From assembly GCA_000002445.1 (NCBI GenBank), contig CP000070.1, positions 1,664,001-1,728,000 of the forward strand: a stretch of DNA of 64,000 bases. Direction: 5' to 3'. The notes below the pieces were generated by a model. The model saw only the letters and a list, made by a program, of their open reading frames with translations. It was not told the DNA's origin and searched no databases. Position 1 is the stretch's first letter. The number at the start of each line of letters is the position of its first letter. Shown piece after piece: positions 1 to 64,000 of this stretch. The stretch comes from Trypanosoma brucei (taxonomy: Eukaryota). The position numbers were made by a program, and so were the translations under genes.

Positions 1-11029: not shown

Positions 11030-11780
11030 CTTCTGTATTTATTTATTTGTTTATTTGCTCAAAAGTTCGTGGGGGCGTTTATTATCAACACAAACCAAAG
11101 GAAAAAGAAAAAAAGAAAGAAAAAAAGAAATCAGCATCTTCTTTTCTCCTTCCTCCATGCAAGTCACACACACATATTTTTAGTACTGCACACTGCTAAA
11201 CAAAACAAAACAAAACAACAACAACAACAACAACAACAAATGCTCAAGAGACTTTAATAATTTTTAAAGGAGAAAAAATCAAAAACTGAAAACGAATGCG
11301 CAGTTGTTGCTTTTGTTGTTGTTGTTTCCCCTCCATTTTTTTTTCTTTTTGACACGCAAGTTTTCTTTTCCGCCTCTGCCTTCATTTCCTGTTTTCACTT
11401 CCACCCACACTCCCTTTACATATATATATATGTAAATAAATATTTTTTTAAATAAATATAATTTGGAGGAAGCGGAGAAGCTGCGGCCTCAACATTTGGT
11501 AATATTCCCTGAAACCAAAATTCCTTCCATACATTCATTCACTTTTCCACGCATTCATTTATTTGATTCAAACGAAATGATGTCAACATTTATTCAAATT
11601 TCATCACTCACTAAAACAAAACAACAACTTCTTCCCAATCCTTCACCCAATTAACCACACATCCACTCATTTTATATTCATTCCCCCTGAACTTTTGAAA
11701 CATAAACAAAATACGTCACGGCAGCAGCAGCAACAGCAGCAGAATAATAATAATAAGAAGAAGAAAAAAAAGAAAGAGGA

Positions 11781-11786
<6 letters not shown>

Positions 11787-11812
<26 letters not shown>

Positions 11813-11814
11813 GT
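11787..11814. repeat. (AGT)9 trinucleotide repeat, preceded at 11716-11750 by an imperfect (CAG/CAA)n run
   Basis: ggtagtagtagtagtagtagtagtagtagtg, seen directly in intergenic sequence. Confidence 0.9.
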
Positions 11815-12433
11815 GAAATAAAAACAAAACAAAACTCAAAAGAGGGAGGCACAATTCATTTCCATATCTCATTTTCTCATATTTTTTTTCTTTCTTTTTT
11901 TCCTTTTTTTCTTTGTTATTTGTTTTTCTTTAACATTTATATATATATATATATTTTTTTTTTATTTATGTGTCCATTTATTTATTTATTTTGCTCGTCA
12001 CGGTGAACACCACACACGCACAAAAACAAAAAAACAAAAAAAGTGGGGAAAGAGTGTGGGCCAACAGAGACCAACTCAAAGAAAACAATTAAGTACTGAG
12101 AAGGGGCAATAAACGCGCGCGAGAGAACGTCACAATAAAACAAACACACACACACACACACACACAAAACAAAAAACAAAAAACAAAAAAAGAAACAATA
12201 TCTCATAAGTAACACTCAAGCAGAACAACTGTGTAGTCCAAATAAAAAAAAAGGATGGAGAAAAGAAAAAAAAAAAAGAAACACATGGAACCAAAAAAAA
12301 AAGGAAGAGAAGAGAAGAAAAAGAAAGAAACGCCAACGTGGAAACCACAGCAGTGATAACATGAGCAACAACTACTCTACCAAAAGCGCCCAAAAATAAC
12401 AAACTCAGAGCCAACGCCTCTCAAAGCAGTACA

Positions 12434-13063
12434 TCACAAATCATCTTCACATGTGCAACAGAATTTCATGCAACGCCGCACCCGCGACAAAAACGAAACA
12501 TTACCAACATCCACAACACTTCCAGATCCCTCCACTCCTGCTGAAGCGTTGACTACCGAAGGAGGTTTCGTGTCCAACACACGACCATGAACTCCACCTG
12601 CCGTTACCATAAATGTTGTTCCTGATGATGCTGATGTCATTGTTGATGTTGTTGCACGACCCTTCCGTTGCGAAGGTGACACTTCAGAGGGACGCTGGGA
12701 TTGTCTCCCCGTATGCATTGGTAATCCATCACCACGTAACACAATCATACACACGGGACAAATGGGGGAACGCTGCCGCCAATCCTCAACACATTGCAGG
12801 TGGAAACTGTGACCACAACCCACCACCACGGCGGGGTTCTCATGTGTGAATGATTCAAGACATATGGGACACATGGAGGTTTGATATTTACCCACAACAA
12901 ATGATTCCTCTTCAGATGACTCCTTGTTGACTTTACTGAAGGCGCTGTGACTGCAGAGCGGGGCGGTTGGAGAATCCCTCGCATCGGAGAGGGGCGTCAT
13001 GGGCGATTGTGGCATTTTCCCCCATGGGGCTGAACAGCCGCCGCAATTCCCGTCTTTGCTCAT
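12434..13063 (-). CDS. RING-H2 zinc-finger protein (probable E3 ubiquitin ligase), ~209 aa
   Basis: CPICLESF...VVVGCGHSFHLQCVEDWRQRSPICPVCM is a canonical C3H2C3 RING-H2. The track start at 13090 is a TTG codon. The first ATG is at 13061-13063 (MSKDGNCGGC). Confidence 0.75.
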   Translation of the reverse strand: MSKDGNCGGCSAPWGKMPQSPMTPLSDARDSPTAPLCSHSAFSKVNKESSEEESFVVGKYQTSMCPICLESFTHENPAVVVGCGHSFHLQCVEDWRQRSPICPVCMIVLRGDGLPMHTGRQSQRPSEVSPSQRKGRATTSTMTSASSGTTFMVTAGGVHGRVLDTKPPSVVNASAGVEGSGSVVDVGNVSFLSRVRRCMKFCCTCEDDL

Positions 13064-13231
13064 ACTAACGAACGTATAATTTAACAGCAACGCCAGTCGC
13101 CGGTGCTACTCCGATTTGGTGCCAACAACAGCCAGCAAATACGAAGGAAGGTGAATAAACAAAACAAAACGAAAAATAAATGACTTACGCGAACACAAAC
13201 ACGAATGATCTTTCAGTCTACCACTTGTCCC

Positions 13232-13253
13232 CCTCCTCCTCCTCCTCCTCCTC
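13232..13253. repeat. (CCT)7 repeat, with a second (TCC)8 at 23648-23673
   Basis: Seen directly. Confidence 0.85.
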
Positions 13254-14521
13254 GTTGCGTAACACCAGTATATGAAGGGATGCTGAACCTGGAAAGTTTC
13301 CCGTCAAAAATATGTAAGCACCTAGAGATATAGATTTAAGGTTTTTTTTTTCTCCCCCTCCCTCCCTTCTTTGTGTCTTTTGATTTGTTCGTTCGTCCGC
13401 CCTCACTTCCGCGAGCCACACGCCCAGTCGTATCGGCCCTTTAATCCCAATTTTCCTTCCCACTATGCACACAGTTCCTAATGAAAATTTACTTCTCTCC
13501 TCTTGTCGTTTTTGGTGTTTCGCTCTCTTGAACTTCCACCTCTTCTCTTACCGGTTCCTTTTCTTGCTACTATTACCTTTTTTTTTTCAATCTTCCTTCC
13601 CCTCCTTGCACTTTATATATATAATTTTTTTTCTTTTTAAGTTTCTTTCCTATATTTCTTTTTCCCTTTGTTGACACCCCTCTCTTTCCCTAATAATCAC
13701 TAGAAATATATGAGCAGAGAAATATATATGCAAACACTTGTACCTATATGTATGTGTATGTTTATGTTTATGTATGTGTATGCGTGTATATAAGTACACT
13801 TGCCCTACTGCGTTACCTTAATTACACCACTCACCTGTCAGTTCCTACCTTCTGTGGGAGCGGGGAGGGTAAAATAAAACCCAAACCAACTCAACAAAAG
13901 AAAAGAAAAGAAATCACAAACCTGAGCGACGGCGCACGGCAGCAGTGCACCCCGCCGTGATCTGAATTTCAGCACCCACAAAAACACAAACAGGCGGGTG
14001 AACAGAAGAAAGAGACAAAATAAAAGTAGAAAAAGAAAAAGAGAGAAACGGTTGAGAAGTGGAAACAGTGCAACTTTAAGCGCATATCGATGAATACACG
14101 TGAATGTACAGGAAAGATATGGAGAGAAATAACCCCGTTAACGTGGAGCAACCAACAGATGATGTAATGATGGTAATGATAAAAGTAATTATCATTTATT
14201 ATTGTAAAAACTGTACCAGGTGACACATTGACACACAGACCATCTGCTCGCCAATGATTGGTTCTTCTGAGGTAAAAAGTGGCATAAATCGAGTAAGAAG
14301 CTTACATAACTAACCACATCGAAAAAAAAAAAAATAAAGAGGACAATAACACAAACGGTAAGATCAACAACACCGCTCACATACAAGCACACATTATGCG
14401 CACATATGTATAATATATATATATATAAAGACTGAGAGTTCATAACCAAATAACTCCAACTAACAAGAGAAAAGTAATAACACCAGCATGCGATATAAAT
14501 CATGACTCACGTTGCATTCAA

Positions 14522-15376
14522 TCAATCGGCAGGACTGTTACCACCTGTACTTTCAGAAATATTATTATAACCGAAATCGTCCCCAGAGCCTCCACCATGT
14601 ACAAATCGGCCAGGGAAGAGAAGACGTTTCACAACTGTTGGGGCAAGTCGCTTGGGATCGGTATCCACCACTTCACCAGCAAGTTGTCGCCGTCGCTCCT
14701 CCTCCTCCTGTTGGGTCATAAATGCATAAAATTTTGGGTCCAGTAGCCGCAGCGCTCCCTCCAACAGGTGCCTCACCACTACAAGAGAAAAAATAACCGC
14801 CACCAGGCCCATCATGACATACGACATCACAGCGAAGAGAGTCACATGCAAACTAGCAGAATTTCCAGAGGCGAGACCACGGCGAAGCGTAGGAGCCGCA
14901 CCATTTTGATGCCAAAGGCTCGTTGGGTTAGTGGCCATTGCATAAGCCGTTTGGATCATGTCGTATCGCTCAGTTCCATTTCCACTCACCGCCTCTACTC
15001 GTTGCTGACTATCTGGATGTGTCTCTAATACGAGCTCACGATACCGGGCGCGTACTTCCGGTAATTCAGCATGATCAGGGAGTCCCAAAATGCGCAATGG
15101 GGAGCCATGACGCTGCAACCATAACTGCTCCTGTTCTAATATTTGTACACGCTCCATGCCGCGTTGCATGCCCGTTGCCATACGAGAGCGGAGACGTTGA
15201 GGTGTGAGGGCTACGAAAAGAGAGCGTAAAAAAAGCGTTACACGGCCAGGGCGAAAGCTGTGATTTTCACCAGTGGTGATGCACCTTGCGGAAGTGCCGG
15301 AACACACAAGGGGCTGCAGTGTCATGAGTGCCGCACGCCGAACGCTACGGTTCATGGCTACTGGTATGGGTTTCAT
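14522..15376 (-). CDS. J-domain (DnaJ/Hsp40) protein with an Arg-rich N-terminal presequence-like segment and one TM helix C-terminal to the J domain, ~285 aa
   Basis: The J domain LRILGLPDHAELPEVRARYRELVLETHPDSQ carries the HPD motif. A hydrophobic helix follows (LHVTLFAVMSYVMMGLVAVIFSLVVV). The N-terminus MKPIPVAMNRSVRRAALMTL looks mitochondrial. The track ORF is extended by about 130 aa of UTR read-through. ATG verified at 15374-15376. Confidence 0.8.
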   Translation of the reverse strand: MKPIPVAMNRSVRRAALMTLQPLVCSGTSARCITTGENHSFRPGRVTLFLRSLFVALTPQRLRSRMATGMQRGMERVQILEQEQLWLQRHGSPLRILGLPDHAELPEVRARYRELVLETHPDSQQRVEAVSGNGTERYDMIQTAYAMATNPTSLWHQNGAAPTLRRGLASGNSASLHVTLFAVMSYVMMGLVAVIFSLVVVRHLLEGALRLLDPKFYAFMTQQEEEERRRQLAGEVVDTDPKRLAPTVVKRLLFPGRFVHGGGSGDDFGYNNISESTGGNSPAD

Positions 15377-16050
15377 AAATCCACACTCCCTTTTGTATTT
15401 TTTTCTTTTTTTTTTTGGTTTTGTTTTGTTTCCTCCCCACCTCCACTTCCAGTTACAAATGACTTCAGGAGAGTGACAATGCAACGCGCAAAACTGAGAA
15501 ATAAAAACATAAAACAACAAAATATGAGCATGGGAACATGTGCAGTAACACAAAGAACAGACAGACAGACAGACGACTACAGTTGGCACTGGAGAAGAGA
15601 GAGAGAGAGAGTGAGTGAGTGAGTGAGATAATAGCGATATTTTAGCGCTAACGCAGGAGGTCGTCTCAAGAGTCAAGCATAATATTGACAAGAGAGGTGT
15701 CGCAACTACAACCTCCTTCAAGAAAGAATTGCATCCTTTGCGCACGAACCCCCTCCTCCTGGGTGTAAACAAAGTTTATTATTAATGCCAAATAATTCCA
15801 ACAGAGAGCAGCGGCAACACCAATAACAGCGCAACACGAGTAGAAAGCGAAGACAACCAACCAAATGATCTCCCCTGTTAGCCTCACAGCGGCTCTGCCA
15901 CGGCCAGCAAACATACAAACACACAAACGGACAGAAAGGTACACAAACTGTCCTCACTACAAGCAAATGTGATAAAAAGATGTTGAGAAGAGAAAAAAAG
16001 GCAAATACTGGATACCCAACATAACACTCTTCTGATTTCTACGCGACACG

Positions 16051-16836
16051 CTACAAGTCGTAAAAGCGGCACATAATCGCGCGTGAGTCAAATACACTGC
16101 CGTGAAGCTCCGCCACAACATTAGCGGCACTAGACTTCGAGGAAAGTGTGCATACAAGCGCCACATGATCGTCAAAAGCAGGCGGTTCCAGTTCCTCCTT
16201 CGCCTCACCGCCATTCGATTCCTCCTCCCCATTTGTTGGCGCCCTCCTCTCCTCCATCTTTAGTCGTTTCCCCACTGGTTCCAAATCCACCTCTCCATCC
16301 CTGTCACCTCCACCGCCACCGCTGCCGCATGCATCACCACCGTCATCCACAAGCACTTGATAATTGATTATTTTCTCCTTGGCGACCTCCTCTACTTTGC
16401 CCAACACCGCCCGCAGTAACTCATCCAGTGGCCCTTCACTCAGTGAAAGATGTCGGTACATCTGCAGTGAAACAAAATTTGTTAACAGGACATGCGGCGA
16501 CGGAACACCGAATGCGGGGGTTCCTTGTGGGTCCAGAAGCCGTTTCCGTCTCTTGTAGAGCGCCTTCTCCCGTTTCCGCTGTTCCCAGCGCCTCTCAATA
16601 TCCTTAATGATACACCTCACAATATCATCCACGGTCGCATGCTGCAGGGCAGTTTCCTTCACCACGCGATTCATCCAAAACCCCGCCACGGCATCCCATT
16701 GTTTCTCAAAGAAGTTATGATTCGACCGCTCCTTTACACTTTCAGGCATGCGGAGGTCTTGCCGTGTGAACTGAAGCCGCCTGCCAGTGCTGCCCCAAAT
16801 GACGAGAGCCGAAGACGTGGTGCCCGACGTGTCCAT
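16051..16836 (-). CDS. Hypothetical protein, 261 aa, acidic and Gly-rich middle; C-terminal ...LHGSVFDSRAIMCRFYDL tail reminiscent of a UHM/RRM-like beta4 strand
   Basis: ATG verified at 16834-16836. Codon usage matches the neighbouring genes. No firm domain call is possible from sequence alone. Confidence 0.5.
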   Translation of the reverse strand: MDTSGTTSSALVIWGSTGRRLQFTRQDLRMPESVKERSNHNFFEKQWDAVAGFWMNRVVKETALQHATVDDIVRCIIKDIERRWEQRKREKALYKRRKRLLDPQGTPAFGVPSPHVLLTNFVSLQMYRHLSLSEGPLDELLRAVLGKVEEVAKEKIINYQVLVDDGGDACGSGGGGGDRDGEVDLEPVGKRLKMEERRAPTNGEEESNGGEAKEELEPPAFDDHVALVCTLSSKSSAANVVAELHGSVFDSRAIMCRFYDL

Positions 16837-19800
16837 CAGAAGCGTGGGTTTAAAGAAATCAAATGTTTAATGCAACGGGTGAGTTCAGTGTTTGTGTGAA
16901 GAGAAACCGCGCCTTCCCTCAACCTCCTCCCCCCCCCCTCTTTTCCTCCTCCACAGTTAGCGCCTCTTCCAAGTGGGAAATGTATCTCTTAATGAAAAAT
17001 ATATATATCTGTGAAGGCGGTGAAACGCGCTCACCACTAGCAGGTGGCGACAATATTGACAATAATAAATATTATTATTAATATCAATGTTATTAATATT
17101 AGAGGTAGTAATAACAACGCCTTTTCGCCTGCTTGTGTCTTCTCAAATCCCTTAATTTTACCCGTTAAATATGGAATCAGTAACGGACACCTTGACAAGC
17201 GTAGTGGAATTACAGAATTTGAGAAAGAAAGAAAGGAAGGAAGGAAGAAAGGAAAAAGAAGAGATAAGTGAGCACAAGGGAATATCACACACACATATAT
17301 ATATAGATATCAATATACGTGTACACGCATATTTTCACCGTCTATCCGTTGTTCCACTGGAGAAAAAAAGTTAGGAATTGCGCAAACACAGCGACATACA
17401 CACACAAGGAGGGAGAGAGAAAGAAAAAGAGAAAAAGAGAAAAAGAGAGAGAGATAAAAAGAAAAAATTCATACATTACGAAAAACAAAAGAAATTGAAT
17501 GACGGCTAGTGAATTGGAGAGAAGCACCGGATTTTTTTTAAAAAAAAAAGCACACAAACACACACGCCCGCACTGGCACAAAACTCCCCACCTCACACAA
17601 CCACAAAGAGAGAAAAAAAAAAAAAGAAAAACACATACACATACACAAACACAAACACCTCCCCGTCGTCAACGCCACTTTTACCTCCACACTATTACCG
17701 CTTTTAATTATTACTTTTTTTTTCTTTTTCTTCTTCTATTCATTCTGGAACTATTTCCTTATTTTTCACTTATTTGTTTGTTTGGTTGCCGCCGTTCTTC
17801 CATCTATCTATCCTTATATAAATATATATATATATATATTTATTTATTTATATTTTTTGAATTACGATGCCACAGTGAAGAGAAACGGTTGGTTGTAGCT
17901 GCATGCCTAATGATTATTATAATCATAATATATATATATATATATTTTTTTTCAGTTATTTATATTTATACACGAACACACCATACACAAACAAAAAAAA
18001 AGGGAAACAACTTTACATGTATGTGCCTCTTTTCTTTGTTCGAATATATTCATTCACCTTTTTATTTTTATAAGCATTTCGATCACACATATACATACCT
18101 ATATGAAGACGATTGAACAGCAAATAAATAAAAAAAGGAAAATGAAAAATAAAGCGAAATGATGATGAAAACAAAAAAACGAGTGATTAACGAAGGAAGA
18201 AAACGGAAGCGGACAGGGGACAGGGGACAGGGTGGAGGGGAAAAAAAAAAAGTCAGTAACACTACTCACGGAAAGAAAAAAAAGGAAAAAAAGAAGAAGA
18301 AGAAGAAGGGACGGGTAAAAATAAAAACAGTAAGAAAAATAGAAAAAAAAGTGTGAAGAACAGAAACAATTACAAACAAACAAACAAAGTCAAATAAAAT
18401 CAGATAAATTATACAAACCATAAATATTCGTATACATGTGTACGCCGAGTTACTACGCACTAACACACATGGGTATGGTCACACATGCCAGAGTCTGTAG
18501 GACGTTGGGTAGGAAAAACCAAAAAAAAAAAAACAAAGTTGCAGATCGATGTTAGTTGATGGAAGTATTTTATAAAGGAAAGAGGAGGGAAAAAAAAAAA
18601 AGAACAACAACAACAACAAATGAAAGTAAAAATGAAAATGAAATTTTTAACAAAAGTAACAGACCGAATGGAAGCGACTCCATTTTAATGTTTCGTCACT
18701 CGCTCTGTTATTTCCTGTTCTTTACTCACTTCCTTTTTATTCCCGTTTAACTCTTTCACTTCCATATCATATTGTATAACTTCACTCCACTTTTACAGGC
18801 TCTGTCACTAACTTCATCTTTATTTTATCTTAAATATTTATTTTATTTTACTTCCCCGCTTCTAATTTTAAAGAAAGAAAGAAAAGAAACTTAAATTAAA
18901 TTAAATAAGCGAGAACAAAAGAATCATTCCTCCCCACTTACTTTTCATAGAATCAGTTTCTGTTACTTTTATTGTTTATTAGTACGCTTCTTTCATTCCT
19001 TTTCTTTAAAAAAAAAAATATATATATATATATATTATTCCCCTCTTCCTCCTCCTCTCCCGCCTCCCGCCTCCCGCATGCGCTAATGCTTAAAAGAAAA
19101 AAAGAAAAAAAAAGGAAAGAAATCACCTCCCATACGGTTCCATTCCTTAAACTAAATCTTTTCTTTTTCCTTTTTTCTTTCTCCTTCTCCATCTCTTCCT
19201 TTTCTTTATTTTTATTTTTATTATTAAATACACAAACACACACAACTGTATGCCTATGCATCATTGCCGAGAGCAGTTGTTAACTCATCGACAAATATTT
19301 GTTTTTCTTCACATTTCTGAAAAAGAACATCAAAACAACAAAAAGCATATTAACATAAATACATGTAAATAAATATACATTTTAGAAAGAAAAAAAAGAA
19401 AAAAAATAAGTGTGAGATGTCATACGCCTGTGTTAGCAAACACAGCTAAAATATATCCGCGCAAAAAAAAAAAAACACCATCACAGGCACTCCCCTTACG
19501 CATCCGTTTTTCTTGTTTTTGTTGTTGTCGTTTCAACAACAATAAAAATAAGAAATATTCATCCATTTCGCTTTAAATATTGATCCTCTTTCATAGCAGC
19601 ATATATATAAACATATATATATATATACAAACACACACACACACACACACACATCCATGATAATACCTCGAATTATCATTATTATTGTTATTGTTGTTAT
19701 TGTTATCATTCGTTTGCCCCACCAGTGAAAACAAAAAAAACAAAAATTATGAATTACCCCTTTAATTCCCCGTCCCATTACCATCACAACAACAATAACC

Positions 19801-21752
19801 AGCGCCCAATAATAATAATAATAAAAGTGATAGATAATAACAATAGTACAAAATACATAATACACAAATAATTTCAATAATAGTAACAACATGAAAATCA
19901 GAAGCAGAAAAGAATGAAAAAAAGAAAAAGAAAGAAAGGGGGCGAAAGAGGGGAAAGGAGGAATGAGCGCAGTGACACCAATAATAATAATAATAACAGT
20001 ATCAATAAATATTAATTAATATTAATAAATAAATAAATAAGTGAGGGAAACGTAATTAAGAAATGGGACGAAAGGGACCAACATCCCTTCAGACAACCGC
20101 AACAAAACAAAACAGATACAACTAAAAGTGGTGTCGCTCAGTCACACAGGAACAATAACGATACCGCTGGGATGGGATGGTGGAAGAGGAATGAATAAAT
20201 GACGAAAATTAAAATAAGAAGGAAAAAAAAAACGTAAAGGAAGAAACCGGAAAGCAAAGGTATCGTAGTAAATAGGAATGGGAAGGGCAAGGAAAGACGA
20301 AAAGGTAGAAACGTAAAAGTAAAAAAAAGAGAAAAATAAGGAGAAAAAGAAAAAAAGCTGTCAATCGTACCAACAAACAGCAGCAACAGCACCACCGGCA
20401 ACATTCACATGTGAAGAGAGCTACAAATATATTTAAAAAAAAAAATCGGTGACAAACAGAAGAAACGGCAACAAACCAAACCAAACCAAACACAAAGTGA
20501 TAATTTTTTTTAAAAAAAGTCAGTAAGAACACAAAAAAAAAAACGAAAGGGTAAAGGGAGAGGAAAGTGAAGCGAGTGCCCACATATTCACTTATTTACA
20601 TGTTTGGAACATCGAGAGGAGAAAGCACCCAAAACAAAAGACAAACGAACAATATTTTATTTATATTTATTTATTTGCTTATATTTAAAAAGAAGAGTTT
20701 TTTTTTTAAAGTTCTTGCGTTCGGGTGTCGGGGAAGGAGGAAACTGAAAAAGTGGCGTACGTGTGTCTGTGTCTGTGTGTGTGTGTGTGTGCCTATGGAC
20801 CAATAAATTAATAAAAGGGGAAAATAAATAAAAAAACGAATGAAAGAGAAGCTCCGCAAAAGTTGAAAATGAGAGTAAACTTAACAGAAGAAAAAAGACA
20901 AAAAGATGCAGCGGCGCAAATCGACAATAAAAAGAAGAGGTTACGACGAGTCAGTGAGAATTATTCATTAATACACATATAAATGGATCCGCATGTCTCC
21001 CTCATCTATCCGTCACAACCGTCATGAATGAAAAAGCGAATCGATTAGCACACGCCACCGGCAAACACAGCGAATGAAAGGGAGAAAACAAGAAAGAAAG
21101 AAAGAAGGACCTCCACAAATGTCGTTTCACTCTTATTATTATTATTATCACCATCAATATTATTCCCTTCCCTTTTTCTTTCTTCTGTCCTTCCTGTTGT
21201 CGCTAATCTCCAACGATTTCACGAACAATAAACATAAACATAAAACGCACACAAAAAACAAAACAAAAAAAAAGAATCATCACAATCTCATCATTTGTCT
21301 TCTCCCCGCGTATCATCTTGGTCGTTTTTAAACCTTTCTGGCGGTCTTATGCTCTCCCATCCAACCTTTGCTCTCGTTCCTCTTTTCTTTTCATTTTCGT
21401 TTTTTATTTTTCTTTCATTAAAAAAGGCAAATCATACGCAAAGTGCAAAACGAACACGAAAACTGTACTCAGCATCCTTTCTTCCTCTCCATCACTTTAC
21501 ATCCCTTTCACCTTTCCTCCCTCTTCCCCTTCGTTTTAAATCATGCTGAAACGTTTTTTTTTCTTTTCCCCTCCCCTCCCGCCTCCTTCCCCTAAAAAAG
21601 ACATCATCATCATAGGCATGAATTGTACGGGAAGGGGGGGGGGAGGTCCCCCTTTTAGGTGGCAGTGGTGGTGATGTTTCATATGCTTTGTTTTAGTTTC
21701 ATCAGCAAAAAAAAAATGCTCCATTCACCTCGTACATATCTTTTCATTGACT

Positions 21753-21754
<2 letters not shown>

Positions 21755-21794
<40 letters not shown>
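21755..21794. repeat. (CA)20 microsatellite
   Basis: Perfect cacaca... run, seen directly. It lies about 90 nt downstream of the kinase-LRR stop on the transcribed strand. Confidence 0.95.
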
Positions 21795-21795
<1 letters not shown>

Positions 21796-21880
21796 TCTTT
21801 CCTTTTCTCCCTTTTCCTTTTTTTTTCTTTTCCTCTTCATCTCATTTCACTACAATCATCTGCAAGTGTTGTTTTAATAT

Positions 21881-23518
21881 TCATCTCTCGTTGCGGCGCT
21901 TGGAGTTGATAGGTGGAAGCCGCGGCCCCTTCGACTGCGGGGAACGCGAAGGATTCATTAAAGACGTGTGTGCCGACCCGTGTTGTGATCGCGAACGGGT
22001 CGTGCGGGCGGATCGGGACTGCGTGGGACTCACCTGCTCTAAAGGGCGTGGGCCTGTGCAACTCTGCATGGAAAGACACAACGTTGGGGCGGCGGCCAGT
22101 CGCTCCTTCAGTGCTGATGAGATTTGAGCAAGGGCTTCAGCAGAGAGTTGTGTTCCCTCCAACCCGAGATATGTAAGTCGTGACTGCGGGCTTCGGGCAA
22201 GACGGAGCAGACCACGACCTGCCAGTGCCGGAATGGGGTTGTTGGACAAGTTCAGTGACACCAAAGACGGATGATTGCCAACCACCTTCACAAGTTGCTG
22301 CAGGAACGTGAGATTGAAGATGTTGTTGTTGCTCAGATCTAACGACTCAAGAGTTCGGCTCACCTCCACCATTGGGAGTAACAATGGCAAACCGCGAGGA
22401 TGACGCAGGAATACACCACTACACTCTAACGACGGACACGGTGGTTCGTACCTACCAGACACCACGTAGGTGAAGTTGCGGAGCATTGCACAGTTTCCGC
22501 AATCACTGCTATCGAGCATGCGGCAGTACCGCAGGTAAAGCAGCCGGTGGGCAGCCATAATAGCGATGCTGAGAGCACGAAACACGCCGCGGGGACGTAG
22601 CCCACTTCGCTTTGGCGCCTTCGGCTCATCATCGGGAATTTCCATGTTCATACCTAGTTTGATCCACGGGTGCTTTAGAGCCTCCCGTGCACTATACCGG
22701 CGGTTCGGATCAACCACAAGTAATTTGGATATAAAGTCATGCAAAGCCGATGACCCCTCACTAATCTTTCCATCCTTCATGTTGTAATTGGCCTTCAAAA
22801 TAGCCTCCGTCGTCTCTTTCTGCGTACGACCCAGAAATGGATATTCACCTGTGAACATAAGATACACCATCACGCCTAATGCCCACATGTCCACCGGTTT
22901 GCCATAGTTTGTGTCGCTGAATATCTCAGGTGCCATAAACACCGTTGTGCCACAAAAGGACATGAGGCACTGATCCACGCCAACGAGCACGGCAAAACCA
23001 AAGTCAGATATCTTACACACTAAGTCACCCTCCGAAAGAAGACAATTCTCCGGTTTAAGGTCTCGATGAACAATACCCTTTTGGTGGATGAACTCTAACG
23101 CAAACAGAAGCTGCATAGTAATACGACGAGTCTGGACTTCACTAAATGATCCATCACGTTTCAGCGCACGCTGTAACTCACCACCAGCCATATATTCCAT
23201 TACAATCCAAAGGGTTTGATCATCGTGAAACGTCTCCTCTAATCTCACAATATTTGGATGACTGAGAAGACTCATGGTCTCAACCTCACCCATCACACTA
23301 CGCAACCCTTTTGCTCCCGCTTCTCGCTTGTTGATAATTTTTACTCCGTACGGTCGCTTCAACGAGTCGTGCCGCCGGCAACATTTCCATACCGTTCCGT
23401 ACGCCCCTTTTCCAAGTTCCTCCAAAAGTTCGTAATGATGGTCAAAAGAAACTGTCTTGGACGAAGAGGCTAATGCGCGGGCCTCCGTCAACGTACTCTG
23501 CAACGAATGGAAGTCCAT
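21881..23518 (-). CDS. Ser/Thr protein kinase (CAMK-like catalytic domain) fused to C-terminal RNI-type leucine-rich repeats, ~545 aa
   Basis: Kinase subdomains are present: GKGAYGTVWKC (Gly loop), VKII (VAIK-like), HRDLKPEN, DFG, APE, DMWALGV. The C-terminal segment LESLDLSNNNIFNLTFLQQL...LVSLNLSNNPI...LTYLGLEGTQLS forms LRRs. The track start is a GTG. The first ATG is at 23516-23518 (MDFHSLQS). Confidence 0.9.
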   Translation of the reverse strand: MDFHSLQSTLTEARALASSSKTVSFDHHYELLEELGKGAYGTVWKCCRRHDSLKRPYGVKIINKREAGAKGLRSVMGEVETMSLLSHPNIVRLEETFHDDQTLWIVMEYMAGGELQRALKRDGSFSEVQTRRITMQLLFALEFIHQKGIVHRDLKPENCLLSEGDLVCKISDFGFAVLVGVDQCLMSFCGTTVFMAPEIFSDTNYGKPVDMWALGVMVYLMFTGEYPFLGRTQKETTEAILKANYNMKDGKISEGSSALHDFISKLLVVDPNRRYSAREALKHPWIKLGMNMEIPDDEPKAPKRSGLRPRGVFRALSIAIMAAHRLLYLRYCRMLDSSDCGNCAMLRNFTYVVSGRYEPPCPSLECSGVFLRHPRGLPLLLPMVEVSRTLESLDLSNNNIFNLTFLQQLVKVVGNHPSLVSLNLSNNPIPALAGRGLLRLARSPQSRLTYLGLEGTQLSAEALAQISSALKERLAAAPTLCLSMQSCTGPRPLEQVSPTQSRSARTTRSRSQHGSAHTSLMNPSRSPQSKGPRLPPINSKRRNER

Positions 23519-24607
23519 AATTCTCACTGGTAAGACGCTCTACCGTTCGTTTGACCGCTTGTCGATGTTGTATGATAAAGAAAAACAAATTCCGAAAGGT
23601 AAAACCAAAACTTTTTTTTTTAAAGAAAACTATCCTTTTATCTGTTCTTCTCCTCCTCCTCCTCCTCCTCCTCTCTATTCTCTGAGTAAGGTGGTGCTGT
23701 GATCGTACAAAACAAAAAAAAGCACAGACACAACCTCGCTCACGCACGTACTTTCACCCTATTCTTTCTTTTCTTTATTTGAGCTACTAACTCGTATTTT
23801 CCTTTGCTTGAATTACACAACAATATCCCCCTCCCTCCCCTTTCGAGGAGTCGCGCGTAGAAAGAAGAGGTAAATGATGTTCTTCTTATTGAAGCGGGGG
23901 AACGTCCTACTGTGCCCACCACTTCCTATATATATATATATACTTGTATACTTATATACTTGTATACTTGCGCGTATAAACAAATATACGCACGCTCGCT
24001 TAACCGGCAACCAACACCTGACACAACAAACGCTGCGCTACCTGACCTTGCCTTCACGCCCCTTTGTTGAGTGTCCCTTGTGCTGTTCCTGTTGTTTCTC
24101 TTCTGTCCTTTGATATCGTGCTTATTTTGTCGTTTTTTTTTTTCTTTTTTGGTTTTGGCTTTATATTCCTGTACCTTCAGCTTTCACCCTCTCTGTGTTC
24201 ACACCCTCACCTTTTCCCCCTCTGTAGCACTACCCGGCTGATGGTAACGGTGATGATGATATCACTGCCCTGCCGATCTTTGGCAACAGACAGCCCCTGA
24301 AGAGAGAGACCCGAGGAAAAGGGAAACAGGATGGAATATGCACCGAAGAAGGAAGCGGAACCGGCAATGTTAATTGCACCTTTGCACAAACACAAACACA
24401 CACGCACACACGCGCGCGCCGGAACTTTTACTCCCTCCTTTTTTACTTTGCCTTATTTTTCCCCTTTGTTCTTTTCACAACACTACGAGTTTGTGTCAAT
24501 GTGTATGTATTTGCTTGAGTCGAAGGAGGGGGAATTCGTATTCGTAGATGCACACGCGCGGGAGTATGCGTACGTGTGCTTATATCCACACCTGAAATAT
24601 GTACGAG

Positions 24608-24610
<3 letters not shown>

Positions 24611-24640
<30 letters not shown>
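24611..24640. repeat. (AT)15 microsatellite
   Basis: Seen directly. Confidence 0.95.
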
Positions 24641-24642
<2 letters not shown>

Positions 24643-25197
24643 CAAAATGCTGTATGTAAACTGAATAGACAGAAATAATGATAATAGATATACAATTATT
24701 CCCTTTCCCCCTTTTATTTTGCTAAAATTATCTTGTTTGATTACGTTTTCTTTTCTTTTGATGTATTAAGCGAATACACACCTCGCGGGGACCTCACTTA
24801 ACTGTTATTCGTCGATATTTGTGTTTGTGTGTCGCGAGAAAGAGGGAAGGAACAACGAAAAAAAATAACAATAAAAGAAAAGAAGGAAGAGAGAATCACC
24901 GGTGCGGGAACAGTAATGGGAAATGTCAACGACAAAAAGAGAATTAGAGGTTGTCACAAACGAAGACAGGAGTGAAATTGGTAGAGGCCCGCAACAAAAG
25001 ATACAAAAAAAGTGAGCAGGTTACCACCAAAGTAAAGACAGAACTTGTACTCAGCCCAGTACGACCCGCGGCTGACCCGTCTGTTCACGGAAGTGGTTTT
25101 AGCAGTGCAGTGAGAGGAATTTCTGTAGTATCTGTTCGCGCAACCAACATTAAGTCACAATAGCATTAACGTTCAGAGTCCATTTGCTGACACAAAA

Positions 25198-25198
<1 letters not shown>

Positions 25199-25230
<32 letters not shown>
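25199..25230. repeat. (CA)16 microsatellite, with a second (CA)n at ~25636-25660
   Basis: Seen directly. It lies just upstream (5' on the minus strand) of the ARL1 start region and the intergenic spacer. Confidence 0.9.
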
Positions 25231-25231
<1 letters not shown>

Positions 25232-25690
25232 CACCGCCTCTACGGATCCACTACAATCCAACCACACATACAACCTTCATTTCCCCTCATCTCCCTTGTC
25301 AGTGTCTCAGCACCTATCTCCCTAAGAGCTTAATGGGCCCCGTATGTGAGAGGGCAAAAGCAATCCCTTCCAAAGTAAAAAAAAGAAGGAAGGAAGGAAG
25401 GAATCAAACAGACAAACAAATAGAAGTATAACAAGGACAAGATGCAAACTAAAACTACATCAAAAAGTCCGGGCGGAGTGGGGGAAAAAGAAAGAAACCG
25501 GGGGCCTAGCACACACCAAACAGTTGCAAACCGGCTAAACAATACAGAAATGAAAAAGCGGTGGCAATGTACTAAACAGAGAAAGCTCCAAACACAAGCA
25601 AATCCCGGTAACGTAAGTACCACATACAACACACAACACACACACACACACACACACACACGCGTACAAAAAAAAAAAAACGTCTACTCC

Positions 25691-26263
25691 TCACGAGTCT
25701 GCAGTGACGACGCCCCGCTCCCGCAGCTTATCGCAGAGCCAATCCATTCCTTCCAGTATCCCCTCACCAGTCTTGGCGCTGCTCTTGACGATTGTCCACG
25801 TCCGGCACGAAAGAGCCCCCACGCCGAGTTGTTCAGCCACACCAGCCTCGCTTACAGCCCCAACCACATCCTGCTTGTTAGCAAATATGAGCAATAAACT
25901 GCCCCGCAGCTCGTCTTCGTCTAGGAGGTTGCACAACTCATGCTTTGCGACCCCCATGCGATCCTTGTCCGTACTGTCCACAACATATATGACAGCGTCG
26001 GTGTCAGTAAAATAACAGCGCCAGAAAGGTCGGATATTCGCCTGGCCACCTAAGTCCCATACCTCAAACGTTATGTTTTTATGCGTCAGCGTCTCGAGGT
26101 TGAAACCGACTGTTGGTACAGTTGACGTTACATTGCCCAGTTGCAGACGGTACAGAATAGACGTTTTCCCCGCATTATCCAAACCTAAGACGAGCACGCG
26201 GATTTTTCTGTCCGCCGGTAGGATTCCGAGAAGGGATTTTATCTGCGAAACCAAAGCCCCCAT
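25691..26263 (-). CDS. ARL1: ADP-ribosylation factor-like GTPase, ARL1-type, 190 aa, N-terminal Gly2 myristoylation signal
   Basis: The sequence MGALVSQIK...[16 protein letters not shown]...[35 protein letters not shown]...LLIFANKQD matches human ARL1 ([43 protein letters not shown]) better than ARF1. The track ORF is extended by 61 aa of upstream read-through. ATG verified at 26261-26263. Confidence 0.85.
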   Translation of the reverse strand: [190 protein letters not shown]

Positions 26264-26741
26264 GGGTACTGCACAGAAAAGTACACCCTCTACAGTTCCC
26301 TTCCTTCTCTTTCCTTCCCTATTTTCTTTACTTGTGTTGTTGTTGCTGCTGTTTTCATAAGAAAAACAAAAACAAGTTAAATAAGTTTGATTCGAGCCTT
26401 CCCTTCCCACCTCCCTTCCACGGCGCCTCCCGTAACTCTTGTCCACTGGAGAGAAACATATTTATGAAAGTAGGAAAGGGGGAATTTAACACCAAATGTC
26501 CCACAAACACTTTCTCGGCCACGCACCAAACACAAATTTGAACACACGTACCTCCTCCAAACAGGCGAAACAATGACGAACGAGCGGACCTGGTGCCACC
26601 GGATCGAGGAACAAAATGTAAAAAAAACAAAGGTTAGGGGAGTCGGCTCTAAAAAGCATATATATGACTCTGTATGCACACTCGGGTGTGTGCGACAAAG
26701 TATACGACGGTAAGACTACCACCACAACCGTAGTGGAAGAC

Positions 26742-28325
26742 TCACTCCTCTTGCTCATCTATGATCCTTTCTACACCAATCACAGCTTGAAAGCAGCGAC
26801 CCCAACGCAGTGGTTGCAGTAGCTCCCCATTCTCATTTGTCATGTACCGACCGACTTCACACTCCTCTTGTTCCTCCCACAACTTACGGTTGTAACGGAT
26901 TGAGTCCACTACAAACTCGCACTCCAGTGGCGTCGGATCACCCTCAACAATGAGGCCACATTCGCGACGGTCCTCGTCAGAGAGCCAAAACTCAGCGCTA
27001 AGACGACTGAATGATCGGAAAGTGAGACCATGCGGCAGGCCACGCCGGCCTCCGATGCCGCGGCGGCCTCCCGTGACGTAAACAACTCCACGACCCGCAG
27101 TTGCTGCTCCACCCTCAGACGCAGCACCAGCGGATGCAGCGGAACCCGGCAAACCATGATCAAAGCGAAGCTCGAAACGCTCCACCACGCTATGCTCCAC
27201 AAGACTACGCACCAATGCCGCCACAAAATGCGGCATTACGACACGTAGAGAACCCACCAACGCCCATAGTAATCTCCTACCACCTCCTGGTAGTTGCCCT
27301 ACATCGCTCAAGCGGAGTGCAGGTGCATATGAGTCACACCCAGAGAAGCGTATCGACGACATGACTGTGATGTCCACGTGTCTCAGTGTACCTTCTGTTC
27401 CATCCCTGCTAATAACGTTGTTGACACCGCTTTTCATGGAAGCGTTACCGTTTGGGCCTCCCACAGACCCTGCCTCACCTCCATCAGTCACTGTCGTGTA
27501 AAGGTGCATGTTGACGAACACGTCCCAGAGCGCAAAAACAGGATTTATGTCTGCCATAGACAGACACTCAGGTTCTGTAATCAGTGTAGAACCGAGAACC
27601 CACACAAGTTCTACGCCGACGTCTTGTGCCCGTTGTGTGAAGTATTGTTGCGCTACCTTTGACGAGGCACTGAGGCACAAGCAGAGTCGGCATTTCTCCA
27701 CGGACAAAAGCAACGCAACATCCTTCAACCTAGGGTGACTGGCGACACGAACTAAAAGTATATGGTGTGTGCACGCGTCACGGGAGGATTCCCGAACACA
27801 CTCGTCCCGAAGTTCAACAAGCTTCATGAAAGCATCCTGCAGTCCTTGCAAGTAGCGCCAGTAGTCTAAATCAGCCGTCGCGGCTTGCGGAGCCGCTGTT
27901 ATGAAGGGGTGAAGCAGTGCATTGCGGTTGGCGGGCAAAGAGCTCAGATAGTATACATTACCGTGCTTCGCTACCGTTTCGTGCAGAACCTCCTGAAACT
28001 TTGGAAGAGACTTCAGTAACACTGCATCACTTGGGTCGCCCGCTGAGGCCTCCCCAACCCCATCTACACTAATCACCAGCTGCATTCCTTGCATGGGTGA
28101 GTAATACGGAATGGTTGGGTACGAGTGCCACACCCTTTGCTGTTGGGCAGCCACGTGCTGTTGTTGACCCTCTTCCATTGCCGCTAGTGTCTCAGTGATG
28201 GAATGCGGGTTACTGTTGCCATGGTCAAACAGATCACCCGTGGCAGCGTGATACACGTCGGGCAGTACACCACGGCGAAAAGCCACGGGTTTGAAAGATG
28301 ATGTCGGGAACGAAGTTGGATGCAT
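26742..28325 (-). CDS. Hypothetical protein, ~527 aa, no recognised domain
   Basis: It is a long intact ORF with coding-like composition on the transcribed strand. The track start is a TTG. The first ATG is at 28323-28325 (MHPTSFPTSS). Confidence 0.6.
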   Translation of the reverse strand: MHPTSFPTSSFKPVAFRRGVLPDVYHAATGDLFDHGNSNPHSITETLAAMEEGQQQHVAAQQQRVWHSYPTIPYYSPMQGMQLVISVDGVGEASAGDPSDAVLLKSLPKFQEVLHETVAKHGNVYYLSSLPANRNALLHPFITAAPQAATADLDYWRYLQGLQDAFMKLVELRDECVRESSRDACTHHILLVRVASHPRLKDVALLLSVEKCRLCLCLSASSKVAQQYFTQRAQDVGVELVWVLGSTLITEPECLSMADINPVFALWDVFVNMHLYTTVTDGGEAGSVGGPNGNASMKSGVNNVISRDGTEGTLRHVDITVMSSIRFSGCDSYAPALRLSDVGQLPGGGRRLLWALVGSLRVVMPHFVAALVRSLVEHSVVERFELRFDHGLPGSAASAGAASEGGAATAGRGVVYVTGGRRGIGGRRGLPHGLTFRSFSRLSAEFWLSDEDRRECGLIVEGDPTPLECEFVVDSIRYNRKLWEEQEECEVGRYMTNENGELLQPLRWGRCFQAVIGVERIIDEQEE

Positions 28326-28797
28326 CCCCCCGTTGGGCTTGCGAGCCAAAGCAAAAAGGCACAGCCGCAGCCCTTACAGCGGCTCAATATCTATACCGTC
28401 TATACGTACACCCTATTGGGTCTTTCCGTTACGCTGTGGGAAAGCGTCAGGAGAGCGCGGGCGAAAAGGTAGCATGTGGAAAAGCAAAGAAAAGCGGCTC
28501 CAATCAACAATTAATGGCAGTAAAAGGCCTCAACGCCGCCTCCTCATCCGGAAACAATGGAAAATAATACAAAATCAAGCAACGCGCACCGCAGTGTAGC
28601 GCGACCTGAAAGGGGGAAAATAAACAAAAAAGGAAAAGAGGAAGGGAGGTAAGGGGGAATATAAGTGTATGAAAAACCTCTATTGTGCCCCTAAACTTGA
28701 AACGATAAGGGGATGCATTAAGTGTAATGCAGAAAAAGTGGTGAACGGCAACGCTACACAGGAAGCGTGCCCCCTCTTGTTACTTTGATCTCTTCTA

Positions 28798-30078
28798 TCA
28801 TACAGCGATCGAACACGAAACCGTGCCGTGAGCTCGAAGTTGATCTAATATGTCATTAATTCTTTTATCCAGCGACCGCACCACATCACTGTCTTCATCT
28901 AAAGCACCGGCACTAGTCTCGACGATAATGCGCCGTTCGCTCCGGAGCCTTTCAACTTCCCTCACGAGGGCGGCAATATCAGGATCAGTTTGGGCCTCTA
29001 GGCTCGGTGAAGCTACGCCCCTTTGACATCTTTTCCTTTCCTTAACATCTGCTGCACTATCAATGGATAACGACTTCTGGCCCACCTTTCTTAGCCGCTC
29101 CTCCAACTCCCTGTTCAACTGCTTTAGACGATCTATCTCATCCGCACTCCGCCGCAGCTGTTCCTTTCGTCTAATAGACAATTCAGTGAGTCTACTGTTC
29201 TCTTCCTGAAGCCTGCTGCAACGGTCTTCTACCTGCTGCAACCTCTCCTGATGCCGTCGCTCTAGCCTATCCTGAAGGTTTTGCTGTTCCATCACAAACT
29301 CTGACCGCATTCGCGCCTCGACGGTGCTGAGTTTCTCAGGTGGGGATGTGAGTTCGCGGGTCCGAAAGCGGTGGAACTCCTCCGAAAGTGCTAAGTAGTC
29401 CCTCTGCGCCTGCTGTAAGCGCTCATCCGCGCGTTTTGCCTGTGCCTCTGCAGCTTGCACGCGCTGTTCTTGCAACTCAATAGCGTGATCTGCGTCCTCT
29501 TTAGCACGTCGCACCTCCACCTTCGCGTCCGTTCCTGCACGCCGACGAGCGTCCACTAACTGTTGCCGCAGGAGCCGGACATCCTTCTCCATCTCAACGA
29601 GGCGCCACTTCCGCCGCTCCATTTGCTTCTCCTCCTCAGCCAATCGCTGCTCCCGGCGGGAAACCTCCTGCTCCCGCATTTCGAGACCCGCTACCGCCTG
29701 CTGCTCCCTTGTTTTAACCAAACGTGACAACTCCGTCAGCGCCTTCTTTTTTTGTGTTTCCAGCTGCTGCCGAAGCTTGGATGCCTGAATGGCACGCCAC
29801 AGCTCCAGATCCCACGCCGCGCGGTACTCCACCGTCTGGCGTACGTTGTTTGCTATTGAGGCCGCAGCGTTGCTAAAGCCTTCTTCCACCCTACGACCAG
29901 TGGGGGCGGAGACCGACGGGGTTGGCTCCTGGGTTTCGATGGGAGATGGTAATTGGTTCGAGGCCTGGCTAACAGTTGGTACGGGCACTGGACATAACGG
30001 TGGTTGGGGCGTGGAACGCCCTGGGGAGTCCTGGGACTGCCTCGACTGACGGCCAAGTGAAGAACTTGTCCCACTCAT
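28798..30078 (-). CDS. Coiled-coil protein, 426 aa (Ser/Pro-rich N-terminus, then about 330 aa of heptad-rich R/E/Q/L sequence)
   Basis: ATG verified at 30076-30078. The sequence RQQLETQKKKALTELSRLVKTREQQAVAGLEMREQEVSRREQRLAEEEKQMERRKWRLVEMEKD... is typical coiled coil. Confidence 0.65.
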   Translation of the reverse strand: MSGTSSSLGRQSRQSQDSPGRSTPQPPLCPVPVPTVSQASNQLPSPIETQEPTPSVSAPTGRRVEEGFSNAAASIANNVRQTVEYRAAWDLELWRAIQASKLRQQLETQKKKALTELSRLVKTREQQAVAGLEMREQEVSRREQRLAEEEKQMERRKWRLVEMEKDVRLLRQQLVDARRRAGTDAKVEVRRAKEDADHAIELQEQRVQAAEAQAKRADERLQQAQRDYLALSEEFHRFRTRELTSPPEKLSTVEARMRSEFVMEQQNLQDRLERRHQERLQQVEDRCSRLQEENSRLTELSIRRKEQLRRSADEIDRLKQLNRELEERLRKVGQKSLSIDSAADVKERKRCQRGVASPSLEAQTDPDIAALVREVERLRSERRIIVETSAGALDEDSDVVRSLDKRINDILDQLRAHGTVSCSIAV

Positions 30079-31865
30079 CGCTCAAAGGTACCACCAGCTT
30101 ACGGCCCTATGGCGCCAGTACCTCCTTCTCCTTCTTTATTGGTCCCTCCCTCTCTCTGCTTCACGTTGATAGCAACAAGTGTCTACTCCCTCTATGCTGC
30201 GCGTGGTGTTCCGACCAAGCGATATTTCCAGTGGATTAGGTGGCGCCTCCACCCTGAGGCGTCTTCCTCCTCCTTAATGGTTTGTGGGCGCCAAAACCCC
30301 CTGCAACGGATTATGGGGGCCCTCCTTATCGGTTCCCTTCTCGCTATTATATATATATATATATATATAGCTAACGTGGTCTTTTTGGTACGACAGGAGT
30401 AAAAGGAGAAAGCAAGGGTTTGAGAGACATGATAGGGATGTGATCACCGCAGCAGTGGAAGGGCAAAATAAGTGCACGCACGCGCATATAGACCGATATA
30501 CGCATGTGTGTAATGGTGGGAAAGAAACGTAAAAACACATTTTCGCACTTCGTTAATCGCAGCAATGAAGAACCCCTGCGGCTCCAAGAGTTTGTTAATG
30601 TCGGCAGTGACTAACATATATTCCTTTGCTGTGTTGCGTACGATCATGAAGGGAACTGACTTAGCGGAATATAAAGGGGGGAAAAGAGGGGGGACATCCT
30701 AAAAATGAAAATAAAACGGGGAGAACCGTGCGGCGAAACGCATATCAATGACGAAAGTAATCGTAAGAAACAAAAAAAAAAAAGAAAGAGCGACAGCGCG
30801 AGAATGAAAATAAGCCGGAAGAAATTATGAAAGGTTTTACGGCGAAGGTGGACACCACACAAGCCCCCTGAGAAAGACGTAAAAATCGTAGCCATCCTCC
30901 TCTAAGTGGAGCTTTGCTCTCATACCTCTGCTGCTCCACTTCACCTTTCATCAAACTCCTCCCCACTCACACTACGCTCTTCTGCTTTATCGCTCTCCCA
31001 CACCACCTCCGCTTCCGTGGCGGCTGCGAAGGGCCGGTGCAGAAAGTTACCTGCACTGCCACTTCGTCCGCGATACAAATATACATATATGTATGTATAT
31101 GTACACGTAGACTCACGATGCTTCCCTTATCTCTTCTCCCTTTTCCCCAATCCTTTTCTCACTCCTCCTGTTACGCAGACGCCGATGTTTATGCTCAAGG
31201 TTCCCCAAAGGTGTCGCTGTTACCTATACCGCCTCGCTGAGACTAGAGGGAAAGGCAAAAGCACTTTACGACATAGCAGGGTGTCACGCTCTTGTTTCGT
31301 TCGTTCCCTTTGTGTGATGCATGGTTTGATCGTAATTACAGGGAAGTTAATGGCACACCTCTGCCATACACATATACATACAACTCCCAACCCGCGTGCA
31401 TACATATGTGTAAACGAAACCTTTCCCCACACACACCCCGAAACCACGTTCTGTTATTCTAATTGTCTTACCTTCCCCCTCACATGGGCTCGACACACGA
31501 AACTCATGGCCCAGCTCGTAGAGTCGCGTCTTGATCCCCCTTGCATCTGCTAATCTTTACCATTTATCTCCTTTTCTTTCGGTCATCCTCAGCTCTATTT
31601 TCCTCTCTCTCTCTTTCTGATCTCATCACCAGCCTTTCAGTGACGAGGCGCTTCCAATCTCAGACGCCCGACCTCATACTTGTTTCAACCCCCTCCTGCT
31701 TAATTAACCCTATTCTGAATTCAGGTACCTCCAGCTGTGTTTATCCAGTCCTCTCCCCCAAATCAGATTACCCACACACGCACACGCTTCTTTCACCCAT
31801 CCCAACCCGTTCTGCTGAGAAGCAGCTGGCAGGGCATACAGTACAGCGTTGCGACCACTAAGCAC

Positions 31866-32834
31866 TTAATCATCACGATGTAGCATCGCCTCCAGTGCCG
31901 ATAGCATTGGACTACCCTTGTACATATCTACAAGTTTCTTTTCCGCCCAGGCACGAAGCGATACGGCTTCCTCCTTTTGCTCATCCCCCACACGAGATGC
32001 TGTAGACGACTTGCTCTGTCGTATGATCTCATTCGCTACAACCCACAGTCCATACGCTGCGCGACTGTTGTTGGGATGGTCATTCAACCGAAGCGACTGC
32101 GCGTACTCTACAAGACTGTGCCTGTGATCGCCCGCCATGTAATACAACTCGGCGAGGCGCGTATGAGAGAGATAACAACTACTGCTAAGCAGCATGGCCT
32201 CATTGGCATGGTGTAGGGCCTTGGTATAGTTTTCGCACAGGTAGTGCAAGTTTGAAAGCTCACGATACACGCTGAGACAGTTACCGCCGTGCAACTCGAG
32301 AAACGTATGTTTCTCATCGTTAACATCCGTGTAGACTAGCTGCTTCTCCAGCACCTCGATAGCCTTGTGATACTTTCCTTCACTCTTGAGCATAGTGGAC
32401 AGTCGCTTCACGGGGAAATCATCACTTGGAAAGTCCTTCAGTAACGCGCGATAGTGACCTTCCGCCTCCTCTGCACGACCCTCTGCCTCTAAGCACAGGC
32501 CTTCCAGGCGCCGCACGCGTACCGACTGCCTGCCAAATTGCTTTTGAAGCAGCGAGAGGTATTGCCGGCTGGTGTCTACCCTTCCGCAGTCCAGTGCTGC
32601 AATGAGAATCTGCTCGTAAATGCAGAAAAGCTCTTGTGAACCAATGCCACTAGTACCGCCAGCGAGCAGGTCAGTTCCTAGCAGAAGGACGACATTTGAG
32701 TTTCGCGTTTCCTTTTCTCGGTGCAGCTGGAGGAGCTCGCGCTTCTCCTTCCTGGAGAGTTGTTTAACACCAAGAGGTGTAAGAGACTGCAGCGAGATGT
32801 TTGATTCCGCCACGTTGTCGGTTGGCCCTTTCAT
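31866..32834 (-). CDS. EMC2: TPR-repeat protein homologous to ER membrane protein complex subunit 2 (EMC2/TTC35), ~322 aa
   Basis: IYEQILIAALDCGRVD...RVRRLEGLCLEAEGR...ALRLNDHPNNSRAAYGLWV aligns with recalled human EMC2 (IYEQVMIAALDYGRDD...RVKRLTGMRFEAMER...ALKLNNRNMRALFGLYM). The track start is a TTG. The first ATG is at 32832-32834. Confidence 0.72.
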   Translation of the reverse strand: MKGPTDNVAESNISLQSLTPLGVKQLSRKEKRELLQLHREKETRNSNVVLLLGTDLLAGGTSGIGSQELFCIYEQILIAALDCGRVDTSRQYLSLLQKQFGRQSVRVRRLEGLCLEAEGRAEEAEGHYRALLKDFPSDDFPVKRLSTMLKSEGKYHKAIEVLEKQLVYTDVNDEKHTFLELHGGNCLSVYRELSNLHYLCENYTKALHHANEAMLLSSSCYLSHTRLAELYYMAGDHRHSLVEYAQSLRLNDHPNNSRAAYGLWVVANEIIRQSKSSTASRVGDEQKEEAVSLRAWAEKKLVDMYKGSPMLSALEAMLHRDD

Positions 32835-33524
32835 AGCCAACTTTTAATATCGTTCCCTTTTCTTTTTTTGTGCGTGTGTTCCCTTGTTTTCCCTCCCTTG
32901 ATGCCGCCGTGGTTGCTTATGCTTTCCCTCTTGTTACTTGTTGTGCTCCCTTCTAGGCCCGATGCCCGCGCTTTTGTACAACAAAAGTGAGGAAAAGACA
33001 AACAGGAGCAGCAAAACGATCAGAACAGAAGAACAATGGGAGAAAACGAAAGAAATTAAGTACGTTGAATCCGTTTCGCTGAATGGTACTCCAGAGAGAT
33101 GAAGACACACGGGCCGCGCAAAAGAACAACAATGTAAACGTAAAAAAAAAGACATGCCCAGTGGAAAGAAAGTGGTGGCCGTGAAAAATTAAGGGAGTAA
33201 ACAAATAAAGGTGGAACCAAAAGCGTAAGAAATATTGGCGCGGAATCCGAGTTAAGAAAGTGGCGGCAGGCTCGGAGAAACATGAAAACTACAACAGAAC
33301 CTATTATGAACGCGGAAACGATAGCAAAATGATAATACCGATAATATTACTACAGAAAACAACACCACGAAAGAGGAATGAGAAAACGAAAACATTGCTC
33401 CCTGCCAACCAACCACCATGTTCAAATATAAATCTCCAGACACGTGTATATATATATATATATATATATATACAAATGAACGGAAGGCATGTAGGGGAAC
33501 TAAAAAAGAAACTAATGGCGGTCT

Positions 33525-34787
33525 TCACCGTTTCCGCAGCTTGGGTAGCTTCGTGGCCAATAGTGCCAACTGCCGCGTGACCTCATATGACTTGACAAAC
33601 GACGGAATGGGAAGGAACTCAAACTTCGAGTGGAAGTTGTGTGCTCCTGTAAAGTAATTTGGGGTCACAACACCCCGGGAAGACAAAACAGCTCCATCGG
33701 TCCCGCCACGCATCGGTGTTACTTTTGGCTGCACACCAACGCTGCGCAATGCATCGAACAGAAGGTCCACTGCAGAGCGATCGTCACCCAAAAAGTTGGC
33801 AATGTTGCGGTACTGCTCTGAAATGCTTAGCTCCACAACACCAGTTGGGTAGCGCAGCCGAATGGACTCCGCAACCGAAAGAAGCTGTTGTTTGCGTGCT
33901 TCAAACCTGACTGCATCAAACTCGCGTATTTTGACATCCAATACCGCCTCATTCTGGTTGGCGTATATATCAGAAAACCACCAATAGCCATCACGCCCCG
34001 CCGTGCACTCGGGTGTTTCGTTGCGGTCAAACTGCGCAATGTAATCCATCGCCATGAGTAGCGGATTCACCAGCACACCCTTCGCAGACATGGGGTGAGC
34101 CGTGACGCCAGTGAAAGTGATACGTGCTGCCGCCGCATTAAAGTTCTCATAAACAACTTCACCCAACTCACAGCAATCGATCGTATACGCAAAGTCCACA
34201 TCAAAACGAGCCTTTAGATCGAGATTCTTCGCACCCAAGAGGCCAATCTCCTCATCAGGCACACAACATACAACAATATCACCATGTTCATCGTTCGGCT
34301 GCAACCCTGTGATCATTTCCATGACCGCCGTGATTGCTGCTTTGTCATCCGCCCCAAGCACGCTGGTACCATCGCTAAACAAAATATCCTGTCCAACGTA
34401 GGCCTCAATTTCCGGGTGCTCTGTCACCCGTAACCAAATATCCTTTTCCTTGTTGAGGCAAACGTCACCCCCGTCGTAATGCAGCTTCTGCGCCCGTACA
34501 ACCGGGCTGAGACCAACATCAACTGTGTCGAGATGAACAATGAAACCGATAGTTGGGCAATCCTTCACAGTGCCCCGTTTAATCGCTGTTACTGTGGCGT
34601 GGTTGTCACACAATACATCCTCCAAACCCACATCTCGCAGTTCTCCAGCAATCAGCTCAGCGAGTTCCTGCTGCCCAGGGGATGTCGGTAAGGACTTCCC
34701 TGCAAAGGAGGCGTTGCTTTGACTGCTTATGGCAGAGTATCGCATGAAGCGATTCACAAGCCGCTGCTCAATGGTCTCTGCTGGCAT
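33525..34787 (-). CDS. Peptidase T (tripeptide aminopeptidase), metallopeptidase family M20B, ~420 aa
   Basis: Motifs along the whole length align with bacterial PepT as recalled from E. coli: GFIVHLDTVD vs GFISHVDTSPD, GTSVLGADDKAAI vs GKTLLGADDKAGI, HGDIVVCCVPDEEIG vs HGDIRVAFTPDEEVG, NFNAAAARITFTGVTAHP vs NFNAASVNIKIVGNNVHP, PMRGGTDGA vs PIRGGTDGA. The track start is a TTG. ATG at 34785-34787. Confidence 0.9.
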   Translation of the reverse strand: MPAETIEQRLVNRFMRYSAISSQSNASFAGKSLPTSPGQQELAELIAGELRDVGLEDVLCDNHATVTAIKRGTVKDCPTIGFIVHLDTVDVGLSPVVRAQKLHYDGGDVCLNKEKDIWLRVTEHPEIEAYVGQDILFSDGTSVLGADDKAAITAVMEMITGLQPNDEHGDIVVCCVPDEEIGLLGAKNLDLKARFDVDFAYTIDCCELGEVVYENFNAAAARITFTGVTAHPMSAKGVLVNPLLMAMDYIAQFDRNETPECTAGRDGYWWFSDIYANQNEAVLDVKIREFDAVRFEARKQQLLSVAESIRLRYPTGVVELSISEQYRNIANFLGDDRSAVDLLFDALRSVGVQPKVTPMRGGTDGAVLSSRGVVTPNYFTGAHNFHSKFEFLPIPSFVKSYEVTRQLALLATKLPKLRKR

Positions 34788-35637
34788 GGCCAATAATTTC
34801 GGTGGTGGCTCGATTTATCAGAGAGTGAAGATTCCAATATACGTTCTGGCACAGCGGTTGCAACAAAAGAAAGCCAAAACTGTAATATTTATTTTTCCCC
34901 CTTTCTAGAGTGATTTCGCCAAAGACCTCAGAGGAAAGGGAGGGCATATCTGCGAAGTAAGCACACTCCCACACAATCACAAATACACGTATTCAGATTG
35001 TACTTAGAACAAAAACAGCTGAAGATGAAGCAGACGGCAACACAAAGTATACATCTTTGCTTGTTACAAAGCAAAGCGAAGGCATCAGCGATCGAACACA
35101 CGCTTGCGAAGAAAAGCAAGCAGGGGAAACGGGAGTAAAAAAGGCAGTGCAAGTTACACACAGTGAACGCGTCGTGGTGAATCAGCACAAAGTGTCAGGA
35201 AAGGGTTCCTGGTATTTCTTGTGGCCCTTCTCCTCCGCACCTTGTTTCATCTCTAATACTCAAAACAGACAAATGTAATAAATGTAATAAATGTAATAAA
35301 TGCACGAACCCTCTACAAACATGCCCCCAAATTCTTTCCCCCGGATTCCAACGAGCATTGCCTCTCATTTTTCCCCCTCCTCTCACATGTTGAAGACGCC
35401 CTTGACAGCCCTCAAATTAGCTTCTTTTTTTTTGCTTCCTCCTGTAGTGTATTACATAACTCCTCACCATGATAAAGTAACAATGCCATCATGGTGGAAA
35501 AGATGAAAATTGTACAGTCATCCCTCCATGCTACGGAGACAAAAACACAATCATGTAGAGACGCATATATATATATATATATATGTTTGTATGTTTGTTC
35601 AGACATATGCTTACACACGAGGCTAGACCCAAACCCT

Positions 35638-37560
35638 TTAATACAGGAAGGTCTTCTGTACCGTCTCGATTGCTGATGTTTTGGTGCCACGAAGCCCCTT
35701 TAAGTACTGTACCGTCCTTGGGGGTTGCACGGCGATATCTTGCATTGTCTGCGTTGAGTCGTCTCTGGGCGGCCTACACTGCGTCGCGTTATCCCTCCTG
35801 AAGTGGGAGGCAATCGTTTGGGTTGAGTGAGTCCGCATGTCAAGCAGATTCACAAGTTTCAGCGCCTGCCGCCGTAGATCCCATTCATTCCAACGGTAGT
35901 TGCGGTCAATGTAAGAATCAATCTGGCCGGTCTGCGTGCTAACGGTCTGGCGAGCAGCTAGTGCTTCCTCCTGTTGATGCTCATATCGACGCGTGCCCTC
36001 AATGTACAGCTCACGCGGCAAAAGATCCACCAAACCAAACAACCCAACCATCACCATGTTAGACTTCACTAAGGTCTTTGCGTGGTCAACAAATCGTTGG
36101 GATGAGGCTGCGAACCTTAACAACTTTGAGGCTGTTTGAAATGCGTACCACTCCACCCTCTCGTTATCTACCTCGGAACGCATTACGAATCCCGGGAAAG
36201 CGGGGTCCCTAGAACCTACACGGCCCTCGACACAGAGACCGTCCTCTAGAAGAGTTACAGGGCACATGCCATTCAAAGCACAGACTGCAGAGCGAGCGCG
36301 CAGTGTCTCAGCGTCTCGAGCGTAAAAAACTCTGTCTAATTTGGTGGGTAAAGAGGCAGTTACAATAGATTCGAACCGTGCCTCTGTGGAGCATCGATCC
36401 GCCGGACCGTCCTCTTTTTCAAGGTTGATAGCCTCCTGTAAAAGTGTAGGTGGAAGCGACGAATTTGACACCTTGCCTAGTGAGAGAGAGAGAGTCATCA
36501 GGGCCTTGATATCTTCAAATGATTGAAAACTGCGCTGCGCCTCCTCATACACTTCAGCAAGCTCGATAAACTTGGGGTACACCGTAGCTTTTGAAACATT
36601 CTTCCGTAGAGAAACTCCATCAGAACGCATGGACCTTGTGCCAAGAACGTCTTTAACAGCTTCCAACGCCGCTTCGTATGATGGAAGCAACTCACCAAAT
36701 ATTTGGTTGTTAAGGGTATCTAGCTGTTGCTTGGCCATACGTATGTTTAACAATAACTGAAGTTGTCGGTGATACTCTGCACAGATCGCCTCACGCATCG
36801 ATCCTTCAACAGGCGTTGAGGGGGAGCGCAGCACAGCCACGTACCTGGCGCACGCTGAAATGGCCTCCTCTAGTTCTTTTTCTATATGTTCCCGCAGAGA
36901 TGACATCAGTAACTCTGCTTTATCCCTTGGTGGAGTGATGCCTGTGCCAACACTCTTACCGCAGGCCACGTTATGAAGCCGTATACCCCACACGATGCGA
37001 CGAAGTTCCTGAAGTTGTCGTTTTTTCTCTTCAGGTGGCTGACTCGCAAACGCGGGGACTTGCGATTTGGGGAGCACCGCGGTGAGCACCAACGCCGTCT
37101 CCTTCCGCGCCGGAAGATTCGACTGACTCTCTTCCGCTTGCCCATAACAGTGCAAAATAAAGAATGTCATTTCACCTAGAAGCTCCTCCGGCAAACGCTC
37201 CGAATTATCACACAGAGAGGTAAGGAGCTTCAACGTGACTGTCTCAAACTTCACCCGCTCTTTATGACGCTTGGCCTTCAACTTCGTGGGGAGTGATAGT
37301 GTTCGGCACTGGAGTGAGAGGGTCGCCATCAAATCCTCCGAACAGGTAACGAGAAAATTTGCAACATCTTCCACCATGGTTTCGATTGCTTCCGGCGTCA
37401 TCTCGACATCGCCCTTCGCGTCACGGAAGGGGGAGTTGCGCAACTGCAAGCGCAGGACAAAAGAGGCGAGCTCCGTCGTGAGGGACATGGAAGAACCTCC
37501 AGCCGTCAGTTTGCCAAAACGGCGAACAATCTCCCTTGCAACCACAGGCGTGACGTCCAT
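35638..37560 (-). CDS. Hypothetical protein, 640 aa
   Basis: ATG verified at 37558-37560. The ORF is intact with mixed, non-repetitive composition. I recognise no domain. Confidence 0.65.
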   Translation of the reverse strand: MDVTPVVAREIVRRFGKLTAGGSSMSLTTELASFVLRLQLRNSPFRDAKGDVEMTPEAIETMVEDVANFLVTCSEDLMATLSLQCRTLSLPTKLKAKRHKERVKFETVTLKLLTSLCDNSERLPEELLGEMTFFILHCYGQAEESQSNLPARKETALVLTAVLPKSQVPAFASQPPEEKKRQLQELRRIVWGIRLHNVACGKSVGTGITPPRDKAELLMSSLREHIEKELEEAISACARYVAVLRSPSTPVEGSMREAICAEYHRQLQLLLNIRMAKQQLDTLNNQIFGELLPSYEAALEAVKDVLGTRSMRSDGVSLRKNVSKATVYPKFIELAEVYEEAQRSFQSFEDIKALMTLSLSLGKVSNSSLPPTLLQEAINLEKEDGPADRCSTEARFESIVTASLPTKLDRVFYARDAETLRARSAVCALNGMCPVTLLEDGLCVEGRVGSRDPAFPGFVMRSEVDNERVEWYAFQTASKLLRFAASSQRFVDHAKTLVKSNMVMVGLFGLVDLLPRELYIEGTRRYEHQQEEALAARQTVSTQTGQIDSYIDRNYRWNEWDLRRQALKLVNLLDMRTHSTQTIASHFRRDNATQCRPPRDDSTQTMQDIAVQPPRTVQYLKGLRGTKTSAIETVQKTFLY

Positions 37561-38924
37561 CCTTAATGTTTCTAACCCTGTTGCGTGAAGACGTGGGCGC
37601 CTCTCAAACCTCTAATGTCTGTTTCTCCCCTTGATTTACTCTTTCCTTCCACCGATCCGCCGCAGTGGTAAAAGCTTAACCTCGGCCACACTAAACAACT
37701 CGGTCCTCTACTTCCCTCTTTCGCTCCTTTTTAAAGTCCCCTTCTTGGCCTTCAGAAACCGATAAAACCACCAACCAGTACCTTGCTCGTACAGTGGCGT
37801 GCAGTTTATAAATACGTACGCCCGTACAGCCACGCGTATTCGATTGTGGAAAGTGTACCAGAAGTAAAAATGGGGAAGAAATGAACAGCGTACCGAAGAA
37901 AAGTTCACAAACGCGGAAAACAGCATGTTATGCGCACAGTCATAAAGAAACATATATGCATATATGTAAGCCCCAGACGGAGAGGTGCAAAGGAATGAGG
38001 AAACTTATAATTTCTTTGGAAAGACAACGGAGTGAAGGAACCATATATATATATATATAATACAACAAAAAGAAAAAAGTGGGGCAAAGAGAAAAAGGGA
38101 AACTGGGTAACTCAAGCACGGTGGCACAAGGTGGTGGGGAAAGGCGGTGCACAGGTGGAAAGTATGCTTGTACCATCAATAAAAAGCATATAACAATCCA
38201 AACAACGAAAGGAAACGTTGACATGTGCAGAAGAAAGGGAAGAGCAGGTAACGTGAGGTAATGCTATAAGTACAAACACGGGCAACAGGCGGAAACAAAA
38301 AGATTGGGAAGGAAAGAAAGGTAAGTTGAGGATCGAATGAAGTCCTTAAAAACATTATTACTTCGACCTAACAAACGAAACGCCTCTCCCTTCCACCACC
38401 GCCACCACTCCCCTCTCCAACCTCTCTGACCAGTTGAGACCGCAACTCCCACAATCATCACCGCTAGAGTTTCTCAACACATGCATCCTTCCTTTCAATA
38501 CTCACTAATAGAAACACATTAACACAAATGAATATACATATGCACACACACACACACGCGTGTATGCATGACAACATGTGCAAACCTTTGGTATGAATGA
38601 AACACTAATCATGTCTCTTTCCCTTCCCCCTACCACAACCTCTTTACATATCCTCTTCTTCACTGACATGCGCGATTCCATGTGCAGAAACTCCCTTCCC
38701 TCCTCTTCACCTCTCTTTTTTTCTTTTGCGCATTCCCTACACTTCCGTCGACTGACGATTGTAGGCTACTTTTCCTCGGAACTTTTCTTTTTTTTATTTT
38801 TATTTTTTGCAAAGCTCACATGAAATTTCTAAAAATCGTGAGCCGATACTAATAGTAAACAGTGTGAACATTTCCCTCTCCCCTCTAAATTCCATCGCCA
38901 CATCTCACACCGGAGCAGGAACAC

Positions 38925-38967
<43 letters not shown>
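38925..38967. repeat. Compound (CA)14(TA)7 microsatellite
   Basis: Seen directly, in the 3' flank of the kinesin gene. Confidence 0.9.
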
Positions 38968-39147
38968 GCAGGGGAATAAGGATGTATGTTACATTTTTGT
39001 GGCGACGCCTTCTCATTTATGCGTTTCTTTGCTTCGTTGGAAGCCGCAATGTTGGACTCTAAAATGCATCAAACGTCACGACTCCATTGTATCATGAACC
39101 TTGTTGTGGTCTCCACATCACCAGTTCATATCCCTATTACTCGCTGG

Positions 39148-41823
39148 TCACCGCGTGCTGGGAATGGTATCCACTTTGAGCATGGGAATCGTTGCCTTAT
39201 CCACCTGTTGTGCCACTAACGACTGTAAGCTCATTTGATGCCAGTAATTAAAGTTGTTCATAAATTCTTCACGAAGTCGATCAAGTTGGGATGTTAATAG
39301 ACTTTGCTCCGTCTTCGCTCGGGTCAGCGCGGTGGTAACATGCCGCAAGTGCAACTTCCTCTCCTCGGGTTTCATATTGATTAATTGCTCTAACTCTGAC
39401 GTGTCTAATGCATCAGTGGGACGTCCGGGGCTGTCGGTAGCCGATGCCATGGCCTCAGCTCCCGTTTCGCCAGCAGTTGTTTCATTAAAAACATGTTGTG
39501 TAGGACTCCCGTTAGGGACAATAAACGGCAAATGACCACCGCCGGGCTCGGCGTTCTCCCTCTTCGGGTCAAAGTTTCCGTACCTTTCCATAACTCCCTG
39601 AACATCCTTAACCTTCTGCCGAAGGCGGTGCATCTCGTCGTTCTTGCGGGCGAGTTTCTCTTGCGCTGAGTTTATGGCCTGAACGTGGCATATGCCCGAT
39701 GGGGTTTGTTTGTATATTTCAAAAGCCGCACGCTTGTCGCGTGTTATACTTTCCAACCGCACTAAAGATTTGCCACCAGGCGCCGGTGAGGAAGGACCGA
39801 CAAAGCCAGCAGTCGGTGCGACGCCAGGCTCAAGCCGGGTTTCAATTGCAGAACCTCGTCCACCATGTGGCCGAGAACGGTCCTTCCCAAGATCCCTTTC
39901 TAACATTGACGCGGACTCCGAGGACGCATTTAATTTGAACCGGTGAGTAGTATTTGAGCCACCGGGAAAATCCGACGCGGCAGCAGATGCACTGGTAACA
40001 GGAGTTAGTGTCCTTCCTGCTGCAGCTGCCGCACCTGAAATGCGCCTGTCGCCGGGGCGCATGGTGGAAGGCATAAATGTATCCCGGGGGCTAGTGATAC
40101 TCTGGTGATGCTGTTGTTGCTGATATGGTAACTGTAATGGTTGTGGTAGTTGTTGCTGCTGCTGCAGCAGTTGCTGTTGCTGAAACATATCTCCTAGAGC
40201 AGTACTGGCCCTTTCCGCTGTACCAACACTCACACCAACATTGGCATCCATGGTACTATTTACATGTCGTGGGGTTTCCTTCGGCTCCTGTGAGCCAGTT
40301 GGTCTGGCGACGTTTTTCGTCCTCTGCTGAGCCCTCTGGGAGCTTGTGGGTGGCGGAGACGCCGACCGTTCCGCGGTACGGAGCTGCGATTCCATATCTA
40401 ACAGCAGCGTCTTGAATACGGAAAAACATGCATACATTTCACGCACGCATGAGACACGTATTTGGGGTATGGATCCCTCCACGTACGCCATCACAATATC
40501 CCGAGCTCCATTAATCTCGTCACTTTCAAGTGGAGCCGTTGGGATCGCCACTCGACCCGCGAACTGATCCTGCATGCGAAGCTCCGACTTGAGACTGTTC
40601 ACCTGCTTCTGCAGTACACGGATTTGGGCCTCAGGGTCTAACGCCACATTCGGGGTGGGATTGGATTCCACACGCATCAAACGCTTAGCAAAGTTCAGGG
40701 TAGCGAGTGTCGCTTCCATATGCTCAGGTTGTGGCCAAACGTTCGCGATAATTGTCGTCATAGTCCCACCCCCCAACGAATCCTTCAGTAGCATCGTCAA
40801 CTTACTTTGTCTAAAAGGGACGTGCCGAGACCGCGCAGACGACACAGCAAGTATCACCTGCTCTAGCATAATGAGCGACCGGTTGATCATGTGGGCTTCC
40901 TGTTTCTCCGCCTCTGTGCTGGTGGCGTGCGTCCTCTCACTTCCGGCAAAATCAACAAAACTCATCCGTGAAACAAGAGTAACTGCATCGCTGTCCAACA
41001 GACTCGTGCTTGTAACATAAACCGTGAGCACAGCGTGTGAACGGGAACTTTCACGGTTGAGTGCATTGGCACCAGTCAGGCGACGCCCAACCCCTTCAGA
41101 GACGGCAGCCACCGCATCCGCCTCCGTTGGGCACTGCCGTTCGTCAACCCCACGAAGCACAACAGTCCCCTCACCGCTAATGGTTACAGTGGCTTTACCA
41201 TCGCCTTTGGAATTGGAGGGCACGTTCGCTACATCATAGTTGGGAGAACCTGTGCGCTGCCTGTTGAAACCGCCATCAACGTTTTTGTCACGGCCGGGCC
41301 GCTTGGTTGCAACTGCCGTCTCCGACGCGGACGGGCCTTTTCCCAACAGGTCAAACACCTGTTCATTGTACACCTCCACAAAAGTTACCTTGACGGTGTA
41401 CCTTCGGTCGGTGGAGGTGCGTATCGCTTCGAAGAGGACCTCAATCGCCCGCTGCACACATCCACGTGTGGAGAAGGTGTCGGTTCCAAACATGGTGTAA
41501 GTTTTCCCCGCCCCGCACTGTCCGTAACAAAGCAGCGTGCAGCTGTAACCCTGTAGTACGGAATCAATCAGATCCGATACAGCGGTATTGTAAACTGACT
41601 CCTGAGATGCGTTATGAAGTACTGCAGCGGCTGAGAAAGTGAGTGTTTCCTCCTTGACAGCAGTTTCAGCTCTATTGATGCCCGCTTTCGTGGCTGTTGG
41701 GCCTCGTGCTCCCACTCCCATCGGTCGGGAAACAGACACAACATTATTGGGTAATATGCGGAAGGCGCTAGCCACCGTATCAGTAGGTTTTGTACGAATA
41801 ATAACACGCACCTGTGACCGCAT
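39148..41823 (-). CDS. Kinesin-like protein, N-terminal motor domain, long low-complexity tail with polyQ, ~891 aa
   Basis: Motor motifs are present: GQCGAGKTYTM (P-loop), SSRSHAVLTV (switch I), VDFAGSER (switch II), LTMLLKDSLGGG. The tail contains QQQLLQQQQQLPQPLQLPYQQQQHHQ, encoded by (CTG/TTG)n at 40125-40200 on the + strand. The track start is a TTG. ATG at 41821-41823. Confidence 0.9.
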   Translation of the reverse strand: MRSQVRVIIRTKPTDTVASAFRILPNNVVSVSRPMGVGARGPTATKAGINRAETAVKEETLTFSAAAVLHNASQESVYNTAVSDLIDSVLQGYSCTLLCYGQCGAGKTYTMFGTDTFSTRGCVQRAIEVLFEAIRTSTDRRYTVKVTFVEVYNEQVFDLLGKGPSASETAVATKRPGRDKNVDGGFNRQRTGSPNYDVANVPSNSKGDGKATVTISGEGTVVLRGVDERQCPTEADAVAAVSEGVGRRLTGANALNRESSRSHAVLTVYVTSTSLLDSDAVTLVSRMSFVDFAGSERTHATSTEAEKQEAHMINRSLIMLEQVILAVSSARSRHVPFRQSKLTMLLKDSLGGGTMTTIIANVWPQPEHMEATLATLNFAKRLMRVESNPTPNVALDPEAQIRVLQKQVNSLKSELRMQDQFAGRVAIPTAPLESDEINGARDIVMAYVEGSIPQIRVSCVREMYACFSVFKTLLLDMESQLRTAERSASPPPTSSQRAQQRTKNVARPTGSQEPKETPRHVNSTMDANVGVSVGTAERASTALGDMFQQQQLLQQQQQLPQPLQLPYQQQQHHQSITSPRDTFMPSTMRPGDRRISGAAAAAGRTLTPVTSASAAASDFPGGSNTTHRFKLNASSESASMLERDLGKDRSRPHGGRGSAIETRLEPGVAPTAGFVGPSSPAPGGKSLVRLESITRDKRAAFEIYKQTPSGICHVQAINSAQEKLARKNDEMHRLRQKVKDVQGVMERYGNFDPKRENAEPGGGHLPFIVPNGSPTQHVFNETTAGETGAEAMASATDSPGRPTDALDTSELEQLINMKPEERKLHLRHVTTALTRAKTEQSLLTSQLDRLREEFMNNFNYWHQMSLQSLVAQQVDKATIPMLKVDTIPSTR

Positions 41824-44583
41824 AGTAACCAAATTGCTTACTTAACAATACGCCTTTCGCTGTTGCTGCTGCTTTTGTCGTTTTAAATACTTTGATGTCT
41901 TTTAGTCTCGAAACAAATGACGCAGACTTTCACGTATGGTACCCTCAGTCTTACTGGAGCGCACACACTCTTCTTCTTCCTTTCAATGCTTTCGGGTTCC
42001 TTCTTCCCTCTTCGTGGCTTCGCTCTGTATTTAACTGCTTTCTTTTTTTTTCCCCCTTCGCCCTGTTCCTTTGCTTTGTTTTTTTTTTCTTTCTTTCTTT
42101 CTTTCTCCCCTAATGCGCTCCCTCTCCTCCTTGTCGATGCGTCTGCCACTTCCCCACTAAATGGATCAGAGGTGTTAAAAAAAAAAAGTAAATAAATAAA
42201 TAAATGGAAAGTTGATAGGTAAGTAGGGGCAAAGAAGGCAGAATTAATTTTGAGGCTAAGAAACTACCCGTAAAAAGACGGCACAACATAATGTCCCCCA
42301 AAAAAAAAATGCATTGGCAAATCTGAGAAATGGGGCAACTAAAAAGGGATAAAAGGGAGGATGGATGGAGAAAAAAAAAATTCATTAGGTGGGAGAGAGG
42401 GAAATAAATAAACCGCAACGCATTCAGCGCGTTTCTTTTGCGGCTCCTCAGGTCAAATGATATACCCGATATCGGGAATAAGGGGGGGAAATCATTTATT
42501 TATTCATTCATTTGTCGAGGGGGGGTTAGGGAAGAGGGGTTTCACATGCAAATATATACATTAATTAAATTAATTAAATATATATTCATTTATATATACT
42601 TGCACTTCCTCTTCAGTAAAGGAAAAACAAAAATAAAAAAAATAACAATCAAAGGCACTTGCTCCAACTGTGAAAAAAAAAACACAAAAAAACAAAGAAA
42701 AAAGAAAAGAAAGACAAGGGAAATGGCAGGTGTAAAAAACACAAGTGACGAGAAAATACGGAAGTAGAGAAAGAGAAGGGAAGGTTAAAGATAGTCACAA
42801 CACGAGCGTTTACGCCACAACACACCCGCTGTCAAATACATAAAACAAAACAAAACACAGCGACAAAAAAGAAAACTAAATCATTCCAAAGGTAGGTAAT
42901 TAATTTTAAAGTAAAATAATAATAATTATTATTATTATTAACTACAAATAAATTAAAATAATTAGCGGATCAATGGCAACATCAACACAAAAAGAAAAAT
43001 AATTAAAACTAATTTACCCTCATCCTCACCCTTCATACTCTCAGTTTCGCATGTGAATGGAGACGGTACTGAAATTTTGCTTTGCAGTGTCCAGCCGTCA
43101 CATCCCTCACACATTTCCAATATCAAATTTTACATTCCCCTTTCCTGTTTTGTTTTGTTTTGTTTTGTTTTGTTTTATCTTCCATAACCCTCGTAGTTGT
43201 CATGCAAATGAACACAAATAATATAAATAAATATATATATTTATTTATTTATTTAGATTTTTTTTTCGTGTTGCAATGGCAGTAGACAAAGGGACCGAAA
43301 GAAATAAATTCACGAAAATAGAAAAATACAACTTGGGAAACGGTAGAGAACAAAATATTTTTTTTTACAAAAAAAAAAAAAAAACATGGTTATAATAAAA
43401 ATAAAGCGAGCGCGCAAAATTAATAAAAAAAGAAACAAAAATGCTACATCCACATTCTTTGACATTGTCCATCTGCACAAAAAAAAATAATCAAATAAAT
43501 ATTAGTACAAACATAAAAAAAAAAAAATACTCGTTTATATAACACCTATCATATAAAACATATTATATTATATGATATAATAAAAATTCAACATCACATA
43601 CCGCCTCAGGACGGGTATTATCACACATTAAAGAAGATAAGGGGAAAAAACAAAAAAAACAAAAAGTAAAAAAGAAAAGAAGTAAAAGAAGTGCTGGAAA
43701 CGGCAGTGAGTTCCATCCCAGGGAAAGAAGCCGTACTAAATAATGCTGGACGCACAAACAAAAATAATAATAATAATAATAAGAGGTAAAAATAATATAA
43801 GAACGAGTAACGGCTAACTAATCGCCTCCGTGATTGAAGTGAAGTCGTCAGATGCCACAAGCGCGCGTAAAGCACATGAGTGCAGCAATATAAAATAAAA
43901 TTTAAATTTAAAAAAAAAAAAAGAGAGAGTGTACACACAAGAGGAATGACAAAATCAAATTCTTTTTGAAAAAGGAAAACGCTCAACCTAAACAAATAGA
44001 AACGCACGAACAAAATGCTCTGAGAGCGAAAAGTACGGCGGTTTCCATGCTGCTGTTAAACAAACAGACGAGAAGAGGGGGAAATATATATATATTAAAA
44101 ATGACATAACAGCAGCAAACTATCGTAGGTGAAAAGGAACCAAACGAGTTATGCTGGCTGCGGCACATGCTTCGTTACCACTACGCCGTACTCATCGGTA
44201 CATCTATATTGGCGTATGAGGACAGATGGAACATGGGAAATCAAATATATACATATTAACACAAACAGATAAATATATTGTAAATAGGCATATAAACACC
44301 AAGAAAATAAAAAGGAAAAATACTGCAAATCAATCCAAAAGAAAATTTTTCCGTTCGACCTTCAATTACCGCTCCTTCACAAAGCCGGTTTTGTTATCTA
44401 AAGAATCATCAGCCAAGGTCACAAACAGAAGCTGCTGTCCGGGAAGGCAACAAAAAGTAAAAAAAAAAGAACAAAAACGAGGCAATGGGGTTAAATAAAC
44501 AAATAATAAAACAAACAAACAAACAGACAGACACATATATAATATTTATATGCTCACTGGAAACACCGGCAGGAAGGGGCACG

Positions 44584-46233
44584 CTACATGAGTTCTTGGA
44601 TATATATATTCCCAAAAGTATCACCGAACGCCACTGTGCTGCACCTACCACGTGTTAAGGCATACACGGGCGCCTTGCAGAACGTACTAGCGTATTCCTC
44701 ACCGGTTCGTACATCAATCAAGTACACGAATCGGTTCGCACAAGCAGCCACAACGTAGTGAGTGAAGGCTCCTGGGGCAGAACAACATAACGTCCACCCC
44801 AGTCTCCGTACCTTTGGAATACCACCACATTTCCTCACAAACTCAGCTACCGACAGCCGCATTGTGCAAACACCATCTTTGGGGTTCCACATACACAAGA
44901 AGGCCTCATCATTGCTAAATATGTGCTCACCATCTGTGGAATAACTGCAGGACAACACAACGCCCACATGCCCAGAGAGCACCGTGCGAGTGCCTCCCCT
45001 TTCCGCACCCCACACGCGTAGGGTTTTATCAGAAGATCCACTACAGATGCTCCCGCCGTCAGGACTGTAACAAACGGCTGCAATAATACCGCAATGTCGA
45101 GTATACGTGACAACCTGAGCACCCCGCATCACATCCCACACACGACACACACGGTCCTGACAACCCGCCACAATGCGTTTACTGTCTGGGCTAAAGCAAC
45201 AGCATATGACCACCTTTTCATGCTTAAATACCGTCAGTACCTTTGTGATGGCGGCGTCCCAAAGCGTAAGCGTTTTGTCTTTGCTGCCCGTTGCCAAGTA
45301 TTTGCCGTCACCGGAGAAGGCCATACACATGACCACATCACGGTGACCCGAAAAGGAACCCCTCTCCTCGTCAGCCATAAGATTCCGCAGCGTCGCATAT
45401 GTCTCCTCATTTGAACAACTCACTAAGGCCTTCTCATTAGGTGAAAGGGAAAGACACCTCACACGCGCCGAATGGCCAATTAATGTCCGGATGCGGAAGT
45501 CTCTTATGTTACGCGGTACACCGAGTTCTGCAAGTTTTAGTTTCGAAAATTCCTGCTGAGCAATCATCCGAGCCCGCAACACGGCAAAGGCATTGGGTCG
45601 AGTGGAACAAGTAAAGGAAACCCGAGCACCCTTGAGGGCCTCATCCTCCTCAGAGCTCCTACTCAGGATGGAGAGGCGTTGTTTGCCAACCTTCACCATA
45701 CCCTCATTTGCTCCCGTTTCCATTTCATCGACCCACACCTTGAAGTCCGCAAAGCAAAAGACGTTGTTTTTCCCTTTCCTGGGTCCCATGGATAGTCGAC
45801 GGCTTCCTGACCGACTTCGCCGCATCTCTTGCGGCTGCCGGTTCACTTCAGCCTTCCACTGCCTAGAGTTAACTTCATCCTTTGCCACAACGACATCATC
45901 GTAGACAAAGAGATTCTCATCGATGAGATCGGGTAGCTGCCGGCGCTGATGCTCCAGATCTTCTAGGGCAAATGAGGTTCTAGCTAACATCGAATGCACA
46001 TCAAGCAGCGAGCGGCCAGACGATCCTGCAGAACTGATGTCCGATAGCATATCCTCTTCATCAATTCTAGCGCCGCTACTACTCCTTCTTATACCGCTCG
46101 ATTTCCGACGCAATCGCCTCGCATTCAGAAAATTTTCGGATGACTGGTGTTGACTCACTGTGCTCGGCTGCCGCTGAACCCTCATAGCAAAACCAGGGTT
46201 CACCACATCAGGGACACTCGAACCGCAACCCAT
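44584..46233 (-). CDS. WD40-repeat protein (~549 aa) with an N-terminal MGCGSS myristoylation/palmitoylation consensus
   Basis: At least five WD repeats: GHSARVRCLSLSPNEK, GHRDVVMCMAFSGDGKYLATGSKDKTLTLWD, VWDVMRG, CSGSSDKTLRVWG, GHVGVVLSCSYSTDGEHIF. The track start is a GTG followed by 23 unlikely residues. The first ATG is at 46231-46233, giving MGCGSSVPDVV. Confidence 0.8.
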   Translation of the reverse strand: MGCGSSVPDVVNPGFAMRVQRQPSTVSQHQSSENFLNARRLRRKSSGIRRSSSGARIDEEDMLSDISSAGSSGRSLLDVHSMLARTSFALEDLEHQRRQLPDLIDENLFVYDDVVVAKDEVNSRQWKAEVNRQPQEMRRSRSGSRRLSMGPRKGKNNVFCFADFKVWVDEMETGANEGMVKVGKQRLSILSRSSEEDEALKGARVSFTCSTRPNAFAVLRARMIAQQEFSKLKLAELGVPRNIRDFRIRTLIGHSARVRCLSLSPNEKALVSCSNEETYATLRNLMADEERGSFSGHRDVVMCMAFSGDGKYLATGSKDKTLTLWDAAITKVLTVFKHEKVVICCCFSPDSKRIVAGCQDRVCRVWDVMRGAQVVTYTRHCGIIAAVCYSPDGGSICSGSSDKTLRVWGAERGGTRTVLSGHVGVVLSCSYSTDGEHIFSNDEAFLCMWNPKDGVCTMRLSVAEFVRKCGGIPKVRRLGWTLCCSAPGAFTHYVVAACANRFVYLIDVRTGEEYASTFCKAPVYALTRGRCSTVAFGDTFGNIYIQELM

Positions 46234-48057
46234 ACGTTTCGAAAGAACCGCCGGAAACGGATCACGGCTCTCTCTGGAGGAAGGTTTCAAACACAATGCC
46301 ACTCAACGTAAAATAAAGAAAAAAACAAAATAAGAAAAAAACGTGGAAACAGGGGGGAAAAAAGAAAACAAAGGTACCTTCTGTAATAGACTTTTGAATT
46401 GACTTTATTACCTTGCGCCTCCACAGCCTTGTGTAGCTTTCCGCCTCTTTGCTGGTGTATAAATGTTTATATATATATATATGATAACCAGTGAGGTCGG
46501 TGCTGTCACAGTCGGTGAATTCGCACCTTCAAGTAATGGCGATAATAATTACCCTTAATACAAATACTACCTTAACCACCTTCTTCCGGTCGCTCTTCTT
46601 TTGTTTTGTTTTGCTTATGTTTTGTCTCGTTGTTGTTGTTGTTATCTATCTGTCCCTTCAACGTTACACTGCTCAAGTTAAATATGGTTGGCCGCGCCAA
46701 CTTTTCCTTTCGCTGTTTGTACACTTCTGCTGAGAGAACTTTCTGCCTCACCGCCACCACGTTAGTAGCAGATGCGGTGATAAATAAAAACAAAATAACT
46801 ACACTATTTATTTATATTTATATATTTATATATATATTGATTTGTAATAACGAGTAATTCAACTGAAACAAATATTAAGGGCTAGTCCCCGCGCAAACTC
46901 GTGATATGTAAGGACTTCCCTCGCGTACACTAAATAAGGACCCTCAGCCTTCACACATAAAGAGAAAGATATTAATATTAAAAGTAAAAGACAAAGAGAA
47001 ACACCAATGGTGAGGGAGAAAAGAAGATAAACGTAAAGAGTGGAAATAATAATAGTAGAAGCAACAATAACAGCAATTTTTTTTCTTGAAATAAACAGAA
47101 ACAATGACAGAAACACCACGCTGCAACGAGGCGGGAGCTTTGTGTTGTCGCTGATATATAATCATACCTCGTTGGATCTGAAGATACGAAAATAAAAAAG
47201 AGGGGAAAAGAGGGGAAGGAACAAAGAGAGGCAAAAAAAGAAAAAAAACACGACGTGAGAACGAGCCGAAGAGATGAAACATAAAACAACAAAAAAAAGA
47301 GCAAACTGTCAAACATCTGAACACAAAAAGGAAATCACCTTGCCTCACCTGCAGGCGCGTAGCAAATTCGTGACCTGTTTCATATACATTCACATACGCA
47401 GATATATATATATATATATATATGTAGTTGCAAATGAACGTTTGCTCGTGTATTACTTCCTCTTCAGCGGTTCCACCATCGTAGTTGTGTATTTAATGAT
47501 ATATTTTTCTATAGCTTGCCGACGATGTTGAAAAGGATCGTGGCATCAAATACAAAAGAAAGGAAGAATTAATGAATGAAGGTGAAACAAAAACAAAAAA
47601 AGGATGGAAATGGAAATGAAAGAACAAAAAGGAGTTGAAAGCGAATACAGTGTATCATTTCCCTCCAGATGGAAGCAATAGAAAGAGAGGAAGATAAAGA
47701 GAGAGAGAGAGAGCAACAAAGAGAGGAAATTCAGTACATATGGAAAAAAAAAACAAGAAAACACATCACATCACAAAAACGTAATAGCGACGAGTACGTG
47801 GAAAGAGAGAGGGGGGGACAAAAAAAATAACAAAAAAGGGAGGGAAGTGATCTAGTGCTTTTTATGGGTCTTATAACGCAAAATAACAATGCGTAGATGT
47901 GGGTTTCATTAATATTTTTTTTCTATTTCTCTCTCTCCTCTCTTTTCAACACCTTCATTTCATTTCATCTCTTCTCTTCTCTTCCCTTCGCCCCTTCTCC
48001 CCGGCCTCATTTTCGAATCTAGCCCCGCCTGAAGCCTCATATACCCAAACAAGTGGC

Positions 48058-48082
48058 GGAAATAAATAAATAAAAATAAAGA
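48058..48082 (-). promoter_or_regulatory. AU-rich element-like UAUUUAUUUAUUU motif in the presumed PLK 3'UTR; similar motifs at 20005-20042, 42188-42205 and 52103-52134
   Basis: The + strand ggaaataaataaataaaaataaag gives mRNA-sense cuuuauuuuuauuuauuuauuucc, about 470 nt 3' of the PLK stop. UAUUUAUUUA-type U-rich instability elements are known from kinetoplastid 3'UTRs (established knowledge). UTR boundaries here are inferred. Confidence 0.25.
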
Positions 48083-48403
48083 AAGAAAGGGCCTCATATG
48101 GCTTGCATATCGACTTATACGGTGCAGCAGTGAAGTAAAATGCTTCACTCCCTCATCCTGTTTTTCTCTTTTGTTTTTATTTAATTTATTTTTTTTATTT
48201 TTTTTTTTTTTTTGAGATAAAGGGGAGGAATAACAAAGAAAAAGGGTGTCACATAATACTAGGGCCCACCTGTAAACACCAAAATAAACAAACAAAAACA
48301 CAACTTCTGTTCTCCTTCCCTGTAGAGAAAGAGACGTAAAACGTAGATAGAACGGTAACAAGAAGAAACGAGAGAATAATGTCCCTTCGGGTATTCATAT
48401 ATA

Positions 48404-48435
<32 letters not shown>

Positions 48436-48533
48436 CTCGTCCTTTTTTTTCTTTTGCCTACACAGTTCATCTGTCGAAACGCTATCACACGTTTTTCTCT
48501 TTTCTTTTTTTTTATTTTTCATTTCTTTTCCTT

Positions 48534-50840
48534 CTAAATATCACGGTTTTGTATGAGCTCGCTGAGGATGTCTTTGGTGTAACGAAGCCGTGCAGCAATT
48601 TCTCTAGAGCGTGTCGCAACAGACGATAGCGACATTGTCACGCGGTTGCCAGTTGGTTCTGTATATGTAACAACACGCGACTCCGAACTTAGAATAACTT
48701 CCGCCTTATCATGAAAACAAACCTGAATAGTTTTGTTGGATAGACGGAATATAATTGCTTGTGGTGTGATCAACCAGCGCTTGACATATACAATATCTTC
48801 AATCATGTGCGGTCCGCTAAGTGACGGAGTAACTTCGGACACATATGGTGAGCACCGTACAACCTCCACGTTGGTATGAGAATTACGCGTTCGTGAGAGG
48901 TATGATTTAAAGTATTTGATCAATGTCACCTTCTTGGTCAGGCTTTCAGGGAACATATCCATGTGAAACGCATGTTGTTGATCTCGCGCCTGCAGGACGT
49001 TGGCATTACCACGCGCAACAACTTCCTTCACTCGCATATAATACTCTACACGGTTTGTAATGGGCTCCCACACCATTTTAGTGGAGTCGTTGAAGTGCAC
49101 ACCGGTATGGCCGGTGCTCAACCGGTAACACAACCCGTATTTTTCGGAGAAATCCGCGAAACTCGTCACCCAAACAGTGGGAAGTGGCAACGATGGCGCC
49201 GGCTCGTCTTCGCATCTGGGCGTTAATGCAGGAACTGTAGATGTTGTGGGTGAGTTCGGCACTGGCAAGGGAGCCACTTGCGGTGACCGTTTGGTTTGTG
49301 TGCGGGTGGCAACCTCACGTGGGGAAATGTCGCCTATTTCCCGTAACGTCTGATGAAGTTGATCATGCACGGCGGTGAGTTCATTCTTCTCCTCTTCCTC
49401 TATAGCTGGGTGAGGTCTCAGCTGCACACGCGGAGTTGTTGCAGTGGTTTCCGCGGATTCATCAGCACCGCCCGGTGCGGCAACTTGCGTGAGGGGTCGA
49501 ATCGCATCTGCACGAGGTGACGGGATGCTCACCGCAGCACTGTTAATGTTGTTGTTGTTGTTGTTGTTGATGTTATTGTTATTGTTGTTGTTGTTGTTGT
49601 TGCAGTCACCGCCCAAAGCCCCATGAAACCTTGCGGAAGCTACCGCCGGGCAGCTGGGTTTTAGGTGGTATCGGTCCGTTTTGGGTAGATTTGTGCTGAT
49701 AGGTTGAAGCACTTCGCGGGACACACGCGGACTCGAAATGCAGCGAACAGCTTCAACTGATTTGGGCTGCGACTGCGGTTGACGGCGTTGCGGTGTTTGT
49801 TTCTGCAACGCCGCCTGAATGTCCCCTGATTTTTGGCGGCGAAGTGGAAGTGGTCCCTGCGCATGTCCTCGGGGGTCATCCGAATGCTGACGGCGGCGTG
49901 AACTGTAGAAGAGTGTGGTAGGTGCTGTCGTCGGTGGCGGCGGGAGGCGGAAAAATGGATGTGAACGAATTTCCAGCAACGTCGGCCGTTGGTCGGGGCG
50001 GCTCTGCAGAATACTGTGAATAAGTTCCTTCCCACTCTCTGGCACATCTACATGTGAAGGAAATTCATACCGGCATTGCCTAATACGACGGTAAGTGGCC
50101 TTCACATCTGATGTCTGAAACGGCGGCTCTCCAACCAACAGCGTGTAGAGGATCACACCGAGCGACCACACATCCACTTCGTAACTATGTCCCTCGCGCG
50201 AACCTTCAATGATCTCCGGTGCGATATAATTGGGCGTGCCACAAATAGTGCGTTTCCGCTCCCCGTCGTACTGCAACTCAGCAGCCAAACCGAAGTCCCC
50301 AATCTTCACGTTCATATTTGCATCCATCATTATGTTACCAAGTTTCAGGTCACGATGAATAACACATTGCTCATGCATATATTGAATGGCGGAAAGCGAC
50401 TGCAATGCAATGTATTGTGTCTCTGGCACACTGAAACGTTGCCGGCGCTTCAATATTTCCATCAGCGTCTGATTGCTGCACTTCTCCAACAGAATATAAA
50501 CATTCCAGTCGTCATGGAAGGTCCGTATGAAGTTAACAATGTGTTTGTGCTTCATGCGGCGGTGAATGGATATCTCAGAGTGGAGTTTCTGTAGTGTCTT
50601 AGTTTTCTGCAGTAGTGAGCGGTCCACAACCTTCAACGCATACGTATCGCCACCCTGCTCCACTTCATAACACTTTGCAAAGCCACCACGCCCGAGCATC
50701 CTTCCGCAACGGAAATATCCCACGAGACGGCCACTTTTATCAAACTCCTTAAGAGTTGAACCCTCACGAAAGTCCGGCCTGTCATTTGGAGGGCGCCGCG
50801 AACTCGACGGCGTTTCACACGTCTCAGCGGTTGCGTGCAT
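48534..50840 (-). CDS. PLK: Polo-like kinase, 768 aa: N-terminal Ser/Thr kinase domain, C-terminal polo-box domain, poly-Asn tract in the linker
   Basis: ATG verified at 50838-50840. The kinase has GRGGFAKCYEV, ALKVV, HRDLKLGN, DFGLA, GTPNYIAPE and DVWSLGVILY. The C-terminal half (WVTSFADFSEKYGLCYRLSTGHTGVHFNDSTKM... and ...ITPQAIIFRLSNKTIQVCFHD...) has polo-box character. The 768-aa length equals the published TbPLK length; this is recalled knowledge. Confidence 0.92.
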   Translation of the reverse strand: MHATAETCETPSSSRRPPNDRPDFREGSTLKEFDKSGRLVGYFRCGRMLGRGGFAKCYEVEQGGDTYALKVVDRSLLQKTKTLQKLHSEISIHRRMKHKHIVNFIRTFHDDWNVYILLEKCSNQTLMEILKRRQRFSVPETQYIALQSLSAIQYMHEQCVIHRDLKLGNIMMDANMNVKIGDFGLAAELQYDGERKRTICGTPNYIAPEIIEGSREGHSYEVDVWSLGVILYTLLVGEPPFQTSDVKATYRRIRQCRYEFPSHVDVPESGKELIHSILQSRPDQRPTLLEIRSHPFFRLPPPPTTAPTTLFYSSRRRQHSDDPRGHAQGPLPLRRQKSGDIQAALQKQTPQRRQPQSQPKSVEAVRCISSPRVSREVLQPISTNLPKTDRYHLKPSCPAVASARFHGALGGDCNNNNNNNNNNINNNNNNNINSAAVSIPSPRADAIRPLTQVAAPGGADESAETTATTPRVQLRPHPAIEEEEKNELTAVHDQLHQTLREIGDISPREVATRTQTKRSPQVAPLPVPNSPTTSTVPALTPRCEDEPAPSLPLPTVWVTSFADFSEKYGLCYRLSTGHTGVHFNDSTKMVWEPITNRVEYYMRVKEVVARGNANVLQARDQQHAFHMDMFPESLTKKVTLIKYFKSYLSRTRNSHTNVEVVRCSPYVSEVTPSLSGPHMIEDIVYVKRWLITPQAIIFRLSNKTIQVCFHDKAEVILSSESRVVTYTEPTGNRVTMSLSSVATRSREIAARLRYTKDILSELIQNRDI
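49541..49602 (-). repeat. (AAC/AAT)n trinucleotide repeat inside the PLK CDS, encoding NNNNNNNNNNINNNNNNNIN
   Basis: The + strand reads tgttaatgttgttgttgttgttgttgatgttattgttattgttgttgttgttgttgttgc. The reading frame is maintained. Confidence 0.85.
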
Positions 50841-51039
50841 TCTTTTTTTTTTTTCCCCCCCCCTCCGTTATAATCAAACCAACGCAATACAACACACGCT
50901 GACGGCAGTGCTTCAAATGTGCACAAAAGGGTAATATATGAGCGTATATAATTAGATTTATATATTTATATACACGTAGTTATATAATGAAAATATATTT
51001 TTTTTTGTTTGTTTCTGCCCAACGACGCAATGTGAGCAG

Positions 51040-51080
51040 CAGGTAGTAAAACAACAGAAAACAAAATAAAGAACTAAAGG
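51040..51080 (-). promoter_or_regulatory. Candidate polypyrimidine tract (on the minus strand) for trans-splicing of the PLK mRNA
   Basis: The + strand aacaacagaaaacaaaataaagaactaaagggagcgg reads on the minus strand as ccgctccctttagttctttattttgttttctgttgtt. It is 200-240 nt upstream of the PLK ATG. Kinetoplastid SL-acceptor sites lie downstream of such tracts. No AG acceptor was mapped. Confidence 0.3.
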
Positions 51081-54062
51081 GAGCGGTGTGGTGGTTGAAT
51101 CTAGTGCTATTAGTGGAGGGTAAGAAAGTTTGTTGTTGTTGTTGCTGTTTTTCTTCTTTTATTTTTTTTTCTTTTCTGAAGGGCAGAAAATAACAAAACA
51201 AAAGAAATTTAAAGCAAACGACCAAACTGATGTATTGGCGTTTGCGTGATTACCTAATCAACTAATATTTTGCTTCTACGTGACTGACAAATTCAATCCT
51301 CAGTAGCGGTGTCAGCTGTGGGTCGCCCTTTCGTTTCCTTTTTCTTTTTTCCTTCTCTTTTCTGATTTATTTGATTTTCTATATCTGTATTTTAAAAAAT
51401 GTTTCCTCCTCTATTTTTTTTTCTTTTAATTCTGTTGATTCTTTTTTTTTAATTTCGTATTCCTTTTAATCCACGTCTTACCGTCCGCTCAGATGTGGAA
51501 ATGCTTTCTAATTTGTGAAATATATATATATATATATATATATACGTTACGTTTATAAATGTGTAAATGTATGTTTACTCTTTCTAATCTGTTCTATAAA
51601 TATATTATTAAAAAACGCAATGTTCCTGTCGGTGCTTCAATTTATTATAAACTTTTTATTTTTATTTTGTATTTTTGTGAGTCAATTTTATAAACCCAAT
51701 CTCAAGACAAACAAAAAAAAACAATAGAAGCAATAAAACACTTTTTATTGCTTCTATTAGTTGAAAAATAAAAACTATTCTGATTTTCTTATTTTTTTTT
51801 GTATATTTTCTGCTTTTTTTTTTTATTTTCCTTTTCCTCAGTTATTTTTTTTTTTACTGCTTTTGTTCGTCAGGAAGTTAAAAGGGAAAAAAAGTAAATT
51901 TAATAAAACAGGAAAAAATATATGAAAACAAATGAAGATGGTTTAGTGGATCTAGTGCAATGTAACAAAAAAAAACAAAAAAAGAAAGAAACTAAATGGT
52001 TCTATAGCTACTTTATATCTTTTACTTATTTTTTTTATTTCTTTTTGTTATTTTTTTTTACTATTTTTGGAACTTCAAATCCGAAGTGTTGTTGTGATGT
52101 CAATAATAAATAAATAAATAAATAATAATAATAAAGAAGAAGAAAAAGAAGAAAGGAAGGATTTGTCATACAATGATAATAACAAAATAAGGTAAAGAGC
52201 AGACATTAATCAATACAAGAGAGAAAGAAAGAGATAGAGATAGAGAAAGAGGAAGGCAGAAAAAACATGAGGCGGCTCGATGAAATAGAGGGGAGTGAGA
52301 AAATAAACAAATAAATAAATTTATTTTTATTTTTTATAAAGGGGAGAGAGACTTTTTTAAAAAAAAAAATTGGTTCGGAAGGAATATGCATGACAGTAAA
52401 TGGCAACAACAATAATAATAATTATTATTATTATTATTATTATTTCAAAACACCACAGGCGATCTGCCTGTATATTCCCATTCAAATAAACGCCTACACA
52501 TATCTCATGTCATTACCAATAAAATATATACAAAAGGAAAATGACACGGCAACGGCAGTTAATAATAATAATAATAATAACAAACGAAGAAGAGGGGAGG
52601 GGCATTTTTTTTTTCAAAAAAAAAGGTTTTATCTCTTTTCTTTTTCTTTTTTCCTTCTTTTCAAAAAAAAAAAAAACCGCTGCCAGTCAACGCGTAACAG
52701 TACCGGGCTCTGCCGTGAGATGAAGAAGAGGAAAAAAAAAAAAGAAAAAAAAGTGGTATCATCAAAATGTCACGTGCAGAAACTTTTAACAACATGAAAT
52801 TCAGTTGATGACCTCCAGCGCCCTTTTGTATGTTTTGTTTCAACCTTTTCCCTTTTCCACTTTCTACTCATCCTTCCGTTTTCTTTTTTTATATGTATTT
52901 TATTTTATTTTATATATTTCAGTAGTCTTTATTTATTTTTTCCCCAGATCCCACTCCCCACGGGAATAATCATTGCCCATAAATAAATAAATATATGTGA
53001 ATAAAAAAAAGGAAAAAGAAATCTTCTGGGAGACTTACATGACTATGATAAATCCGCCCAACGAAATAAACTCTCATTCTTTTCTCTTTTTTTTTCTGTG
53101 CTTTCGCAGCATATCATACGAGAAATAAAATGTTTTTTTTTTTTTAAAAGAAAGAAAGAAACGTGCACTCGAAAGGACTAAACAAATGCCTCAGGTAATA
53201 GTCGAAAGGGGGGAAAAAAAGTCAATGAGAGTTTATTTCGTTGTTTTCTTCTTTCTTTTGTTTTTGTTGTTGGTGTTATTGTTGTTGTTTTTTTTTCTTT
53301 TTTTTTTCCTCCCCGCCTTTTCGATCTAACGAATCATCACACGCAATATAATTATAATGTAATGTAATGTAATGTAATAATAATAATAATATAACACGAT
53401 TCGGATTCGGGTATAGACCCTGAGTGAAGCAAACCGAAAGCAACAGCAAAAGCGTGAAAATATGAAAGGAAAATACTTTTTCACTGTAAAACTTAAAAAA
53501 AAAACACAACACAACAAAAACAAAAACAAAAACAAAACACGACTGTACGAAAAGTACGCTACTGAATCATAAAGACAACTCGAAGGGATGAAACGTAACA
53601 TATCAAAGCACAAAACGCTAATGAAAGACAGAAGGGGGGAAACAAAACAAAAAAAAAAAAACAAAGAGCCCACAACGGCACAGTACGCTCGCACACACTG
53701 CAGAGGAGGAAAAAAAAGAAAAAGAAAAAAAGAGCCATGTAACTGCCTTCAACATTGTCAACGCATTTTCTTTTTCGGATATGTGTTATTTGGTCAATAC
53801 CCCGCAACAAAGGATTAATGGGGAAAGAACAATACAAAGAGAAGAAGGAAAGAGTAAAAAAAAAAAAGAAAATGAGCACGAAAAGAAATAAAAAAAGAAG
53901 CAATCGCACGGTTAGCTGAGAGAATTCGCCAAGTTGATTAACAAATGTCTTCGACCCTCTAACACGCCGCGGTCGTATTTACTTCCCTCATCCCTTTTCC
54001 CTTCCTCTTTTCAGACTCCACATAATTTGTCGCTACGGTTCATGAAGTAGTGCATATTTCCT

Positions 54063-55982
54063 TTAAGTTGTTGGGAAATCATCACCACGATCCTCCGCGA
54101 AGACAAATTTGTGACGCAATCCACTCTTAACATTTGTTACATTCATTTCCTCTAAACCTGGAACCAGCCGGAACTGACGATTCACCATCCCACCCTGGGT
54201 CTTACAACCACCAAGGTTATTGCTCGCATTGTTGTTGTTGTTGTTGTTGGAGCCAACATTATAATAATGTTGATTGCTACTGTTGCTATTGTTGTTGTTA
54301 TTATTATTATTATTCATATTGCCGCTGCTGGCACCACTCGAGACGGAACCCTCCGGACATGTAACCCCACCAAATGTAAAGACTTGACCGTGTGTTCCTT
54401 TTGGTTTGCCATCTGGACCTAATTGGCAACACGGGCGCCGACACCATGACTGAGGTCCCTCCATCACAACTACGGTGTGCTGCCGGCCACATGCGATGGC
54501 CCTCGCCACACCACCTGCAACAAATTCAAGATTTACTACTCGATACGGTGAAGTTATTGTGTCGGTTGTTGGACGGGCACCGCACTGCCCAGAAGTGTTA
54601 TCGCCCCAGCAGTACACGGCACCGCGGTCGGTTAAAGCTACGGTATGAAAGGAACCACAAGCAACATCAACAACGTGACGACCGGTGAGTGCACCCACAA
54701 CTTTTTTTGGACGCATTACCGGTCCATTGTCACCGTGACCGAGACGGCCTTGGTAACCAACACCCCATGTGAAGAGCTCACCCGCGGCATTAATAGCGCC
54801 ACTGTGCCATTGACCGGCGTGGATGCGAACAAGTTTGTGCTCAGTTGGAACCCGCACTACCTGTGGCTCAAGCACAACCGTGCGCTCCTCCGCACTCAAC
54901 GACTTACCAATAATAGATATATCCGTAACACTAGCACGCACTTCTGCTTCACTTCCAAGGCCAAGACAATCCAATAACCCCCAACTGTACAACGTGCCAT
55001 CAGTACCCAGAGCAAGGGTAAAGAAACTACCACAGCTCAACTGCTCAATATGTTTACCCTCTAATGTTGTGACTAGAGTTGGTTCCTCCACTTTGCGCAG
55101 TGAACAATGGAAGCTGCGTGGCCCCAATCCACTCTGGCCGTGGTTATTGTTTCCCCAAAAGTATACATGATGATCTGCTGTCAGGGCCACGGCGAAGGCA
55201 TAACCGGCTGCCACATGCACCGCCGGTTCCCGCTCAAACATCGAAATGCGCTGCGGCACCGTCACTACAGTCGTTGTGTCCTCCGGATGCTGCTCCACCT
55301 CTGGTGTGTGACCGAGCCCTAATTGTCCCCAGTCCCCATTTCCAAAAGTATAAACATTACCGTCACTGGCGAGTACACAACTATAACTAGCACCCAGGGC
55401 AACATCCACTACATGAACACCAAACGGCGTTATTTGCACAAATGTTGGGGTATTGCAGTCCTCGAACCGCTGCGTGCCGAGCTCCCCACAAGAACCCGAA
55501 CCCCAACTAAATAACAACTGACGTCTCATGGGGCGTTCGGGTTCCATTCGCCGTATTAAACTCCTCAAATTTAGGTACTCCGCCACAGCCAGCACACCAG
55601 CCTCTGGGACACCGGGAGGTATAACCAACACCTTATGTCGCAAGTAATTTAGTACAGGAGCAAAGTATGTTGGATCTAAATCAAGCAAAATTGCTGAGTT
55701 TCCATCCTTCTCTACATGAAAGGAGTCTCGAAGCTCAGACTGGACCATCACCGCCAGCAAACTGCCAGGTTCAGAGCACAGAGTTGAAACCGTAGTCGTG
55801 AAGGGCGTCCCTCCAACATTTAATGTCACAAAATCCCACCGCCGCGCAAGTATAGAATCCGTTTGTGTGCTACGAGTGAGTGAAACGCCATCACACGAAT
55901 CGCCATCTCCGCAGCGTCCCACATGAAGCGGTGTGGTAAAATTGTTTGGATCCGCATGCATTTCACCCGTCCGTCGCATCAT
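54063..55982 (-). CDS. BTB/POZ (KCTD T1-type) domain protein with five or more RCC1 repeats and a poly-Asn C-terminal tail, 639 aa
   Basis: ATG verified at 55980-55982 (MM). The T1/BTB segment is FVTLNVGGTPFTTTVSTL...ILLDLDPTYFAPVLNYLRH. RCC1 signatures are WGSGSCGELG, GNGDWGQLGLGH, WGNNNHGQSGLG, WGVGYQGRLGHG, WGDNTSGQCG. The tail NMNNNNNNNNNSNSSNQHYYNVGSNNNNNNNASNN is encoded by the (GTT/ATT)n run at 54231-54320. Confidence 0.85.
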   Translation of the reverse strand: MMRRTGEMHADPNNFTTPLHVGRCGDGDSCDGVSLTRSTQTDSILARRWDFVTLNVGGTPFTTTVSTLCSEPGSLLAVMVQSELRDSFHVEKDGNSAILLDLDPTYFAPVLNYLRHKVLVIPPGVPEAGVLAVAEYLNLRSLIRRMEPERPMRRQLLFSWGSGSCGELGTQRFEDCNTPTFVQITPFGVHVVDVALGASYSCVLASDGNVYTFGNGDWGQLGLGHTPEVEQHPEDTTTVVTVPQRISMFEREPAVHVAAGYAFAVALTADHHVYFWGNNNHGQSGLGPRSFHCSLRKVEEPTLVTTLEGKHIEQLSCGSFFTLALGTDGTLYSWGLLDCLGLGSEAEVRASVTDISIIGKSLSAEERTVVLEPQVVRVPTEHKLVRIHAGQWHSGAINAAGELFTWGVGYQGRLGHGDNGPVMRPKKVVGALTGRHVVDVACGSFHTVALTDRGAVYCWGDNTSGQCGARPTTDTITSPYRVVNLEFVAGGVARAIACGRQHTVVVMEGPQSWCRRPCCQLGPDGKPKGTHGQVFTFGGVTCPEGSVSSGASSGNMNNNNNNNNNSNSSNQHYYNVGSNNNNNNNASNNLGGCKTQGGMVNRQFRLVPGLEEMNVTNVKSGLRHKFVFAEDRGDDFPTT

Positions 55983-58900
55983 CGCCGGTATCGTATCACT
56001 GCTGAATATCGTTGTTATTTTCTACGCCTTTTTCAGTTTGGGAATAGTGGCACACCTCAAACTTAAATGTGATGCAGAGCCGCAAGCCCTCTTTTATTCT
56101 TCCTTCACCTTAGCCCACACACGTCACACGCAGACCAAATAACAAAAAGAAAAAAAGAATCCTCCCTCTTTACCAGCACAACAACTGCCGCTATGGAAAA
56201 AGTAAATAATAATAATGATAATAATAATAATGTTGCTGCTGTTGCTGCTGTTCTACCTGTCAAAATATATATAAAGAAACAAAAAAAAAAGGAGATAGCA
56301 CACAACGAAAAGCATTGATGAGGGTAACACATGGTTGCAGCCAAAAGGCGGGGAGATAATCATACAAAACACCACGATCGATAAACAAAAAAAAATAGTA
56401 TTGAGTGGAAGGTAAAACAGTCAACGTAAGCATAGTGGAAATAATAACAATAACAACAACAATAATAATGGTAATGGTAATGGTAGTGATAATAATGACA
56501 ACAGTAAGTGATATAATGATAGTAATGAAGAGAAATATGAACGGGAAGGTACAAAAAGGGGGGCAGTAATCAATACTCCTTCCCTTAATTTAATAGTGTC
56601 GATCTCGCGCCCAGCAATAAAACAAAAAGCAGAAATCCCCGCAACGTCCTGAAAAAAAAAAAGGCAAACAAAAAAATAGATAAATATATAAACATTGCGG
56701 TGGAATACATAGATATATATATTTATATATATGTATATATGTATGAAAGGGGGAAATACGCATGAGAATGGAAAAAACTCAAAGTCATTACGAGGATTCT
56801 GGAATAATTTGAGAAGAAAAGTTGCAACTACAGCTAACAGGAGCTCGCGCACAAAAAATGTTTGTTTTGTTTTGTTTGTTTCCTCCTCCTGATCCTCCTC
56901 CTTCCTTCTTTTTGGTGTCTTAAATAAGGGCACCATTCCATGTAATGAGTTCACAAACACACAAAATACAGAAACACGAAAATATTAAAAGCAAAAGTAA
57001 TTTTACTTCTTCGGTCAAATCGCATGTCACTGGTCCGAATAAAACTGTAAAAATAATAACACATCATTTGCATTGCTTTCCGTTATTTCCTTTATTTCTT
57101 TTCCTTCCCTTATCTCACACATTTCCCCCATCTATTATTTCCCCTTCATATCTCGCAAACGCAACAAAAGATGAGGGGGGACAAAAAAAACAAACAAAAA
57201 AAAAACGCACCCGCACATAAATACAAAAATACAAAAAAACATAAAAATATAAAATAAAATAATGACACACAAGCGCACATATTTTTTTTGTAAAAAAAAA
57301 TGCATCTACATGCAAAAACATACATATAATTATAATTATAATTATGTATCCTCATACCTTCATGCGTTTAGATGTTTACCGAGCACACGGTGAATGAAAT
57401 ACATAAGAAGCAAGCAGCAGTGTAAAAACAAAAAAAAGAAAAAAATAGAGAAAAAAAGAAGGAAAACAAACAAACAAACTCGCAACGCAATGAAAAAAAT
57501 AGGAAGGAAACGATTAAATTTTTAAAAAAAGGAAAAAATGGAAAAAGGGGGAGCGATCGCCAAAAAAAAAAAAGTTAAAAGAAAGCAACGGAAAAATAAA
57601 AAGAAGTGTTGCCCCTTTCCTTTCATTCCTTCTTTTTTTTTTCTTTGCTCCCAGTCGCGCGAGTGTTTTATGTCACTGTTTAAAAGAAGGCCGTTAACTC
57701 AATTTATTTCCTTCCTTATGTCAGTTTCCATAATAATTCCTCTTATATATATATATATATATATATATTAGTATTATTATTATTATTCCCCTTTCTTTCT
57801 TTCTTTCACAAATTTTGTTTTTTTTTGTTTTTTAACGTACTTACGCTTCGAATATGCAAAATATCAGCAACAACCGCAAACACATATCTTCTACCTTTTT
57901 TCTCTCTTTTTTATTTTTCTTTTTTTCCAAACAAATGCAGAGAGAGGGGAGAACAAAAAACAAAAAAAAGAAAAAAAAGAAAAAAAAAGAAGCACACGTA
58001 AAAAAAAAAACGACCACAATAAAACAAGTTTTACTACAACATAAAGCAGTTCACTCACTTCAGGAATCACGAGGTGGCGCTGCTTCTCAGCAGCATTTCT
58101 CAAAAATAAAAAAATAAAAACTCCTTTAAACCCCTTCTGTTGGGGATTTATTTCATAATTGAAAAAAAAACGGAAGAGGAACAAATTAAGAGCACTAAAA
58201 CACGACACGTGAGACAAAACTGAAAAGAAGAAAAAAAGGAAAGAGAAAAACAACGCAGAAAGACAAAAAAAGGAAAGAAGCCCCAAGAAAAATAAATAAA
58301 AATCAAAAAAATGCATACGGTGCTGTAAATCAACATATATTTGATCATGCAACGTCACTTATTCACACTTTTCTTCTCATTTTCTTTTCCTTTATTATTA
58401 TCACTATAAAAATAACAATAACAAACCGAAGCTAACACTTTTTCCACGCTGGTAAAGTAAAATACAAGACGTTTCTAAGGAACTGAAAACAGAAACGAAA
58501 CAAAACAACAAATGGACAACCAATTATTTTTTTTTCTTAAATAAAAATAAACACTTTTTCTCCTATTTTTTTTTCCCCCCTCGTTTCGACGATAATGGTG
58601 TGTTTTACCTTTTCGTTCTTTTCTCGTTCATCCATGGTTTATTTAGCCCCGTAACTTTAGTTTTTTTCAGGAAAAACAAACAAACAAAACAAACAAACGG
58701 AAGGAAAGAAAGAAGGAAGGAACGGAAAGGGAAAAAAAAATGGATCGAAGAAGGAAAAGAGGCAGAACCTGCCGTGCATGACGGCATTAAATTCATCGCC
58801 GTGGAGACGCAACGCTGGTGGAGTGACGCCACATGTGTGAGAGTTGGAAAATCAAAATAACAATAATAATAATTATTATTATTATTACTATTTATTATTT

Positions 58901-59683
58901 ATTATTTATTGTTGTTAGTGGCAACTCATCACCACACGTCAGGTCGCAACACTTCACGCATCTCCGCTCATTTTTTTTTTCACTTCCATCACCATTTTTT
59001 TTTATCTCCCTCGCTACTTAGTTCCTCAAATTCACCTTCCCAGAAGCGCTATATCCCTTCACTCGTACACTTCCCTTCGTTTCCTCTCTTTCTCTCTCTC
59101 TATGAAATAAATATATATATTTTTTTCATACTGTTCTTGCTATTGTTGCGCTCCTAACATATCCGCATCATCCGCACATATGTTTCCCTCTTTTTTACCT
59201 CATTTTAACTTTTGCTTTATTTTAGCTTCCATTTCACTTTGTTTGTTTGTTACACCACAGACACCCCCTTTTTTTTTTTTTGAAACTCTTTAGTTCTGCG
59301 TTCCTCTCGACTTGTTGTTCACACATACACAAACACAAACACGTAAACAATCGTACAAATCACAAATCCTCATGATCATTTCACTTCGTTGGCACGGTTT
59401 CATATCCTTTTCCTCGTCGTGTTGTGCCGGTGGGAATCGTTTCACTTCTGCTCTTGACGAAAAAACACATTCTGGTCCAAAAGCCATTAGGAATAGTGAC
59501 ATGTACACGTACGCATACTTTAGTTCCTCCTTTCCTTCACTATTTGATGGGGCCTTTGCCTTCTTCTCTTTTTCCTTTTTTTTTTTTAAAATCACTCCCA
59601 ATGGCCCTTACAATCCAATTACTTTGTGACTTTATGAATTCACGTAACCGCGCGTTATCCCCTTATCCAAACCCTTGCTTAAC

Positions 59684-61012
59684 TTAATTCGTCCGTTCAT
59701 GATAAGAAACAGCCTGCTGGAGCAGCTTTTGGTACTCCTCTTCCGTGGAGGCATTGTCGTGCAGCATTGCTTGCTGCTCCCGCAGCAGTAGGGAAAATTT
59801 ATCCTTATTCGTTAAATGTTGGGCCCCTTTCGCGCTGGCTCGGAGTTGCACCAACACTTCTTCCTTCGCTTTTGCACTGGTAGGAAGTGTAAATTTTACT
59901 ACTTTGATTTCATTGAGGTTAACAACAGCCGTGGACGGGTTTTTCGGACCTCGTGAGCTGCTTTGAGGTCGTGCGTTGGGGGCGCTAAGGTGTTGGCGTG
60001 GTGGTTGCTCCCCATTGGAGGATTTACTGCCATGCCAAACTTGCCGCAACTCCTCCAGGTACTTCTCCGCTTCCTTAACAATTTTATCGTGTTGAGAAAG
60101 GCCCTCCAAACTCTCCCGTTCCATAGCTTCCTGCTCCCTCAGAAGGTCTTGAAGACGTTTTTTACTGTCCTCTTCACACGGTGCAACGCGGCCAGAGTAA
60201 ACCTTGGGCGGCCTCAGTTCCTTCCTTTTCGTATTGCCATTGCTGTTTAAGTCCTTGCCCCGGCTAAAGCATTCGCCGCTGGTATTCTCTTCATGGGTCA
60301 GTTTGTCGCTGCTGTTGTTGTTGCTATTCGTGACGGTATCGCCCTTCTCCGCGAGCGAAGGAAGCTTTAAGGAGTCTGCTTTAGAGTTGTTAATGTTCTG
60401 GCCGGTACTGTTTCGGCATGGAAGTCCTGTTGAGGAGGAAATTAGAATGCTTGGAGGGTTCGCTTCCATCCCCGCATCACCAAAAATGGGCTGATATCGT
60501 GGTTCTTCCACTTCAACAACGTCAACAACATGAACATTACTCACTCCCTGGGAAGAAGCTCCGTGACGATCCGTGACATCCCCCACATCCGTGCTGAGAA
60601 TGCTAAATACCGGAGTGGCAGCGGCTGGAGTGTAGCGAACGGGCTGCTCAGTCGTCTTTTGCTCCTCCACAAGCACAACACTCGTATGCCGCGAGCCTGG
60701 CGACGAATGGGCTGTTGTGGAGCTTAAACACAATGACGCGGCTGCCGCAGTCTTTTGAACAGCCTTGCCGTCGCGGGATGCGTCTGTAGTGGTGGCACAT
60801 GTGAAGGAAGGAGAAAGTTGCTGTTGATCCAACACTGGAAGGTGCTCATCGCCACTAACCGATACGGCAATGCTGCTGGCCGTTGTGTTGCGGCTGCCAT
60901 TAACACCCCGAATGTCTGGAAATAGCTCAATTGATACACGGGCATTGCGGACCCCTTGACTCTCTAGAAACTCACGCACACCGCAGCTGAGCGCGGTTTT
61001 GGAATGGAACAT
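59684..61012 (-). CDS. Hypothetical protein, ~442 aa, Ser/Thr-rich N-terminal half and C-terminal coiled-coil segment
   Basis: The track start is a TTG. The first ATG is at 61010-61012 (MFHSKTALSCGV). The C-terminal segment EEDSKKRLQDLLREQEAMERESLEGLSQHDKIVKEAEKYLEELRQ has heptad-like spacing. Confidence 0.55.
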   Translation of the reverse strand: MFHSKTALSCGVREFLESQGVRNARVSIELFPDIRGVNGSRNTTASSIAVSVSGDEHLPVLDQQQLSPSFTCATTTDASRDGKAVQKTAAAASLCLSSTTAHSSPGSRHTSVVLVEEQKTTEQPVRYTPAAATPVFSILSTDVGDVTDRHGASSQGVSNVHVVDVVEVEEPRYQPIFGDAGMEANPPSILISSSTGLPCRNSTGQNINNSKADSLKLPSLAEKGDTVTNSNNNSSDKLTHEENTSGECFSRGKDLNSNGNTKRKELRPPKVYSGRVAPCEEDSKKRLQDLLREQEAMERESLEGLSQHDKIVKEAEKYLEELRQVWHGSKSSNGEQPPRQHLSAPNARPQSSSRGPKNPSTAVVNLNEIKVVKFTLPTSAKAKEEVLVQLRASAKGAQHLTNKDKFSLLLREQQAMLHDNASTEEEYQKLLQQAVSYHERTN

Positions 61013-61858
61013 ATGCAAATCACGTCTTCTCCCTACCTTTCAGTAAACTTCGGGCTGGTTAGACTAGTTACTCCTCCCGAGGGGTCTACCTTCTGAAAAG
61101 AAAAAAAATGGAGATACTCCTCCAAAAAGAAATGTTTGACGGTCACCTTTCTTTTCCTTTTTTTTTTCTGATATCTGCGGGCCGGTGGCTAGAGTTGCAA
61201 ATGGAAGCAACAGCTCTCGCGCTTTTCTCCGACGCGTGTAGACTACGGAAGCGAAACAATGAAGAAAATAATAAAGAAAACATTCGGAAGAAGAATAGGA
61301 CTCGTACTCACTGGATGGAAATAATCTTGAAGTACGTGCACAAGCAGTTGCGTAACCTCGTATGGACTACGACTGCGACCACAAGAGGGAAAAAAATCAG
61401 TGTGTGGAGCATTTATTAAACATGTTCCTCGAGACCATATATCGGTAGGCGCATGTGACCCACCAGTTCGCCCAACGGTTACCAGCACATGAGAGAAATA
61501 CCTCATACGCCACCCTTCAACTTAAATTACTCCTTTGGCCCATAAATACCCACTACGACGGCCAGCAAACCTTGTTACTGTACACACAATAGACTTTAAA
61601 AAGTACGAACGTTATTTTCATCCTCACTAGCACACGATACTCCCCACGCCTTTTCAAAACACCAAGTGTCAACGCCACCCCTCCTGCGCTCTCCTTTGCA
61701 CACACCACACACACAAACACATATACATACATGTATATATATAAATATATATATATATATGCACATACGCACCACGGACCCTGTATGGAGTAAACAAATG
61801 GTTCGGCACTACTGGAAAGGGCTGCAACGAACCAGCACAACAGCAGGTGGGCGCGTTG

Positions 61859-62680
61859 CTACTTCTTTGCTGCGCCGCCGGTGGAGGCGCCTGGTTGTAC
61901 CGGTTTCGCATCTAAGTCCCTGCAATACGGCTTTGGTGGCTCTTTCATAAAAATTGACGTTCTGCCACCTGCCGGTTCCGACCATCGACGGTCTTCTCGA
62001 CACGTCCCCACCTTAAATGGGCGCCCTTCACGTAAGTTCTCAATCAGTTCCTTGACACTATCCCACGTAAGGTCTTCCACAAAGTCATATGAAAAATGTG
62101 GTGGCCGACTGTAGTCGCTTACCACAAGCATGGGTGCGTTCACACAAGCCCCAAGGCACTGCATCTCACCCAGCGTAATGAGTCCGTCACGGGTTGTACC
62201 ATGCATTTTCACATTGAGGTATGCCTCGGTGCGGTGGACGAGTTCGTCGCAGCCACATAGCATGCAGGGGGTTGTGACGCAGAACTGAATGTGATATTTT
62301 CCCACAGGTTGGCGGTTGAACATGGAGTAAAACGTGACTGTTTCAAATACCTGCATTGGAGGCACCTCACAGATGCGGGCAATTTTGTACATGGCCGTCA
62401 CTGGAATGTACCCGCCCTGTTGCCGTTGTGCGAGGTGCAGCAGTGGAATAATGGCGCTCCTGCGGCGGCTGCGCGGAAACTTAGGGAGGATGACGTTGTT
62501 GATCTCCTCATAGCTTGCCATCGTGAAGTCCCATGGGATGCGAGTGTTGTTGGTGTCGGTGTTGTGATGCCGAACCTCGCCGTGGATCACTCGTCGGGGA
62601 GAACAGACGGGAAAAGGAACCACGCATCCTGTAAGAGCAGGAATAATGGGGGGTAAATTGGCCCCAGCTCGACGCCACAT
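61859..62680 (-). CDS. NDUFV2: NADH dehydrogenase (ubiquinone) 24-kDa flavoprotein subunit (NDUFV2/NuoE), [2Fe-2S] thioredoxin-like ferredoxin, 273 aa with N-terminal extension
   Basis: ATG verified at 62678-62680. The conserved core is IPLLHLAQRQQGGYIPVTAMYKIARICEVPPMQVFETVTFYSMFNRQPVGKYHIQFCVTTPCMLCGCDELVHRTEAYL...GEMQCLGACVNAPMLVV. It contains the four cluster cysteines in C-x4-C...C-x3-C spacing. Confidence 0.88.
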   Translation of the reverse strand: MWRRAGANLPPIIPALTGCVVPFPVCSPRRVIHGEVRHHNTDTNNTRIPWDFTMASYEEINNVILPKFPRSRRRSAIIPLLHLAQRQQGGYIPVTAMYKIARICEVPPMQVFETVTFYSMFNRQPVGKYHIQFCVTTPCMLCGCDELVHRTEAYLNVKMHGTTRDGLITLGEMQCLGACVNAPMLVVSDYSRPPHFSYDFVEDLTWDSVKELIENLREGRPFKVGTCREDRRWSEPAGGRTSIFMKEPPKPYCRDLDAKPVQPGASTGGAAKK

Positions 62681-64000
62681 CCTCCCGCGAGCTCAAAATT
62701 GTACCCGCACCGGTTCGTGATTTATCCTAACTGCGTACCTTACTGGGGTCGTCCCGACGCACCTTACTCCCACGTGGCACGGACTAGAACACAGACACAC
62801 TGAACGATACTACAAAATTGCTAATACTGCTCCTACTGCTAGAAATGGGACAACAAAACCCAACCCTGCTGTACTACAAAGTATATATATGTATATATAA
62901 CTTCAAACAACGGCAAATAAGTGGATAAAACAGTCCCAAGAATATTAATACTTTCTCCGGGAAATCAGCCACAACTCCCAATACTTCCCTGTACGCTAAC
63001 GGTGTTGTCAAGCAAAGAAAAAAAAGATGGAAGAGGCAACAATTCAGGTAGAAAAAACGAGGCAAGCAACACGTGAAGGCAACGAAGCACGGTGACCCCA
63101 ACCACCACGCATCAACAAGCACATACACAAATACACACAACACCAACGGTTAACGAAAGGGGAAAGAAGATCAGAGTCGTCAATAATGTAACGAACTTCC
63201 GGGTGGCTACGCTCCAAAAAAAAAAAAAACACTGCGGGCACCGTTCCTGGGGCACGAGGTGAGCTAAACTAACTCTCCCATCCTCCTATTTTCCTTTTCG
63301 TTCATCTACGCTCACACACCTCCCCCTCTCCCTCTCCTACTTTCCCCAATCTGCAGCACTTTATTCCCAAAGGGTGGCACGGGTGTCTTCTTGGGGATGT
63401 GCGGTCGTTATGTTGAAACGGAGGCAAATGATTTAGAAAGGAAAAACAAAAAAGAAAAGAAAAATGAGAAGCACGAAGGGCCTGAGCAAGTGAGGAGAAT
63501 GAATGAAAAGGGGGACTGAACGAGTAACAAATTTGCATTACCCGCCAAATGGAAGTCTCACTACGTTTGAAGGGGAGGGTCGCTAGCACTCACCACAGCA
63601 GGATTAGTAACTCTCGCCACATCCCCCTCCTTCCTCCTTTCTTAACCCCACCATTATTCCCCCTCCCCCTTCCTCACACCGGCATTCGAAGAGTTCTATC
63701 TAACTTGCAGTTTAGATCGACAGCGCAAGTGAGTACAAGTGCCGCCAACCTAAACCACTCTGTAACGCTGGCAGCGTACGGCGATCGTTGTTGTGGGTGC
63801 TGTTTCGACAGTGCCGCGCCCCATGCGGTGAAGATGGAATAAAATTTCCAATAGAGAAGCGGCAGAAAAGGAAGAGGTGAGTTGGAGAAGCACGCCAGCA
63901 CACGAAATGCTGCGCAGACTCTTCCTTAACGTAAACATTACATCAACTTCACCACCGACGTCCTTTCTATCCTCCCTCCTCTCTTCTTGTTCACCGAAAG

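What the first reader, a model, noticed from the sequence alone, without database searches (positions are those of the whole stretch)
46165..46233. WD40 protein begins with MGCGSS, a dual acylation consensus; the annotated start is probably too far upstream
The ORF track starts this gene at a GTG with 23 implausible residues. The first ATG gives MGCGSSVPDVV. Gly2 followed by Cys3 and Ser6 is the classic N-myristoylation plus palmitoylation consensus. In trypanosomes, dual-acylated N-termini of this type are used by membrane- and flagellum-targeted proteins such as the calflagins (recalled). A WD40 scaffold anchored in this way would be a membrane-proximal adaptor.
Basis: partly seen in the sequence, partly recalled or inferred. 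Interest (0 to 1): 0.5.

Follow-up and report, generated by a model that had tools for sequence, protein, structure and literature searches.

The report
Lipid-anchored WD40 protein of trypanosomes
This Trypanosoma brucei gene (Tb927.7.6300) encodes a WD40 propeller protein whose first residues, Met-Gly-Cys-x-x-Ser, are a signal for attaching two fatty acids; that signal is conserved across the phylum Euglenozoa, so the protein is very probably membrane-tethered, but it is one more member of a well-known class, not a surprise.

Summary
The window is T. brucei chromosome 7. The gene (minus strand, ATG 46233, stop 44584-44586, 549 aa) is Tb927.7.6300: a published TrypTag primer matches it exactly. 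The GTG "start" at 46302 comes from the bacterial-code ORF lister. It follows a TGA directly and lies at the predicted splice-leader acceptor. The public protein record already starts at MGCGSS.

In 36 orthologues with credible starts, from kinetoplastids, diplonemids and a euglenid:
- Gly2 is invariant.
- A Cys lies at position 3 (35/36) or position 5 (1/36).
- Position 6 is Ser in 32/36, otherwise C, G or T.
- Flanking residues are unconserved and codons vary synonymously.

The T. cruzi orthologue was predicted N-myristoylated in 2007 (score 0.984). The T. brucei protein is absent from that paper's high-confidence list, and no chemical-proteomic dataset I could read contains it.

The protein has an acylation motif, then about 240 disordered residues with three conserved short motifs, then a confident seven-bladed WD40 propeller of no specific subfamily. 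Flagellar targeting is not supported: dual acylation alone gives plasma-membrane association. This is a new member of a known kind, of modest interest. Side result: the L. major and Porcisia gene models start too far downstream and hide the motif.

The parts
44584..46233 (-). Coding sequence of Tb927.7.6300 (Tb07.2F2.630): 549 codons plus the stop codon at 44584-44586
   Evidence: ORF. 100% identical to XP_846253.1/Q57VI1, 549 aa. The TrypTag C-terminal tagging primer for Tb927.7.6300 matches 44587-44666(-) exactly.
46213..46233 (-). Start codon (46233-46231) and acylation motif M1-G2-C3-G4-S5-S6-V7. Gly2 (46230-46228) is the predicted myristoylation site, Cys3 (46227-46225) the predicted palmitoylation site, and Ser6 (46218-46216) the favoured NMT-pocket residue.
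   Evidence: Sequence. It fits G-{EDRKHPFYW}-x(2)-[STAGCNDEF]-{P} (pattern from PMC1885993; test). G2 36/36, C3 35/36, S6 32/36 in orthologues.
46234..46302 (-). Spurious 23-codon GTG extension from the ORF track. It is really the predicted 5' UTR (about 68 nt), with no ATG in any frame.
46303..46305 (-). In-frame TGA stop immediately upstream of the GTG. Its last base together with the G of the GTG (46303-46302) forms the first AG after the polypyrimidine tract, which is the predicted splice-leader acceptor. Further AGs lie at 46275-46268.
   Evidence: read directly from the sequence. SL mapping was not available.
46315..46374 (-). 60-nt polypyrimidine tract, the predicted trans-splicing signal for this gene
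   Evidence: Equivalent tract plus AG lies 55-82 nt upstream of the MGC ATG in T. cruzi, T. vivax, L. major and Porcisia.
45502..46212 (-). Residues 8-244: poorly conserved, predicted disordered linker
   Evidence: AF2 pLDDT is below 50 for residues 1-89, 100-111, 113-117 and 120-209, and about 56 for the 91-100 block. Column identity is 0.22-0.64 here against about 0.7 in the propeller. No credible Pfam domain; the only match is a sub-threshold MazE-like hit, 18.4 bits against a cutoff of 22.
46030..46062 (-). Conserved linker motif 1: acidic run plus LSDIS (DEEDMLSDISS, residues 58-68)
   Evidence: Alignment A1; S64 is nearly invariant.
45874..45924 (-). Conserved linker motif 2: IDENLFVYDDVVVAKDE (residues 104-120)
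   Evidence: F109 invariant and D113 at 90% or more. Family-specific pattern F-x-[FWY]-x-D-[FV]-x-[VI].
45724..45762 (-). Conserved linker motif 3: VFCFADFKVWVDE (residues 158-170)
   Evidence: F159, D163 and F164 are invariant. The motif is present in nearly all of P0001-P0050 and absent from the generic WD40 hits P0051-P0120.
45523..45591 (-). Predicted alpha-helix, residues 215-237, preceding the propeller
   Evidence: AF2, pLDDT about 70. Sequence poorly conserved.
44587..45501 (-). Seven-bladed WD40 beta-propeller, residues 245-549
   Evidence: Pfam WD40 PF00400, E=1.1e-37, 4 repeats. AF2 gives 28 strands, with pLDDT blocks 93-98 apart from an 81 dip at residues 471-480. Foldseek TM 0.8-0.9 to WDR5, G-beta and a bacterial WD40.

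Best explanation
Tb927.7.6300 encodes a peripheral membrane protein that is tethered by N-terminal dual acylation. Translation starts at the first AUG (46233) of the trans-spliced mRNA. Methionine aminopeptidase then exposes Gly2, and N-myristoyltransferase attaches myristate co-translationally, with Ser6 fitting the NMT pocket. The weakly membrane-bound protein next meets a DHHC palmitoyl-acyltransferase, which S-acylates Cys3 and locks it on the cytoplasmic face of a membrane. A disordered linker of about 240 residues carries three conserved short motifs and holds a C-terminal seven-bladed WD40 propeller, which serves as a protein-docking platform near that membrane. What is shown: the start codon, the motif, its deep conservation, and the disordered-linker-plus-propeller architecture. 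What is inferred: that the two lipids are really attached. What is unknown: which membrane it sits on and which partners it binds.
For: The MGCGSS start and the stop-flanked GTG artefact are in the sequence. The public 549-aa model is identical. The polypyrimidine tract plus AG lies about 70 nt upstream with no upstream ATG, and the same layout is seen in T. cruzi, T. vivax, L. major and Porcisia. In 36 orthologues from Trypanosoma, Leishmaniinae, Angomonas, a prokinetoplastid, five diplonemids and the euglenid Petalomonas, G2 is 36/36. Cys is at position 3 in 35/36, and the exception, Angomonas MGGGCS, has Cys5. Position 6 is S/C/G/T in 36/36, position 7 is never Pro, and all pass the relaxed PROSITE/NMT pattern. 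Neighbouring positions are unconserved. Codons for G2, C3 and S6 differ synonymously between species, so selection acts on the amino acids. Apparent exceptions are mis-called starts: in L. major and Porcisia the first in-frame ATG encodes MGCLLS or MGCVLS. The T. cruzi orthologue Tc00.1047053508917.20 scored 0.984 with Myristoylator (PMC1885993 supplement). The identical hexapeptide MGCGSS heads a T. cruzi calpain-like protein that was enriched experimentally. GC- and GAC-initial lipid-modified peptides with hydrophobic followers were sequenced in L. donovani. Architecture.
Against: There is no direct evidence of lipid attachment. The T. brucei protein is not in the 2007 high-confidence Myristoylator table, although it passes that paper's first filter. 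Its residues 7-17 (VPDVVNPGFAM) are hydrophobic or acidic with no basic residue, which is less favourable for NMT. The orthologues are absent from the T. cruzi and L. donovani chemical-proteomic supplements that I searched. For Leishmania a truncated gene model would explain this, but I showed truncation only for the L. major model. I could not obtain the T. brucei lipidation (Wright 2016) and palmitoylome (Emmer 2011) datasets. TrypTag lists C-terminal tagging only as 'attempted', so no localisation with a free N-terminus is on record.
Confidence: 0.8

Rival explanations
1. The protein is myristoylated only. Gly2 is modified, but Cys3 is not palmitoylated, giving weak, reversible membrane or protein binding, as for ARL1 or the myristoyl-only WD40 protein Tb927.7.550.
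For: Myristoyl-only substrates are common. A different trypanosomatid WD40 protein (T. cruzi K4E818, MGSGGS...) is an experimental NMT substrate with no nearby Cys. Palmitoylation cannot be predicted rigorously from sequence.
Against: Cys is kept next to Gly2 in 35/36 orthologues. In the one exception it has moved to position 5 rather than being lost, which is the behaviour expected of an S-acylation site. Position 3 of NMT substrates tolerates many residues, so NMT alone would not fix Cys there.
Confidence: 0.1
2. The protein is not acylated at all. The conserved MGC reflects some other constraint, such as translation-initiation context or N-terminal stability rules, and the protein is cytosolic.
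For: The T. brucei protein is absent from the high-confidence predictor list, and the orthologues are absent from the chemical-proteomic lists I searched. The downstream residues are suboptimal.
Against: Synonymous codon variation at G2, C3 and S6, together with an unconserved upstream context, argues against a nucleotide-level constraint. The three conserved positions are exactly those the NMT and PAT consensus requires. The T. cruzi orthologue scores 0.984.
Confidence: 0.07
3. A different start codon is used: either the upstream GTG (46302) or the downstream Met17. In that case Gly2 is never exposed.
For: The frame is open from 46302, and Met17 exists in T. brucei.
Against: The GTG is non-AUG, follows a TGA directly and overlaps the predicted SL acceptor, so it would lie at or outside the 5' end of the mRNA. 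The extension is not conserved, and in other species the upstream frame is closed 4-75 codons before the ATG with no Met. Met17 is not conserved, whereas residues 1-6 are.
Confidence: 0.03

Closest known systems
Calflagins (Tb17/Tb24/Tb44) and T. cruzi/Lotmaria FCaBP: dual-acylated flagellar calcium-binding proteins
   Same: They share the MGC(x)(x)S N-terminus (for example Tb44A MGCSASKDTT and Tb24-type MGCSGSKNTT). Myristoyl-Gly2 plus palmitoyl-Cys3 is the membrane anchor.
   Different: They are small EF-hand proteins, not a long disordered linker plus WD40 propeller. Their flagellar enrichment depends on further N-terminal sorting residues (Lys/Ser at positions 9-11) and the BBSome (PMC10939215). 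The WD40 family shows no conservation beyond position 6, and T. brucei has no Lys in its first 43 residues.
Leishmania/T. brucei PPEF phosphatase (dual-acylated, endomembrane)
   Same: It is a kinetoplastid protein with an N-terminal myristoylation plus palmitoylation signal attached to a globular functional domain. It shows that dual acylation can target the endocytic system rather than the flagellum (PMC1885993 abstract).
   Different: Its cargo domain is a phosphatase with degenerate EF-hands. Acylation was shown experimentally for PPEF but not for this protein.
T. cruzi K4E818 / Tb927.7.550: N-myristoylated WD-repeat protein
   Same: It is a trypanosomatid protein with an MG start, a non-propeller N-terminal region and C-terminal WD40 repeats. 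It is an experimentally confirmed NMT-dependent substrate (PMC4974623 supplement).
   Different: It is a different gene and not a close paralogue, because it is not among the family hits. It starts MGSGGS with no Cys, so it is myristoylated only.
G-alpha-i/o and Src-family kinases (Lck, Fyn): the classical MGC dual-acylation paradigm
   Same: They carry the same N-terminal Met-Gly-Cys logic of myristate followed by palmitate. This rests on established knowledge and was not tested here.
   Different: The cargo domains are unrelated. They belong to opisthokont signalling systems that kinetoplastids lack (established knowledge).
G-beta and WDR5-type seven-bladed WD40 propellers
   Same: They share the seven-bladed WD40 fold, with Foldseek TM 0.76-0.92 normalised to the target. 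G-beta also has a helix preceding the propeller.
   Different: Identity is only 17-27%. The Pfam G-beta model scores 102 bits against a cutoff of 150. G-beta is membrane-attached through prenylated G-gamma, not through its own N-terminus.

Membership tests
N-myristoyltransferase substrates | Gly immediately after the initiator Met | tested here: met
   ATG GGT at 46233-46228. G2 is present in 36/36 orthologues.
N-myristoyltransferase substrates | That Met is the real translation start (the first AUG of the trans-spliced mRNA) | tested here: met
   By sequence only. There is an in-frame TGA 24 codons upstream, a polypyrimidine tract plus AG about 70 nt upstream, and no ATG in between. Four other species show the same layout. 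Experimental SL mapping could not be retrieved.
N-myristoyltransferase substrates | Consensus G-{EDRKHPFYW}-x(2)-[STAGCNDEF]-{P}, with Ser/Thr preferred at position 6 | tested here: met
   G-C-G-S-S-V passes. All 36 orthologues pass, and S6 is present in 32/36. The pattern is as given in PMC1885993.
N-myristoyltransferase substrates | High score from a trained predictor (Myristoylator or NMT Predictor) | tested here: inconclusive
   The T. cruzi orthologue scores 0.984. The T. brucei protein is not in the high-confidence table of the same paper. The predictors themselves could not be run here.
N-myristoyltransferase substrates | Myristate shown on the protein by metabolic tagging, MS or NMT-inhibitor sensitivity | not testable with these tools
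   It is not listed in the T. cruzi or L. donovani supplements I searched. The T. brucei dataset is not held.
Dual-acylated (myristoyl + palmitoyl) N-termini | A Cys within a few residues of the myristoylated Gly, conserved in orthologues | tested here: met
   C3 in 35/36 and C5 in the remaining one.
Dual-acylated (myristoyl + palmitoyl) N-termini | A thioester-linked acyl group demonstrated on that Cys | not testable with these tools
   The palmitoylome paper is not held.
Flagellar-membrane dual-acylated proteins (calflagin/FCaBP type) | Additional N-terminal sorting residues beyond the acylation site that direct flagellar enrichment | tested here: inconclusive
   Positions 7-16 are not conserved in the family, and T. 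brucei has no basic residue there. The known determinants are species-specific, so absence of conservation does not exclude flagellar targeting.
WD40 beta-propeller proteins (Pfam PF00400) | Multiple WD repeats forming a closed propeller | tested here: met
   PF00400 scores 127 bits against a cutoff of 27. The AF2 model has seven blades, with pLDDT blocks 93-98 apart from an 81 dip at residues 471-480. Foldseek agrees.
Heterotrimeric G-protein beta subunits | A match to the G-beta-specific profile above its threshold | tested here: not met
   PF25391 WD40_Gbeta scores 102.4 bits against a cutoff of 150. Structural alignments show 17-19% identity.
Clathrin-adaptor accessory proteins with gamma-ear/GAE-binding motifs | Acidic-aromatic motifs of the DFGGF / FGxLV / WNSF type in a disordered region that bind the AP-1 gamma ear | not tested
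   This is a resemblance only. The family has 2-3 copies of [FW]-[GASNT]-D-F after acidic residues. The comparator motifs come from PMC13581114. No binding or docking test was possible.

The most novel reading that the evidence does not exclude
The family may be an ancient, Euglenozoa-wide, lipid-anchored coat-recruitment or signalling platform. In this reading the conserved acidic F-x-[FW]-x-D-F repeats in the disordered tether are adaptor-ear (AP-1 gamma-ear type) binding motifs and the propeller binds cargo or regulators. The protein would then be a lineage-specific membrane-trafficking adaptor with no counterpart in opisthokonts.
Probability: 0.1. Interest if true: 0.6.

Novelty: new member of a known kind. 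Interest (0 to 1): 0.3.

Why it matters
N-myristoyltransferase is a validated drug target in trypanosomes and Leishmania, so a complete substrate list matters. This family is a conserved, uncharacterised, probable substrate. It is missing from Leishmania substrate lists, and in L. major at least the reference gene model is truncated. It also gives a practical warning: the only TrypTag line recorded for Tb927.7.6300 carries an N-terminal tag, which would mask Gly2. Its native localisation is therefore effectively unknown. Beyond that, it is another example of a common targeting device and does not open a long-standing question.

Tried and rejected
1. A profile search of the 1.84-billion-representative library with the full-length family alignment was uninformative. 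The top 150 were almost all giant multi-WD40 proteins scoring through many repeats.
2. I searched for SL-acceptor data for this gene in the supplements of Kolev 2010 and Nilsson 2010. No rows are held, not even for the neighbouring PLK gene.
3. The T. brucei lipidation proteome (Wright 2016) and palmitoylome (Emmer 2011) are not held. The main text of the lipid-raft proteome paper does not mention the gene.
4. Full-text searches for the gene IDs and accessions found no paper discussing this protein.
5. The bacterial promoter and terminator scan is irrelevant to a trypanosome polycistron and was disregarded.
6. Pfam on the N-terminal 250 residues gave only a sub-threshold MazE-like hit (18 bits, below cutoff), rejected as chance.
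7. I considered a G-beta identity because of the helix plus propeller and some database names. I rejected it on the Pfam threshold and low identity.
8. The TrypTag localisation of the N-terminally tagged line could not be read, because the supplement look-ups were exhausted.
Full report
**What is at the coordinates.** The finding lies on the minus strand. From 46233 the codons read ATG GGT TGC GGT TCG AGT GTC CCT, which is M-G-C-G-S-S-V-P. The mechanical ORF lister uses the bacterial code and accepts GTG and TTG as starts. It begins the frame at GTG 46302-46300 and adds 23 residues, VALCLKPSSRESRDPFPAVLSKR. That GTG is directly preceded by an in-frame TGA (46305-46303), and the extension holds no Met. 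So the GTG is simply the first permitted codon after a stop, not evidence of a start. From the ATG the protein is 549 aa with its stop at 44584-44586.

**Identity of the gene.** The 549-aa product is 100% identical over its full length to the deposited T. brucei TREU927 protein XP_846253.1 / AAZ12694.1 / Q57VI1 ("hypothetical protein, conserved"). It falls in the same 90%-identity cluster as the T. b. gambiense protein, and the same sequence is recorded for T. equiperdum. The window also carries:
- TbARL1 (MGALVSQIKS..., Tb07.2F2.550) at 26263(-).
- Polo-like kinase at 48534-50840(-), which is Tb927.7.6310 / Tb07.2F2.640.

The TrypTag supplement has a row "Tb927.7.6300 / Tb07.2F2.630" whose 80-nt C-terminal tagging primer matches window 44587-44666(-) without mismatch. 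The gene is therefore Tb927.7.6300, and its public model already starts at MGCGSS. The "annotated start too far upstream" applies only to the ORF track.

**Is the ATG the real start?** A 60-nt polypyrimidine tract (46374-46315) is followed by the first AG at 46303-46302, with further AGs at 46275-46268. There is no ATG in any frame between that AG and 46233. This is the standard arrangement of a trypanosome trans-splicing acceptor (established knowledge), and it predicts a 5' UTR of about 68 nt. I fetched orthologous loci for T. cruzi, T. vivax, L. major and Porcisia hertigi. In each one the ATG encoding MGC is the first in-frame ATG after an in-frame stop. In each a polypyrimidine tract plus AG sits 55-82 nt upstream, with no intervening ATG. 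Experimental SL-site tables for this gene could not be retrieved.

**Is the motif more than chance?** One MGC start means little. [quoted passage not shown] The decisive evidence is conservation. Of the top 50 homologues, 36 have credible N-termini, counting the full-length L. major and Angomonas cluster members. They come from:
- Trypanosoma: brucei, congolense, vivax, grayi, cruzi, marinkellei, conorhini, theileri, melophagium.
- Leishmania, Leptomonas, Novymonas and Angomonas.
- The prokinetoplastid Papus.
- The diplonemids Diplonema papillatum and D. japonicum, Rhynchopus, Namystynia and Artemidia.
- The euglenid Petalomonas.

Across these 36 sequences:

| Position | Residues |
|---|---|
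| 2 | Gly 36/36 |
| 3 | Cys 35/36 (Angomonas is MGGGCS, with Cys5) |
| 6 | Ser 32, Cys 2, Gly 1, Thr 1 |
| 7 | never Pro |

All 36 fit the relaxed PROSITE/NMT-Predictor pattern G-{EDRKHPFYW}-x(2)-[STAGCNDEF]-{P}. In contrast, positions 4-5 and 7-60 are mostly at or below 30-40% column identity, and the linker varies from about 150 to about 620 residues. Across five species the codons for Gly2 (GGT/GGC/GGG), Cys3 (TGC/TGT) and Ser6 (AGT/AGC) differ synonymously, and the upstream context is unrelated. Selection therefore acts on the amino acids. As a control, none of the 70 generic WD40 hits outside the family (P0051-P0120) starts with MGC.

**The apparent exceptions are annotation errors.**
- The L. 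major Friedlin model (661 aa, MHEGG...) starts 37 codons downstream of the first in-frame ATG, which encodes MGCLLSSSVVDR. An independent 698-aa assembly product has that start.
- The Porcisia hertigi model starts 166 codons downstream of MGCVLSRSFVTG.
- Two other long gene models contain the motif internally: MGCVLSN in P0017 and MGCAAGK in P0040.

In several Leishmaniinae the start is called too far downstream, which hides the acylation signal. This probably explains its absence from the L. major prediction list, and possibly from the L. donovani MG-protein tables too, although I did not check the L. donovani gene model.

**What the literature holds.**
- Mills et al. 2007 list the T. cruzi orthologue (Tc00.1047053508917.20, MGCGASRNVK ADADVSLPVF) among high-confidence N-myristoylation predictions, with a Myristoylator score of 0.984.
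- The T. brucei protein passes that paper's first filter but is not in its high-confidence T. brucei table. The likely reason is that residues 7-17 (VPDVVNPGFAM) are hydrophobic or acidic rather than basic or hydrophilic, but this is my inference.
- The experimental T. cruzi N-myristoylome does not list the orthologue.
- That dataset does contain a calpain-like protein with the identical MGCGSS start, and a different WD40 protein (K4E818, orthologue Tb927.7.550, MGSGGS...). So NMT accepts this hexapeptide, and myristoylated WD40 proteins have precedent.
- In L. donovani, lipid-modified GC... and GACVVSVMAK peptides were sequenced directly. Hydrophobic residues after the site are therefore tolerated.
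- The T. brucei lipidation and palmitoylome datasets are not held.
- No paper in the searchable library discusses Tb927.7.6300.

**Architecture.** Pfam finds only WD40 repeats (PF00400, 127 bits). All subfamily-specific propeller models score below their thresholds, including G-beta at 102 against 150. An AlphaFold2 model built on the 28-sequence family alignment shows:
- Residues 1 to about 210 at mostly pLDDT below 50, predicted disordered.
- A helix at 215-237 with pLDDT about 70.
- A seven-bladed propeller (28 strands, residues 245-549) with pLDDT blocks of 93-98, apart from an 81 dip at residues 471-480.

Foldseek against the PDB returns generic WD40 propellers at 17-27% identity: a bacterial WD40, WDR5, G-beta, ODA16 and LIS1. 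The propeller cannot be assigned to a functional subfamily.

**Conserved motifs in the linker.** The linker is not featureless. Three short motifs are conserved across the phylum:
- An acidic run plus LSDIS (T. brucei residues 58-68).
- IEEDLFVYDDxVVSKxEA (residues 104-120, F109 invariant).
- FxFxDFxVxVDE (residues 158-170, with F159, D163 and F164 invariant).

The last two are copies of one pattern, F-x-[FWY]-x-D-[FV]-x-[VI]. It occurs two or three times per protein, is present in nearly all of P0001-P0050, and is absent from P0051-P0120, so it defines the family. Its core [FW]-[GASNT]-D-F after acidic residues resembles the gamma-adaptin/GGA-ear ligands DFGGF, FGxLV and WNSF. That is only a resemblance, and I could not test it.

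**How it most likely works.** Initiation occurs at AUG 46233. Met1 is removed, Gly2 is myristoylated co-translationally by NMT, and Cys3 is then palmitoylated by a membrane-bound DHHC enzyme. The result is stable attachment to the cytoplasmic leaflet. A long flexible tether presents linear motifs and a WD40 docking platform. The steps of the enzymology are established for this class of N-terminus (the calflagin/FCaBP and PPEF precedents). Their application to this protein is inferred from conservation, at about 0.8 confidence.

Which membrane it occupies is unknown. Work on FCaBP shows that dual acylation by default gives whole-cell plasma-membrane association, and that flagellar enrichment needs additional N-terminal sorting residues and the BBSome. 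PPEF, also dual-acylated, is endosomal. TrypTag records C-terminal tagging only as "attempted" and has a cell line only for N-terminal tagging, which would block Gly2. The native localisation is therefore effectively untested.

**Verdict.** This is a probable new member of the well-known class of dual-acylated kinetoplastid proteins. The T. cruzi member was predicted in 2007, so the specific claim is only modestly novel. What I add:
- The verified gene identity.
- The demonstration that the GTG start is an artefact.
- Conservation of the signal across Euglenozoa.
- The family-defining linker motifs.
- The truncated Leishmaniinae gene models.

Interest is modest, at about 0.3.

Noticed in passing
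L002 5890-6000 (L. major) and L001 2003-2500 (Porcisia hertigi): The reference gene models of the orthologue start 37 codons (L. major Friedlin, MHEGG...) and 166 codons (Porcisia, MASASAD...) downstream of the first in-frame ATG, which encodes MGCLLS or MGCVLS. The acylation motif is therefore hidden by annotation, which probably explains why the family is missing from Leishmania N-myristoylome lists.
   Followed up: yes
window 45724-45762 and 45874-45924 (minus strand; residues 158-170 and 104-120): The motif F-x-[FWY]-x-D-[FV]-x-[VI] after acidic residues is repeated two or three times in the disordered linker. It is conserved from euglenids to trypanosomes and absent from generic WD40 hits. 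Its core resembles gamma-adaptin/GGA-ear-binding motifs, but its function is unknown.
   Followed up: partly
window 25691-26263 (minus strand): The ORF starting MGALVSQIKSLLGILPADRK is TbARL1 (Tb07.2F2.550), a known N-myristoylated Golgi GTPase. The window therefore contains a second, myristoyl-only NMT substrate.
   Followed up: partly
window 49547-49602 (within PLK, 48534-50840, minus strand): A (GTT)n/(AAC)n trinucleotide array encodes a poly-asparagine tract of about 20 residues in the linker of polo-like kinase Tb927.7.6310.
   Followed up: no
window 35638-55982; L003, L004, L001, L002: The gene order RCC1/BTB - PLK - WD40 - kinesin - FAP206 is shared by T. brucei and T. cruzi, and T. vivax (a short contig) also has PLK directly upstream of the WD40 gene. 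In L. major and Porcisia no PLK gene lies between the RCC1/BTB gene and the WD40 gene. In L. major there is also no PLK-sized ORF in the 2.85-kb gap.
   Followed up: partly
literature (PMC4974623 supplement); T. brucei orthologue Tb927.7.550, outside this window: A different trypanosomatid WD40 protein (T. cruzi K4E818, MGSGGSTS..., 499 aa) is an experimentally NMT-dependent substrate. Lipid-anchored WD40 proteins may therefore be a small recurring theme in trypanosomatids.
   Followed up: no
literature (PMC9981465 supplement file 2, row Tb927.7.6300): TrypTag lists C-terminal tagging of this gene as only 'attempted' and N-terminal tagging as 'cell line generated'. Any localisation on record comes from a construct that masks Gly2. 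I could not read the annotation itself.
   Followed up: partly
window 46470-46490, 46805-46837, 48392-48436: (TA)n/(AT)n microsatellites lie in the intergenic and UTR regions flanking the gene.
   Followed up: no
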